IMG/VR virus record: IMGVR_UViG_2541047961_000012
Location: 1 to 6,113 of that record
Reading direction: 5' to 3' (one strand)
DNA from: a virus
Taxonomy: Duplodnaviria; Heunggongvirae; Uroviricota; Caudoviricetes
Length of the DNA: 6,113 nt
The notes beneath the pieces were generated by a model. The model did not search any database. It had not been told where the DNA came from and saw only the letters and a list, made by a program, of their open reading frames with translations. Positions within the stretch are counted from its first letter, which is position 1, and each line of letters opens with the position of its first letter. This document shows positions 1 to 6,113 of the stretch, piece by piece. A program made the translations under genes and the position numbers.

Positions 1-252
1 CTGTTTTCTGGCGTCTCCTGCCAGTGTGATGGTTTTGTCCTGTTTTTCCTGTGCGTCCAGGCTTTTATTAATCAGGTTGCCCAGCGGCGTGGCGGAGAAC
101 GCCGCATCAGCCATTTCCTGGCGGCGCTCGTTCTCTACCCGGTAGGCATCCAGCCAGGAGGAAAGCGCGGATTCAGGAGCGGGGATCCCCGTTCCTTCAC
201 GCCCCACTGCGTGGCGCGGTTGTTGCCAGTCCCTGATGTACTCTGCCGTCAT
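1..252 (-). CDS. hypothetical protein, N-terminal 84 codons only (gene runs off the left edge)
   Basis: Hand translation of the minus strand: ATG at 252..250, open to position 1 with no stop (MTAEYIRDWQQPRHAVGREGTGIP...). It starts 6 nt after the TAA (261..259) of the upstream gene, with only a weak SD. Absent from the ORF track because it is truncated. No family recognised. Confidence 0.45.
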   Translation of the reverse strand, partial: MTAEYIRDWQQPRHAVGREGTGIPAPESALSSWLDAYRVENERRQEMADAAFSATPLGNLINKSLDAQEKQDKTITLAGDARKQ

Positions 253-258
253 AGTGAT

Positions 259-624
259 TTACTTCGTCATGCCATTCAGGGTGTCGCGGCAGACTGTAGC
301 CAGCCGCTGAATTTCCAGCACGGTGTCTTCTGTGTCGGCATGGCGATGTGTGATGCGGATGCTGTCGGCAATCACATCGACGATTGCAGAGGATGGGCGC
401 TGGTAAATGCCAATAACGGACGGGGTGCCGCCTTCAATGCGGTAAAGCCTGTAATTTCCCTCGTGGCTGTCAATCATGTAGCGGCCATCAATAACAATCT
501 TTCCGTCAGCGAGCTGCGGTACAGGCAGGGATTTCAGGTACATGTCATAACGGTCACGCACGCGAACGGCAAGATCACGCTCTGTGTTGAGCAGGTATTC
601 AAGAAAGTCGTTGGCGAGAATCAT
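259..624 (-). CDS. hypothetical protein (121 aa)
   Basis: ORF in track. SD AAGAGGA sits 9 nt upstream of the ATG at 624..622. Composition is protein-like, unlike the overlapping plus-strand frame, which is Cys/Arg-rich. No family recognised. Confidence 0.6.
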   Translation of the reverse strand: MILANDFLEYLLNTERDLAVRVRDRYDMYLKSLPVPQLADGKIVIDGRYMIDSHEGNYRLYRIEGGTPSVIGIYQRPSSAIVDVIADSIRITHRHADTEDTVLEIQRLATVCRDTLNGMTK

Positions 625-696
625 TGCGGCAATCCTCTTGTTACAGATGTGCGAAGGCCTCCCGCCGCAAGGTGCAGGAAAGGCCCGGAACAGGAA

Positions 697-927
697 TTAA
701 TGGAGTTTGTTTTGCTGCTGGATGAGATCCTGAAGAGACAGGAGGTCTTCCGCCAGATAGCTGAATACAGCGGCGCAGTAGTCGGCTGAAATAGTGTTGT
801 TGAGTCTGTGCAATGTGTTGGATTGCATGATAAAGGCGATGTGTGCAGCGCGGGTGAGTCTGCGATCGATTTCAGTCTGGATGTGACGACGCTCCGCGAT
901 AGTGCGGTGCTGTTTGCGGTTTGCCAT
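697..927 (-). CDS. hypothetical small basic protein (76 aa)
   Basis: ORF in track. SD AAGAGG sits 8 nt upstream of the ATG at 927..925. Arg-rich N-terminus (MANRKQHRTIAERRHIQ) could be nucleic-acid binding. No family recognised. Confidence 0.5.
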   Translation of the reverse strand: MANRKQHRTIAERRHIQTEIDRRLTRAAHIAFIMQSNTLHRLNNTISADYCAAVFSYLAEDLLSLQDLIQQQNKLH

Positions 928-1020
928 GGTGTGGCCTCTTTGTTGGTAAGTTTTGAATACTCACCATCCAGAGCTGCGAAACTGTGGGTGGCGAGACGTA
1001 CGAGGTTCGCAGTACCGGTC

Positions 1021-1056
1021 AACAAAGAAAACCCGGCCCGACCGAAGTCGGCCCCG
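1021..1056 (-). terminator. candidate intrinsic terminator (minus strand)
   Basis: Minus strand reads GGGGCCGAC-TTCG-GTCGGGCC followed by GGGTTTTCTTTGTT: a GC-rich stem with one mismatch, a UUCG tetraloop and a T-rich tail. Confidence 0.35.
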
Positions 1057-1106
1057 TACGCCCCACCATAATTCTGATGCGAAAAAATGTGCGGCAATGC
1101 GGTACG

Positions 1107-1234
1107 CACAAAAAAACCGCTGGCGCGGTTGTGCGCTTTGTTGATCAGCAGGCTGCGAAACCCGGCACCCGTTTTATGAGATGCAACGGAAATGTAACCT
1201 GACTGATTGCGGCATGGCAAGCGGTTTTTTTGTG
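1107..1234. repeat. 15-bp perfect inverted repeat pair flanking 98 bp (cacaaaaaaaccgct at 1107..1121; agcggtttttttgtg at 1220..1234)
   Basis: Exact reverse complements, checked base by base. Each arm carries an A7 or T7 tract. The left arm also forms a local hairpin (cgcacaa / ccgc-tggc-gcgg / ttgtgcg) that reads as stem plus T7 on the minus strand. Confidence 0.6.
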
Positions 1235-1247
1235 AGAACGGCATACT

Positions 1248-1292
1248 AAAAAAATCCTGATACTGCTCCGGCCAGCGATTTTCACTGGCCGG
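1248..1292 (-). terminator. candidate terminator of the SPFH operon
   Basis: Perfect 8-bp GC-rich stem (ccggccag 1268..1275 / ctggccgg 1285..1292) with a 9-nt loop, starting 6 nt after the TAA (1301..1299) of the SPFH gene. On the minus strand a T7 tract (1254..1248) follows, but 13 nt beyond the stem, so geometry is non-canonical. Confidence 0.4.
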
Positions 1293-1298
1293 GTTTAA

Positions 1299-2129
1299 TT
1301 ACTTCACCGGAACAAACGGAACAGCGGTGTTGCTGGTCATGTATTGCGGCAGCGTGCCGTTCCATTTGTTGATTGCTTCCAGCTCCATAACGCCGGGATT
1401 CTGGCGCAGAGCTTCACCGCGTAAACGAATGGCGTCGGCTTCAGCCTGGGCTTTTGTGCGAATGGCATCAGCCTGTCCGGCAGCTTCTGCGCGCAACATG
1501 TTGGCTTCTGCTTCGCGTTGCTTGACTTCCTGTTCGCGTTGCAGGGTTTTCTGGTTTGCCGTGACTTTGGCATTAATGCTGTCGATAACGGTTGACGGGT
1601 ACTCCGGCTTACCCACATATGAGAGGCTCATTACCTGAATACCGATGGGTGTCATTTCCTCCTGAATGTCTTTAAGAGCTGCATCCAGTAGTTCAGATTT
1701 CCCGCCGTCGATAAATTTGTCGGTGGTCATTTTGCTGGCCAGTCGGTTGAGTGCATCGGCGATCTTCTGGCGCAGGTCAGTGTCGGTAATGTCATCCACG
1801 CCTTTGCGGTAGGTCTGAAACACTGTAGTAACTTTGGATGGATCAACCTTGTAGGCCACACCGATGTGATAGCCGATGGTTGTGCCGTCACTCATCTGGA
1901 AGCTGAACGGCTCATCGTAGGTCTTCATTTGTTTGAAGGTCGGGAAGATGTAAACCTCGGTATTCCAGCCAGTCCAGTAGCGGCCAACGCCAACCACTTC
2001 GCCGACGCCTTTGTCGTCGCCCAGTTTATTTACCTTGATGCCCACATTACCTGGCTCAACGCGATCGCAACCAACCAGCAGGATGGCGGCAAAAAGCGGG
2101 ATAATCTGAAAGAGTTTGAGTTTCTTCAT
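1299..2129 (-). CDS. SPFH/Band-7 (stomatin/prohibitin/HflKC-like) domain lipoprotein, 276 aa
   Basis: ORF in track. SD GAGGAAA upstream. N-terminal lipoprotein signal MKKLKLFQIIPLFAAILLVGC with lipobox LVGC, and Asp at +2 (CD...). C-terminal Ala/Glu-rich helical region with AEADAIR-type repeats typical of SPFH proteins. The start ATG (2129..2127) overlaps the upstream stop as ATGA. Family call is from motifs only, no HMM run. Confidence 0.8.
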   Translation of the reverse strand: MKKLKLFQIIPLFAAILLVGCDRVEPGNVGIKVNKLGDDKGVGEVVGVGRYWTGWNTEVYIFPTFKQMKTYDEPFSFQMSDGTTIGYHIGVAYKVDPSKVTTVFQTYRKGVDDITDTDLRQKIADALNRLASKMTTDKFIDGGKSELLDAALKDIQEEMTPIGIQVMSLSYVGKPEYPSTVIDSINAKVTANQKTLQREQEVKQREAEANMLRAEAAGQADAIRTKAQAEADAIRLRGEALRQNPGVMELEAINKWNGTLPQYMTSNTAVPFVPVK

Positions 2130-2329
2130 TGTTTGATTTCCTCAATGTATTTACTGAAAAAGCGAACAACGCCTGCCGGGTACAGCAGGGCAATGAAAAT
2201 GCCCAGCAATACCAGGAAGGAACTGTCAGATGAAATCATTCGGGGGAGTAGTCCTGCATACAGGATGAGAGAAATGAGGACGCATACCAGCGCCCACATG
2301 TATGCGCGAAACCATGTCTTGTTGTTCAT
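2126..2329 (-). CDS. small two-helix membrane protein (67 aa)
   Basis: Start chosen at ATG 2329..2327 (MNNKTWFRAYMWALVCVLISLILYAGLLPRMISSDSSFLVLLGIFIALLYPAGVVRFFSKYIEEIKQ). SD AAGGG sits 7 nt upstream and overlaps the TAA of the preceding gene. Two hydrophobic segments with basic termini. The stop overlaps the SPFH start as ATGA. Confidence 0.65.
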   Translation of the reverse strand: MNNKTWFRAYMWALVCVLISLILYAGLLPRMISSDSSFLVLLGIFIALLYPAGVVRFFSKYIEEIKQ

Positions 2330-2339
2330 GTTGCGGCCC

Positions 2340-2639
2340 TTACTGGTTAAGGAAAAAATCGAAAACCTTGTCAATGCGTTGCAGCAGCTCTTGCTGTATT
2401 GCTTCCGGCGTTTCCGGTTCTCCTGGCGCCTCCAACGTCGCGCAGAAATCCTTGATTTCATGATGGAGTGTCAGGCGAATGGCAGGAGCTGTGGTTCTGG
2501 CGTGCTCCAGTTCATCCAGTAGCGCCAGCACGGCAGACGGCGAGAGCATTGCGCGAAACGCCAGTAATTTTTGATGCGTTGCCATTCGTTGCAGGTCAGT
2601 CGCCAGTTCGCGTAATTCCTGGTGGTTGATGGCGCTCAT
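2340..2639 (-). CDS. hypothetical acidic helical protein (99 aa)
   Basis: ORF in track. SD AAGGAAG sits 9 nt upstream. The start overlaps the upstream stop as ATGA (2639..2636). No family recognised. Confidence 0.6.
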   Translation of the reverse strand: MSAINHQELRELATDLQRMATHQKLLAFRAMLSPSAVLALLDELEHARTTAPAIRLTLHHEIKDFCATLEAPGEPETPEAIQQELLQRIDKVFDFFLNQ

Positions 2640-2881
2640 GCTCTGGCTTCCTTCAGTAGCTGGTTAAACATGTTGGTAAGTGGATTGCCGCCCCCGAACG
2701 GCATCGGGTTTATCTGGTAAGAAAAGCGACCGCCTGTTTTGCGCTCTTTTCTTATGACTGAACCGCTGCGCCAGAGTCGGCGTAACTCCGCATTAATGGC
2801 TGTGGTTGGGGTATTCAGTGCTGCGGCGATTTCTCCACCGCTACACCCCGGATTGGCGGCGATATAGTCCAGAATGGTCAT
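2636..2881 (-). CDS. small winged-helix DNA-binding protein, FaeA/PapI-like (81 aa)
   Basis: ORF in track. SD AGGAG sits 9 nt upstream. N-terminal ILDYIAANPGCSGGEIAAAL... resembles the FaeA/PapI-type small wHTH regulators as I recall them. The start overlaps the upstream stop as ATGA (2881..2878). Not verified by search. Confidence 0.55.
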   Translation of the reverse strand: MTILDYIAANPGCSGGEIAAALNTPTTAINAELRRLWRSGSVIRKERKTGGRFSYQINPMPFGGGNPLTNMFNQLLKEARA

Positions 2882-3081
2882 CTGCGTGACTCCTGTACCT
2901 GTCGGATAAGGTTCACCCGCACCACGTTGGTGGCGCAGAAGTAAGTGCCGTCAGTGAGATAGATGTGATGTGCATCCTGTTCTGAACGGTGTTTGTCGAT
3001 TGTGGTAATCAGGCGTTCGTCGACCTCGTATTCACGTCCTCTGGAAGTGAAACGAACGACAGGAAAATGCTTAATTGCCAT
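2878..3081 (-). CDS. hypothetical protein (67 aa), first gene of the SPFH operon
   Basis: ORF in track. Strong SD AAGGAGG sits 5 nt upstream of the ATG at 3081..3079. Preceded by an 86-bp non-coding gap. No family recognised. Confidence 0.55.
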   Translation of the reverse strand: MAIKHFPVVRFTSRGREYEVDERLITTIDKHRSEQDAHHIYLTDGTYFCATNVVRVNLIRQVQESRR

Positions 3082-3167
3082 TGCGCCTCCTTGGCGTGTG
3101 CGAATACCTCCGCGAATGCGGATTGTTTTTACATTTTCTTATTTAACCTGTGGTTTTATTTGCTCTG

Positions 3168-3281
3168 TTATTCGCCAGTGAAAAAGCGTTCAATCTTTTT
3201 TACTGAATGAATAATTCGCATAATCCCAATGGCGCAGACCACCGAAATAATCAGAACAAGCCATGAGATAAATATACTCAT
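3168..3281 (-). CDS. 37-aa hydrophobic micro-protein (MSIFISWLVLIISVVCAIGIMRIIHSVKKIERFFTGE), predicted single-pass membrane peptide
   Basis: Found by hand translation, too short for the ORF track. ATG 3281..3279 overlaps the TGA (3280..3278) of the upstream 80-aa gene as ATGA. A 20-residue hydrophobic helix is followed by a basic tail. Stop TAA at 3170..3168. Only a weak GGGA SD-like element. Confidence 0.4.
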   Translation of the reverse strand: MSIFISWLVLIISVVCAIGIMRIIHSVKKIERFFTGE

Positions 3282-3520
3282 GCGATATTTCCCAGCTTAT
3301 ACGGTTCAATATGTTCCCCGCATTCTGCGGCACAGATCAACTCGGAAAGTTCGTTAAGTGCATCCAGATCATCAGCGTAAAAAGCCACGTCATACAGACT
3401 CCGGATTGCCCTGGTCAATGAGTCACGGGCTGCACGTTCAGCATGAGCGCCTGATGCACTTAAGCGAAAATAAAAACGCTCAAGTGCTTTGTTAATGAGA
3501 GTTTTATATTCTTTGCCCAT
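3278..3520 (-). CDS. hypothetical protein (80 aa)
   Basis: ORF in track. SD AAGGG sits 7 nt upstream of the ATG at 3520..3518, 11 nt after the upstream stop. No family recognised. Confidence 0.55.
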   Translation of the reverse strand: MGKEYKTLINKALERFYFRLSASGAHAERAARDSLTRAIRSLYDVAFYADDLDALNELSELICAAECGEHIEPYKLGNIA

Positions 3521-3531
3521 CGCAACGCCCT

Positions 3532-3819
3532 TTAATCTGCTTTCTGAATTTCAGTTTCTGAATCCATACAAATAATTTCGATATAGGGTTCATCGCCATT
3601 AGCCGGGCGTGCCTTTTCAGCTTCACTAATGATTTCTCGTACGGTCTGGTACGGAAGTTCCACAAGCAGTCGCGTGCCGTTCAGATAAACGTAAGTGGCT
3701 TCGTTGGCTCCGTTTTTACCCGCCGGAGCCACTCCATCAATAGCGGATGCGCGTAATAACAGTTCACCGCGAAAATCAATAAAACGGATAAATACACCTT
3801 GTGCATGCTCTTTGGTCAT
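3532..3819 (-). CDS. hypothetical protein (95 aa)
   Basis: Track ORF 3532..3879 trimmed to the internal ATG at 3819..3817 (MTKEHAQGVFIRF...). That start has SD AGGTG 5 nt upstream and lies 10 nt after the upstream stop. The longer start at 3879 has no SD and would overlap the upstream gene by 50 nt. Confidence 0.55.
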   Translation of the reverse strand: MTKEHAQGVFIRFIDFRGELLLRASAIDGVAPAGKNGANEATYVYLNGTRLLVELPYQTVREIISEAEKARPANGDEPYIEIICMDSETEIQKAD

Positions 3820-3829
3820 AACGCACCTG

Positions 3830-4180
3830 TTATAAATCAGCCTGTTTAATAAAACTTTGCCCGCGAAGCAGACGATCAACCGTGCGAAGTGCTTCGTATA
3901 ATGTGAAATCCTGTCCGAACTGATTGTCGCCGCAGCTCAATGAAAAAATGCGGTTTCCGGTAAACGGATTGCGTGGGCATTTGTGGACCACGATCCCGGC
4001 TTTCTCAATCAGCCAGGTATGCTCGCCGATTTGTTTTACTGGGTAGCCATCCGGCGTTGCGTGTGTTTCGCTCAGGCTGTAGCGAGAGCTGCTACGTGAT
4101 GCGCTGGTAGCGAAACGGTTAGCATGGCGTTCCGCACCGTTGCGGAAGCGCTGCTGTGAAGAATTGCGCCGTTCCTTCAT
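3830..4180 (-). CDS. hypothetical protein (116 aa) with a basic Ser/Arg-rich N-terminal region
   Basis: ORF in track. SD GGAG sits about 9 nt upstream of the ATG at 4180..4178. First gene after cox. No family recognised. Confidence 0.55.
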   Translation of the reverse strand: MKERRNSSQQRFRNGAERHANRFATSASRSSSRYSLSETHATPDGYPVKQIGEHTWLIEKAGIVVHKCPRNPFTGNRIFSLSCGDNQFGQDFTLYEALRTVDRLLRGQSFIKQADL

Positions 4181-4217
4181 ATCAAAATACTCCGCCTAAA
4201 ATGAGTTATGGTTTGAG

Positions 4218-4643
4218 TTATGCTGCTTTACCGCTGATGTTTCTGTTTCGTCTGCCACTTGTTGGCTTAAACAAAAACAGACGGTTTTCCCAGTCGTGCC
4301 ATTCCTGAGGTGCGTTTTCGATGAGGCGATCGCATGCTTCATCCCACGCTTTTCTGTTGATGTAGAGTTCAGCGTTTCCGCCTGGTTTAAGAGGGTCCGC
4401 CATATACACCGCAGGTAGCTTTCCTGCTTTGGCCATGCTTACGATGGCGTCAACGGTCTTTCCGATATACATCGCAAATCCTTCTTTTGACAGGAGATGC
4501 GAGGGATTTTCTGAAAGTCGAATTTCTTCACGTTCACGTGCTTTGCGTCCTGTTTTTTGATACTCCCCCTCTGGCATTTCTGACAGGCGATCGCATCGTG
4601 TTCCGCAAAGTGACTCAGGCGCGTTTTGAGTGCTTTCTTGCAT
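4218..4643 (-). CDS. cox: Cox/Apl-like excisionase-regulator homolog with a roughly 50-aa N-terminal extension (141 aa)
   Basis: Divergent from the C-type repressor. Core FAMYIGKTVDAIVSMAKAGKLPAVYMADP resembles the P2 Cox HTH region as I recall it. Strong SD GGAGG sits 8 nt upstream of the ATG at 4643..4641; the internal Met23 has no SD. Confidence 0.7.
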   Translation of the reverse strand: MQESTQNAPESLCGTRCDRLSEMPEGEYQKTGRKAREREEIRLSENPSHLLSKEGFAMYIGKTVDAIVSMAKAGKLPAVYMADPLKPGGNAELYINRKAWDEACDRLIENAPQEWHDWENRLFLFKPTSGRRNRNISGKAA

Positions 4644-4751
4644 CTGATATCCTCCGCTATTGGTGCTTTCTTCTAACTAGCACCATTTAGAACTAGTTAG
4701 CGCAATTCGTTGTGTGTTAATTGATGTATAAACTAAGTGAGTTAACTTACT
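4644..4751. promoter_or_regulatory. C/cox divergent switch region with operator-like dyads
   Basis: 108-bp AT-rich gap between divergent start codons. Inverted repeat CTAACTAG (4673..4680) / CTAGTTAG (4693..4700) with a 12-bp spacer. AACTAG direct repeats at 4675 and 4691. Dyad TGGTGC (4661..4666) / GCACCA (4680..4685). TATAAA at 4727..4732 preceded by TG. Exact promoter hexamers could not be assigned. Confidence 0.55.
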
Positions 4752-5051
4752 ATGTCAACTACCGTAGCTATGAAAATTCGCATCATGCGGAAGTCAGAAA
4801 TGCTTACACAAGAAAAAATGGCAGAGATTACTGGGCTTACTCTTGCTGCATTAAGGCAATATGAGCAAGGACGAAATGAACCCAACCTTGAGTCAACAAA
4901 AAAGCTTCTGAAAGCCCCCATGTTCCGTAAGTACCGCGACTGGTTTTTGTTTGATGAAGTTGAACCCAAGGCCGGGCAGGTTGTACCGGCTCTCGCACAC
5001 ATTGGGCAAGGCGAAGCGGAATCATCCCGCTCCGGCAAGAAGACTGGTTAA
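4752..5051 (+). CDS. C: P2 C-type immunity repressor (99 aa)
   Basis: ORF in track. Same length as P2 C, and the sequence (MSTTVAMKIRIMRKSEML...VPALAHIGQ...SGKKTG) closely resembles P2 C as I recall it, with an HTH near the N-terminus. Sits directly upstream of int on the same strand, as in P2. Confidence 0.85.
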   Translation: MSTTVAMKIRIMRKSEMLTQEKMAEITGLTLAALRQYEQGRNEPNLESTKKLLKAPMFRKYRDWFLFDEVEPKAGQVVPALAHIGQGEAESSRSGKKTG

Positions 5052-5117
5052 CGGTTCACCAGGCATTTATTTCCCAGAGCTGTGATCAAGATGATGTTTT
5101 CATTGGAGGGCTTCCTT

Positions 5118-6113
5118 ATGTCGATTAAGAAGCTCGCTAATGGCAAATTCTGTGTGGACGTGCGGCCAGCTGGATCAGAAGGAAAAAGATTCAGGCGGCG
5201 ATTTGATACTCGTGGTGAGGCTGTTTTGTATGAGCGTCATGTATTGCAGCATTACCACGACAAAGACTGGGTTGATAAGCCAACAGAACGGCGCTCGCTG
5301 AGGGAGTTGCTGGATTGTTGGTGGCTATACCACGGGAAAAATCATCCTTACGGTGCGATGGAGCGAGTGCGTATTTCTGCGGTCATTAGTGATCTTGAAA
5401 GTATTAATGTTACACGCAGCGACCAACTTACTCGTAAGAACATAATTAATTATCGGTTATTGTTGCTTAACCGCGGAATAAAACAATCCACGGTTAATCG
5501 TTATTGCGCAATGATGAGTGGTTTCTTCACAAAACTAATTGACGCAGAGGAATATTCTGGGGCTAATCCGTTTCATGATGTGAAAAAACTTAATATCAAA
5601 CAGCCTGAAATGGCTTATTTGTATCATGAGGATATTCCACGATTACTGGAGTTGTTATCTGGTGATGAATTAAAAGCTGTCTTGTTGTGTCTGGCAACAG
5701 GTGGAAGATGGAGTGAGGTTGCAAATATCAAGGGGGAGCATGTTATTAGCGGCAAAGTCATTTTTATGGAAACCAAAAATGGGAAGCGTCGCGTTATACC
5801 TATATCGTCAGAACTGGAGTGCATGATTAAAACAAAGGCCACTGGTCGTTTAATTTATCCAAGTTATGCCGCTGTCAGAGCTGCTATCAGAAAGGTGAGG
5901 CCCGATCTTCCTGAAGGGCAGTCGATACATGTTTTACGGCATACCTTTGCCACTCACTTCATGATTAATGGTGGGAATATCATCACTTTGCAGAGAATAC
6001 TTGGGCATAGCACTATTCAGCAGACGATGACTTATGCCCATTTTGCACCGGATTATCTGCAGGATGCTGTGCGCTTTAATCCTGTGGCTGAGTTGTCCAG
6101 ATATTGCCCATAA
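5118..6113 (+). CDS. int: tyrosine site-specific integrase, P2 Int-like (331 aa)
   Basis: Start moved from the track's 5082 to the ATG at 5118, which has SD GGAGGG 7 nt upstream and gives MSIKKLANGKFCVDVRP..., like the P2 Int N-terminus. C-terminal catalytic signature HVLRHTFATHF...GHSTIQQTMTYAH (H-x-x-R box and Tyr nucleophile). The stop TAA is the last 3 nt of the window. Confidence 0.9.
   Translation: MSIKKLANGKFCVDVRPAGSEGKRFRRRFDTRGEAVLYERHVLQHYHDKDWVDKPTERRSLRELLDCWWLYHGKNHPYGAMERVRISAVISDLESINVTRSDQLTRKNIINYRLLLLNRGIKQSTVNRYCAMMSGFFTKLIDAEEYSGANPFHDVKKLNIKQPEMAYLYHEDIPRLLELLSGDELKAVLLCLATGGRWSEVANIKGEHVISGKVIFMETKNGKRRVIPISSELECMIKTKATGRLIYPSYAAVRAAIRKVRPDLPEGQSIHVLRHTFATHFMINGGNIITLQRILGHSTIQQTMTYAHFAPDYLQDAVRFNPVAELSRYCP

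Follow-up and report, generated by a model that had tools for sequence, protein, structure and literature searches.

A predicted P4-like antisense RNA cassette ahead of replication gene A in a putative P88-type prophage

Phage P2 has a divergent C/cox switch, and its early operon (cox-orf78-B-orf80..83-A) ends with a GpA-type replication gene, A, which starts 1.75 kb after the cox stop codon. In phage 186 (apl-cII-fil-dhr-...-A), the early operon is longer (3.34 kb), small non-essential ORFs lie ahead of A, and the record annotation describes translational coupling between A and the ORF before it; A is the only known phage-encoded replication gene, and the LexA-controlled anti-repressor Tum is encoded downstream of it. 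Phage P88 (Xuanwuvirus P88, NC_026014), whose A is 940 aa long compared with 761 in P2, is a viable phage that gives plaques after mitomycin C induction (PMC5285337). A P4 epsilon-like gene has also been reported in Sp13, which is a P2-like prophage in the O157 Sakai strain of E. coli; it is mitomycin-inducible despite a non-cleavable repressor and is described as lacking most morphogenesis genes (PMC2669165).

Satellite P4 (PLE-seqA-CI RNA-seqC-...-epsilon-orf151-cnr-alpha) carries, in order, a leader with a1/b1 targets, a C4-type RNA, a2/b2 targets on the Shine-Dalgarno sequence of the next ORF, epsilon, and a replication gene. In the immI region of P1/P7 (c4 RNA-icd-ant), an antisense RNA is processed from the transcript that also bears its targets, recognition has two parts, a and b (RF01695, RF03163), and the RNA sequence sets heteroimmunity; in P1, the gene that precedes the anti-repressor has its ribosome-binding site covered by the target, and c4 RNA acts on translation. 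Gifsy-1 (isrK-orf45(STnc1160)-anrP) and its lambdoid relatives (mEp460, Stx2a phages) have a promoter-bearing IsrK leader with a leaky terminator, then a C4-like RNA and, downstream, an anti-repressor; the lambdoid cassette lies immediately upstream of replication genes, between cII and O, and the Gifsy-1 isrK locus governs the anti-repressor and prophage induction (PMC4825925). IsrK-C4 is the equivalent of seqA-CI of P4 (PMC3632133). Here, we compare a 6,113-base stretch of phage DNA, which we call the window, with these systems.

Identity of the element and its early operon

By homology, the window is the end nearest the integrase in a P2-family prophage of the P88 type (Xuanwuvirus, Peduoviridae), arranged int-C-cox-early operon. 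It is collinear with P88 over all 6113 bases (100% coverage, 95.3% identity), matches an E. coli E94 prophage at 100% coverage and 95.7% identity, and is 95-97% identical in nucleotide sequence to P88 and complete prophages. P88 shares the int, C, cox, small ORFs, SPFH insertion, IsrK/C4, epsilon-like gene, orf121 and A start. In P88 and the E94 prophage, the matching region adjoins A and parMR as well as head, tail and lysis genes of the P2 type, and whole-window relatives carry A, then parM/parR, portal, terminase, capsid, lysis and tail genes. The integrase is annotated in P88 and E94, and in E94 int abuts ppa. Of 5426 complete E. coli genomes, 874 contain 80% or more of the A-proximal 1.24 kb (bases 1-1240). 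The early region is normal for a common P88-type prophage, with nothing missing, as gene A begins at the left edge and a predicted antisense RNA switch and an anti-repressor-like gene lie ahead of it. An earlier note on this DNA had suggested, rightly, a non-canonical P2-like phage: the window is a P88-type genome end that lacks B and whose early genes have no relationship to the P2 or 186 ones. The predicted genes are as follows.

1-252, minus strand: start of replication gene A (first 84 codons), which by P88 homology encodes a GpA-type rolling-circle replication endonuclease; the remainder is outside the window
259-624, minus strand: 121-aa ORF (orf121), no assigned function (phrog_3237, E 3e-55)
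697-927, minus strand: 76-aa homologue of P4 epsilon, a helper derepression/anti-repressor protein (BLASTP, profiles)
1235-2339, minus strand: cargo insertion ("moron") of ∼1.1 kb (profile matches, absence in relatives)
1268-1290, minus strand: hairpin in the cargo insertion
1299-2129, minus strand: SPFH/Band-7 lipoprotein (Band_7, 106.7 bits; phrog_200 "lipoprotein")
2126-2329, minus strand: 67-aa membrane protein (phrog_1130 "moron ... membrane protein")
2340-2639, minus strand: Ead/Ea22-like ORF (Pfam/PHROG)
2636-2881, minus strand: MarR-type wHTH (Pfam/PHROG)
2878-3081, minus strand: 67-aa ORF, a conserved P88-type early ORF
3168-3281, minus strand: 37-aa membrane peptide (ORF)
3278-3520, minus strand: DUF4754 (Pfam/PHROG)
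3532-3819, minus strand: phrog_3800 (PHROG)
3830-4180, minus strand: DUF4761 (Pfam/PHROG)
4218-4643, minus strand: cox (excisionase/Pc repressor family; Phage_Cox, 97.1 bits), which opens the early operon
4752-5051, plus strand: P2-type immunity repressor C (HTH_3; P2 C homology)
5082-6113, plus strand: tyrosine integrase, truncated at its 3' end by the window edge (Int_N and Phage_integrase)

Along all 99 residues, the repressor shares 44% identity with P2 C (E 3e-35), and Cox is 36% identical to P2 Cox. A LexA box was sought and none was found, leaving mitomycin induction without an explanation from a LexA site. From cox onward, lineage-specific small ORFs read leftward as an early operon that enters A at base 252. 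The inventory in the earlier note was accurate in that the minus strand left of cox holds short ORFs and the SPFH gene only, and its description of the ORFs as coupled is fair: at four junctions the ORFs overlap by 4 nt (ATGA), and the majority of the other junctions are gaps of 10-11 nt. Six early ORFs of 2340-4180, those other than the 37-aa peptide, each occur in 74-107 of 119 related loci by tblastn, and the early ORFs in this interval gave no PADLOC defence model matches. The SPFH gene is found in 37/119 loci; the cargo insertion is 93% identical in nucleotide sequence to lambdoid phiP27 and Stx phages. It is missing from P884B11, PV468777 and three related loci (L046, L012, L128), in which the match to the window picks up again at 2319-2349, and Shae_phiSM has a 183-aa HTH gene in its place.

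The truncated left-edge ORF, which the earlier note thought might be the start of a larger gene, corresponds to just that: it agrees at 83 of 84 positions with the N-terminus (residues 1-84) of the replication endonuclease of P88 (YP_009113059, 940 aa). Only these first 84 codons identify the putative A in the window, and it is not recognisable without tools because the Phage_GPA domain (residues 179-503 of P88 A, 429 bits) falls outside. Compared with full-length P88 A, the identity is 31% for P2 A and 35% for 186 A. The 3,965 bp (3.97 kb) from cox stop to A start exceed the distances in P2 and 186 owing to the 1.1-kb SPFH-lipoprotein cargo insertion and a 0.6-kb regulatory cassette.

The antisense RNA cassette

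ORFs had been thought to fill the 4.4 kb left of cox, but bases 928-1298 contain two predicted structured RNA genes. In this 370-bp ORF-free gap lie a promoter, a leader resembling IsrK/seqA and an antisense RNA of the C4/CI type, all part of a predicted cassette of the P4 / P1-immI kind, 0.6 kb long, which runs from promoter through leader (a1/b1) and terminator, C4 (a'/b') and a2/b2 to the epsilon homologue. Its predicted elements, besides that gene, are as follows.

1191-1220, minus strand: sigma-70-like promoter (TTGCCA, 18 nt, TACATT), placed for a start at the IsrK 5' end
1110-1184, minus strand: IsrK / P4-seqA-like leader RNA (Rfam RF01394, 66.4 bits; gathering score 50)
1159-1153, minus strand: a1 target UUCGCAG in the hairpin loop of the leader, pairs with a'
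1144-1136, minus strand: b1 target UCAACAAAG in the leader, pairs with b'
1130-1115 (stem) plus U7, minus strand: intrinsic terminator at the leader end
984-1073, minus strand: C4 / P4-CI-type antisense RNA (Rfam RF01695, 77.8 bits; gathering score 45; full-length model match)
1027-1019, minus strand: b' recognition sequence CUUUGUUGA in the hairpin-2 loop of C4, complementary to b1/b2
1012-1006, minus strand: a' recognition sequence CUGCGAA in C4, complementary to a1/a2
974-980, minus strand: a2 target UUCGCAG, complementary to a'
935-945, minus strand: b2 target CAACAAAGA (945-937), complementary to C4 loop b', with Shine-Dalgarno AAGAGG (940-935)

The predicted promoter is the sole promoter-like site in 600-1400, and its sequence is invariant in a six-genome alignment (A1). 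The leader also has a weak overlapping match to RF03163, "a1, b1 targets of C4." As in P4, the downstream target lies on the next ORF's Shine-Dalgarno, b2 overlapping that of the epsilon-like gene. P4 and P88 share the C4 and isrK Rfam matches, with scores in P4 similar to those in the window (74.9 bits for the CI RNA with RF01695), whereas the P2 and 186 early regions have no Rfam C4 or isrK matches, and P2 also has no epsilon-like gene. P4-like and P88-type elements show a/b diversity of the same combinatorial kind. The window's cassette belongs to what is predicted to be a complete helper-type phage rather than a satellite, with epsilon directly after the RNA, where P4 has another ORF in between, and with a GpA-type nickase instead of the alpha primase-helicase; alpha has no match in the 119 related loci. 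The window differs from P1/P7 in having an epsilon-like protein instead of Ant, no icd-like ORF, and integration via a tyrosine integrase. From 186 it differs in that small ORFs in common are lacking and in the predicted position of the anti-repressor-like gene, upstream of A and governed by antisense RNA. Gifsy-1 has an anti-repressor of another family, Rha/AnrP, and there the short IsrK RNA activates translation.

The epsilon-like protein is 29% identical to P4 epsilon (BLASTP, E 1e-8). It scores 24.2 bits against Pfam PF25738, under the cut-off of 27; 12/12 tested epsilon-like variants match this family (best E 5e-8), and hhalign gives a probability of 93%. In every one of the 119 loci with a C4 core, the epsilon-like gene lies at a constant offset from C4, and A follows in 106.

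Across relatives, each of the four targets covaries with its recognition sequence, a' or b'. Among 59 distinct relatives, the C4-target pairings covary almost perfectly, with 98-99% paired compared with 26-53% in slid controls. For a1/b1, 99.6% of cells are paired with double changes at 11/16 pairs, and for a2/b2, 98.4% with double changes at 10/16; the a'/a2 helix is 100% paired (double changes at 4/7 pairs) and b'/b2 97.2% (6/9). The 124 P88-type sequences carry 19 a/b specificity combinations, and 17 of these have exact complementary targets both upstream and downstream; the two exceptions share one b' type (7 sequences) with exact b matches of only 5-6 nt.

Proposed control and alternative readings

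By analogy with P1 c4-icd-ant, P4 CI-seqA/seqC and Gifsy-1 IsrK-STnc1160-AnrP, we suggest that transcription from the cassette promoter would, in the lysogen, pass the leader terminator to give transcripts that are processed to C4 RNA, which would bind a2/b2 and block translation of the epsilon-like gene. This block may also damp the downstream orf121-A message, by polarity or premature termination, giving a second, RNA-based lock on replication alongside repressor C. When early transcription rises, a1/b1 leader RNA and excess target could titrate C4 RNA, and the freed epsilon-like protein might inactivate the P2-type C, as P4 epsilon does P2 C, reinforcing the lytic switch. With two main epsilon types facing at least 15 repressor types, one-to-one anti-repressor/repressor specificity is unlikely. 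Taken as a whole, a P88-type prophage under this kind of RNA control is probably the best explanation.

It is possible, if on balance doubtful, that the cassette governs the epsilon-like gene only, at translation in the style of P1 immI, and that A is expressed independently. The overlap of b2 with the epsilon Shine-Dalgarno and the action of P1 c4 RNA on translation agree with this, as does the finding of no intrinsic terminator between epsilon and orf121; the hairpin in that spacer lacks a U-tail, so a P4-style termination effect on A is something we purely infer. However, epsilon, orf121 and A read in one direction, only short spacers separate them, and none of these contains a promoter-like site. 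In addition, the homologous RNA of P4 silences the replication gene that follows it (PMC4825925, discussion; PMC3632133).

Replication itself raises a second alternative, in which a small early ORF is a non-homologous functional stand-in for P2 B (helicase loader) in a two-protein, P2-style scheme. The earlier note held that no P2 A/B-like gene lies within 4.4 kb of cox, and allowed that A might be slightly displaced and a small ORF prove to be B. For A the claim fails, since A starts inside the window, just left of the small ORFs; for B it stands. Searches by tblastn found no P2 B homologue in the window, the whole P88 genome or four relatives (best E 0.055, wrong strand), and B appears to be lacking throughout the P88-type lineage; P2 orf78, B and orf80-83 and 186 cII, fil, dhr and CP79-84 likewise have no tblastn homologues in the window. 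Several conserved ORFs between cox and A have no assigned function, and orf121, which is present in 82/119 loci and has no similarity to P4 orf151, P4 cnr or P2 early proteins, is likely translationally coupled to A, as its stop codon is 6 nt before the A start codon. Nevertheless, a stand-in is improbable: B similarity is absent by sequence comparison, the only means for a protein without a Pfam family, no family match points to replication, and 186, the nearer phage by A, is not known to need more than A.

Very improbable, in our view, is a main role in defence or cross-talk against P4-like satellites, with helper C4 silencing the satellite epsilon/alpha operon or satellite CI silencing the helper. 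Such a role has been proposed for lambdoid prophages (PMC3632133), the architecture matches the P4 immunity region, epsilon homologue included, and P4 exploits P2, the type member of the P2-like family that also includes P88-type phages, as its helper. Yet none of the a' or b' sequences of 80 P4-like loci (14 combinations) occurs among the 19 P88-type combinations, so cross-group pairing is not predicted with present sampling, and the window's own combination is limited in IMG/VR to three P88-type contigs. A defective prophage or integrative island that kept the P2-type int-C-cox switch and lost or never had a replication module, as the earlier note also proposed, is hardly credible: the window shows no complete replication gene and no Pfam replication domain, and degenerate P2-like prophages such as Sp13 are known (PMC2669165), but the left-edge ORF matches the P88 A start, every full-length relative runs on into A, parMR and structural genes, A keeps its offset in the 106 loci while the others end at contig ends, and P88 is inducible.

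This type of phage is known and so is this kind of RNA immunity, but we found no literature description of it at this location. The lambdoid phage ASU11 has the same a' as the window and a different b'. Within the P88 type, the cassette and epsilon region of the window is just 84% identical to that of P88, with differing specificities in both b (CAACAAAG in the window, CAACUACAG in P88) and a (UUCGCAG and UUUCCAC), so the two should be RNA-heteroimmune. By analogy with P4 and P1, the numerous a/b combinations may represent heteroimmunity classes among these prophages.

Identity of the element, its replication genes and its cargo

The window aligns to Escherichia phage P88 (Xuanwuvirus, Peduoviridae) as a single piece (95.3% identity, 100% coverage) and to the prophage of E. 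coli E94 at 95.7% identity. It has the gene order of P88, with a divergent C/Cox switch beside a tyrosine integrase, and its C repressor is 44% identical to P2 C over the full length. The layout below was derived from a six-frame ORF list and family searches.

Features of the window, from the integrase to the left edge
5082-6113, plus strand: tyrosine integrase (integrase domains), cut by the window end
4752-5051, plus strand: P2-type repressor C
4218-4643, minus strand: cox (Phage_Cox, 97 bits)
3830-4180, minus strand: DUF4761 ORF
3532-3819, minus strand: phrog_3800 ORF
3278-3520, minus strand: DUF4754 ORF
3168-3281, minus strand: 37-aa membrane peptide
2878-3081, minus strand: 67-aa ORF
2636-2881, minus strand: MarR-type winged-helix protein
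2340-2639, minus strand: Ead/Ea22-like ORF
2126-2329, minus strand: 67-aa membrane protein
1299-2129, minus strand: SPFH/Band-7 lipoprotein
928-1298: 370-bp stretch without a credible ORF
697-927, minus strand: 76-aa epsilon-like ORF
259-624, minus strand: 121-aa ORF (orf121)
1-252, minus strand: left-edge ORF, starting at 252 and running off the window

The earlier note had described the early region as a series of short coupled ORFs; this inventory is correct, as is the coupling, since several junctions are ATGA overlaps. It had also held that no gene like P2 A or B lies within 4.4 kb of cox, and here the two parts must be separated. A does begin in the window, 3,965 bp past the cox stop. 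The left-edge ORF (84 codons), which the note had suspected to be the start of a larger gene, is just that: it is identical to the N terminus of P88 A at 83 of 84 residues, and in P88 and E94 the gene starting there is a 2.8-kb "replication endonuclease." The full P88 protein is 31% identical to P2 A and 35% identical to 186 A. Its recognizable Phage_GPA domain (residues 179-503, 429 bits) lies outside the window, which is why a reader without tools saw no A. The corresponding distance from cox to A is 1,754 bp in P2 and 3,340 bp in 186; the long distance here results from a cargo insertion and an RNA cassette.

The part concerning B held up. P2 B belongs to no Pfam family, and its comparison is by tblastn only; in the window, the whole P88 genome and four relatives, the best hit had an E value of 0.055 and lay on the wrong strand, with no B homologue among the small ORFs. 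P2 orf78 and orf80-83, between cox and A, gave no tblastn match at E < 0.2, and when the small early proteins of P2 and 186 were compared with the same sequences, only Cox and A matched. Phage 186 replicates with A as its sole phage replication gene, so a missing B is no sign of a defect. Orf121 was considered as a counterpart of P4 orf151 or cnr and has no similarity to either.

Could the element nevertheless be a defective prophage or an integrative island, as the note had proposed? Its relatives across the whole window argue against this. Both P88 and the E94 prophage carry A and, beside the region, parM/parR, portal, terminase, scaffold, capsid, lysis, baseplate, tail-fibre, sheath and tape-measure genes; these neighbors are P2-type phage genes, unlike those of a P4-like satellite, and P4 alpha had no match in any of the 119 related loci listed. 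P88 itself, recovered after induction with mitomycin C, is plaque-forming and has a burst size of ~65 (PMC5285337). Judged by these relatives, and at least in them, the P88-type element is not defective. Of 5426 complete E. coli genomes, 874 have a coverage of at least 80% for bases 1-1240, which puts P88-type phages in about one in six. We regard the element as an ordinary representative of a common, viable type of phage, and the apparent anomaly dissolves: A begins in the window, and the lack of B is normal for the P88-type lineage.

Several further features of these phages were observed. A ParM/ParR-type plasmid partition pair lies straight after A in P88-type phages, though they integrate (P88 locus L001, 4078-5353, outside the window). 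To our knowledge, the other phages with C4-type RNA immunity (P1, P7, N15 and P4) all have plasmid states. The window cox is annotated as 141 aa; the Pfam Cox model and P2 Cox are both shorter by ~39 residues at the N terminus. Among the 119 matches listed, at least 22 loci have this type of cox, and the int-C-cox module is swapped as a block among otherwise similar early regions. A search for C operators in 4644-4751 found short repeats only. In relatives, the attachment site is close to ppa.

The cargo was delimited by comparison with relatives. In phages P884B11 and PV468777, the Ead/Ea22-like gene is directly joined to the equivalent of window base ~1234, while three related IMG/VR loci (L046, L012 and L128) align to 1-1234 (L128 from 619) and then again from 2319-2349 onward. 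Since relatives without these genes resume homology on either side, sequence comparison marks about 1235-2339, with the 67-aa membrane protein and the SPFH lipoprotein, as an insertion. The slot, flanked by the Ead/Ea22-like gene and the IsrK promoter, is a site of variable cargo: among the 119 matches listed, at least 37 loci have the SPFH lipoprotein and small membrane protein there, at least 15 have a 183-aa helix-turn-helix gene (e.g., Citrobacter phage Shae_phiSM, L006 3933-4484), and the rest lack all three of the cargo genes used as queries. The SPFH protein matches PF01145 Band_7 (106.7 bits, residues 23-209), and its N terminus, MKKLKLFQIIPLFAAILLVGC, is lipobox-like in appearance. 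Its gene has a 93% nucleotide-identical counterpart in lambdoid phiP27 and Stx phages, annotated there as "serine protease" or "lipoprotein." NCBIfam gave weak HflK/C-like matches only, PADLOC defence models had no match among ten ORFs including the SPFH gene, and a literature search on prophage SPFH lipoproteins found nothing specific.

An antisense-RNA cassette before the epsilon-like gene and A

The earlier note missed a C4/IsrK antisense-RNA cassette, which occupies the unannotated 370-bp gap ahead of the epsilon-like gene and A and is of the type known from P1 immI and P4 immunity (Rfam clan CL00128). The C4 antisense RNA (RF01695) is found at 984-1073 on the minus strand (77.8 bits, gathering score 45); the match spans model positions 1-87 of 87 and includes the conserved closing stem and both internal hairpins. 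The isrK RNA (RF01394) is at 1110-1184 on the same strand (66.4 bits, gathering score 50), where it is overlapped by a weak match to RF03163, "a1, b1 targets of C4." A predicted sigma-70-like promoter (TTGCCA-18 nt-TACATT, 1220-1191) is placed for a start at the IsrK 5' end, and the IsrK match terminates in an intrinsic terminator (stem 1130-1115 plus seven U). The same Rfam pair is found in P88 and in P4, there at CI RNA and seqA; the early regions of P2 and 186 gave no C4 or isrK match. Previous work has equated IsrK-C4 with seqA-CI of P4 (PMC3632133), and in Gifsy-1 both an anti-repressor and the induction of the prophage are controlled by the isrK locus (PMC4825925).

The C4 RNA has two recognition sequences, each complementary to one target in the IsrK leader and one before the epsilon-like gene. 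The first, a' (CUGCGAA, single-stranded, 1012-1006), is complementary to a1 in the IsrK hairpin loop (1159-1153) and to a2 (980-974). The second, b' (CUUUGUUGA, hairpin-2 loop, 1027-1019), is complementary to b1 (UCAACAAAG, IsrK linker, 1144-1136) and to b2 (CAACAAAGA, 945-937), and b2 overlaps the Shine-Dalgarno sequence AAGAGG (940-935), 8 nt before the epsilon-like ATG at 927. P4 has exactly the same pairing geometry with other sequences. The read-through transcript is predicted to fold with a1/b1 bound in cis to a'/b' (z-score -4.3), resembling the inactive structure described for Gifsy-1.

P4 epsilon and the 76-aa protein share 29% identity (E 1e-8). With the Pfam family "Derepression" (PF25738) the 76-aa protein reaches 24.2 bits, slightly below the cut-off of 27; all 12 of the variants tested match this family, and a profile comparison (hhalign) gave 93% probability. 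P4 epsilon is reported to inactivate the P2 repressor (PMC8628076; PMC2669165), and by this homology the gene that the cassette would control is a putative anti-repressor. In 2009, a P4 epsilon-like gene was described in Sp13, a P2-like prophage of O157 Sakai, and a tentative connection was drawn to its mitomycin inducibility (PMC2669165). The region contains a complete C4/IsrK-epsilon cassette of a known kind, and probably a functional one. Its place, in a P2-family phage, is one for which we found no description: a literature search on antisense-RNA immunity in Peduoviridae and on an RNA cassette in P2-family phages found no paper.

The spacer between the epsilon-like gene and orf121 (630-690, minus strand) contains a GC-rich stable hairpin, GGGCCUUUCCUGC...GCGGCGGGAGGCC, nearly identical in the four relatives compared. 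As a terminator between the two genes, this conserved hairpin is unconvincing, with no U-tail and a z-score of -1.3.

In public records, protein-coding features are erroneously annotated across the IsrK/C4 RNA genes, as in the following cases.

Protein-coding features annotated over IsrK/C4
P88, L001 8988-9176, plus strand: "hypothetical protein" antisense to IsrK/C4 (window stretch: 984-1202, plus strand)
P884B11, L007 4494-5111: 205-aa "transcriptional regulator"
PV468777, L008 4494-4754: "ash family" feature
Stx2a_1447, L215 846-1997: over-long "antirepressor"

When translated, the IsrK-C4 stretch of P884B11, Stx2a_1447 and P4 matches the Pfam family Phage_ASH (PF10554), so at least part of this family appears to model an RNA locus. 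PF10554 has been used as an epsilon marker in one satellite survey (PMC8628076).

Covariation and diversity of the recognition sequences

P88 and the window differ in b type (CAACUACAG versus CAACAAAG). Across six P88-type genomes there are three a types and four b types, and the three partners change together while the flanks are invariant. With the invariant hairpin-1 core as an exact query, at least 119 loci were found in IMG/VR, and all 119 listed are P88-type. Together with the annotated genomes (124 sequences), these contain at least 19 a'/b' combinations, and all but a few of the 19 have exact complementary targets of 7-10 nt on both sides; in two combinations, with one common b' type, the exact b matches are only 5-6 nt. 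In an alignment of 59 distinct sequences, 99.6% of cells are paired between a1/b1 and a'/b', with double changes at 11 of 16 pairs; when the partner was slid by 1-3 columns as a control, only 26-53% were paired. Between a'/b' and a2/b2, 98.4% of cells are paired, with double changes at 10 of 16 pairs. This near-perfect three-way covariation is unusually clean comparative evidence for the cassette, and it argues strongly for joint selection on the RNA and its four targets, rather than for any particular effect of the pairing.

The cassette and epsilon stretch (690-1300) is 84% identical to P88, versus 95% for the whole window, and its best phage match is Shae_phiSM (92%). This local divergence fits diversifying specificity or recombination. 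Among the loci listed, two main types of the epsilon-like protein can be told apart by their central third, E0 (91 loci) and E1 (26 loci); the window protein is E1. The C repressors linked to them are of at least 15 types at 85% identity. Most E1 loci have one of five C types, and the other C types accompany E0, a partial association that may be explained by physical linkage.

The same combinatorial a'/b' pattern is found in 80 P4-like loci, with at least 14 combinations, so mix-and-match diversification is also at work in satellites. In these close P4 relatives (L135-L214; epsilon 96-99% identical) the combinations draw on 3-4 a' types and about 8 b' types. In genome_contigs, relatives of P4 epsilon came to only 6 loci, too few for use. 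Cross-talk with P4-like satellites was considered and rejected, with no a' or b' common to the 80 P4-like loci and the P88-type set. In IMG/VR the combination of the window is found in only three P88-type contigs, and the lambdoid phage ASU11 has its a' with a different b'. In the lambdoid phages Stx2a_1447 and mEp460 (L215 and L216), an IsrK-C4-antirepressor cassette is flanked by cII and the replication gene O, just ahead of replication as in P88-type phages. Their a', AUUUCCAC, is one of the P4-like a' types.

A possible RNA-gated switch in P88-type phages

The observed parts and their order, complementarity and covariation, the overlap of b2 with the ribosome-binding site, and the homologies to epsilon and P2 C can be assembled into a switch by analogy with P1 immI, P4 and Gifsy-1. 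In a lysogen, C4 RNA formed by read-through of the leader terminator and processing would block epsilon translation, and it may also keep orf121 and A low by polarity or termination. As early transcription rises, leader RNA and excess target would titrate the C4 RNA, and epsilon would then inactivate C. Three points weaken the mechanism: epsilon and orf121 are not separated by an intrinsic terminator, two main epsilon types stand against at least 15 repressor types with partial association, and no LexA box was found. In the window and 14 kb of P88, LexA boxes, exact or with one mismatch, occur at chance level, none of them near a promoter.

The P2-like family, including P88-type phages, contains the helper of P4. 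We tentatively suggest, with rather less than even confidence, that P88-type phages have a second, satellite-style layer of immunity, in which a bipartite antisense-RNA code gates an epsilon-type anti-repressor and, through it or by polarity, A. As read from the sequences, the P88-type code would comprise at least 19 a/b combinations, without overlap with the 14 of the P4-like satellites. The cassette bears on how P2-family prophages without a cleavable repressor are locked and induced, and on whether classes of RNA specificity determine heteroimmunity. If the suggestion is true, heteroimmunity and induction among co-resident P2-family prophages would depend on RNA specificity and not on C alone. 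This could explain the inducibility of some P2-like prophages with non-cleavable repressors, and the common cassette would record gene exchange between helpers and satellites.

Follow-up and report, generated by a model that had tools for sequence, protein, structure and literature searches.

Phage small-RNA genes isrK and C4 occupy a structured non-coding region of a P2-family prophage

We found that positions 928–1298 of the window (the whole 6,113-nucleotide stretch analysed), previously outlined as a structured non-coding region, encode on their minus strand two small RNAs that are already catalogued for phages, isrK and C4. The region very likely contains the control elements of an RNA-based cassette for immunity or anti-immunity, read from that strand and of the types represented by P4 seqA–CI–seqC, P1/P7 immI (a1b1–c4–a2b2) and Gifsy-1 IsrK–STnc1160. 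By analogy with those systems, the cassette most likely holds an anti-repressor gene and a replication gene off. A preliminary description of the sequence had proposed that the region might encode a small structured RNA; it encodes two, both scoring above their Rfam gathering thresholds. The cassette follows a known principle, which this locus does not change, and our literature search found no earlier description of it in P88-like or Xuanwuvirus phages.

The element carrying the cassette is a P2-family (P88-like, Xuanwuvirus) prophage, in which the cassette lies within the early operon and is flanked by P2-family structural and replication genes, Cox and an integrase; the prophage's own 99-aa repressor maps to 4752–5051. 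E. coli UTI89 and NU14 and P88 lysogens are examples of hosts of this prophage type. On one side of the gap is the start codon (927) of a minus-strand ORF of 76 aa, on the other an SPFH gene with its stop codon at 1299, and inside it we found short or overlapping ORFs only, in agreement with the earlier reading that no credible ORF lies there. A closely related RefSeq locus (L001) is 100% identical over 928–1298, and the homologous intergenic region is present in 1,266 of 5,426 complete E. coli genomes, approximately a quarter. Lambdoid phages, ST64B, a Hafnia phage and P4 itself carry the isrK–C4 pair too, and its tandem order here is that of the other phages. The c4 and c4-a1b1 motifs have been described (PMC2864571), and the name "IsrK-C4 immunity system" has been used for P4, P1, P7 and N15 (PMC3632133). 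For IsrK, a homologue of seqA, read-through and trans-activation have been reported, with STnc1160 processed from the read-through RNA (PMC4825925).

The first of the two genes and its signals were located as follows.

1191..1220, minus strand: isrK promoter PisrK, sigma-70-like, from the promoter scan (-35 TTGCCA at 1220..1215, 18-nt spacer, -10 TACATT at 1196..1191)
1110..1184, minus strand: isrK sRNA gene (Rfam RF01394), equivalent to P4 seqA and the c4-a1b1 motif
1184..1165, minus strand: isrK hairpin 1, from the fold
1164..1149, minus strand: isrK hairpin 2, from the fold, containing site a1
1160..1153, minus strand: site a1 in hairpin 2, UUUCGCAG
1144..1136, minus strand: site b1 in the single-stranded linker, UCAACAAAG
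1130..1110, minus strand: isrK intrinsic terminator (stem 1130..1115, U7 at 1116..1110), from the terminator scan and the fold

The match to RF01394 covers model positions 1–77 of 77 at 1184..1110 and reaches 66.4 bits against a gathering score of 50 (E 5e-13). The predicted start of PisrK, the sole promoter-like site called by the scan between 600 and 1500, falls at 1184 and thus on position 1 of the Rfam model; among relatives, its hexamers are conserved and its spacer is variable. The minimum free energy (MFE) structure of 1184..1100 gives back the three isrK hairpins. With this full-model match go the predicted promoter directly upstream, the predicted Rho-independent terminator at the 3' end, a C4 gene beginning 36 nt downstream, and the sites a1 and b1, which are complementary to the C4 elements a' and b' and co-vary with them. 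The "local bulged hairpin" reported earlier in the left arm of an inverted repeat is indeed present, but it is by nature a minus-strand intrinsic terminator, a stem at 1130..1115 followed by U7. A stable, Hfq-binding IsrK transcript of ~75 nt, demonstrated for Salmonella only, is predicted here by analogy.

The second gene and its targets lie further along the same strand.

984..1073, minus strand: C4 antisense RNA gene (Rfam RF01695), equivalent to P4 CI RNA and Salmonella STnc1160
1028..1019, minus strand: C4 recognition loop b', UCUUUGUUGA
1012..1006, minus strand: C4 single-stranded element a', CUGCGAA
974..981, minus strand: target site a2, UUUCGCAG, complementary to C4 a'
935..945, minus strand: target site b2 (b2 sequence at 945..937, CAACAAAGA), complementary to C4 loop b'

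C4 matches all of its model (positions 1–87 of 87, at 1073..984) with 77.8 bits against a gathering score of 45 (E 1.6e-14). Its parts are a 17-bp closing stem, hairpin 1 with a UUCG loop (1046..1043), hairpin 2 with the loop b', and the single-stranded a'; the 3' GCCACC motif is present. Folded alone, the RNA has an MFE structure identical to that of the family model (-44.6 kcal/mol, z -3.5). The UUCG hairpin at 1021–1056, which had been taken for a terminator-like structure, turned out to be no terminator but the interior of C4, comprising hairpin 1 (cUUCGg loop) and hairpin 2. C4 has no strong promoter of its own: the scan called none between the IsrK terminator and C4, where the best candidate found by eye matches only 8 of 12 hexamer positions. 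Polymerase running past the IsrK terminator would presumably supply a precursor from which C4 is processed, as in Gifsy-1 and P4; RNase P is the enzyme expected at the 5' end of RNAs of this family.

The elements a' and b' are complementary to targets both upstream (a1 b1) and downstream (a2 b2), with exact complements of 9–10 nt among b', b1 and b2 and of 7–8 nt among a', a1 and a2. The downstream target b2 overlaps the Shine–Dalgarno sequence AAGAGG (940..935) of the 76-aa ORF, 7 nt before its ATG (927..925), and this position is kept in relatives; a downstream target on the ribosome-binding site of the first ORF under control is a mark of P1 immI / P4 immunity-type regulation. When the unprocessed RNA is folded, b' pairs in cis with b2 and a' with a2, and the ribosome-binding site is sequestered. 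Duplex energies computed from the single sequence for the short a and b sites were not individually significant against shuffled targets, so the antisense case rests on covariation. Specificity is kept by covariation across 88 distinct related loci, which carry 34 b' types and 16 a' types in 43 combinations: the complement is much longer in cognate than in non-cognate comparisons for b1 (8.0 versus 4.0 nt), b2 (8.6 versus 5.0), a1 (6.9 versus 3.3) and a2 (7.0 versus 4.8).

Downstream of the targets, the gated unit comprises three minus-strand genes, of which gpA is the last, giving the order isrK – C4 – epsilon-like – ORF – replication gene, a partial parallel to the P4 left operon.

697..927, minus strand: 76-aa ORF, homologue of P4 epsilon (helper derepression, anti-repressor), from BLASTP and phrog_3688
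259..624, minus strand: 121-aa ORF, phrog_3237, between the epsilon-like gene and gene A, its position conserved in relatives
1..252, minus strand: 5' end of the P2-type replication endonuclease gene gpA, running off the window, from the RefSeq annotation of L001

The 76-aa ORF is predicted to be an anti-repressor and the gene directly gated by C4. Its probable relationship to epsilon is based on a BLASTP match to the P4 protein (29% identity over 66 aa, E 1e-8) and on a Pfam PF25738 "Derepression" score of 24.2 bits, under the 27-bit cut-off; NCBIfam gave no match to the protein, and some of its homologues carry the RefSeq name "derepression protein". A scan of the genome collection with the 76-aa protein returned one locus, in E. 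albertii, and a profile scan of viral contigs returned close relatives only; scanning with the divergent protein of locus L063 gave five loci of a subgroup designated A2, all of which were used in the comparison of repeat arms below. The gated gene in other elements is an Icd-like ORF or a Rha-type anti-repressor.

From these features and from the related phages we propose how the cassette may work. Judging from the promoter scan and the start of the Rfam model, transcription would begin at ~1184 from the promoter at 1220..1191, and most transcripts would end at the intrinsic terminator (1130..1110) as the ~75-nt IsrK sRNA. A minority would read through, and C4 RNA (1073..984) would be excised from these, as in Gifsy-1, P4 and P1. 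The b' and a' of C4 would then bind b2 and a2 within the next gene's leader, b2 lying over the Shine–Dalgarno sequence; sequence and covariation both show this complementarity. If P1 icd/ant and the P4 alpha operon are a guide, the pairing would stop translation of the epsilon-like putative anti-repressor, and polarity or termination would shut off the 121-aa ORF and gene A too. The a1/b1 of IsrK, as second copies of the target, would compete for C4 or refold the read-through RNA, and IsrK may thus act as an antagonist or tuner of C4, as Gifsy-1 suggests. In this scheme promoter use, read-through, C4 processing and the direction of the IsrK effect are carried over from other phages.

The preliminary description had also raised the possibility of a module boundary, and one exists: in most of the related prophages listed, homology ends at window position 1234, the outer end of the right arm of the inverted repeat. 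Upstream of this point the related prophages carry differing cargo genes, and their homology begins 0–6 nt outside the right arm. Where relatives lack SPFH, the upstream gene ends with its stop codon 17–19 nt from the right arm, and no terminator intervenes. The hairpin described behind the SPFH gene is real as well (arms pairing over 11 bp at 91%, -21.8 kcal/mol, z -6.1).

1268..1292, minus strand: stem-loop after the SPFH stop codon, with 11-bp arms and a 3-nt loop

This hairpin is not a canonical intrinsic terminator, as the nearest T-run (1254..1248) is 13 nt away, and the terminator scan made no call on it. It was found only in SPFH-bearing relatives and forms part of the variable SPFH cargo, outside the RNA cassette.

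The perfect 15-bp inverted repeat that drew attention to the region is where it was reported, at 1107–1121 (CACAAAAAAACCGCT) and 1220–1234 (AGCGGTTTTTTTGTG), the arms 98 bp apart. On the transcribed strand the two arms read as follows.

1107..1121, minus strand: left arm, AGCGGUUUUUUUGUG, consisting of the last loop base (A1121), the terminator 3' strand, the U-tract and the first 3 nt beyond
1220..1234, minus strand: right arm, CACAAAAAAACCGCU, abutting the -35 hexamer of PisrK, its outer end forming the homology or module boundary

The complementarity can be followed over 28 nt at 86% (1097–1124 with 1217–1244). The repeat is non-random, beating every shuffle, but its rarity is less extreme than the chance of ~0.001 first put on it: the longest perfect inverted repeat with a gap of up to 200 bp is 15 bp, and the maxima reached were 13 in dinucleotide-preserving shuffles of 928–1298 (n = 500) and 14 in 60 shuffles of the whole window. 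Allowing up to 3 mismatches, the 15-mer occurs 3 times, compared with 0.28 expected. That either RNA strand would fold into a long stem was confirmed in silico (minus strand -58.3 kcal/mol, z -4.7; plus strand -54.2 kcal/mol, z -2.7). The repeat is confined to the P2-like lineage, being absent from the lambdoid loci L012–L016 and from the P4 locus although the same RNA pair is present there. When we looked ahead of isrK for a complement of each locus's own terminator, the lambdoid, ST64B, Hafnia, P4-like and P4 loci had none or one made of A/U tracts only, which places the repeat outside the conserved design of the family. The duplex between the arm and its own terminator amounts to -24.7 to -31.8 kcal/mol in the P2-like class and to -3 to -16 kcal/mol elsewhere. 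In the alignment of the arms, 78% of the cells pair, and the observed covariation score was matched in none of 500 shuffles. The covariation between the arms is nevertheless weak, a control slid by -2 scoring 0.075 against the observed 0.059, and it is suggestive rather than decisive, as it rests on one lineage split and the slid control scores higher.

The left arm is the terminator 3' strand with its U-tract, and the right arm is an A-tract–CCGCT upstream of the -35 hexamer, in an UP-element-like position at the left edge of the conserved module. Its A7 occupies -46..-40, counted from the inferred IsrK start, where a proximal UP-element subsite would lie, and in this PisrK resembles UP-element-assisted sigma-70 promoters; the A-tract is by position a putative UP element. 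The consensus of the proximal subsite is AAAAAARNR at -46..-38. Among isrK promoters, A-tracts at the UP-like position occur in three classes with weaker hexamers and in none of the TTGACT/TATATT or TTGAAA/TATAGT classes; exceptions to the trend are a weak-hexamer lambdoid class (TTGATT/TACACT) without an A-tract, and P4, which has a T-tract instead.

Most simply, the 15-bp repeat is an evolutionary by-product and not a unit of the conserved machinery. The right arm looks like a further copy of the 5' strand of the terminator itself, (G)CGCAC-An-CCGC, and was possibly perfected as a repeat by duplication or template switching. In favour of a by-product, the element A-tract-CC(GC/AG)-TTG is also found in promoter class C, whose members retain AAAAAAACCGC-TTG despite different terminator stems; changes of A7 to A5 and of T7 to T5 are uncompensated; and in a cross-pairing matrix the arms of A2b/c loci pair with their own 3' strands no better than with A1 strands. 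Other observations point the opposite way. Even with A7 and T7 taken as given, a chance match of the remaining 8 bases is improbable, and the repeat survives in the diverged A2 subgroup, whose epsilon-like protein is 38% identical to that of the window and 55–67% identical within the subgroup. Two adjacent pairs switch there from AU to GC and from CG to UA, one locus has both tracts shortened to A6/T6, and several single changes give better pairing at position 14.

These observations bear equally on a possible but doubtful alternative, that the repeat is a functional RNA switch sensing the promoter from which a transcript originates. The 5' arm would be present only in transcripts begun upstream, at an early promoter Pe, and running through the cargo gene; there it would capture the terminator 3' strand and U-tract, and transcripts from PisrK, without the arm, would terminate normally. 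The outcome could be read-through into C4, the epsilon-like gene and gene A, or an RNase III site (24 bp of 28), or a masked Hfq-binding 3' end of IsrK. Energetically, a Pe-type transcript (1250..1097) strongly favours the long-range helix, at -58.0 kcal/mol compared with -47.4 kcal/mol when the terminator hairpin is forced, and truncated at 1117 its MFE structure still contains CCGCU:AGCGG, with a GCGC/GCGC mini-hairpin holding the terminator 5' strand. In relatives without SPFH, the early transcripts must carry the arm, given the upstream stop codon 17–19 nt away and no terminator between. The lambdoid loci examined are without the repeat; lambdoid phages generally have protein antiterminators, and none is known in P2-type phages. 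P4 treats transcripts from its upstream late promoter differently from those of PLE. A function of this kind would also fit the complementarity kept in the A2 subgroup through two double changes, the A6/T6 variant and the covariation score that none of the 500 shuffles attained. Against it, the partner of the arm is the 3' half of the stem and not the 5' half, and kinetic competition looks unfavourable, as the U-tract would be inside RNA polymerase at the termination decision and the neighbouring 5' strand has much less distance to cover than an arm 98 nt off. The covariation is essentially one evolutionary event, exceeded by the control slid by -2, and in the window A7 can pair locally with the U7 at 1254..1248. 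The A2b/c arms that fit their own terminators no better than those of A1, the uncompensated A5/T7 and A7/T5 variants and the A7CCGC element beside non-matching class C terminators weigh in the same direction. The fuller proposal, a cis-encoded "promoter-of-origin" switch in Xuanwuvirus-like P2-family phages, by which lytic transcripts would bypass or re-process the cassette and express the epsilon-like gene and gene A while promoter-proximal transcripts would still make IsrK and C4, is rather unlikely. If true, it would be an RNA-only counterpart of the action of the lambdoid N and Q proteins; it may also be likened to the bypass that P4 reportedly achieves by translation across seqA.

It is quite improbable that the repeat acts as DNA, whether as inverted regulator sites looping out PisrK, as a cruciform, or as a recombination signal setting the cargo boundary. 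The arms do bracket the promoter and the sRNA gene, their centres 113 bp apart; the exact 15-mer occurs at these two places only in the window; and the homology shared by relatives with different cargo starts within 6 nt of the right arm. We found neither a third copy nor a candidate binding protein, however, and the terminator already accounts fully for one arm. Other elements carrying this cassette do without the repeat, and no special signal is needed for a module boundary to fall at a promoter's upstream edge.

The earlier interpretation of the whole repeat as an oversized bidirectional terminator closed by A7/U7 did not hold up, and we consider it very improbable. The left arm is the ordinary intrinsic terminator of the 75-nt sRNA, complete and conventional alone and conserved in elements without the right arm, and the right arm is absent from IsrK transcripts since it lies upstream of their own promoter. 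Both strands fold into the long stem in silico and the scan called 6 terminator-like sites in 600–1500 where 1.2 were expected, but the defining geometry is missing: A7/U7 lies inside the long stem, not after it, and the "loop" is 98 nt. From the established mechanism, A7:U7 pairing would not be able to aid termination, as the U-tract is still in the RNA–DNA hybrid at that time. On the plus strand, no gene or called promoter was seen feeding the region, and the sequence before T7 (1224–1230) forms a 4-bp stem only (1203–1230) and received no call in the scan.

Protein coding can hardly account for the region, even though RefSeq and GenBank place CDSs named "ash family protein", "antirepressor" or "transcriptional regulator" over homologous DNA and a 207-aa ORF spans 1244..621. 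That ORF has no Pfam match, overlaps the conserved 76-aa gene in another frame, and contains 2-nt and 1-nt indels among relatives; RefSeq mostly flags CDSs of its type as incomplete or pseudo. The variation is RNA-like, with three-way complementary changes, and the "cI" CDS of P4 is likewise a historical annotation over what is now a known RNA. Searches of Pfam, PHROGs, NCBIfam and PADLOC with the 207-aa ORF and four proteins encoded nearby gave no support for a gene inside 928–1298, and we rejected that candidate.

The segment between the arms is almost certainly not an invertible promoter switch (inverton): perfect inverted repeats do flank a 98-bp segment containing a promoter, but all retrieved viral loci have one orientation, no invertase gene is annotated nearby, and in 824 E. 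coli genomes with any match (5,426 searched) a query with the 98 bp inverted was nowhere covered to at least 80%, normal loci matching it as two split pieces only.

With the two RNA genes placed, an anonymous intergenic region of about one in four complete E. coli genomes becomes a named regulatory module, one that usually goes unannotated or lies buried under CDSs wrongly called "ash family" or "antirepressor". The programmable RNA immunity cassette of the satellite P4 is thereby seen in helper-type phages of the P2 family as well, together with a predicted epsilon-like anti-repressor. Its dozens of recombining loop and target specificities bear on prophage induction, on heteroimmunity and on possible cross-talk between helper and satellite. 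Any role of the lineage-specific inverted repeat would lie in long transcripts.

Among known systems, Gifsy-1 IsrK–orf45/STnc1160–anrP of Salmonella (Hershko-Shalev et al. 2016, PMC4825925) has its own isrK promoter and a leaky terminator, as predicted here. Its read-through RNA is translationally silent via pairing of the IsrK region with downstream sequence, the short IsrK acts in trans, and the downstream gene is an anti-repressor (PMC4825925); the unprocessed RNA of the window likewise folds with its ribosome-binding site sequestered. Gifsy-1 differs in being lambdoid, and the lambdoid loci L012–L016 have a near-consensus promoter with neither A-tract nor inverted repeat. The ORF inside C4 here has 16 codons and ends 90 nt before the next gene, so translational coupling of the orf45 type is unlikely, and the Gifsy-1 output reaches AntQ, whereas the element here has no Q-like gene.

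The P4 immunity region (PLE – seqA – cI/CI RNA – seqC – epsilon – ... – alpha) has both Rfam families, arranged as they are here (isrK at 2193..2116 and C4 at 2008..1921 in the P4 locus L139). It too has a CI/C4 RNA with target copies upstream and downstream, and its CI precursor is a read-through or processed transcript. Epsilon is the next gene in P4, and the 76-aa protein of the window is its homologue (E 1e-8), with a replication gene further downstream in both. P4 is a satellite, whereas the element here is a complete P2-family helper-type phage; the replication gene encodes a P2-type gpA endonuclease here and the alpha primase in P4, and the 121-aa ORF shows no similarity to P4 orf151 and is unrelated to it. 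P4 has no A-tract arm or inverted repeat (duplex -8.5 kcal/mol), and its documented output is transcription termination, whereas b2 here lies on the Shine–Dalgarno sequence, like in P1.

P1/P7 immI (a1 b1 – c4 – a2 b2 – icd – ant; RF01695 C4, RF03163 c4-a1b1) shares the antisense RNA with two recognition elements, flanked by a target copy on either side; the downstream copy covers the ribosome-binding site of a small ORF, which is itself an anti-repressor or comes before one. The gated gene is epsilon-like here and icd/ant in P1/P7, and the upstream target copy is here packed as a separately terminated sRNA. By this analogy, repression by C4 and superinfection immunity or heteroimmunity are predicted for the lineage. 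In both systems specificity shifts through co-variation of loop and target, as in the heteroimmunity of P1 and P7; the diversity here (34 × 16 types) is far above that of the P1/P7 pair, and the principle is the same.

The noncoding gap at 928-1298 lies between a 76-aa ORF on the minus strand, with its start codon at 927, and the SPFH lipoprotein gene, with its stop codon at 1299, and contains two small-RNA genes. Searching Rfam with the entire window gave exactly two matches, both on the minus strand, full length and above the gathering score, and promoter and terminator scans placed signals around the first of them:

1220..1215, minus: -35 hexamer TTGCCA of PisrK, the predicted isrK promoter (promoter scan)
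1196..1191, minus: -10 hexamer TACATT of PisrK (promoter scan)
1184..1110, minus: isrK (RF01394), Rfam 66.4 bits
1130..1115, minus: stem of the IsrK terminator, with a T-run, at the isrK end (terminator scan)
1073..984, minus: C4 antisense RNA (RF01695), Rfam 77.8 bits

PisrK was the only sigma-70-like site found in 600-1500, and its predicted start is the first base of the isrK model. Folded alone, IsrK is predicted to form two 5' hairpins followed by a linker and the terminator, and C4 to reproduce its family model exactly, with a closing stem of 17 bp around a UUCG hairpin, a second hairpin whose loop has 14 nt, and a single strand of 8 nt. Judged by sequence and predicted structure, the two genes have the features of RF01394 and RF01695. 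With these folds and the terminator call, two hairpins of the preliminary description, both real, find their place: the "bulged hairpin" in the left repeat arm turns out to be the IsrK terminator, part of a known RNA gene, and the "UUCG terminator-like hairpin" the interior of C4. The post-SPFH hairpin (1268-1292) described there is real as well. The 5' closing stem of C4 holds an AUG, the counterpart of Gifsy-1 "orf45"; its frame has only 16 codons (1019-1069, minus), and its end, at 1019, is separated from the next gene by 90 nt, which makes translational coupling of the reported orf45-anrP type unlikely.

The recognition elements of C4, a' and b', have complementary sequences both in IsrK (a1, b1) and before the 76-aa ORF (a2, b2):

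1028..1019, minus: b', C4 loop, UCUUUGUUGA
945..937, minus: b2, CAACAAAGA, complementary to b' and overlapping the Shine-Dalgarno sequence AAGAGG of the 76-aa ORF
1144..1136, minus: b1, UCAACAAAG, complementary to b', in the IsrK linker
1012..1006, minus: a', CUGCGAA, in C4
981..974, minus: a2, UUUCGCAG, complementary to a'
1160..1153, minus: a1, UUUCGCAG, complementary to a', in IsrK hairpin 2

Within a single sequence, none of these short matches is individually significant. In an alignment of ten relatives, each b' change was mirrored in both targets, and in 88 distinct loci, drawn from genomes and viral contigs, 34 types of b' and 16 of a' occurred in 43 combinations. Across the 88 loci, the cognate and noncognate complements measured 8.0 versus 4.0 nt for b1, 8.6 versus 5.0 nt for b2, 6.9 versus 3.3 nt for a1, and 7.0 versus 4.8 nt for a2. 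The a and b matches covary strongly, and the RNA genes of the window show the target complementarity of the immI and P4 systems. In the predicted fold of the unprocessed read-through RNA, b':b2 and a':a2 pair in cis and the ribosome-binding site is buried. Among the 88 loci, the same b type is seen alongside at least three a types, a pattern that suggests recombination between the two specificity determinants within ~20 nt of C4. One viral contig (L268; IMG/VR UViG_2825488710_000003) has two complete isrK-C4 cassettes in tandem (277-468 and 956-1147), ~680 bp apart, with different a/b specificities and an A5-CCGCT arm of their own upstream of each promoter.

A closely related locus in E. coli WS1933D, 100% identical over 928-1298, lies in a P2-family prophage adjoining dmsA, and the best phage matches were P88 and other Xuanwuvirus phages. 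Homologous DNA was found in 1,266 of 5,426 complete E. coli genomes. The early operon on the minus strand runs Cox, small ORFs, SPFH, isrK, C4, the 76-aa ORF, a 121-aa ORF and the replication endonuclease gpA. The 76-aa protein is probably homologous to the epsilon derepression protein of P4 (E 1e-8, with 29% identity over 66 aa); its score for Pfam PF25738 is subthreshold, and "derepression protein" is the RefSeq name of some of its homologues. The epsilon-like gene (697-927, minus; loci L001 and L185-L264) has at least two allelic forms, the protein of L001 being ~70% identical to that of the window despite 100% DNA identity over 928-1298. As the N-terminal ~20 residues are common to both alleles, the recombination point would lie just inside the ORF, and the alleles might track repressor specificity. 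In viral-contig loci (L019-L184), the element type sets the C4-gated gene: epsilon-like proteins of 75-77 aa in P2-like phages, Icd-like ORFs of 48-64 aa in two classes with A-tract promoters (P4-like or other islands), and Rha-type anti-repressors of ~180-215 aa, between cII-like and replication genes, in lambdoid phages.

Joined to the genes, promoter and terminator signals, complementarities and covariation found here, the behavior of other phages suggests how the cassette may work. Read-through of the IsrK terminator would yield a longer RNA from which C4 is processed, C4 would repress the epsilon-like gene and, through polarity, gene A, and IsrK would act as competitor or activator. In Gifsy-1, transcription that passes the IsrK terminator produces an mRNA that is silent in translation, and short IsrK activates this mRNA in trans (PMC4825925). 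The logic is most likely that of a1b1-c4-a2b2 of P1/P7 and seqA-CI-seqC of P4, and it agrees with the behavior established for IsrK-STnc1160 of Gifsy-1 (PMC4825925, PMC3632133, PMC2864571).

The 15-bp perfect inverted repeat, with arms 98 bp apart, was confirmed and exceeds chance:

1107-1121, minus: left arm, AGCGGUUUUUUUGUG, made up of the last loop base of the IsrK terminator, its 3' stem strand, the U-tract and the next 3 nt
1220-1234, minus: right arm, CACAAAAAAACCGCU, abutting the -35 hexamer; its A7 lies at -46..-40

The longest perfect inverted repeat reached at most 13 in 500 dinucleotide-preserving shuffles of the region and 14 in 60 shuffles of the whole window, against 15 observed; the pairing extends to 28 nt at 86%, and the 15-mer with up to three mismatches occurs 3 times versus 0.28 expected. 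The module boundary proposed earlier also holds: of the matches listed from phages and E. coli, most stop at query 307, window position 1234, the outer end of the right arm, and the cargo genes beyond differ among relatives. This variable slot (1299-2329, minus) holds the SPFH lipoprotein gene and an overlapping gene for a 67-aa membrane protein, and in relatives a DNA-binding protein, an ead/Ea22-like ORF, or DUF4406 and a Dam methylase; PADLOC gave no defense-system match for the SPFH cargo slot.

We consider the repeat most likely a by-product. The right arm resembles a further copy of the 5' strand of the terminator itself, (G)CGCAC-An-CCGC, which suggests an origin by duplication or template switching. 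Several observations argue against a functional unit that is conserved. The RNA pair also occurs at the P4 locus and at the five lambdoid loci examined, but there without the A-tract or an upstream complement of the local terminator. In the P2-like class, the arm and its own terminator form a duplex of -24.7 to -31.8 kcal/mol, compared with -8 to -16 for two further classes of A-tract promoter and -3 to -15 elsewhere. Promoters of class C retain AAAAAAACCGC-TTG, yet have a terminator stem CACGCG/CGCGTG, and no compensation is seen in variants that set A5 against T7 or A7 against T5. An artificially inverted query for the segment between the arms was matched in none of the 5,426 E. coli genomes at ≥80% query coverage, 824 having any match.

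It is rather unlikely that the repeat serves as an RNA switch sensing promoter of origin, acting in transcripts initiated upstream; the right arm, lying upstream of the PisrK start, is absent from PisrK transcripts. Such a switch gains from signs of maintained pairing. In A2, a diverged subgroup whose epsilon-like protein is 38% identical to that of the window (55-67% within A2), the terminator flank UUUUUUU-ACGUG and arm CACGUAC-AAAAA represent two adjacent double changes (AU to GC and CG to UA), but these trace to a single lineage split, and for two of the three arm types in A2, pairing with the 3' strand of their own terminator is no better than pairing with A1 strands. One locus has both tracts shortened (A6/T6), and a mismatch at position 14 is repaired by several single changes. 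When 29 distinct arm pairs were aligned, 78% of the cells were paired and the covariation score exceeded that of every shuffle, although a control slid by -2 scored higher than the true arm alignment. An upstream-initiated transcript is predicted to prefer the long helix strongly (-58.0 versus -47.4 kcal/mol), but the arm, 98 nt away, would compete for the stem's 3' half while the U-tract is still inside the polymerase; the outcome, thermodynamics against kinetics, is beyond prediction by folding alone. The right-arm A7 can also pair locally with the U7 after the SPFH hairpin (1223-1231/1249-1257, 9 nt, 89%), giving the arm a competing partner in long transcripts of SPFH-bearing phages. DNA-level roles of the repeat are improbable, and the oversized bidirectional terminator of the preliminary description is scarcely credible.

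In practice, the finding is chiefly of value for annotating correctly a prophage region that is very common in E. coli. Cassettes of this kind are well known, and every annotation based on Rfam would label this copy; our literature search found no description of it in P88-like or Xuanwuvirus phages. Most E. coli records have nothing annotated at isrK and C4, and annotation pipelines place over them CDSs named "ash family protein," "antirepressor," "transcriptional regulator" or "cI gene product" (loci L003, L005, L012, L014, L016, L017 and L018, and 1669-2085 of the P4 record, L139); these look like over-extended or spurious ORFs. Among known systems, P1/P7 would share the logic but gate icd/ant. 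Gifsy-1 probably shares the IsrK behavior but is a lambdoid phage with another gated gene, and the A-tract is absent from the lambdoid loci examined. The cassette partly parallels the left operon of P4 (isrK(seqA)-C4(cI)-epsilon-orf151-orf106-alpha), with the same RNAs and an epsilon homologue, but P4 is a satellite, has the alpha primase and lacks the repeat, whereas the window belongs to a helper-type phage. Helper-type P2-family phages and their satellite P4 would have a programmable RNA immunity and epsilon module in common.

Follow-up and report, generated by a model that had tools for sequence, protein, structure and literature searches.

Five tightly packed minus-strand genes lie in the stretch of phage DNA analysed here (6,113 nt in full, the window), and we found that the last two of them form a mobile two-gene cassette. 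They encode a lipoprotein of the SPFH (Band 7) type and a small protein with two transmembrane helices (2-TM). On balance, the first three genes are probably residents, and the 2-TM and SPFH proteins probably act as a mobile two-component membrane scaffold that is produced in early lytic growth by read-through from the cox operon.

Early gene string of a P88-like phage

The window matches the early region of Escherichia phage P88 over its full length at 95.3% DNA identity, and the genes follow the P88 order (int, C and cox, then the SPFH gene, then the derepression protein and the replication endonuclease). The int gene and a C-type repressor gene (HTH_3) are divergent from a cox-led string that runs towards the replication endonuclease. 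This is the P2-type early layout, by which the string is the counterpart of the repressor-controlled early operon of P2. The region is therefore best explained as the far half of an early cox-led gene string in a P88-like (Xuanwuvirus, P2-family) prophage. Ten genes make up the string, starting at cox, and the tight packing of the five genes runs on upstream through five more, as listed here with the downstream features (E-values follow the family names).

3168..4643, minus strand: upstream half of the gene string, cox to the 37-aa TM ORF
4643-4218, minus strand: cox (Pfam Phage_Cox, 5.5e-28; P88 annotation)
4180-3830, minus strand: DUF4761 gene (Pfam, 5.9e-70)
3819-3532, minus strand: 95-aa ORF of the upstream half
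3520-3278, minus strand: DUF4754 gene (Pfam, 2.8e-54)
3281-3168, minus strand: 37-aa TM ORF, overlapping DUF4754 by ATGA
3082..3167, minus strand: 86-bp gap, another site for cargo (slot A), vacant in the window and filled in relatives
2878..3081, minus strand: 67-aa early protein (PHROG 3459, 1.9e-45), conserved in relatives
2636..2881, minus strand: 81-aa winged-helix (MarR_2 / HTH_24) protein (PHROG 1687), conserved in relatives
2340..2639, minus strand: 99-aa acidic early protein, weakly Ead/Ea22-like (pI 5.2; PHROG 4144, 8.5e-62)
1235..2339, minus strand: mobile cassette (slot B), comprising a 10-nt leader, the 2-TM and SPFH genes and a 3' hairpin
2126..2329, minus strand: small 2-TM partner, 67 aa (PHROG 1130 'membrane protein', 2.9e-22), with an ATGA overlap at the SPFH start
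1299..2129, minus strand: SPFH (Band 7) lipoprotein, 276 aa (Pfam PF01145; PHROG 200 'lipoprotein', 9e-112)
1268..1292, minus strand: GC-rich hairpin 3' of the SPFH gene, 11-bp stem, part of the cassette
984..1184, minus strand: two RNAs (isrK-like and C4 antisense) that bound the unit downstream
1184-1110, minus strand: isrK-like sRNA, with a promoter-like site at 1220-1191 and its own terminator
1073-984, minus strand: C4 antisense RNA (Rfam), preceding the derepression gene
927-697, minus strand: 'derepression protein' gene (P88 annotation)
from ~252, minus strand: replication endonuclease, gpA homologue (P88 annotation), in the same place as in P88

The original prediction described five minus-strand genes joined by three ATGA overlaps and one 10-nt gap, each with its own Shine-Dalgarno (SD) sequence, and this anatomy was borne out. 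All five ORFs are present as predicted; the overlaps join the 67-aa and winged-helix genes, the winged-helix and Ead-like genes, and the 2-TM and SPFH genes, and the gap separates the Ead-like and 2-TM genes. SD-like purine runs precede every start (AAGGAGG, CAGGAG, GAAGGAAG, a weak TAAGGG and GAGGAA). The block had also been placed where the B/A replication genes would be expected, but the gpA homologue lies downstream, as in P88; nothing stands in for gene A, and a replacement of B/A is rejected. The isrK-like sRNA (Rfam RF01394, 66.4 bits against a cut-off of 50) and the C4 RNA (RF01695, 77.8 bits against a cut-off of 45) contribute two strong terminators between the SPFH gene and gene A, which complicate the transcript architecture of the region.

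The two flanks that were thought to bracket the unit are both real, but neither has quite the meaning given to it. Packing continues beyond the 86-bp gap, which contains no promoter-like site; the gap is occupied by a 105-138-aa ORF in the relatives L008, L009 and L010 and in Shae_phiSM. The hairpin is well supported (-23.4 kcal/mol for an 81-nt stretch, z = -3.5) and is missing from the empty-site relative. It is not a canonical intrinsic terminator because its U7 run begins 13 nt past the stem instead of adjoining it. A promoter scan detected no promoter-like site in the gap or anywhere in 2330-3170; this crude consensus search also missed the Pe and Pc promoters, so there may be an internal promoter inside the Ead-like gene.

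Mobile cassette and its neighbouring genes

The cassette (~1.1 kb) lies between the stop codon of the Ead-like gene and the isrK promoter. In a BLAST comparison with the empty-site relative E. coli O145 RM8843 (L007), homology ends at 1234 and restarts at 2319; the left edge is approximate, since ~20 nt (2319-2339) retain similarity to the empty site. The same slot carries a gene for a 183-aa DNA-binding protein instead in Citrobacter phage Shae_phiSM. The pair is apparently dispensable, as the site is empty in close relatives; it was identified in 744 of the 5426 complete E. coli genomes (~14%). No flanking repeats or att-like sites were seen by eye in the cassette junction sequences. Compositional foreignness was considered and rejected, since GC and GC3 of the cassette resemble those of neighbouring genes.

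The original prediction proposed comparing the neighbourhood across related int-C-cox elements, and in this comparison the pair behaves as variable cargo while the other three genes are conserved. The 81-aa protein had been called FaeA/PapI-like; it is a generic winged-helix protein (best Pfam matches MarR_2, 2.1e-6, and HTH_24, 7.2e-6), and FaeA/PapI is absent from its Pfam matches at E <= 0.1. The 99-aa protein matches Pfam Ead_Ea22 (PF13935) over 29 residues only (2.6e-4, 22 bits, below the cut-off of 27), its P88 homologue is named ead/Ea22-like in RefSeq, and its gene is retained in relatives that lack the cassette. By their distribution, these three genes are conserved resident early genes of the P88-like lineage and stand outside the cassette. 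We found the trio in at least 1043 of the 5426 complete E. coli genomes (>=80% coverage) and together with the cassette in 145, which leaves a module of two genes in place of the five originally proposed.

It could be argued that all five genes are a single operon with a joint function, the winged-helix and small proteins acting together with the membrane pair, and the tight translational coupling through all five is what would be expected of such a unit. However, the same coupling reaches upstream genes outside the five, most relatives have the trio without the pair, and the pair occurs without the trio in many unrelated phages (lambdoid, P1-like, SSU5-like, N4-like, rV5-like and jumbo phages) and in Leptospira. 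Since trio and pair occur independently, we reject the five-gene unit as very improbable.

The SPFH lipoprotein and its membrane partner

The last gene had been predicted to encode an SPFH lipoprotein, and both a Pfam Band_7 match and a visible lipobox agree with this. The match to PF01145 covers residues 23-209 (E = 1.8e-30, 106.7 bits against a cut-off of 23.6). The N-terminus (MKKLKLFQIIPLFAAILLVG-C21) is a signal peptide with the lipobox LLVG-C21, which fits [LVI][ASTVI][GAS]C and is kept in 79 distinct phage homologues, and a KWNGxLP motif is conserved at the C-terminus. In E. coli, Asp at position +2 is the inner-membrane retention signal of lipoproteins. The +2 residue is Asp22 here, and among the 79 distinct phage versions it is Asp in 49, Glu in 14, Tyr in 7 and another residue in 9. 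The protein is thus probably retained in the inner membrane, on its periplasmic side; with a residue other than Asp in 30 of the 79 versions, such retention may not be universal.

An AF2 model of the monomer, of moderate confidence (pLDDT 69, with the C-terminus below 50), has the SPFH alpha/beta domain followed by a coiled-coil helix of ~65 residues (179-243). Its top Foldseek matches are HflC/HflK, prohibitin, erlin, stomatin, flotillin and QmcA (probability 1.00, E ~1e-14 to 1e-8). By analogy with these proteins, which is the ground for extending a monomer model to an oligomer, the SPFH protein most likely assembles into an oligomeric cage of the HflK/C or stomatin type. Between phages whose injection machineries are unrelated, the protein keeps 49-93% identity (63% at the amino acid level to N4 gp20), and this high conservation fits a conserved host target, without naming one.

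One such target might be the host protease complex itself, if the periplasmic SPFH cage mimics HflK/C and binds or co-assembles with host HflK/C-FtsH, altering FtsH proteolysis; sigma-32, LpxC or phage regulators could possibly be stabilised as a consequence, aiding development or the lysis-lysogeny decision. E. coli HflK is the nearest solved sequence (E = 6e-4), two of the four best Foldseek matches (first and fourth) are chains from the HflK/C cage of E. coli (7vhq), and HflC and HflK are the sole NCBIfam matches. The predicted topology is also the same (an N-terminal membrane anchor with a periplasmic SPFH domain), the high conservation would suit a conserved host target, and lambda CIII provides a precedent for phage control of FtsH (PMC1838920). 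However, identity is 17-19%, and the NCBIfam scores of ~24 bits fall far below cut-offs of 134-159, such that orthology with HflC or HflK was rejected (TIGR01932, 24.3 bits against 134.4; TIGR01933, 23.5 bits against 159.4). Prohibitin, erlin and stomatin score about equally, so that the match is to the superfamily and not to HflK/C specifically. The constant partner is a 2-TM protein and no protease, and no link to FtsH was detected in any genome context examined. We therefore regard mimicry of HflK/C as quite unlikely.

The partner consists of two hydrophobic helices that form a hairpin, with a proline in TM2 and a basic C-terminal tail. Its loop motif is conserved (L-P-x-[LM]-[IV]-S-[AS]), and Pro29 is invariant in an alignment of 2-TM homologues (A2). 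No Pfam family matched the partner. An NfeD identity was rejected, as the window partner and 14 homologues gave no NfeD match at E <= 0.05, only noise-level ones. Only near-identical sequences were recovered when the 2-TM protein was the query of a word-index homology search, and a custom HMM built from phage partners took its place.

The original prediction held that SPFH proteins usually pair with a small membrane partner, and this is supported: of the 259 SPFH genes (107 distinct core sequences), 247 had a detected 2-TM ORF immediately upstream. Among the 12 exceptions, nine (lineage L199-L207, of which two were inspected) carry a 2-TM ORF of divergent sequence, and the others are one truncated SPFH gene, present in two rows, and one fusion. 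The partner is fused with the SPFH protein into one ORF in 16 of the best 150 family representatives, in the order 2TM, basic linker, signal/lipobox helix and SPFH. This order agrees with the topology we propose, in which the loop of the hairpin is probably in the periplasm and the basic tail in the cytoplasm, with the hairpin under the cage or nucleating it.

Distribution, possible roles and known systems

The two genes are directly adjacent, with the partner upstream, in every phage lineage examined. They were found in phiP27, N4 (gp19/gp20), SSU5 (SSU5_061/062), the P1-like RCS47, PVP-SE1 and a jumbo phage, and also in Klebsiella, Serratia and Erwinia phages; the N4-like, rV5-like and jumbo carriers are virulent. 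Three Leptospira species have the pair as well, beside sdhCAB in one that was scanned and with a shared ORF layout in a second, and by its genomic setting it appears there as a core-chromosome locus. A profile search of genome contigs with a narrower alignment gave 20 loci. The phages have probably borrowed the pair from a cellular membrane-scaffold system.

The module had been proposed as undescribed. As sequence it is not, given that P88 gp11/gp12, N4 gp19/gp20, phiP27 L05 and SSU5_061/062 are annotated homologues and that PHROGs 1130 and 200 cover the pair. These homologues are annotated as 'membrane protein', 'lipoprotein', 'SPFH domain protein' or, wrongly, 'serine protease'. The literature searched on phage SPFH proteins contained mentions at the annotation level only, and we found no functional study of any family member. 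Our results correct two annotations: the 'serine protease' label is unfounded, and the partner ORF has been missed in some records, for example that of phiP27, in which it is unannotated.

The original prediction suggested a prophage accessory or exclusion module, and of this the variable-cargo part stands. A superinfection-exclusion or abortive-infection device would stop the DNA of incoming phages at the inner membrane, whether in a lysogen or in a cell undergoing lytic growth. Among the known exclusion proteins are lipoproteins and small proteins of the inner membrane (T4 Imm/Sp, P22 SieA and T5 Llp). Both products of the pair are likewise envelope proteins, the pair is variable prophage cargo, and in N4 it adjoins gp18, annotated as 'superinfection exclusion, similar to P22 gp17'. 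On the other hand, no nuclease, ATPase or known defence domain was detected, as had been noted earlier, and no Pfam exclusion family matched. In PADLOC-DB v2 the SPFH protein had no match and the other proteins gave only noise at E >= 0.01 (0.021 for the 2-TM protein). Exclusion proteins usually diversify, and the SPFH protein is strongly conserved across phages with unrelated injection machinery. The pair is also a core chromosomal locus in Leptospira. The documented defence hotspot of P2 lies between gpA and gpQ, next to cos (PMC9122126), but the cassette lies outside it, upstream of gpA and within the early gene string. Finally, the 10 nt between the Ead-like stop and the 2-TM start leave no room for a promoter of the cassette's own. 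Together with the cox-led string and the virulent and Leptospira carriers, this makes an exclusion device unlikely.

The same points bear on a role in lysogenic conversion, where the lipoprotein would be made by the lysogen, reach the outer membrane or vesicles and influence either the animal host or envelope fitness. Pasteurella multocida PM0222 is a prophage-encoded HflK/C-like protein that is reported to serve as a vesicle-borne virulence factor through TLR1/2 signalling (PMC9872710); it would offer a precedent if it is a homologue of the SPFH lipoprotein. The gene is also common in prophages of pathogenic E. coli, including Stx phages. Yet Asp at +2 speaks for inner-membrane retention, virulent phages and Leptospira chromosomes carry the pair and the cassette has no promoter space, and we consider a conversion factor highly unlikely.

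Because the cassette has no promoter space and sits at the end of the cox operon, early-lytic read-through is most likely, rather than expression from the repressed prophage. The lack of promoter room and the virulent carriers point to an inner-membrane role in lytic growth and not to a defence expressed by the prophage. In the scaffold reading that we prefer, the SPFH lipoprotein would be exported and lipid-anchored at the periplasmic face of the inner membrane, where it would form an oligomeric cage with the 2-TM hairpin beneath it or seeding its assembly. As to the effect, we speculatively favour a general scaffolding role, in which part of the inner membrane of the infected cell would be organised or shielded; possible consequences are the sequestration of a conserved host protein of that membrane or a stabilisation of the membrane itself. 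Equally speculatively, the pair would be a cellular system co-opted by phages and not a dedicated anti-phage weapon.

A bolder and rather doubtful extension is that the pair represents a distinct class of SPFH system, cell-derived and periplasm-facing, with a non-NfeD partner, and that phages of many families build its cage early in infection on the periplasmic side of the inner membrane. Such a cage might close the infected cell to additional incoming DNA or protect it from host defences that attack membranes; alternatively, it might capture a conserved membrane protein of the host. If true, this would be a new general phage strategy for takeover of the host envelope and would provide N4 gp19/gp20, and genes present in ~14% of complete E. 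coli genomes, with their first assigned function. SPFH scaffolds such as HflK/C, stomatin, prohibitin and flotillin are now understood to be membrane cages, and most bacterial members have no known function. The pair is a compact and genetically tractable SPFH system (one lipoprotein and a 67-aa partner) in model phages of the N4, P1-like, lambdoid and P2-like groups. It thus offers a workable way to study the function of SPFH cages, and it may reveal an unrecognised phage envelope function.

Like the exclusion proteins T4 Imm/Sp, P22 SieA, T5 Llp and Ltp, the members of the pair are phage-encoded small inner-membrane proteins or lipoproteins at the envelope, some of those known being early. 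However, no sequence or family relationship to them was detected, the pair is much better conserved between types of phage and is also cellular, and none of these proteins is known to have an SPFH domain. E. coli HflK/HflC, which form a cage round FtsH (7vhq, 7wi3, 9cz2), belong to the same superfamily and give the best sequence and structure matches; they share the N-terminal membrane anchor, the SPFH domain, the long coiled-coil helix and the predicted periplasmic side. The phage system differs in having a lipid anchor instead of a TM helix, one SPFH subunit instead of a K/C heteropair, and a 67-aa 2-TM partner instead of a protease. The SPFH-NfeD operons (E. coli QmcA-YbbJ, 8z5g; Pyrococcus stomatin PH1511-PH1510) likewise combine SPFH and a small membrane partner in two genes, fused forms exist, and QmcA is among the structural matches. 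Here the phage partner has neither an NfeD domain nor any soluble domain, and it comes first in the gene order. QmcA faces the cytoplasm, whereas the phage SPFH domain is predicted to be exported. The direct homologues are P88 gp11/gp12, with ~95% DNA identity in an identical context, and N4 gp19/gp20, phiP27 L05 and SSU5_061/062, which have the same pair arrangement and show no difference in kind.

Gene order of the window and composition of the five-gene block

Across all 6113 bases the window is 95.3% identical to Escherichia phage P88 (Xuanwuvirus, Peduoviridae); it represents the immunity and early region of a P2-family prophage. Gene order was read from the P88 annotation together with HMM scans.

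Features of the window (coordinates, strand, description)
5082-6113, +, integrase
4752-5051, +, C-type repressor
4643-4218, -, cox
4180-3830, -, DUF4761
3819-3532, -, 95-aa ORF
3520-3278, -, DUF4754
3281-3168, -, 37-aa single-TM ORF (MSIFISWLVLIISVVCAIGIMRIIHSVKKIERFFTGE), membrane protein in the P88 annotation
3081-2878, -, 67-aa protein
2881-2636, -, 81-aa winged-helix (wHTH) protein
2639-2340, -, 99-aa Ead-like protein
2329-2126, -, small 2-TM partner
2129-1299, -, SPFH lipoprotein
1184-1110, -, isrK-like Hfq-binding sRNA (Rfam 66 bits; promoter-like site 1220-1191, own terminator)
1073-984, -, C4 antisense RNA (Rfam 78 bits)
927-697, -, "derepression protein", 76 aa
624-259, -, 121-aa ORF
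from ~252, -, replication endonuclease

The five ORFs at 1299-3081 have the lengths, three ATGA overlaps, 10-nt gap and SD-like sequences originally described (the SD of the 2-TM gene, TAAGGG, is weak), and the 99-aa protein is indeed acidic (pI 5.2). They had been proposed to form a self-contained unit in the place of the B/A replication genes. An ATGA overlap also joins DUF4754 and the 37-aa ORF (the latter absent from the initial gene list), so that the block makes up the distal half of a string of ten genes headed by cox, and since a replication gene lies downstream, the block is not at the B/A site. Two terminators separate the cox string from gene A. The hairpin noted downstream of the block (1268-1292) exists (the stretch folds at -23 kcal/mol, z = -3.5) and was ruled out as a textbook terminator because its U-run starts 13 nt past the stem rather than adjoining it. 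The two small RNAs follow just downstream of the SPFH gene, with the "derepression protein" gene next, a layout like the P1 c4/ant and Gifsy-1 isrK/anrP antirepressor controls, here in a P2-family phage.

Comparative data divide the block into a trio (the 67-aa, wHTH and Ead-like proteins) and the 2-TM/SPFH pair. Of 5426 complete E. coli genomes, 1043 carry the trio at >=80% coverage, and only 145 have the trio along with the pair. The pair is missing in E. coli O145 RM8843, where some 20 nt separate the Ead stop from the isrK promoter region and homology with the window stops at 1234 to restart at 2319. In Citrobacter phage Shae_phiSM a 183-aa DNA-binding protein occupies the cassette site. 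Cargo status, first suggested for the whole block, is borne out for the pair.

Within the trio, HMMs identified the 81-aa protein as a generic winged helix (MarR_2, HTH_24) with nothing specific to FaeA/PapI, its previous label, and the Ead/Ea22 likeness of the 99-aa protein is weak, scoring under the Pfam cut-off. Both the 67-aa protein and the wHTH protein (window 2636-3081, minus strand) are matched by PHROG 19053, over positions 84-134 and 162-243, respectively, of its 246 residues; the two genes may thus be a single ORF in some phages. The 86-bp gap noted upstream of the block (3082-3167) is a second cargo slot. It is empty here and holds a 105-aa or 136-138-aa ORF in relatives (L008 1437-1853, L009 2500-2817, L010 2529-2939 and 5079-5489 of the Shae_phiSM locus).

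Pairing of the SPFH gene with a small membrane protein

The actual module is the 2-TM and SPFH gene pair. The SPFH gene turns up in phages unrelated to one another, with 87-93% nucleotide identity in lambdoid (phiP27, Stx2 phages) and P1-like phages, ~75% in SSU5-like phage-plasmids, and 65-72% in virulent N4-like, rV5-like (Vequintavirinae) and jumbo phages. In all lineages opened, a 55-78-aa 2-TM ORF lies directly 5' of it, mostly overlapping its start: phiP27 and RCS47 (partner ORF without annotation), N4 (gp19/gp20), SSU5 (SSU5_061/062), Klebsiella, Serratia and Erwinia phages, PVP-SE1, and jumbo phage fENko-Kae01. These partners are homologous; they have in common the motif L-P-x-[LM]-[IV]-S-[AS] in the loop, a Pro within helix 2 and a basic tail at the C-terminus. 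HMMs built from these phage sequences and run over 261 loci detected the partner upstream of 247 of 259 SPFH genes (107 distinct core sequences). The 12 misses comprise nine loci of a single lineage (a divergent 2-TM ORF was present in the two inspected), a truncated SPFH gene that enters the count twice, and a fusion protein. Two enterobacterial loci carry the SPFH gene without the partner (Shigella flexneri, L263, and E. coli ECMA0423, L264; ~3700-4003), and the DNA abutting its start is one that we take to resemble an IS1 end.

Mosaic breakpoints were observed within the SPFH gene (window 1332-2072 against 2513-3253 of the phiP27 locus). The ~93% nucleotide identity to phiP27/Stx phages is confined to the mature domain; the signal peptide, last codons and 2-TM partner come from another allele (LLPRMISS in one partner allele, LVPFLISM in the other). 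Vequintavirinae encode a 54-57-aa soluble ORF, which may be ribbon-helix-helix-like, between the two genes (L095 2388-2552, PVP-SE1 gp116; L094 2632-2805).

A search of 1.84 billion cluster representatives gave 219 clusters at E <= 1e-30, and 16 of the best 150 of these have the partner domain and the SPFH protein in one polypeptide, which is Rosetta-stone evidence for joint action of the two.

Fusions of partner and SPFH protein (family representatives)
N-terminal partner: P0139, P0146, P0151, P0153, P0155, P0160, P0161, P0166, P0179, P0182, P0191, P0195, P0212, P0243, P0273
C-terminal partner: P0144

Fifteen of the 16 are ordered 2TM, basic linker, signal or lipobox helix, SPFH, which fits a periplasmic placement of both the partner loop and the SPFH domain. 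Many retain a lipobox past the third hydrophobic segment, so LspA cleavage might separate the two parts.

Three Leptospira species carry a chromosomal pair that is not in a prophage (L278, L279 and L280; ~3778-4825). A Pfam scan of its neighbours in L278 showed that the pair adjoins sdhCAB (succinate dehydrogenase), and L280 has the same arrangement of upstream ORFs. The Leptospira pair is followed by a 154-157-aa ORF with no Pfam match. Sutterella and other gut MAG contigs carry the pair as well.

Protein features and candidate functions

The SPFH assignment is secure (Pfam Band_7, 1.8e-30, far over the cut-off). The protein has a signal peptide and a lipobox (LLVG-C) followed by Asp; of 79 distinct phage versions, 49 have Asp in this +2 position, the classical inner-membrane retention signal of Enterobacterales. 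In the AF2 model (pLDDT 69) a 65-residue helix comes after the SPFH alpha/beta domain, and the closest structures belong to SPFH proteins that form cages: HflC, HflK, prohibitin, erlin, stomatin, flotillin and QmcA. The analysis shows a mobile cassette of two genes, which encode an exported SPFH lipoprotein and the 2-TM partner inherited with it. We infer that the lipoprotein is located at the inner membrane on its periplasmic side, where it would oligomerise to form an HflK/C-type cage that covers or surrounds the partner. Among solved sequences E. coli HflK is the closest, with a weak match (E = 6e-4), and the protein fails both the HflK and HflC equivalog models. Modulation of HflK/C-FtsH by the pair is a rival explanation that we consider quite unlikely.

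The cassette ends the cox-led string, and only 10 nt separate the preceding stop from its first start. As this leaves no promoter space, the pair would be made during lytic growth by read-through from the early promoter; a consensus scan of 2330-3170 found no promoter-like site, and missed Pe/Pc too. In other temperate and virulent phages the pair lies among, and on the same strand as, replication or recombination genes; in phiP27 it is on the strand of int and xis. Lysogenic conversion, for which the precedent is a reported Pasteurella prophage virulence factor described as HflK/C-like (PMC9872710), is very improbable.

A defence function had also been suggested, tentatively, in the original reading. 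Superinfection exclusion is an unlikely role: PADLOC defence models give no significant match to any protein of the block, in line with the initial reading, and the cassette is outside the P2 defence hotspot between gpA and gpQ (PMC9122126). The SPFH protein keeps 49-93% identity across phages with unrelated injection and lysis machinery, and this conservation and the Leptospira version suggest a poorer fit to a fast-evolving anti-phage weapon. Both lead us to speculate that the pair is a general scaffold whose target would be the host's inner membrane or one of its conserved membrane proteins. The defence proposal is unsupported by our analysis; the SPFH domain, small membrane partner and cargo status stand, and the unit size and genomic role do not.

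The homologue of the Klebsiella jumbo phage fENko-Kae01 (ENKO_388, L093 1826-2665) was detected by LC-MS/MS according to its record note, and proteomics of the Vi01-like phage Sajous1 detected a protein named "SPFH band 7 lipoprotein", gp200 (three retrievals; PMC10892097). These detections could be membrane carry-over or true particle association.

Prevalence and comparison with known SPFH operons

The pair is present in any context in 744 of 5426 complete E. coli genomes, with matches about equally divided between chromosomes (prophages) and plasmids, the latter probably mostly P1-like and SSU5-like phage-plasmids. Its sequences, first suggested to be undescribed, are already annotated (P88 gp11/gp12, N4 gp19/gp20, PHROGs 1130 and 200), often mislabelled as "serine protease". 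Our literature search found no functional study of the pair, nor any account of its conserved partner, fusions or cellular homologues. As a phage SPFH module, the pair is clean, widespread and amenable to experiment. Compared with SPFH-NfeD operons, it likewise works as an SPFH-plus-partner operon, but differs in its lipid anchor, its predicted periplasmic orientation and its non-NfeD partner, a protein that has no Pfam family and was rejected as NfeD for want of any NfeD match.

Follow-up and report, generated by a model that had tools for sequence, protein, structure and literature searches.

In the window, by which we mean the whole 6,113-nucleotide stretch of phage DNA analysed here, an accessory cassette joins the gene for a prohibitin-like SPFH/Band 7 lipoprotein precursor to that for a 67-aa two-helix membrane protein, a pairing that is conserved well beyond enterobacterial phages. 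We favour, and give an even chance to, a reading in which the SPFH protein is made early and builds a cage-like scaffold on the inner membrane, on its periplasmic side. The cassette, a mobile accessory element of a temperate phage of the P88-like kind (P2 family), would be read within the repressor-controlled early lytic operon. The small protein would form a hairpin of two helices within the inner membrane; after export and lipidation at Cys21, the SPFH protein would be held flat against the same membrane from the periplasmic side. There, it would oligomerize via a 65-residue helix into a ring or cage, like prohibitin and HflK/C, and this cage would enclose an inner-membrane patch that the two-helix partner helps to organize or itself occupies.

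The structure of SPFH cages is now understood for HflK/C, prohibitin, stomatin, flotillin and QmcA. A cage of this kind made by a phage, with a partner of just 67 residues, would be a compact and genetically tractable model for the choice of patch and client, and the cassette could reveal a new phage route to the early remodelling of the host envelope. The SPFH gene is not new, its counterpart gp12 of phage P88 being annotated as SPFH/lipoprotein already, and the present status is that of an annotated accessory gene with a hypothesis attached. To this, we add the boundaries of the cassette, the conserved two-helix partner, the kinship to prohibitin first and HflK/C second, and an assessment of the inner-membrane location.

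Source phage and cassette boundaries

The source is an E. coli prophage of the P2 family. The window shares 95% identity with phage P88, which marks the prophage as P88-like and bears out the phage-borne origin of the SPFH gene proposed in the preliminary description of this DNA. All features discussed below lie on the minus strand. The SPFH protein (276 aa; 1299..2129) is P88 gp12, with 98.6% identity, and copies with ~92% identity are found in phiP27 (L05) and Stx phages; the two-helix protein (2126..2329) equals P88 gp11. The former matches PHROG 200 (‘lipoprotein’, 9.4e-112) and the latter PHROG 1130 (‘membrane protein’, 1.2e-21). In databases, the pair goes by ‘SPFH domain protein’, ‘lipoprotein’ or ‘serine protease’, which are names without a function attached; some SPFH homologs were labelled ‘prohibitin family protein’ by their annotators, and the partner ORF was left unannotated in phiP27 and phiEaP8. 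Our literature searches found no functional study of phage SPFH lipoproteins.

Together with a 3' hairpin, the two genes form an accessory cassette, or moron, of 1,084 bp (1235..2318), which is present in P88 and in the window and absent from the near-identical phage P884B11. In a blastn comparison with P884B11, positions 1-1234 and 2319-4150 of the window are matched, and the two matches abut there with zero bases between them. The isrK/C4/‘derepression protein’ block, which we had considered as a further part of the cassette, lies outside of these blastn boundaries and was ruled out.

A crude scan found no sigma-70-like promoter on the minus strand within or just upstream of the cassette. 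Early expression therewith appears probable from its place in the operon, and the crudeness of the scan leaves room for expression in lysogens. Just past the SPFH stop codon, still inside the cassette, lies an 11-bp stem-loop (1268..1292) with a predicted folding energy of -23.4 kcal/mol (z = -3.5), a value reached by none of 200 shuffled sequences. The terminator scan did not detect this stem-loop, and as the U-run comes only 12 nt beyond it, it is not a canonical terminator.

Signal peptide, lipobox and SPFH fold

The preliminary description had read the ORF at 1299-2129 as an SPFH lipoprotein, and this reading stands: on the minus strand, the ORF combines a signal peptide, a lipobox LVGC followed by Asp22, and a Band_7 domain. 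Its N-terminus is MKKLKLFQIIPLFAAILLVGC|DRVEPG. The predicted signal peptide, obtained by direct reading and a pattern check, spans residues 1-20 (MKKLKLFQIIPLFAAILLVG; 2070..2129), with three Lys among residues 1-7 (MKKLK...) and a hydrophobic stretch without charge thereafter. The lipobox L18-V19-G20-C21 (nt 2067-2078) is followed by the sorting residues Asp22 at +2 (nt 2064-2066) and Arg23 at +3 (nt 2061-2063), so that the whole element occupies 2061..2078; the +3 residue had been passed over in the preliminary description. As a lipoprotein signal, we accepted a basic N-terminus, a hydrophobic core and a lipobox [LVI][ASTVI][GAS]C with its Cys at position 15-35, all of which the SPFH protein possesses with LVGC and Cys21; it also matches the PROSITE PS51257-type pattern.

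Of 120 close homologs, 108 retain this Cys, as do 126 of 140 diverse representatives of the family's clusters; C|DRV is conserved in 100 of the 120, and Asp is found at +2 in 104 of the 108 that bear a lipobox. The conservation among homologs indicates that the lipobox Cys is not a chance occurrence, and the protein is probably lipidated at Cys21. Cys-less variants do exist and are common in SSU5-like phage-plasmids, with P0115 found on 175 contigs. Furthermore, ~9% of the family members and ~20 Acidobacteriota homologs are anchored by an N-terminal helix rather than by a lipid. Asp-Arg-Val is retained in the Cys-less variants as well, and hence the motif is not conserved for sorting only.

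The SPFH domain (Band_7, PF01145) covers residues 23-209 (1503..2063) and was matched with 106.7 bits (1.8e-30), compared with a gathering score of 23.6. An AF2 model of the monomer, built with a 42-sequence alignment, reached a pLDDT of 87.4 and comprises a β-sheet (residues 21-95), helices (97-159), a strand (164-176) and a single 65-residue helix (179-243; 1401..1595). The model thus combines the α/β SPFH fold with a subsequent long helix, an arrangement seen in the cage-forming members of this class; the helix can be aligned with the coiled coils of prohibitin and HflK/C and, by this model, would correspond to the coiled-coil wall of SPFH cages. In Foldseek searches, the top matches were exclusively cage-forming SPFH proteins, with HflC (7e-14), PHB, erlin and stomatin at 1e-13 to 1e-14 and a probability of 1.0 for these four and for flotillin. 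Modelling therefore suggests that the SPFH protein may form a cage, too.

The preliminary description went further and saw an HflK/C-like protein, to be checked by structural modelling. The model shares the cage-type fold of HflC, as the close Foldseek match shows, and the HflK/C identity was not supported. Foldseek does not separate the SPFH subfamilies; the profile comparison alone puts PHB1 first among the PDB matches, with prohibitin 1 matched over the full length (E 1.9e-10) ahead of HflK/C (~4e-7). The HflK/HflC family models TIGR01932/01933 and NF008259/NF008181 yield just 19-24 bits, with cut-offs that range from 134 to 660, and in the NCBIfam scan of the SPFH protein all HflK/HflC/FloT matches were sub-threshold. 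Moreover, HflK and HflC are paralogous subunits encoded side by side, whereas the cassette holds one SPFH gene next to that for a 67-aa two-helix protein.

The prohibitin complex of the mitochondrial inner membrane (PHB1/PHB2) resembles the phage protein in several respects. The profile match starts in the anchor region and reaches as far as the long helix; the parts follow one another in an identical order, with an N-terminal anchor, the SPFH domain, the long helix and a conserved C-terminal W-x-G-x-L-P region; and the SPFH domain is located, in the phage case by prediction, on the non-cytoplasmic side of an energy-transducing membrane. Yet, the phage protein is just 14-17% identical to prohibitin, has a lipid anchor instead of a helix, is encoded by one gene instead of two for paralogous subunits, comes with a dedicated two-helix partner and has no known link to a protease. 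The E. coli HflK/HflC-FtsH system likewise shares the predicted periplasmic SPFH domain and the cage-type fold, but differs in the same features of the phage pair, namely the single SPFH gene, the lipid anchor and a 67-aa hairpin partner in place of a second SPFH subunit.

The proposed link to FtsH is pure speculation, and nothing in our analysis speaks directly for or against it. In such a scenario, a periplasmic, HflK/C-like SPFH ring would capture or displace host FtsH and thereby alter the turnover of its substrates, for example lambdoid CII, CIII and Xis or membrane proteins. The predicted membrane side is that of HflK/C, FtsH-type AAA proteases are partners of both prohibitin and HflK/C, the closest relatives with solved structures, and a 92% identical gene adjoins xis/int in lambdoid phiP27 and Stx phages. 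Still, we consider a role as FtsH modulator quite unlikely, given the low scores of the HflK/HflC equivalogs, an identity of 15-19% to HflK/C, and a single gene with a lipid anchor, unlike HflK, which is anchored by its own helix near the FtsH helices. Furthermore, no FtsH-related gene is linked to the pair, and P2-like, P1-like, N4-like and other virulent phages, in which we know of no FtsH-dependent switch, have the pair just as often; in P2-type phages, lysogeny is decided through C/Cox.

The two-helix partner and the side of the membrane

The 2-TM protein that the preliminary description had noted beside the SPFH gene is borne out by its identity with P88 gp11 and by its PHROG match. Judging from its K/R distribution, it is predicted to form an N-in/C-in hairpin with a short periplasmic loop, LPRMISSDSS. 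Its stop codon overlaps the SPFH start codon as ATGA. No Pfam family was matched in a scan of the 67-aa protein, and 16 partner sequences gave noise only. A tblastn search with a 66-aa partner against all phages returned six records and is too insensitive for short membrane proteins, and a word-based protein search found close relatives only; HMM searches on the loci themselves were more sensitive. An HMM built from ten partners, for instance, detects the unannotated copy in N4-like phiEaP8 (2e-14). In each of 80 IMG/VR loci, a homologous small ORF lies directly upstream of the SPFH gene, and the same holds for many distant taxa; among 80 bacterial species, at least 38 have a small 2-TM ORF in this position, with a loop motif P-x-[LMF]-[ILVF]-[SN] (in short, P-x-L-I-S). 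The partner is thus conserved beside this SPFH subfamily far outside the enterobacterial phages, and this linkage of the genes suggests that the two proteins may be in contact.

Two-gene units of an SPFH protein and a small membrane protein are also known from SPFH-NfeD operons, such as QmcA-YbbJ. The match to QmcA is weaker, however, and the phage partner has neither an NfeD/OB-fold domain nor a Pfam family. In addition, the phage SPFH protein has an export signal, whereas QmcA faces the cytoplasm.

Given this export signal and the lipobox, the SPFH domain should be periplasmic, as the preliminary description had predicted; this is also the membrane side of HflK/C and mitochondrial prohibitin. 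That description further had the lipoprotein stay in the inner membrane, which we find plausible, but not secure. A strong signal for Lol avoidance consists of Asp at +2 without an adjacent basic residue, the +3 residue usually being Asp, Glu or Gln, and a basic neighbor is described as weakening it (PMC6469965). The phage protein has the Asp (Asp22), but next to it carries Arg at +3; a table of +3 effects on Asp+2 retention was not found in our literature searches. In the AF2 model, the SPFH β-strand begins at the lipidated Cys, with no linker in between. Deletion of the linker re-routes outer-membrane lipoproteins to the inner membrane, but a long linker is also absent from about half of the outer-membrane lipoproteins (El Rayes 2021). 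The Asp+2 shared by most close homologs, the absent linker, the translationally coupled inner-membrane partner and the existence of helix-anchored homologs all support retention, and the first three also support a flat hold on the membrane; an inner-membrane location of the SPFH protein is therefore the one that we lean towards.

Against this stand Arg+3 and the variation at +2 among relatives, which could instead point to a lipoprotein of the outer membrane or of vesicles that might act in lysogenic conversion or virulence. Arg+3 may weaken inner-membrane retention, and the residues found at +2 in enterobacterial relatives, namely Glu in Klebsiella phage-plasmid and Vequintavirinae homologs, Asn in Kolesnikvirus and Ala in Symbiopectobacterium, predict outer-membrane sorting. 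Asp is consequently not required in the wider family, and across the family as a whole, the +2 residue is mostly Thr or Ser. There is also a possible precedent in P. multocida PM0222, a prophage-encoded SPFH protein described as HflK/C-like; it was reported in outer-membrane vesicles, acts on host TLR1/2 and contributes to virulence (PMC9872710). We nonetheless regard an outer-membrane fate as very improbable. Asp+2 is kept in 104 of 108 close homologs, the Cys is directly joined to the domain, the coupled partner is a predicted inner-membrane hairpin, and the helix-anchored and Cys-less homologs are unable to use the Lol route to the outer membrane. The cassette belongs to an early lytic operon, the scan found no promoter specific to it, and the SPFH gene is common in strictly virulent phages.

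Distribution and possible uses of the pair

The cassette occurs in 683 of 50,697 phage records and in 716 of 5,426 complete E. coli genomes, there on prophages and phage-plasmids. It sits in the early lytic operons of four temperate phage types, P88, phiP27/Stx phages, P1-like phage-plasmids and SSU5-like phage-plasmids, in which the pair is co-directional; in virulent phages, the pair is found in early or DNA-metabolism regions. Beyond the enterobacterial phages, its conservation extends to loci of Dyella, Pseudomonas, Leptospira, Caulobacter and Sphingomonas. P1-like phage-plasmids carry it upstream of ban and beside plp/upl, where P1 has tciABC, annotated as tellurite/colicin resistance. 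Plp/Upl of P1, a ‘putative lipoprotein’ and a small ORF at the same locus, are not the same pair, as they show no blastp similarity to it.

This distribution brings to mind superinfection exclusion or envelope protection, in which a pair that is made early and located in the periplasm and at the inner membrane would stop other phages, colicins or the like from delivering DNA into the cell or attacking its envelope. T4 Imm/Sp and further exclusion factors of phages, be they membrane proteins or lipoproteins, act in this manner, and the systems known for it frequently combine a periplasmic component with a small protein of the inner membrane. The cassette is accessory in its presence and absence, its SPFH product is predicted to be exposed to the periplasm, it resides in early operons of temperate and virulent phages alike, and in P1-like phage-plasmids it takes the slot of tciABC. 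However, PADLOC assigned neither protein to a defence system among the ten window proteins scanned, there is no similarity to known exclusion proteins, the crude scan found no promoter for expression in lysogens, the literature that we searched offered no support, and to our knowledge, no SPFH protein acts in exclusion. On balance, we judge exclusion to be unlikely.

The small protein invites another comparison: with its two helices, charged C-terminus and predicted topology, it resembles a class-II holin, also in size. Such a hairpin might be restrained or timed by the SPFH ring, or the ring might stabilize the energized membrane. In staphylococcal Kayvirus, the gene for the distant SPFH homolog MbpS has the endolysin gene on one side and tgl on the other, and a holin-like protein is encoded next to it (PMC7150955). 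This location would favor a function in membrane integrity or lysis timing, but the homolog is very distant, with 25% identity in its tblastn match. The pair occupies early regions far from the lysis genes in P88 as well as in P1-like, Stx and most virulent phages, and P2-type phages have a late lysis cassette of their own, which makes a role in lysis highly doubtful.

A more far-reaching form of the periplasmic scaffold that we favor, which we put forward tentatively as a possibility, is that the pair represents a distinct, so far undescribed two-component SPFH system. It would be prohibitin-like, lipid- or helix-anchored and facing away from the cytoplasm, with a P-x-L-I-S-loop mini-partner, and would be spread by phages as an early cassette that fences off or shields part of the inner membrane. 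Such a system could serve in the exclusion of competitors, in counter-defence or in the control of a membrane protease. With P88 and P884B11, nature provides a pair of phages with and without the cassette, which makes the question of what it does directly testable.

A two-gene cassette in the early operon

The window matches Escherichia phage P88, a member of the P2 family (Peduoviridae, Xuanwuvirus), with 95.3% identity over its full 6,113 bases. On the plus strand lie the genes for the integrase (5082-6113) and C repressor (4752-5051). The early operon runs on the minus strand: it begins with Cox (4218-4643), continues with a DUF4761, a DUF4754 and a winged-helix protein, and then encodes an Ead/Ea22-like protein (2340-2639), a 67-aa membrane protein (2126-2329; P88 gp11, PHROG 1130) and the SPFH protein (1299-2129). 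Farther along the same strand come the genes of two small RNAs, ORFs of 76 and 121 aa, and the beginning of the replication gene.

The SPFH ORF encodes 276 residues, starting with MKKLKLFQIIPLFAAILLVGC followed by DRVEPG. It has a basic N-terminus, a hydrophobic core free of charges and the lipobox LVGC with Cys21, and satisfies the PROSITE-type lipoprotein pattern; position +2 is Asp and position +3 Arg. A Band_7/SPFH domain spans residues 23-209 (106.7 bits; cut-off 23.6). The upstream 67-aa ORF ends in an ATGA that also contains the SPFH start codon, and a GAGGA lies 9 nt 5' of this start. With the ORF, lipobox, Asp+2, domain and overlap verified, the SPFH lipoprotein of the preliminary description is confirmed. 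The gene is not new to the databases: its product is 98.6% identical to P88 gp12 (PHROG 200), which is annotated as ‘putative SPFH domain protein’ or ‘lipoprotein’.

In the close relative P884B11, the blastn matches to window positions 1-1234 and 2319-4150 abut, so 1235-2318 constitutes a precise insertion or deletion of 1,084 bp. This mobile unit comprises the genes for the two-helix and SPFH proteins, followed right after the stop codon by a stem-loop of 11 bp (-23.4 kcal/mol, z = -3.5). A consensus scan of the minus strand found no sigma-70-like promoter within or just 5' of the cassette; the sole site, at 1220-1191, lies downstream and fits the 5' end of an isrK-like RNA. Most simply, the cassette would thus be transcribed from the repressor-controlled early promoter.

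The two-helix partner and the spread of the pair

A two-helix ORF of 60-78 aa ends at or overlaps the SPFH start in all 80 IMG/VR loci. The partner lies directly 5' of the SPFH gene in Cyrano, phiEaP8 and three metagenomic or prophage loci, and two to three genes upstream in FENT2, PaP4 and ST-3. When one genome per species was considered, at least 38 of 80 species had a small two-helix ORF immediately 5' of the SPFH gene, among them members of Dyella, Pseudomonas, Leptospira, Flavobacterium, Caulobacter and Sphingomonas. The partner sequences have little in common beyond a pair of hydrophobic helices and the short loop P-x-[LMF]-[ILVF]-[SN]-x-x-x-[DST]. From the charge distribution, both ends are predicted to be cytoplasmic and the loop periplasmic. 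NfeD is the classical operon partner of SPFH proteins; the two-helix protein is not an NfeD, and a Pfam scan found no family that covers it. As judged from these sequence comparisons, it appears to be a component of the SPFH system. The ORF is unannotated in phiP27 (L003, 3304-3492, minus strand) and in Erwinia phage phiEaP8 (L085, 1307-1516, plus strand), where an HMM built from ten partners recovered it at 2e-14. In phiEaP8, the SPFH gene (1447-2370) is annotated as a 307-aa ‘serine protease’ with an N-terminal extension, a name that seems to be a legacy mislabel; directly 3' of it, possibly by coincidence, lies the gene of an AAA+ ATPase of 251 aa with a ClpX-like annotation (2437-3192).

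Other temperate phages also carry the pair co-directionally in their early regions, with the gene order conserved and usually the 4-nt overlap as well. In phiP27 and Stx phages, it lies between xis and the early-left genes, and in P1-like phage-plasmids (L024, 2784-3828; L091) between plp/upl and tRNA-Ile/ban, a slot taken by tciA-tciB-tciC in P1 itself (L093, 14473-16009); Plp and Upl of P1 are unrelated to the pair. SSU5-like phage-plasmids such as Cyrano carry it as well. The DNA identity to phiP27 (93%) is confined to window 1332-2078 (L003, 2513-3259), so the mature SPFH part is common to both, in contrast to the diverged signal peptide and partner gene. In phiP27 and Stx phages, this identity begins and stops inside the SPFH gene (at 1332 and 2072-2078), and these phages have a different type of signal peptide, last few C-terminal codons and partner gene, which suggests recombination within the gene.

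By tblastn, 683 of 50,697 phage records encode the SPFH protein, and they include temperate as well as virulent phages (N4-like phages, Vequintavirinae, Kolesnikvirus, Bruynoghevirus, phiCbK, Kayvirus and haloviruses). Its gene is present in 716 of 5,426 complete E. coli genomes, with 418 places on chromosomes and 390 on plasmids. Among 50%-identity cluster representatives, an exhaustive search yielded 2,887 related proteins at E <= 1e-3, of which 219 reach E <= 1e-30.

Fold, membrane and possible function

The AF2 model, computed with a 42-sequence alignment, is confident (pLDDT 87.4) and comprises a signal helix, the SPFH β-sheet from Cys21 and helices, followed by one helix of 65 residues (179-243), a short one and a flexible tail. 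In a profile search against all PDB sequences, prohibitin 1 was the top match (E 1.9e-10, from the anchor through the long helix), followed by HflK/HflC (~4e-7), PHB2 and QmcA (2e-6); Foldseek matched HflC, PHB2, erlin, stomatin, flotillin and QmcA at 1e-14 to 1e-8 without separating them. These relatives all form large membrane rings or cages, and the phage protein may reasonably be expected to do so as well. Since it scores only 19-24 bits with the curated HflK and HflC models (cut-offs 134-660) and is encoded by a single SPFH gene, it is neither HflK nor HflC. Of the earlier interpretation, the periplasm-facing SPFH lipoprotein is supported and the HflK/C-like identity is not; the profile matches point to a prohibitin-like member of the superfamily.

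The proposed retention in the inner membrane through Asp+2 has evidence on both sides. Asp+2 is found in 104 of 108 lipobox-bearing close homologues, in the AF2 model the folded domain directly follows the lipidation-site Cys, with no disordered linker, and the translationally coupled partner is a predicted integral inner-membrane hairpin. Linker removal re-routes outer-membrane lipoproteins to the inner membrane, although about half of those in E. coli likewise lack a long linker (El Rayes et al.). Furthermore, 13 of 140 family representatives and ~20 Acidobacteriota homologues carry an uncleaved-looking N-terminal helix in place of the Cys. Tyr, Trp or Phe takes the place of the Cys in 11 of 120 close homologues; these variants cannot be lipoproteins, and may be either helix-anchored or cut by signal peptidase I. 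Neither helix-anchored nor Cys-less homologues can use the Lol route. Asp-Arg-Val-Glu-Pro-Gly is kept in the Cys-less homologues P0064, P0065, P0070, P0071, P0113, P0115, P0116 and P0118-P0120. Some of these variants are frequent (175, 50 and 23 contigs); the contigs measure ~110 kb and probably represent SSU5-like phage-plasmids.

By contrast, this conservation of Asp-Arg-Val where no Cys is present argues against inner-membrane retention or at least calls for caution, as does Arg+3: a strong Lol-avoidance signal is described as an Asp+2 that has no basic neighbour and usually precedes Asp, Glu or Gln (PMC6469965). In homologues from enterobacterial hosts, position +2 may be Glu (Klebsiella phage-plasmids, Vequintavirinae), Asn (Kolesnikvirus) or Ala (Symbiopectobacterium), and family-wide it is mostly Thr or Ser, with Asp in just 13 of 126. 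A Pasteurella multocida prophage protein, ‘HflK/C-like’ by description only, was found in vesicles (PMC9872710), and an outer-membrane or virulence role is a rival reading. On balance, we lean towards inner-membrane retention as the somewhat more probable outcome.

The cassette is optional, is predicted to face the periplasm, recurs in the early regions of temperate and virulent phages that are unrelated to each other, and combines a putative cage-forming SPFH protein with a dedicated membrane hairpin. These features lead us to favour a scaffold role: the SPFH protein would be expressed early, sit on the inner membrane's periplasmic face, be organized together with its two-helix partner, and enclose or shield a membrane patch. 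Superinfection exclusion or envelope protection and lysis timing are rival roles for the pair; PADLOC matched neither protein. FtsH is one candidate client, as both nearest relatives partner FtsH-type proteases. However, no tested feature supports this link, and the cassette's spread in phages without an FtsH-dependent switch indicates that FtsH control of lysogeny would not be its general role. Full-text literature searches yielded no functional study of phage SPFH lipoproteins, only passing annotations and a single speculation on MbpS, a distant Kayvirus homologue (PMC7150955). A lipid-anchored, prohibitin-like SPFH protein with a conserved two-helix partner is a variant for which we found no characterization.

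RNA genes downstream of the cassette

Just downstream of the cassette, the minus strand encodes an isrK-like RNA (1110-1184; RF01394, 66.4 bits), whose 5' end fits the promoter-like site at 1191-1220, and a C4 antisense RNA (984-1073; Rfam RF01695, 77.8 bits). The 76-aa ORF (697-927, minus strand) corresponds to the P88 ‘derepression protein’ (PHROG 3688, function unknown). Together, these elements resemble the c4-ant immunity module of P1/P7, here in a P2-type phage. A 207-aa ORF (621-1244, minus strand) overlies both RNA genes; its P884B11 counterpart, gp51 (L002, 2121-2738), is annotated as a ‘transcriptional regulator’, and the ORF is probably a spurious protein call.

Follow-up and report, generated by a model that had tools for sequence, protein, structure and literature searches.

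The stretch of DNA analysed here (hereafter the window, 6,113 nucleotides) is the left end, with the early operon, of a P88-like prophage of the P2 family (genus Xuanwuvirus, Peduoviridae). Its minus strand carries, at 3168..3281, a micro-ORF of 37 codons plus TAA (ATG at 3281-3279, TAA at 3170-3168) that belongs to the P88 gp07 or 'prophage membrane protein' family and whose product would be MSIFISWLVLIISVVCAIGIMRIIHSVKKIERFFTGE. This micro-ORF is very probably a real gene, kept by selection, for a membrane micro-protein. Taken as a whole, the data are best explained by a membrane micro-protein made early in the lytic cycle, coupled in translation to the DUF4754 gene that lies directly upstream and acting as partner of the DUF4754 protein; we give this reading a probability of about 45%. 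The partnership mechanism in itself is tentative, at somewhat less than even odds.

Annotation status and distribution of the micro-ORF

The sequence features of the ORF at 3168-3281 are as the initial annotation gave them, the strand being the minus strand. The micro-ORF had also been described as unannotated, which does not hold. The same gene is gp07, a 'membrane protein', in Escherichia phage P88 (YP_009113050.1; 97% identity over 37 aa, tblastn E=4e-15), a PGAP 'hypothetical protein' in RefSeq (WP_000021656.1 type) and a 'Prophage membrane protein' in UniRef, all of these entries being automatic annotations. P88 gp07 shows the same ATGA overlap with DUF4754 and the same place in the early operon, between cox and gpA, with no structural difference between the two loci. 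PGAP likewise calls a 'hypothetical protein' in the closest genome of E. coli and for each full-length match of a spread sample from this species; a few phage records (H44, H48) lack the annotation. Contigs with the identical 37-aa sequence number about 1000 (998 seen), some of them using the name 'Prophage membrane protein', and this sequence sits in a cluster with 183 members. The micro-ORF is therefore already catalogued in databases, and it is the narrow family to which it belongs that is undescribed in the literature: no paper or searched supplement mentions the micro-protein or DUF4754, and the literature holds no functional data on either. Its kind is also already known, since small phage membrane proteins of early operons form a recognised, mostly uncharacterised class.

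The locus, taken as 161 nt, was found in 1393 of the 5426 complete E. coli genomes (~26%), in 14 phage records and in 8 records labelled as plasmids. This frequency, together with a conservation better than that of its neighbours, a fixed partner gene and a putative host-takeover slot, makes the micro-ORF tractable, and to learn what it targets would account for a 'hypothetical' prophage gene that is among the commonest in E. coli. Searched exhaustively with HMMER, 1.84 billion representative proteins gave only 9 clusters for the 37-aa query. A profile then built on 41-aa relatives retrieved 155 clusters from 5.8 billion sequences, nearly all of them from Escherichia (coli, albertii, fergusonii) and all 'hypothetical', with cluster members also labelled Shigella, Salmonella and E. 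marmotae. Even the most distant members, at 47-57% identity to the peptide of the window, directly follow an 80-aa DUF4754-type gene with an ATGA overlap. The micro-protein has no match in Pfam, PHROGs, NCBIfam, PADLOC, PDB sequences or Rfam.

Conservation and selection

The window contains 89 ORFs of at least 25 aa, and the length and hydrophobicity of the micro-ORF are by themselves within chance; therefore, the case for it must rest on comparison with relatives. We collected 245 related loci, retrieved via DUF4754 relatives, via the micro-protein profile or via a divergent family member. The ORF and its 4-nt overlap are kept in all 245, with ATG as start codon in 244 and GTG in one. The upstream TGA overlaps the start in 243 of the 243 loci scored, to which L149 (GTGA) and L221 are added. 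Hence, loss of the frame, the observation that the initial annotation had named as speaking against the ORF, occurs in no relative.

Comparison of the relatives indicates that the micro-ORF is a protein-coding gene under purifying selection. Over codons 2-33, the pooled pairwise pN/pS is 0.26 in the frame of the micro-ORF, whereas the two other sense frames reach 1.39 and 1.48, and the same comparison gives 0.21 for the DUF4754 gene. Column entropy by codon position (0.13, 0.06 and 0.33 for positions 1, 2 and 3; permutation p=0.00014) is that of a coding frame. A start context shared with three accepted genes of the operon, and conservation that differs from residue to residue along the peptide, also speak for a gene. 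One antisense frame also has a low pN/pS (0.34) because its wobble positions are shared with those of the micro-ORF frame. The antisense ORF at 3229-3357 on the plus strand was considered as the selected frame and set aside: it overlaps no more than 17 codons of the micro-ORF, continues into DUF4754 out of frame and therefore cannot account for selection along the whole micro-ORF.

Among 157 unique contexts, the ORF has 37 codons in 135, 41 in 11, 45 in nine and 30 in two. The 45-aa and 30-aa forms result from frameshifts in the part encoding the tail, at runs of A (A5-7) or of T (T5), and all keep residues 1-28. In the window, these frameshift-prone sites are an A6 run in codons 27-29 (3196..3201, minus strand) and a T5 run (3181-3185, minus strand). 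Such frameshift and truncation variants (11 of the 157 contexts) suggest either that the micro-protein can do without its last ~9 residues or that some of the copies are in decay.

Predicted structure of the micro-protein

The description of the product as one transmembrane (TM) helix followed by a basic tail agrees with our predictions. Codons 3-21 (3219..3275, minus strand) encode the predicted TM helix IFISWLVLIISVVCAIGIM, identified by Kyte-Doolittle analysis and AlphaFold2 (AF2); residues 3-21 form the best 19-residue Kyte-Doolittle window (mean 2.81) in a micro-protein whose overall GRAVY is 1.32. Codons 22-37 (3171..3218, minus strand) encode the tail RIIHSVKKIERFFTGE, which is amphipathic (hydrophobic moment 0.6-0.84), net basic (4 K/R versus 2 D/E) and predicted to be cytoplasmic. 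In the AF2 model, built from 42 family sequences, residues 2-34 form a single uninterrupted helix (pLDDT 88). The N-terminal side of the hydrophobic core has no charged residue, and in the 41-aa relatives the tail is lengthened by KRRK, KRHK or KHHK; hence, by the positive-inside rule, the topology is probably N-out/C-in.

Invariant or near-invariant residues are M1, S6, W7, L10, I11, A17, G19, I20, R22, I23, I24, K28, I30, E31 and F34, whereas positions 5, 15, 25, 26, 29 and 32 are free to vary. In the TM segment, this pattern shows no significant helical periodicity (p=0.075 at 102.9 degrees and 0.34 at 100 degrees), so that a conserved helical face is suggestive only and is not claimed. Two other ideas were discarded. 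A lipoprotein or cleavable signal peptide does not fit, since C16 reaches a conservation of just 76%, being replaced by M, F, Y or S elsewhere, so that a lipobox is ruled out, and no K/R precedes the core. The beta-clamp-binding motif is QL[SD]LF; the IESLF compared with it lacks the key Gln, and the 37-aa form reads IERFF.

Place in the early operon and junction with the DUF4754 gene

The plus strand carries the integrase (5082-end) and a C-type repressor of 99 aa (4752-5051), which face an early lytic operon read from the minus strand. As assigned by Pfam for cox (PF10743), DUF4761 and DUF4754, and mapped against P88 and RefSeq for the context, this operon starts with cox, DUF4761, phrog_3800, DUF4754 and the micro-ORF. 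It continues with phrog_3459, a MarR-type wHTH protein, an Ead/Ea22-like protein, a 67-aa membrane protein and an SPFH lipoprotein, and, after further genes, the gpA replication endonuclease follows shortly beyond the edge of the window. The order DUF4761, DUF4754, micro-ORF is also found in the divergent locus L245. In every relative, the locus lies between cox and the replication genes, and in none is it on a separate addiction-type module. The gene that follows the micro-ORF and its downstream hairpin differs between related loci; in the window it is a 67-aa cistron (phrog_3459; 2878..3081, minus strand) with a strong Shine-Dalgarno (SD) sequence of its own (AAGGAGG at 3086-3092, -11.4 kcal/mol), uncoupled to the micro-ORF. 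The micro-ORF is thus the last cistron of a conserved promoter-proximal block of the early lytic operon. Upstream of it, we found one promoter-like site, located inside DUF4754, where 1.6 are expected by chance. Since the micro-ORF lies within a C-repressed early lytic operon, its product should be made only after infection or induction.

The start of the micro-ORF does overlap the 80-aa gene as initially described: its ATG shares ATGA (3281-3278, minus strand) with the TGA stop of the gene at 3278-3520. This -4 junction (3278..3281) is the presumed site of termination-reinitiation. A weak SD-like UGGGAAA lies in the last DUF4754 codons (3288..3294, minus strand), its UGGGA ~9 nt upstream of the start; the anti-SD duplex is of -4.6 kcal/mol, compared with -4.8 for the SD of DUF4754 itself and -11.4 for that of the next gene. 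Overlaps of -4 are known to give tight coupling by termination-reinitiation, which is lost over about 20 nt, and subunits of heteromeric complexes are over-represented among pairs of genes overlapping in this way (PMC6728339; PMC10666635). Like such pairs, the micro-ORF has an overlap of 4 nt, which never varies, and an internal SD that is weak. It differs from them in that its relatives have strong SDs: GGAG, GGAGG or AGGAGG, at -8 to -14, within the last DUF4754 codons.

From these reports on -4 overlaps, coupling of the micro-ORF to DUF4754 by termination-reinitiation is likely. The initial annotation had drawn the same conclusion from the weak SD, and the SD is indeed weak and fits coupling. 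However, this argument loses force because the ATGA overlap is the default junction of the operon and because relatives have strong SDs, so that initiation there may be partly independent and direct initiation probably adds to coupling. The window contains four ATGA overlaps, some of which join apparently unrelated genes, and the GGGA-N9-ATGA context recurs at the junctions 67aa/MarR, MarR/Ead and membrane/SPFH, which concern three accepted genes of the operon. Therefore, the overlap alone is no proof of a physical complex between DUF4754 and the micro-protein.

The DUF4754 gene

The gene at 3278..3520 (minus strand) encodes a helical protein of 80 aa that matches DUF4754 (PF15946) over its full length (Pfam E=2.8e-54). 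It always lies directly upstream of the micro-ORF in the related loci, occurs only in the same prophages, and the co-occurrence holds whether loci are retrieved by DUF4754 or by the micro-protein. AF2 predicts helices at 4-48 and 52-66 (pLDDT 91, pTM 0.79). A fold search of PDB and BFVD gave no match at E<=0.001, only generic helical bundles with E>0.3; the predicted fold gives no functional clue.

Sequence comparison indicates that the micro-protein is the more constrained of the pair, since it is still 52-91% identical where DUF4754 falls to 28-44%. Moreover, mosaic pairs exist: in L161 DUF4754 is 44% and the micro-protein 91% identical, and in L163 the values are 82% and 64%. These pairs imply recombination between the two genes, which appear to recombine independently and not to be tightly co-adapted. 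Proteins of 103-128 aa annotated as 'DUF4754' were considered as natural fusions and rejected: they are frameshifted calls, mostly from read assemblies. A scan of genome contigs with DUF4754 returned two loci only, one of them labelled Vagococcus and probably a contamination.

A hairpin downstream of the micro-ORF

A hairpin, UCCGC-N4-GCGGA followed by GG (3107..3122, minus strand), lies 45 nt past the stop codon of the micro-ORF. The exact 5-bp stem is found in 217 of ~242 loci, usually at this distance, and persists in the most divergent relatives. Over 35 distinct sequences, chosen by a purine/pyrimidine-tolerant pattern that biases the count slightly toward structure, pairing is kept in 98.9% of cells, against only 36-62% in shifted registers, and two of the pairs show compensatory double changes (C-G to U-A). 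In 15 loci, the variants UCCGU..AUGGA and UCCGU..ACGGG form G.U pairs on the sense strand and A.C mismatches on the other. Since these variants fit only the sense strand, they point to an RNA element of the early transcript and not to a DNA palindrome or an antisense terminator. The hairpin is present in the MFE and centroid folds and has no U-tract. A terminator scan flagged the plus strand as terminator-like at this site.

Because the downstream genes differ between relatives, the hairpin marks a module boundary, here with the variable gene block. In phage 186, fil (division inhibitor) and dhr (host replication inhibitor) are followed by tR1, which is anti-terminated during early lytic development according to the record's own annotation; in P2, orf78 and B are followed by a 'putative rho-independent terminator' in the record. 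In each case, a hairpin follows the small overlapping genes with which the early block next to the promoter ends, as it follows the micro-ORF. By this analogy, we regard the hairpin as the positional analogue of 186 tR1 and of the P2 terminator after gene B, from which it differs by the lack of a U-tract; it may act as a pause site, a weak terminator, a processing site or a stem protecting the transcript end. The analogy is one of position: Dhr has no TM segment, and a resemblance seen by eye between the tail (IMRIIHSVKK) and the C-terminus of Fil (IIRIVHFVIK) was dropped, hhalign giving a probability of 0.4% and BLASTP no alignment between the two proteins.

Proposed role and alternative explanations

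We propose that the micro-ORF encodes a 37-aa bitopic inner-membrane micro-protein, with ~2 residues outside, residues 3-21 in the membrane and the tail in the cytoplasm. Expression of the C-repressed early lytic operon would restrict its production to cells after infection or induction. Ribosomes ending at the UGA of DUF4754 would probably reinitiate at the overlapping AUG, aided by the weak SD, which would tie the output of the micro-protein to that of DUF4754. The micro-protein would be the membrane-embedded half of a two-protein module with DUF4754, and this module may target a process of the host inner membrane at an early stage of lytic growth, being an accessory of host takeover that the phage can do without and not a killing toxin. 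The early host-takeover slot is suggested by 186, where the genes before tR1 are fil and dhr, and by the conserved hairpin at the equivalent place after the micro-ORF. The frameshift and truncation variants of the tail in 11 of the 157 contexts speak against this explanation.

The partnership with DUF4754 is favoured by the invariant -4 overlap, the strict co-occurrence of the two genes and the enrichment of -4 pairs in complexes (PMC6728339; PMC10666635). Against it, the genes of this operon are joined by ATGA as a default, apparently unrelated ones included, the mosaic pairs show the two genes recombining independently, the DUF4754 fold is uninformative, and a conserved host target would explain the far stronger constraint on the micro-protein no less well. 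These observations also bear on a rather unlikely alternative, in which the micro-protein would by itself modulate a protein of the host inner membrane (divisome, transporter or sensor), like SidA, AcrZ, MgrB or SPO1 gp56, with DUF4754 only supplying ribosomes. A slowly evolving host partner would account for a micro-protein far better conserved than DUF4754 and for invariant S6/W7, A17/G19, R22 and K28/I30/E31/F34 beside freely varying positions; recombination between the two lineages, the default nature of the junction and the position analogous to fil/dhr agree with it as well. However, the adjacency to DUF4754 in 245 of 245 loci would be unexplained if the two were functionally independent, no homology to any known small regulator is detected in Pfam, PHROGs, NCBIfam or PDB, and the helical periodicity falls short of significance. 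A further, unlikely reading makes the micro-protein, and not DUF4754, the active part of a two-gene early module present in about a quarter of E. coli genomes: its nearly invariant helix and tail would bind a specific host inner-membrane machine, with DUF4754 delivering or gating it. One candidate target, going by the fil/dhr slot of 186, is a component of the divisome or one associated with replication. If true, this would define a new family, that of phage effectors which are membrane micro-proteins, each with a soluble partner of its own to which it is coupled in translation.

Superinfection exclusion is a frequent role of small phage inner-membrane proteins, T4 Imm and HK97 gp15 among them, and the micro-protein might likewise block DNA entry by competing phages or trigger abortive infection against them. 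Beside the frequency of this role, an operon that also has an SPFH lipoprotein with a small membrane partner, and a locus as common as this one in E. coli, would agree with such a function. We nevertheless consider it improbable, since the micro-ORF is inside a repressor-controlled early lytic operon and is not a moron with its own promoter (upstream promoter-like sites are within chance), neither it nor its neighbours have a PADLOC match, and it lies outside the known defence hotspots of P2, tin/old and Z/fun (tin being placed from the P2 record). Judged from the sequence, it would thus have neither of the marks of a defence gene, namely expression in the prophage from its own promoter or a lysogenic operon, or a match to a defence model. 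Still less probable is a toxic effector, either a type I toxin, as the initial annotation had envisaged, or the toxin of a protein pair with DUF4754 as its coupled upstream antitoxin. Toxins of the Fst, Ldr and TisB type have about 20 hydrophobic residues and a charged tail, and in type II pairs the antitoxin is typically upstream and the toxin downstream, with an ATGA overlap; both the shape of the micro-protein and the order of the two genes recall these systems. With type I toxins (Hok/Gef, Ldr, TisB, Fst, Ibs), it shares a length below 50 aa and the combination of a single hydrophobic helix with a charged tail, and it is likely to be harmful if over-produced. It is a small hydrophobic membrane peptide as they are (GRAVY 1.32, TM 3-21, single AF2 helix). 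However, a consensus scan, which an atypical promoter could escape, found no promoter-like site on the plus strand between 2800 and 3700, and Rfam gave no family at the locus at E<=1; that Rfam scan readily detected C4 and isrK in other parts of the window, which shows that the method works on this DNA. Furthermore, no Pfam or NCBIfam model of Hok/Gef, Ldr, TisB, Ibs, ShoB, Fst or other toxins matches at E<=0.1, and the micro-ORF is no autonomous transcription unit: it is an internal cistron of a long phage operon, all relatives have it between cox and the replication genes, and its AUG shares nucleotides with the stop of the preceding gene in 245 of 245 loci. The type I toxin reading therefore fails three of the four testable defining features and is not supported, and as for a protein pair, DUF4754 matches no DNA-binding or antitoxin-like fold. 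Finally, it is hardly credible that the micro-ORF has no functional product, being a by-product or mattering only through its translation, for instance by carrying ribosomes to the hairpin. ORFs of this size are common by chance in the window, a conserved RNA hairpin follows at 45 nt and the tail tolerates frameshifts, but this distance is too long for direct ribosome occlusion, the peptide is better conserved than DUF4754, and purifying selection at the amino-acid level is as strong as in the flanking gene.

To return to an early-lytic membrane micro-protein coupled to DUF4754, the most plausible class for it, as judged from its sequence, is that of small phage membrane regulators or membrane anchors, which the initial annotation had also named. 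AcrZ, MgrB, MgtS, Caulobacter SidA and Bacillus phage SPO1 gp56 are small bitopic regulators of membrane proteins, and by analogy we think that the micro-protein works like them. It resembles them in size (<50 aa), in its single predicted TM helix, in its short, predicted cytoplasmic tail and in the conserved residues of its helix; the position-specific conservation is the one hint that it may bind a larger membrane protein. The AcrZ/MgrB/SidA class is a functional one and no homology family; the micro-protein shows no sequence relationship to these regulators, and it differs from them in being phage-encoded and coupled to a soluble helical protein.

Organization of the early operon

Genes of the early operon are by default joined through coupled -4 junctions. 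Four start/stop overlaps of the ATGA type, all on the minus strand, were found in the window (3278-3281, 2878-2881, 2636-2639 and 2126-2129) and each of them is preceded, 9-12 nt upstream, by a GGA-type purine run. One of these overlaps connects the gene of a 67-aa membrane protein with two transmembrane segments (phrog_1130; 2126-2329, minus strand) to the gene of a 276-aa SPFH/Band-7 lipoprotein (phrog_200; 1299-2129, minus strand) that has weak similarity to HflK/C. These two phage early genes resemble an NfeD/SPFH pair; PADLOC returned no match for the phrog_1130/phrog_200 pair.

RNA hairpin downstream of the micro-ORF

An RNA hairpin conserved among loci (UCCGC-N4-GCGGA, followed by GG; 3107-3122, minus strand) lies 45 nt past the micro-ORF stop in the window, at the junction between the conserved block extending from cox to the micro-ORF and the variable gene block. 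It is also found in related loci L165-L170 and L245 and in the majority of the remaining ones. Comparison of related loci revealed compensatory changes at two stem pairs, and G.U variants that are compatible with the sense strand only. In P2 and in 186, this position is occupied by a terminator (tR1 in 186); the P88-type hairpin lacks a U-tract. In locus L232, the hairpin is absent and a second small hydrophobic ORF (MKNVKAILTIATVWLIFQVCALIWLALKIWG) is found instead, immediately after the micro-ORF.

Candidate C4 and isrK RNAs

Furthermore, the window has strong Rfam matches on the minus strand to the C4 antisense RNA (984-1073; 77.8 bits, E=1.6e-14) and to the Hfq-binding RNA isrK (1110-1184; 66.4 bits, E=5.3e-13). 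Both are located a short distance upstream of a 76-aa ORF (697-927, minus strand) whose P88 counterpart is annotated as a derepression protein. This set looks like an RNA-controlled anti-repressor module of the P1 ImmI/Gifsy-1 IsrK type, carried here by a P2-family prophage.

Frameshifts and atypical loci

The tail-coding part of the micro-ORF includes two homopolymer runs, A6 (3196-3201) and T5 (3181-3185), both on the minus strand. Independent frameshifts at these runs lead to 45-aa and 30-aa variants of the micro-protein (11 of the 157 unique contexts), which may represent genuine alleles, copies undergoing decay or errors of sequencing. Moreover, 'DUF4754' database entries of 103-128 aa (P0001, P0004, P0005, P0010, P0016, P0017, P0022, P0033, P0036, P0037, P0040 and P0045) could be misread as natural fusions with the micro-protein. 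We rejected this interpretation: they are frameshifted read-throughs, mostly from read-level assemblies, that run on into the region of the micro-ORF or into the alternative frame of that region.

Locus L003 (NZ_JBQPOM010000071.1) comes from an assembly labelled as the Gram-positive Vagococcus sp. WN89Y, in which a contig of 226 kb harbors this E. coli prophage segment. Its DUF4754 protein is 98% identical to that of the window, and contamination or mislabelling of the assembly is likely. Locus L248, from E. coli O111:H- 110512 (NZ_AP019761.1), is the remnant of a degraded prophage: a deletion has eliminated the micro-ORF and all that follows it as far as gpA, so that the DUF4754 end is now fused directly to a gpA gene that is itself truncated.

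Follow-up and report, generated by a model that had tools for sequence, protein, structure and literature searches.

The window, by which we mean the whole 6,113-nt stretch of DNA analysed here, carries a gene whose product resembles the Cox protein of phage P2, and this gene raises two questions. The first is why the protein has 141 residues when P2 Cox has 91, and whether the additional residues are real. The second is whether an exact 12-nt repeat within the gene has any meaning. Our answer is that this is an ordinary and already annotated cox gene of a P88-type (Xuanwuvirus, P2-like) E. coli prophage, an assignment that we consider very probable; this judgement covers the explanation as a whole, the long-form cox gene together with the repeat as a coincidence.

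Identity and neighbourhood of the gene

Profile searches agree with the initial annotation that the protein is Cox-like. Pfam PF10743 (Phage_Cox) matched with 97.1 bits, for a cut-off of 27.5 (E 5.5e-28), positions 1-86 of the 87 in the profile lying on residues 40-120. PHROG 1831 ('transcriptional regulator', 121 positions) matched residues 23-134 at 1e-52. The only solved structure matched at the sequence level was that of P2 Cox, 4LHF (phmmer E 3.7e-6), whose residues 14-81 fall on residues 53-118 of the window Cox. None of the NCBIfam models matched the window Cox.

The window is 97.9% identical in DNA to phage P88 (Xuanwuvirus, Peduoviridae). The P88 counterpart, gp03 (YP_009113046.1), is a 426-nt CDS of equal length, annotated 'Regulatory protein, Phage_COX', and the genes for the C protein and the integrase adjoin it. 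The window protein is 98% identical to gp03 and to WP_001158283.1, which are both 141 aa long, with a DUF4761 gene downstream and C and integrase on the opposite side; it has Arg19 and Tyr28 where they have His19 and His28. The gene was found in about 30 of 5426 complete E. coli genomes, always with 141 codons, under the PGAP name 'Cox family DNA-binding protein'.

The coordinates of all features are given in Table 1. The cox gene (4643-4218, minus strand) stands opposite C, which is followed by int, both on the plus strand, and downstream of cox lie the early genes DUF4761 and PHROG 3800. The same order is common to P88 and E. coli prophages, and in P2 also cox is the first early gene, opposite the C repressor and adjoining int. 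The neighbourhood is the canonical P2-type switch.

Table 1. Coordinates of the cox gene, its parts and other features discussed in the text (positions are those of the window unless a locus is named).
Feature	Position	Strand	Remarks
cox gene	4218..4643	-	141 aa + stop; DNA-binding protein of the Cox family, long form; heads the early operon
Shine-Dalgarno GGAGG	4651..4655	-	+ strand CCTCC; 7-nt spacer to ATG 4643-4641
Acidic head, codons 1-29	4557..4643	-	net charge -4; hypervariable; predicted disordered
Conserved basic arm and linker, codons 30-50 (KTGRKAREREEIRLSENPSHL)	4494..4556	-	30-39 outside the Pfam model, 40-50 match its first positions
Winged-helix Cox core and C-terminal helices (predicted), codons 51-125	4269..4493	-	AlphaFold2 pLDDT ~90; 4LHF match
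Variable basic C-terminal tail, codons 126-141 + stop	4218..4268	-	dN/dS 0.39
12-mer copy 1, codons 17-20, in the head	4585..4596	.	exact match needs C at 4588 (Arg19 CGC); relatives have T (His19 CAC)
12-mer copy 2, codons 104-107, in the C-terminal helix	4324..4335	.	kept in the 96-99% clade, altered in the 81% relative
cox-C switch region	4644..4751	.	from sequence and alignment; symmetry elements, TAG-containing repeats 10 bp apart
Symmetry element TGGTGCT-N11-AGCACCA	4661-4685		immediately upstream of the cox Shine-Dalgarno
Symmetry element CTAACTAG-N12-CTAGTTAG	4672-4699		
C-type immunity repressor, 99 aa, HTH_3	4752..5051	+	ORF and profile matches; reads away from cox
Tyrosine integrase	5118..6113	+	996 nt as annotated in relatives; mechanical ORF begins at 5082
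C4 antisense RNA (RF01695)	984-1073 or 1110-1184 (first of the two in the order listed)	-	Rfam 77.8 bits, above gathering score
isrK Hfq-binding sRNA (RF01394)	984-1073 or 1110-1184 (second of the two in the order listed)	-	Rfam 66.4 bits, above gathering score
Long Cox in other E. coli prophages	L007 861-1217; L008 775-1146		118 and 123 aa, respectively as listed

Start codon

The 141-codon frame opens at the ATG preceded by GGAGG, which had been proposed as the start, and comparison with relatives indicates that this is the real one. The context GGAG(G/A)ATAnCAn-ATG is kept in the E. coli relatives and in 19 further loci of Enterobacterales (Erwinia, Yersinia, Pectobacterium, Rahnella, Serratia, Scandinavium, Pseudescherichia and E. 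albertii), and in many of these 19 an in-frame stop lies 1-2 codons upstream of the ATG. The first residues, MQExTQN, are conserved, and the reading frame stays open across heads of widely differing length, in proteins of 117-178 aa.

Databases also hold entries of 119 aa (P0010, P0012) and 91 aa (P0091), which begin at Met23 or Met58. Together with the poor conservation of the head, these entries would fit a mis-called start, with translation beginning at Met23 (119 aa) or later and the codons upstream forming an untranslated leader. However, Met23 has no Shine-Dalgarno (the sequence upstream is GATGCGATCGCCTGTCAGAA), and relatives have Ile, Ala or Thr in its place. Met58 is part of the invariant SKEGFA(M/L)Y helix, and most homologues have Leu there. 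The homologues have no start at either place. The conserved GGAGG, ATG and initial residues, the frame open through heads of unequal length with a stop often right before the ATG, and a dN/dS in the head of 0.42, that is, below 1, also stand against an untranslated leader. We regard a mis-called start as highly improbable. Since Met58 is mostly Leu within an invariant helix, and Met23 lacks a Shine-Dalgarno and is replaced in relatives, the 119-aa and 91-aa entries look like gene-calling artefacts, and the comparison points to 141 aa as the right gene model for the P88-type Cox. The predicted N-terminal peptide is MQESTQNAPESL... for the 141-aa form and MPEGEYQK... for a form starting at Met23.

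Fold of the core and comparison with P2 Cox

An AlphaFold2 model of the window Cox was computed from 52 homologues. In this predicted structure the pLDDT is about 90 for residues 50-120 and below 50 for residues 1-34. The elements follow each other as a strand (50-52), helices (53-60 and 64-72), wing strands (78-82 and 91-96) and a helix (97-110). Searched with Foldseek, the model had 4LHF as its best PDB match (E 4.6e-5, TM 0.70 normalised to 4LHF), followed by Xis and BldC-type winged helices. The model thus predicts a winged helix-turn-helix followed by C-terminal helices, as in 4LHF. A Cox-like core had been placed near residue 54, in keeping with the invariant S52-K-E-G-F-A57 and with the helix modelled at 53-60.

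P2 Cox (91 aa, 4LHF, PMC3936717) belongs to the same Pfam family and is likewise a winged helix with C-terminal oligomerisation helices. Compared to it, the window Cox has 39 aa more at the N-terminus and about 11 more at the C-terminus, and the two are about 28% identical over the fold. The DNA-contact residues of P2 Cox, R30, R51, R73, K75 and R78, fall on S69, N90, A111, Q113 and H116 in the HMMER alignment. The P2 cox-box TTAAA(G/C)NC(A/C), searched as TTAAASNCM with at most one mismatch, occurs 11 times in the window for 17 expected, and not once in 4644-4751. This suggests that the window Cox does not use P2-type boxes: with the P2 contact residues replaced and the P2-type boxes missing from the switch region, specificity and contacts would have to differ. 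The replacement argues for different contacts, not against membership in the Cox family. It is consistent with a comparison of Cox proteins (PMC3448106; Nilsson & Haggard-Ljungquist 2011) in which 'group 1' and 'group 2' have just six conserved residues in common.

P2 and W-phi Cox oligomerise through their C-terminal helices and bind arrays of direct repeats one helical turn apart; Cox represses the repressor promoter and directs excision (PMC3936717). By homology, the window Cox would oligomerise in the same way on direct-repeat arrays, the oligomer would shut off the C promoter, and the protein would act as an excision directionality factor. As the contact Arg and Lys of P2 Cox align with Ser, Asn, Ala, Gln and His, we propose that non-specific contacts with the DNA backbone may come from the basic arm (residues 30-50) and from the basic tail at the C-terminus, and that the acidic head may modulate DNA binding or serve as a spacer under weak constraint. 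PMC7498355 and PMC3936717 describe 186 Apl and lambda Xis as small (winged-)helix DNA-bending proteins which also use direct repeats about one turn apart and also control excision and the switch. These two belong to sequence families other than Cox, and searches with the window Cox gave no significant sequence match to them. Lambda Xis also differs in that its disordered tail is at the C-terminus, where it contacts Int.

The long Cox subfamily

The window Cox belongs to a subfamily of long Cox proteins (PHROG 1831), recognised by a conserved Shine-Dalgarno and ATG located 29-85 codons upstream of SKEGFA, an acidic head and a basic arm. In 115 homologue clusters, the number of residues ahead of the invariant SKEGFA ranged from 11 to 85, with a median of 44, compared to 12 in P2 Cox; if two 102-aa entries with 11 are set aside, the lowest value was 29. 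With 51 residues before its core, the window Cox is among the longest of the common forms. In an exhaustive search of representatives only 23 clusters at 50% identity reached E <=1e-3, and by this measure the long subfamily is small and confined to Enterobacterales.

A group of larger Cox proteins has been described before. The 'group 2' of PMC3448106 comprises larger Cox proteins with a predicted winged HTH, from prophages of Escherichia, Yersinia and Erwinia/Pectobacterium; like the window Cox, they are larger than P2 Cox. The text of PMC3448106 contains no list of the group 2 members. We infer that the P88 type is group 2, based on the fact that P. atrosepticum SCRI1043, the source of one member of the family (P0094), was among the strains of that work. 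A literature search for Xuanwuvirus, the Cox family and PF10743 gave nothing but unrelated 'COX' papers, and no experiment on the window Cox or the long subfamily was found. The long-form cox gene is already known, and its description here matters little beyond annotation hygiene. The Cox of P2-like phages has a long form, with an extension that is not known to have had a functional study. The acidic-head/basic-arm architecture and the missing P2 DNA-contact arginines are leads for work on the P88-type switch.

A long Cox that shares the SKEGFA core is also encoded by other E. coli P2-like prophages, whose early genes are the classical ones of P2 (replication protein B, DUF2732); the lengths are 118 and 123 aa (Table 1, last row). 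P88-type phages are therefore not alone in having the long form.

N-terminal head, basic arm and C-terminal tail

The length of the N-terminal extension had to be revised. The long N-terminus postulated in the initial annotation is real as far as the conservation described above can tell, but not its size of 50 aa: from the P2 Cox and Pfam alignments, whose coordinates are given above, the offset at the N-terminus is 39 residues, and the other ~11 of the 50 are found at the C-terminus, where residues 121-141 have a net charge of +6. The comparison of homologues indicates that the long N-terminus is a property of the whole subfamily.

Two segments can be distinguished in it. The head differs in length between homologues, and its net charge is negative in 98% of them. 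The basic segment always comes after it: residues 30-50 have a mean net charge of +3.3 in 117 homologues, and R38, L43, P47 and L50 are invariant or nearly so. Measured against the 81%-identical relative, the head has a dN/dS of 0.42 and the core one of 0.01; dS is 0.70 in the head and 0.84-1.06 in the remainder of the gene. Based on a dN/dS of 0.42 and a dS not below that of the other parts, the head is probably translated but weakly constrained, with no extra constraint on its DNA.

Acidic head and basic arm could form a functional module rather than a passive tail. The weak purifying selection on the head, its acidity in 98% of homologues and the basic segment that always follows are compatible with this, which we nevertheless hold to be unlikely. 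Such a module may be a DNA-mimicking, self-inhibitory segment setting the threshold for Cox filaments at the switch and attP; it may also be a docking site for the integrase, or for a satellite or host factor. If the module were real, the fast turnover of the sequence and length of the head would reflect tuning or an arms race.

Two other candidates in the head were rejected. Cys13 and Cys17 (CxxxC) were considered as a metal or redox motif, but they are not conserved even within the E. coli clade. An antisense ORF of 67 aa (4487-4690, plus strand), which overlaps the DNA of the head, is interrupted by stops in the 81% relative and is thus not a gene.

The 12-nt repeat

That the gene contains a 12-mer twice, coding for CDRL both times, with NAPE and NAPQ nearby and a palindrome with a Dam site inside, had been noted at the outset, and these observations are accurate. 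AGGCGATCGCAT occurs exactly twice in the window, with both copies in one frame, as C-D-R-L at residues 17-20 and 104-107. NAPE is at residues 7-10 and NAPQ at residues 110-113. The 12-mer contains the palindrome GCGATCGC, which includes GATC.

The two interpretations attached to these observations, a partial duplication or DNA sites embedded in the gene, did not survive comparison with close relatives, in which the repeat is missing. In P88 and in five of five E. coli relatives at 96-99%, the N-terminal copy reads AGGTGATCGCAT, containing GATCAC, with His19 (CAC) and not Arg19 (CGC). The 30 complete E. coli carrier genomes gave no exact match to a 54-mer around this copy. At the protein level, all of clusters P0001-P0007 have His19, Arg19 is found in a single partial entry (P0075), and members further away show Tyr, Gln or sequence without relation at this position. 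In the 81% relative, the two copies read TGCGATCAGTTG and TGCGATCGACTC, the common part being TGCGATC only.

We next consider how unusual such a repeat is. An exact repeat of at least 12 nt was obtained in 0.7-1.2% of mononucleotide or codon shuffles of the 426-nt gene. The 6.1-kb window contains three unrelated exact 12-mer direct repeats, and the 12-mer pair, nominally unusual for one gene, is for this reason unremarkable for a scan of the window. We propose that two unrelated sites encoded Cys-Asp-(His/Arg)-Leu, and that a single CAC to CGC transition lifted the match from 11/12 to 12/12. The exact repeat and the second palindrome would be the product of this one recent transition, carried by a rare allele, since the relatives have His19 and the 81% relative differs at both copies.

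A partial internal duplication or micro-conversion would have copied residues ~17-28 of the head (CDRLSEMPEGEY) from residues 104-115 of the C-terminal helix (CDRLIENAPQEW) in the E. coli P88 clade. When the N-terminus is locally aligned with the remaining protein, CDRLSEMPEGEY and CDRLIENAPQEW are indeed the pair selected, with a score of 28 (shuffle p=0.05), P0009 gives a score of 32 (p=0.015), and TGCGATC is present at both places even in the 81% relative. The similarity disappears when other proteins are taken: p was 0.57 for P0006, which has the common His19 allele, and P0008, P0013 and members from Salmonella, Erwinia, Pectobacterium and Yersinia gave no significant value. In all, 13 proteins were tested, uncorrected for multiple testing, and p was above 0.15 in the 11 others. 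Past the 12-mer, only about 10 of 24 bases match in the DNA (hand count). The motifs are not collinear either, as NAPE stands ahead of its CDRL and NAPQ comes after the other CDRL, and heads elsewhere in the family are unrelated in sequence. These alignments suggest a similarity around CDRL that is marginal rather than nil, and together with the absence of the exact DNA repeat from relatives they make a duplication very unlikely.

The other interpretation is that the two GCGATCGC palindromes with their Dam GATC are binding sites, or methylation-sensitive regulatory sites, for the switch. GCGATCGC is present 3 times in the window (4326-4333, 4587-4594 and 2061-2068) for 0.13 expected, and GATC is kept at both places of the gene in the 81% relative. 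One of the three copies is allele-specific, though: P88 and the five E. coli relatives that were checked have GTGATCGC, a broken palindrome, at the N-terminal copy, and there the window is matched by no complete genome. In the 81% relative both palindromes are gone (GCGATCAG and GCGATCGA), as they are in other family members. Synonymous divergence is not reduced in the head, and the window shows no enrichment of GATC (18 sites for 23.6 expected). Finally, the copies lie 48 and 309 nt into the coding region, away from the switch region. Embedded sites are in our view extremely improbable.

We conclude that the 12-nt repeat has no function and is a coincidence. Repeat, palindrome and Dam site come down to a single nucleotide and need no follow-up. 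The third GCGATCGC, at 2061-2068, lies inside an SPFH/lipoprotein-like gene (1299-2129, minus strand) and is also found in P88.

The cox-C switch region and the immunity mosaic

An identical Cox (WP_001158283.1) adjoins two operator regions and two N-terminal (HTH) halves of the C repressor, as seen when window positions ~4672-4935 are compared with loci L002, L004 and L005. What stays conserved across both immunity types is int and the C-terminal half of C. The breakpoints of this mosaic are just upstream of the cox Shine-Dalgarno and in the middle of C. As one Cox operates with two immunity types, we predict that the binding sites of Cox itself are in segment 4644-4700, which is semi-conserved.

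For a Cox of the P2 type, arrays of at least six cox-boxes, 10-11 bp apart, would be expected over the C promoter and in attP. The switch region holds TAG-containing repeats 10 bp apart, which both become TGG in the other immunity type. These repeats and the symmetry elements of 4661-4699 are candidate operators or Cox boxes. A scan of 4150-4850 for sigma-70 consensus promoters gave none, and a looser scan only two weak candidates. As for attP, it is outside the window; the P88 record is prophage-derived and attP is therefore split in it, and a search for k-mers shared between the ends of the P88 record (putative att flanks) and the switch region gave nothing meaningful.

An exact 10-mer, GTGCTTTCTT, is present twice, 33 nt apart (4630-4639 and 4663-4672), flanking the cox Shine-Dalgarno and start. 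The upstream copy is not conserved in relatives, and the pair is therefore probably due to chance.

Other observations in the early region

Two antisense or small RNA families are matched at 984-1184 (Table 1). The P88 annotation of the homologous stretch reads 'derepression protein' and replication endonuclease. From these matches, 984-1184 resembles the antisense-RNA immunity or antirepressor modules of P1/P4 style, here placed within a P2-like early region, and the mechanical ORFs there (e.g. 621-1244, minus strand) are probably not genes.

The distribution of sequences among E. coli genomes changes next to cox. The 5′ part of the DUF4761 gene (the first ~95 nt of the query, within window positions 4100-4217) is found at ~93% in 351 E. 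coli genomes, and cox in only ~30. This suggests a recombination boundary at the 3′ end of cox (4100-4217).
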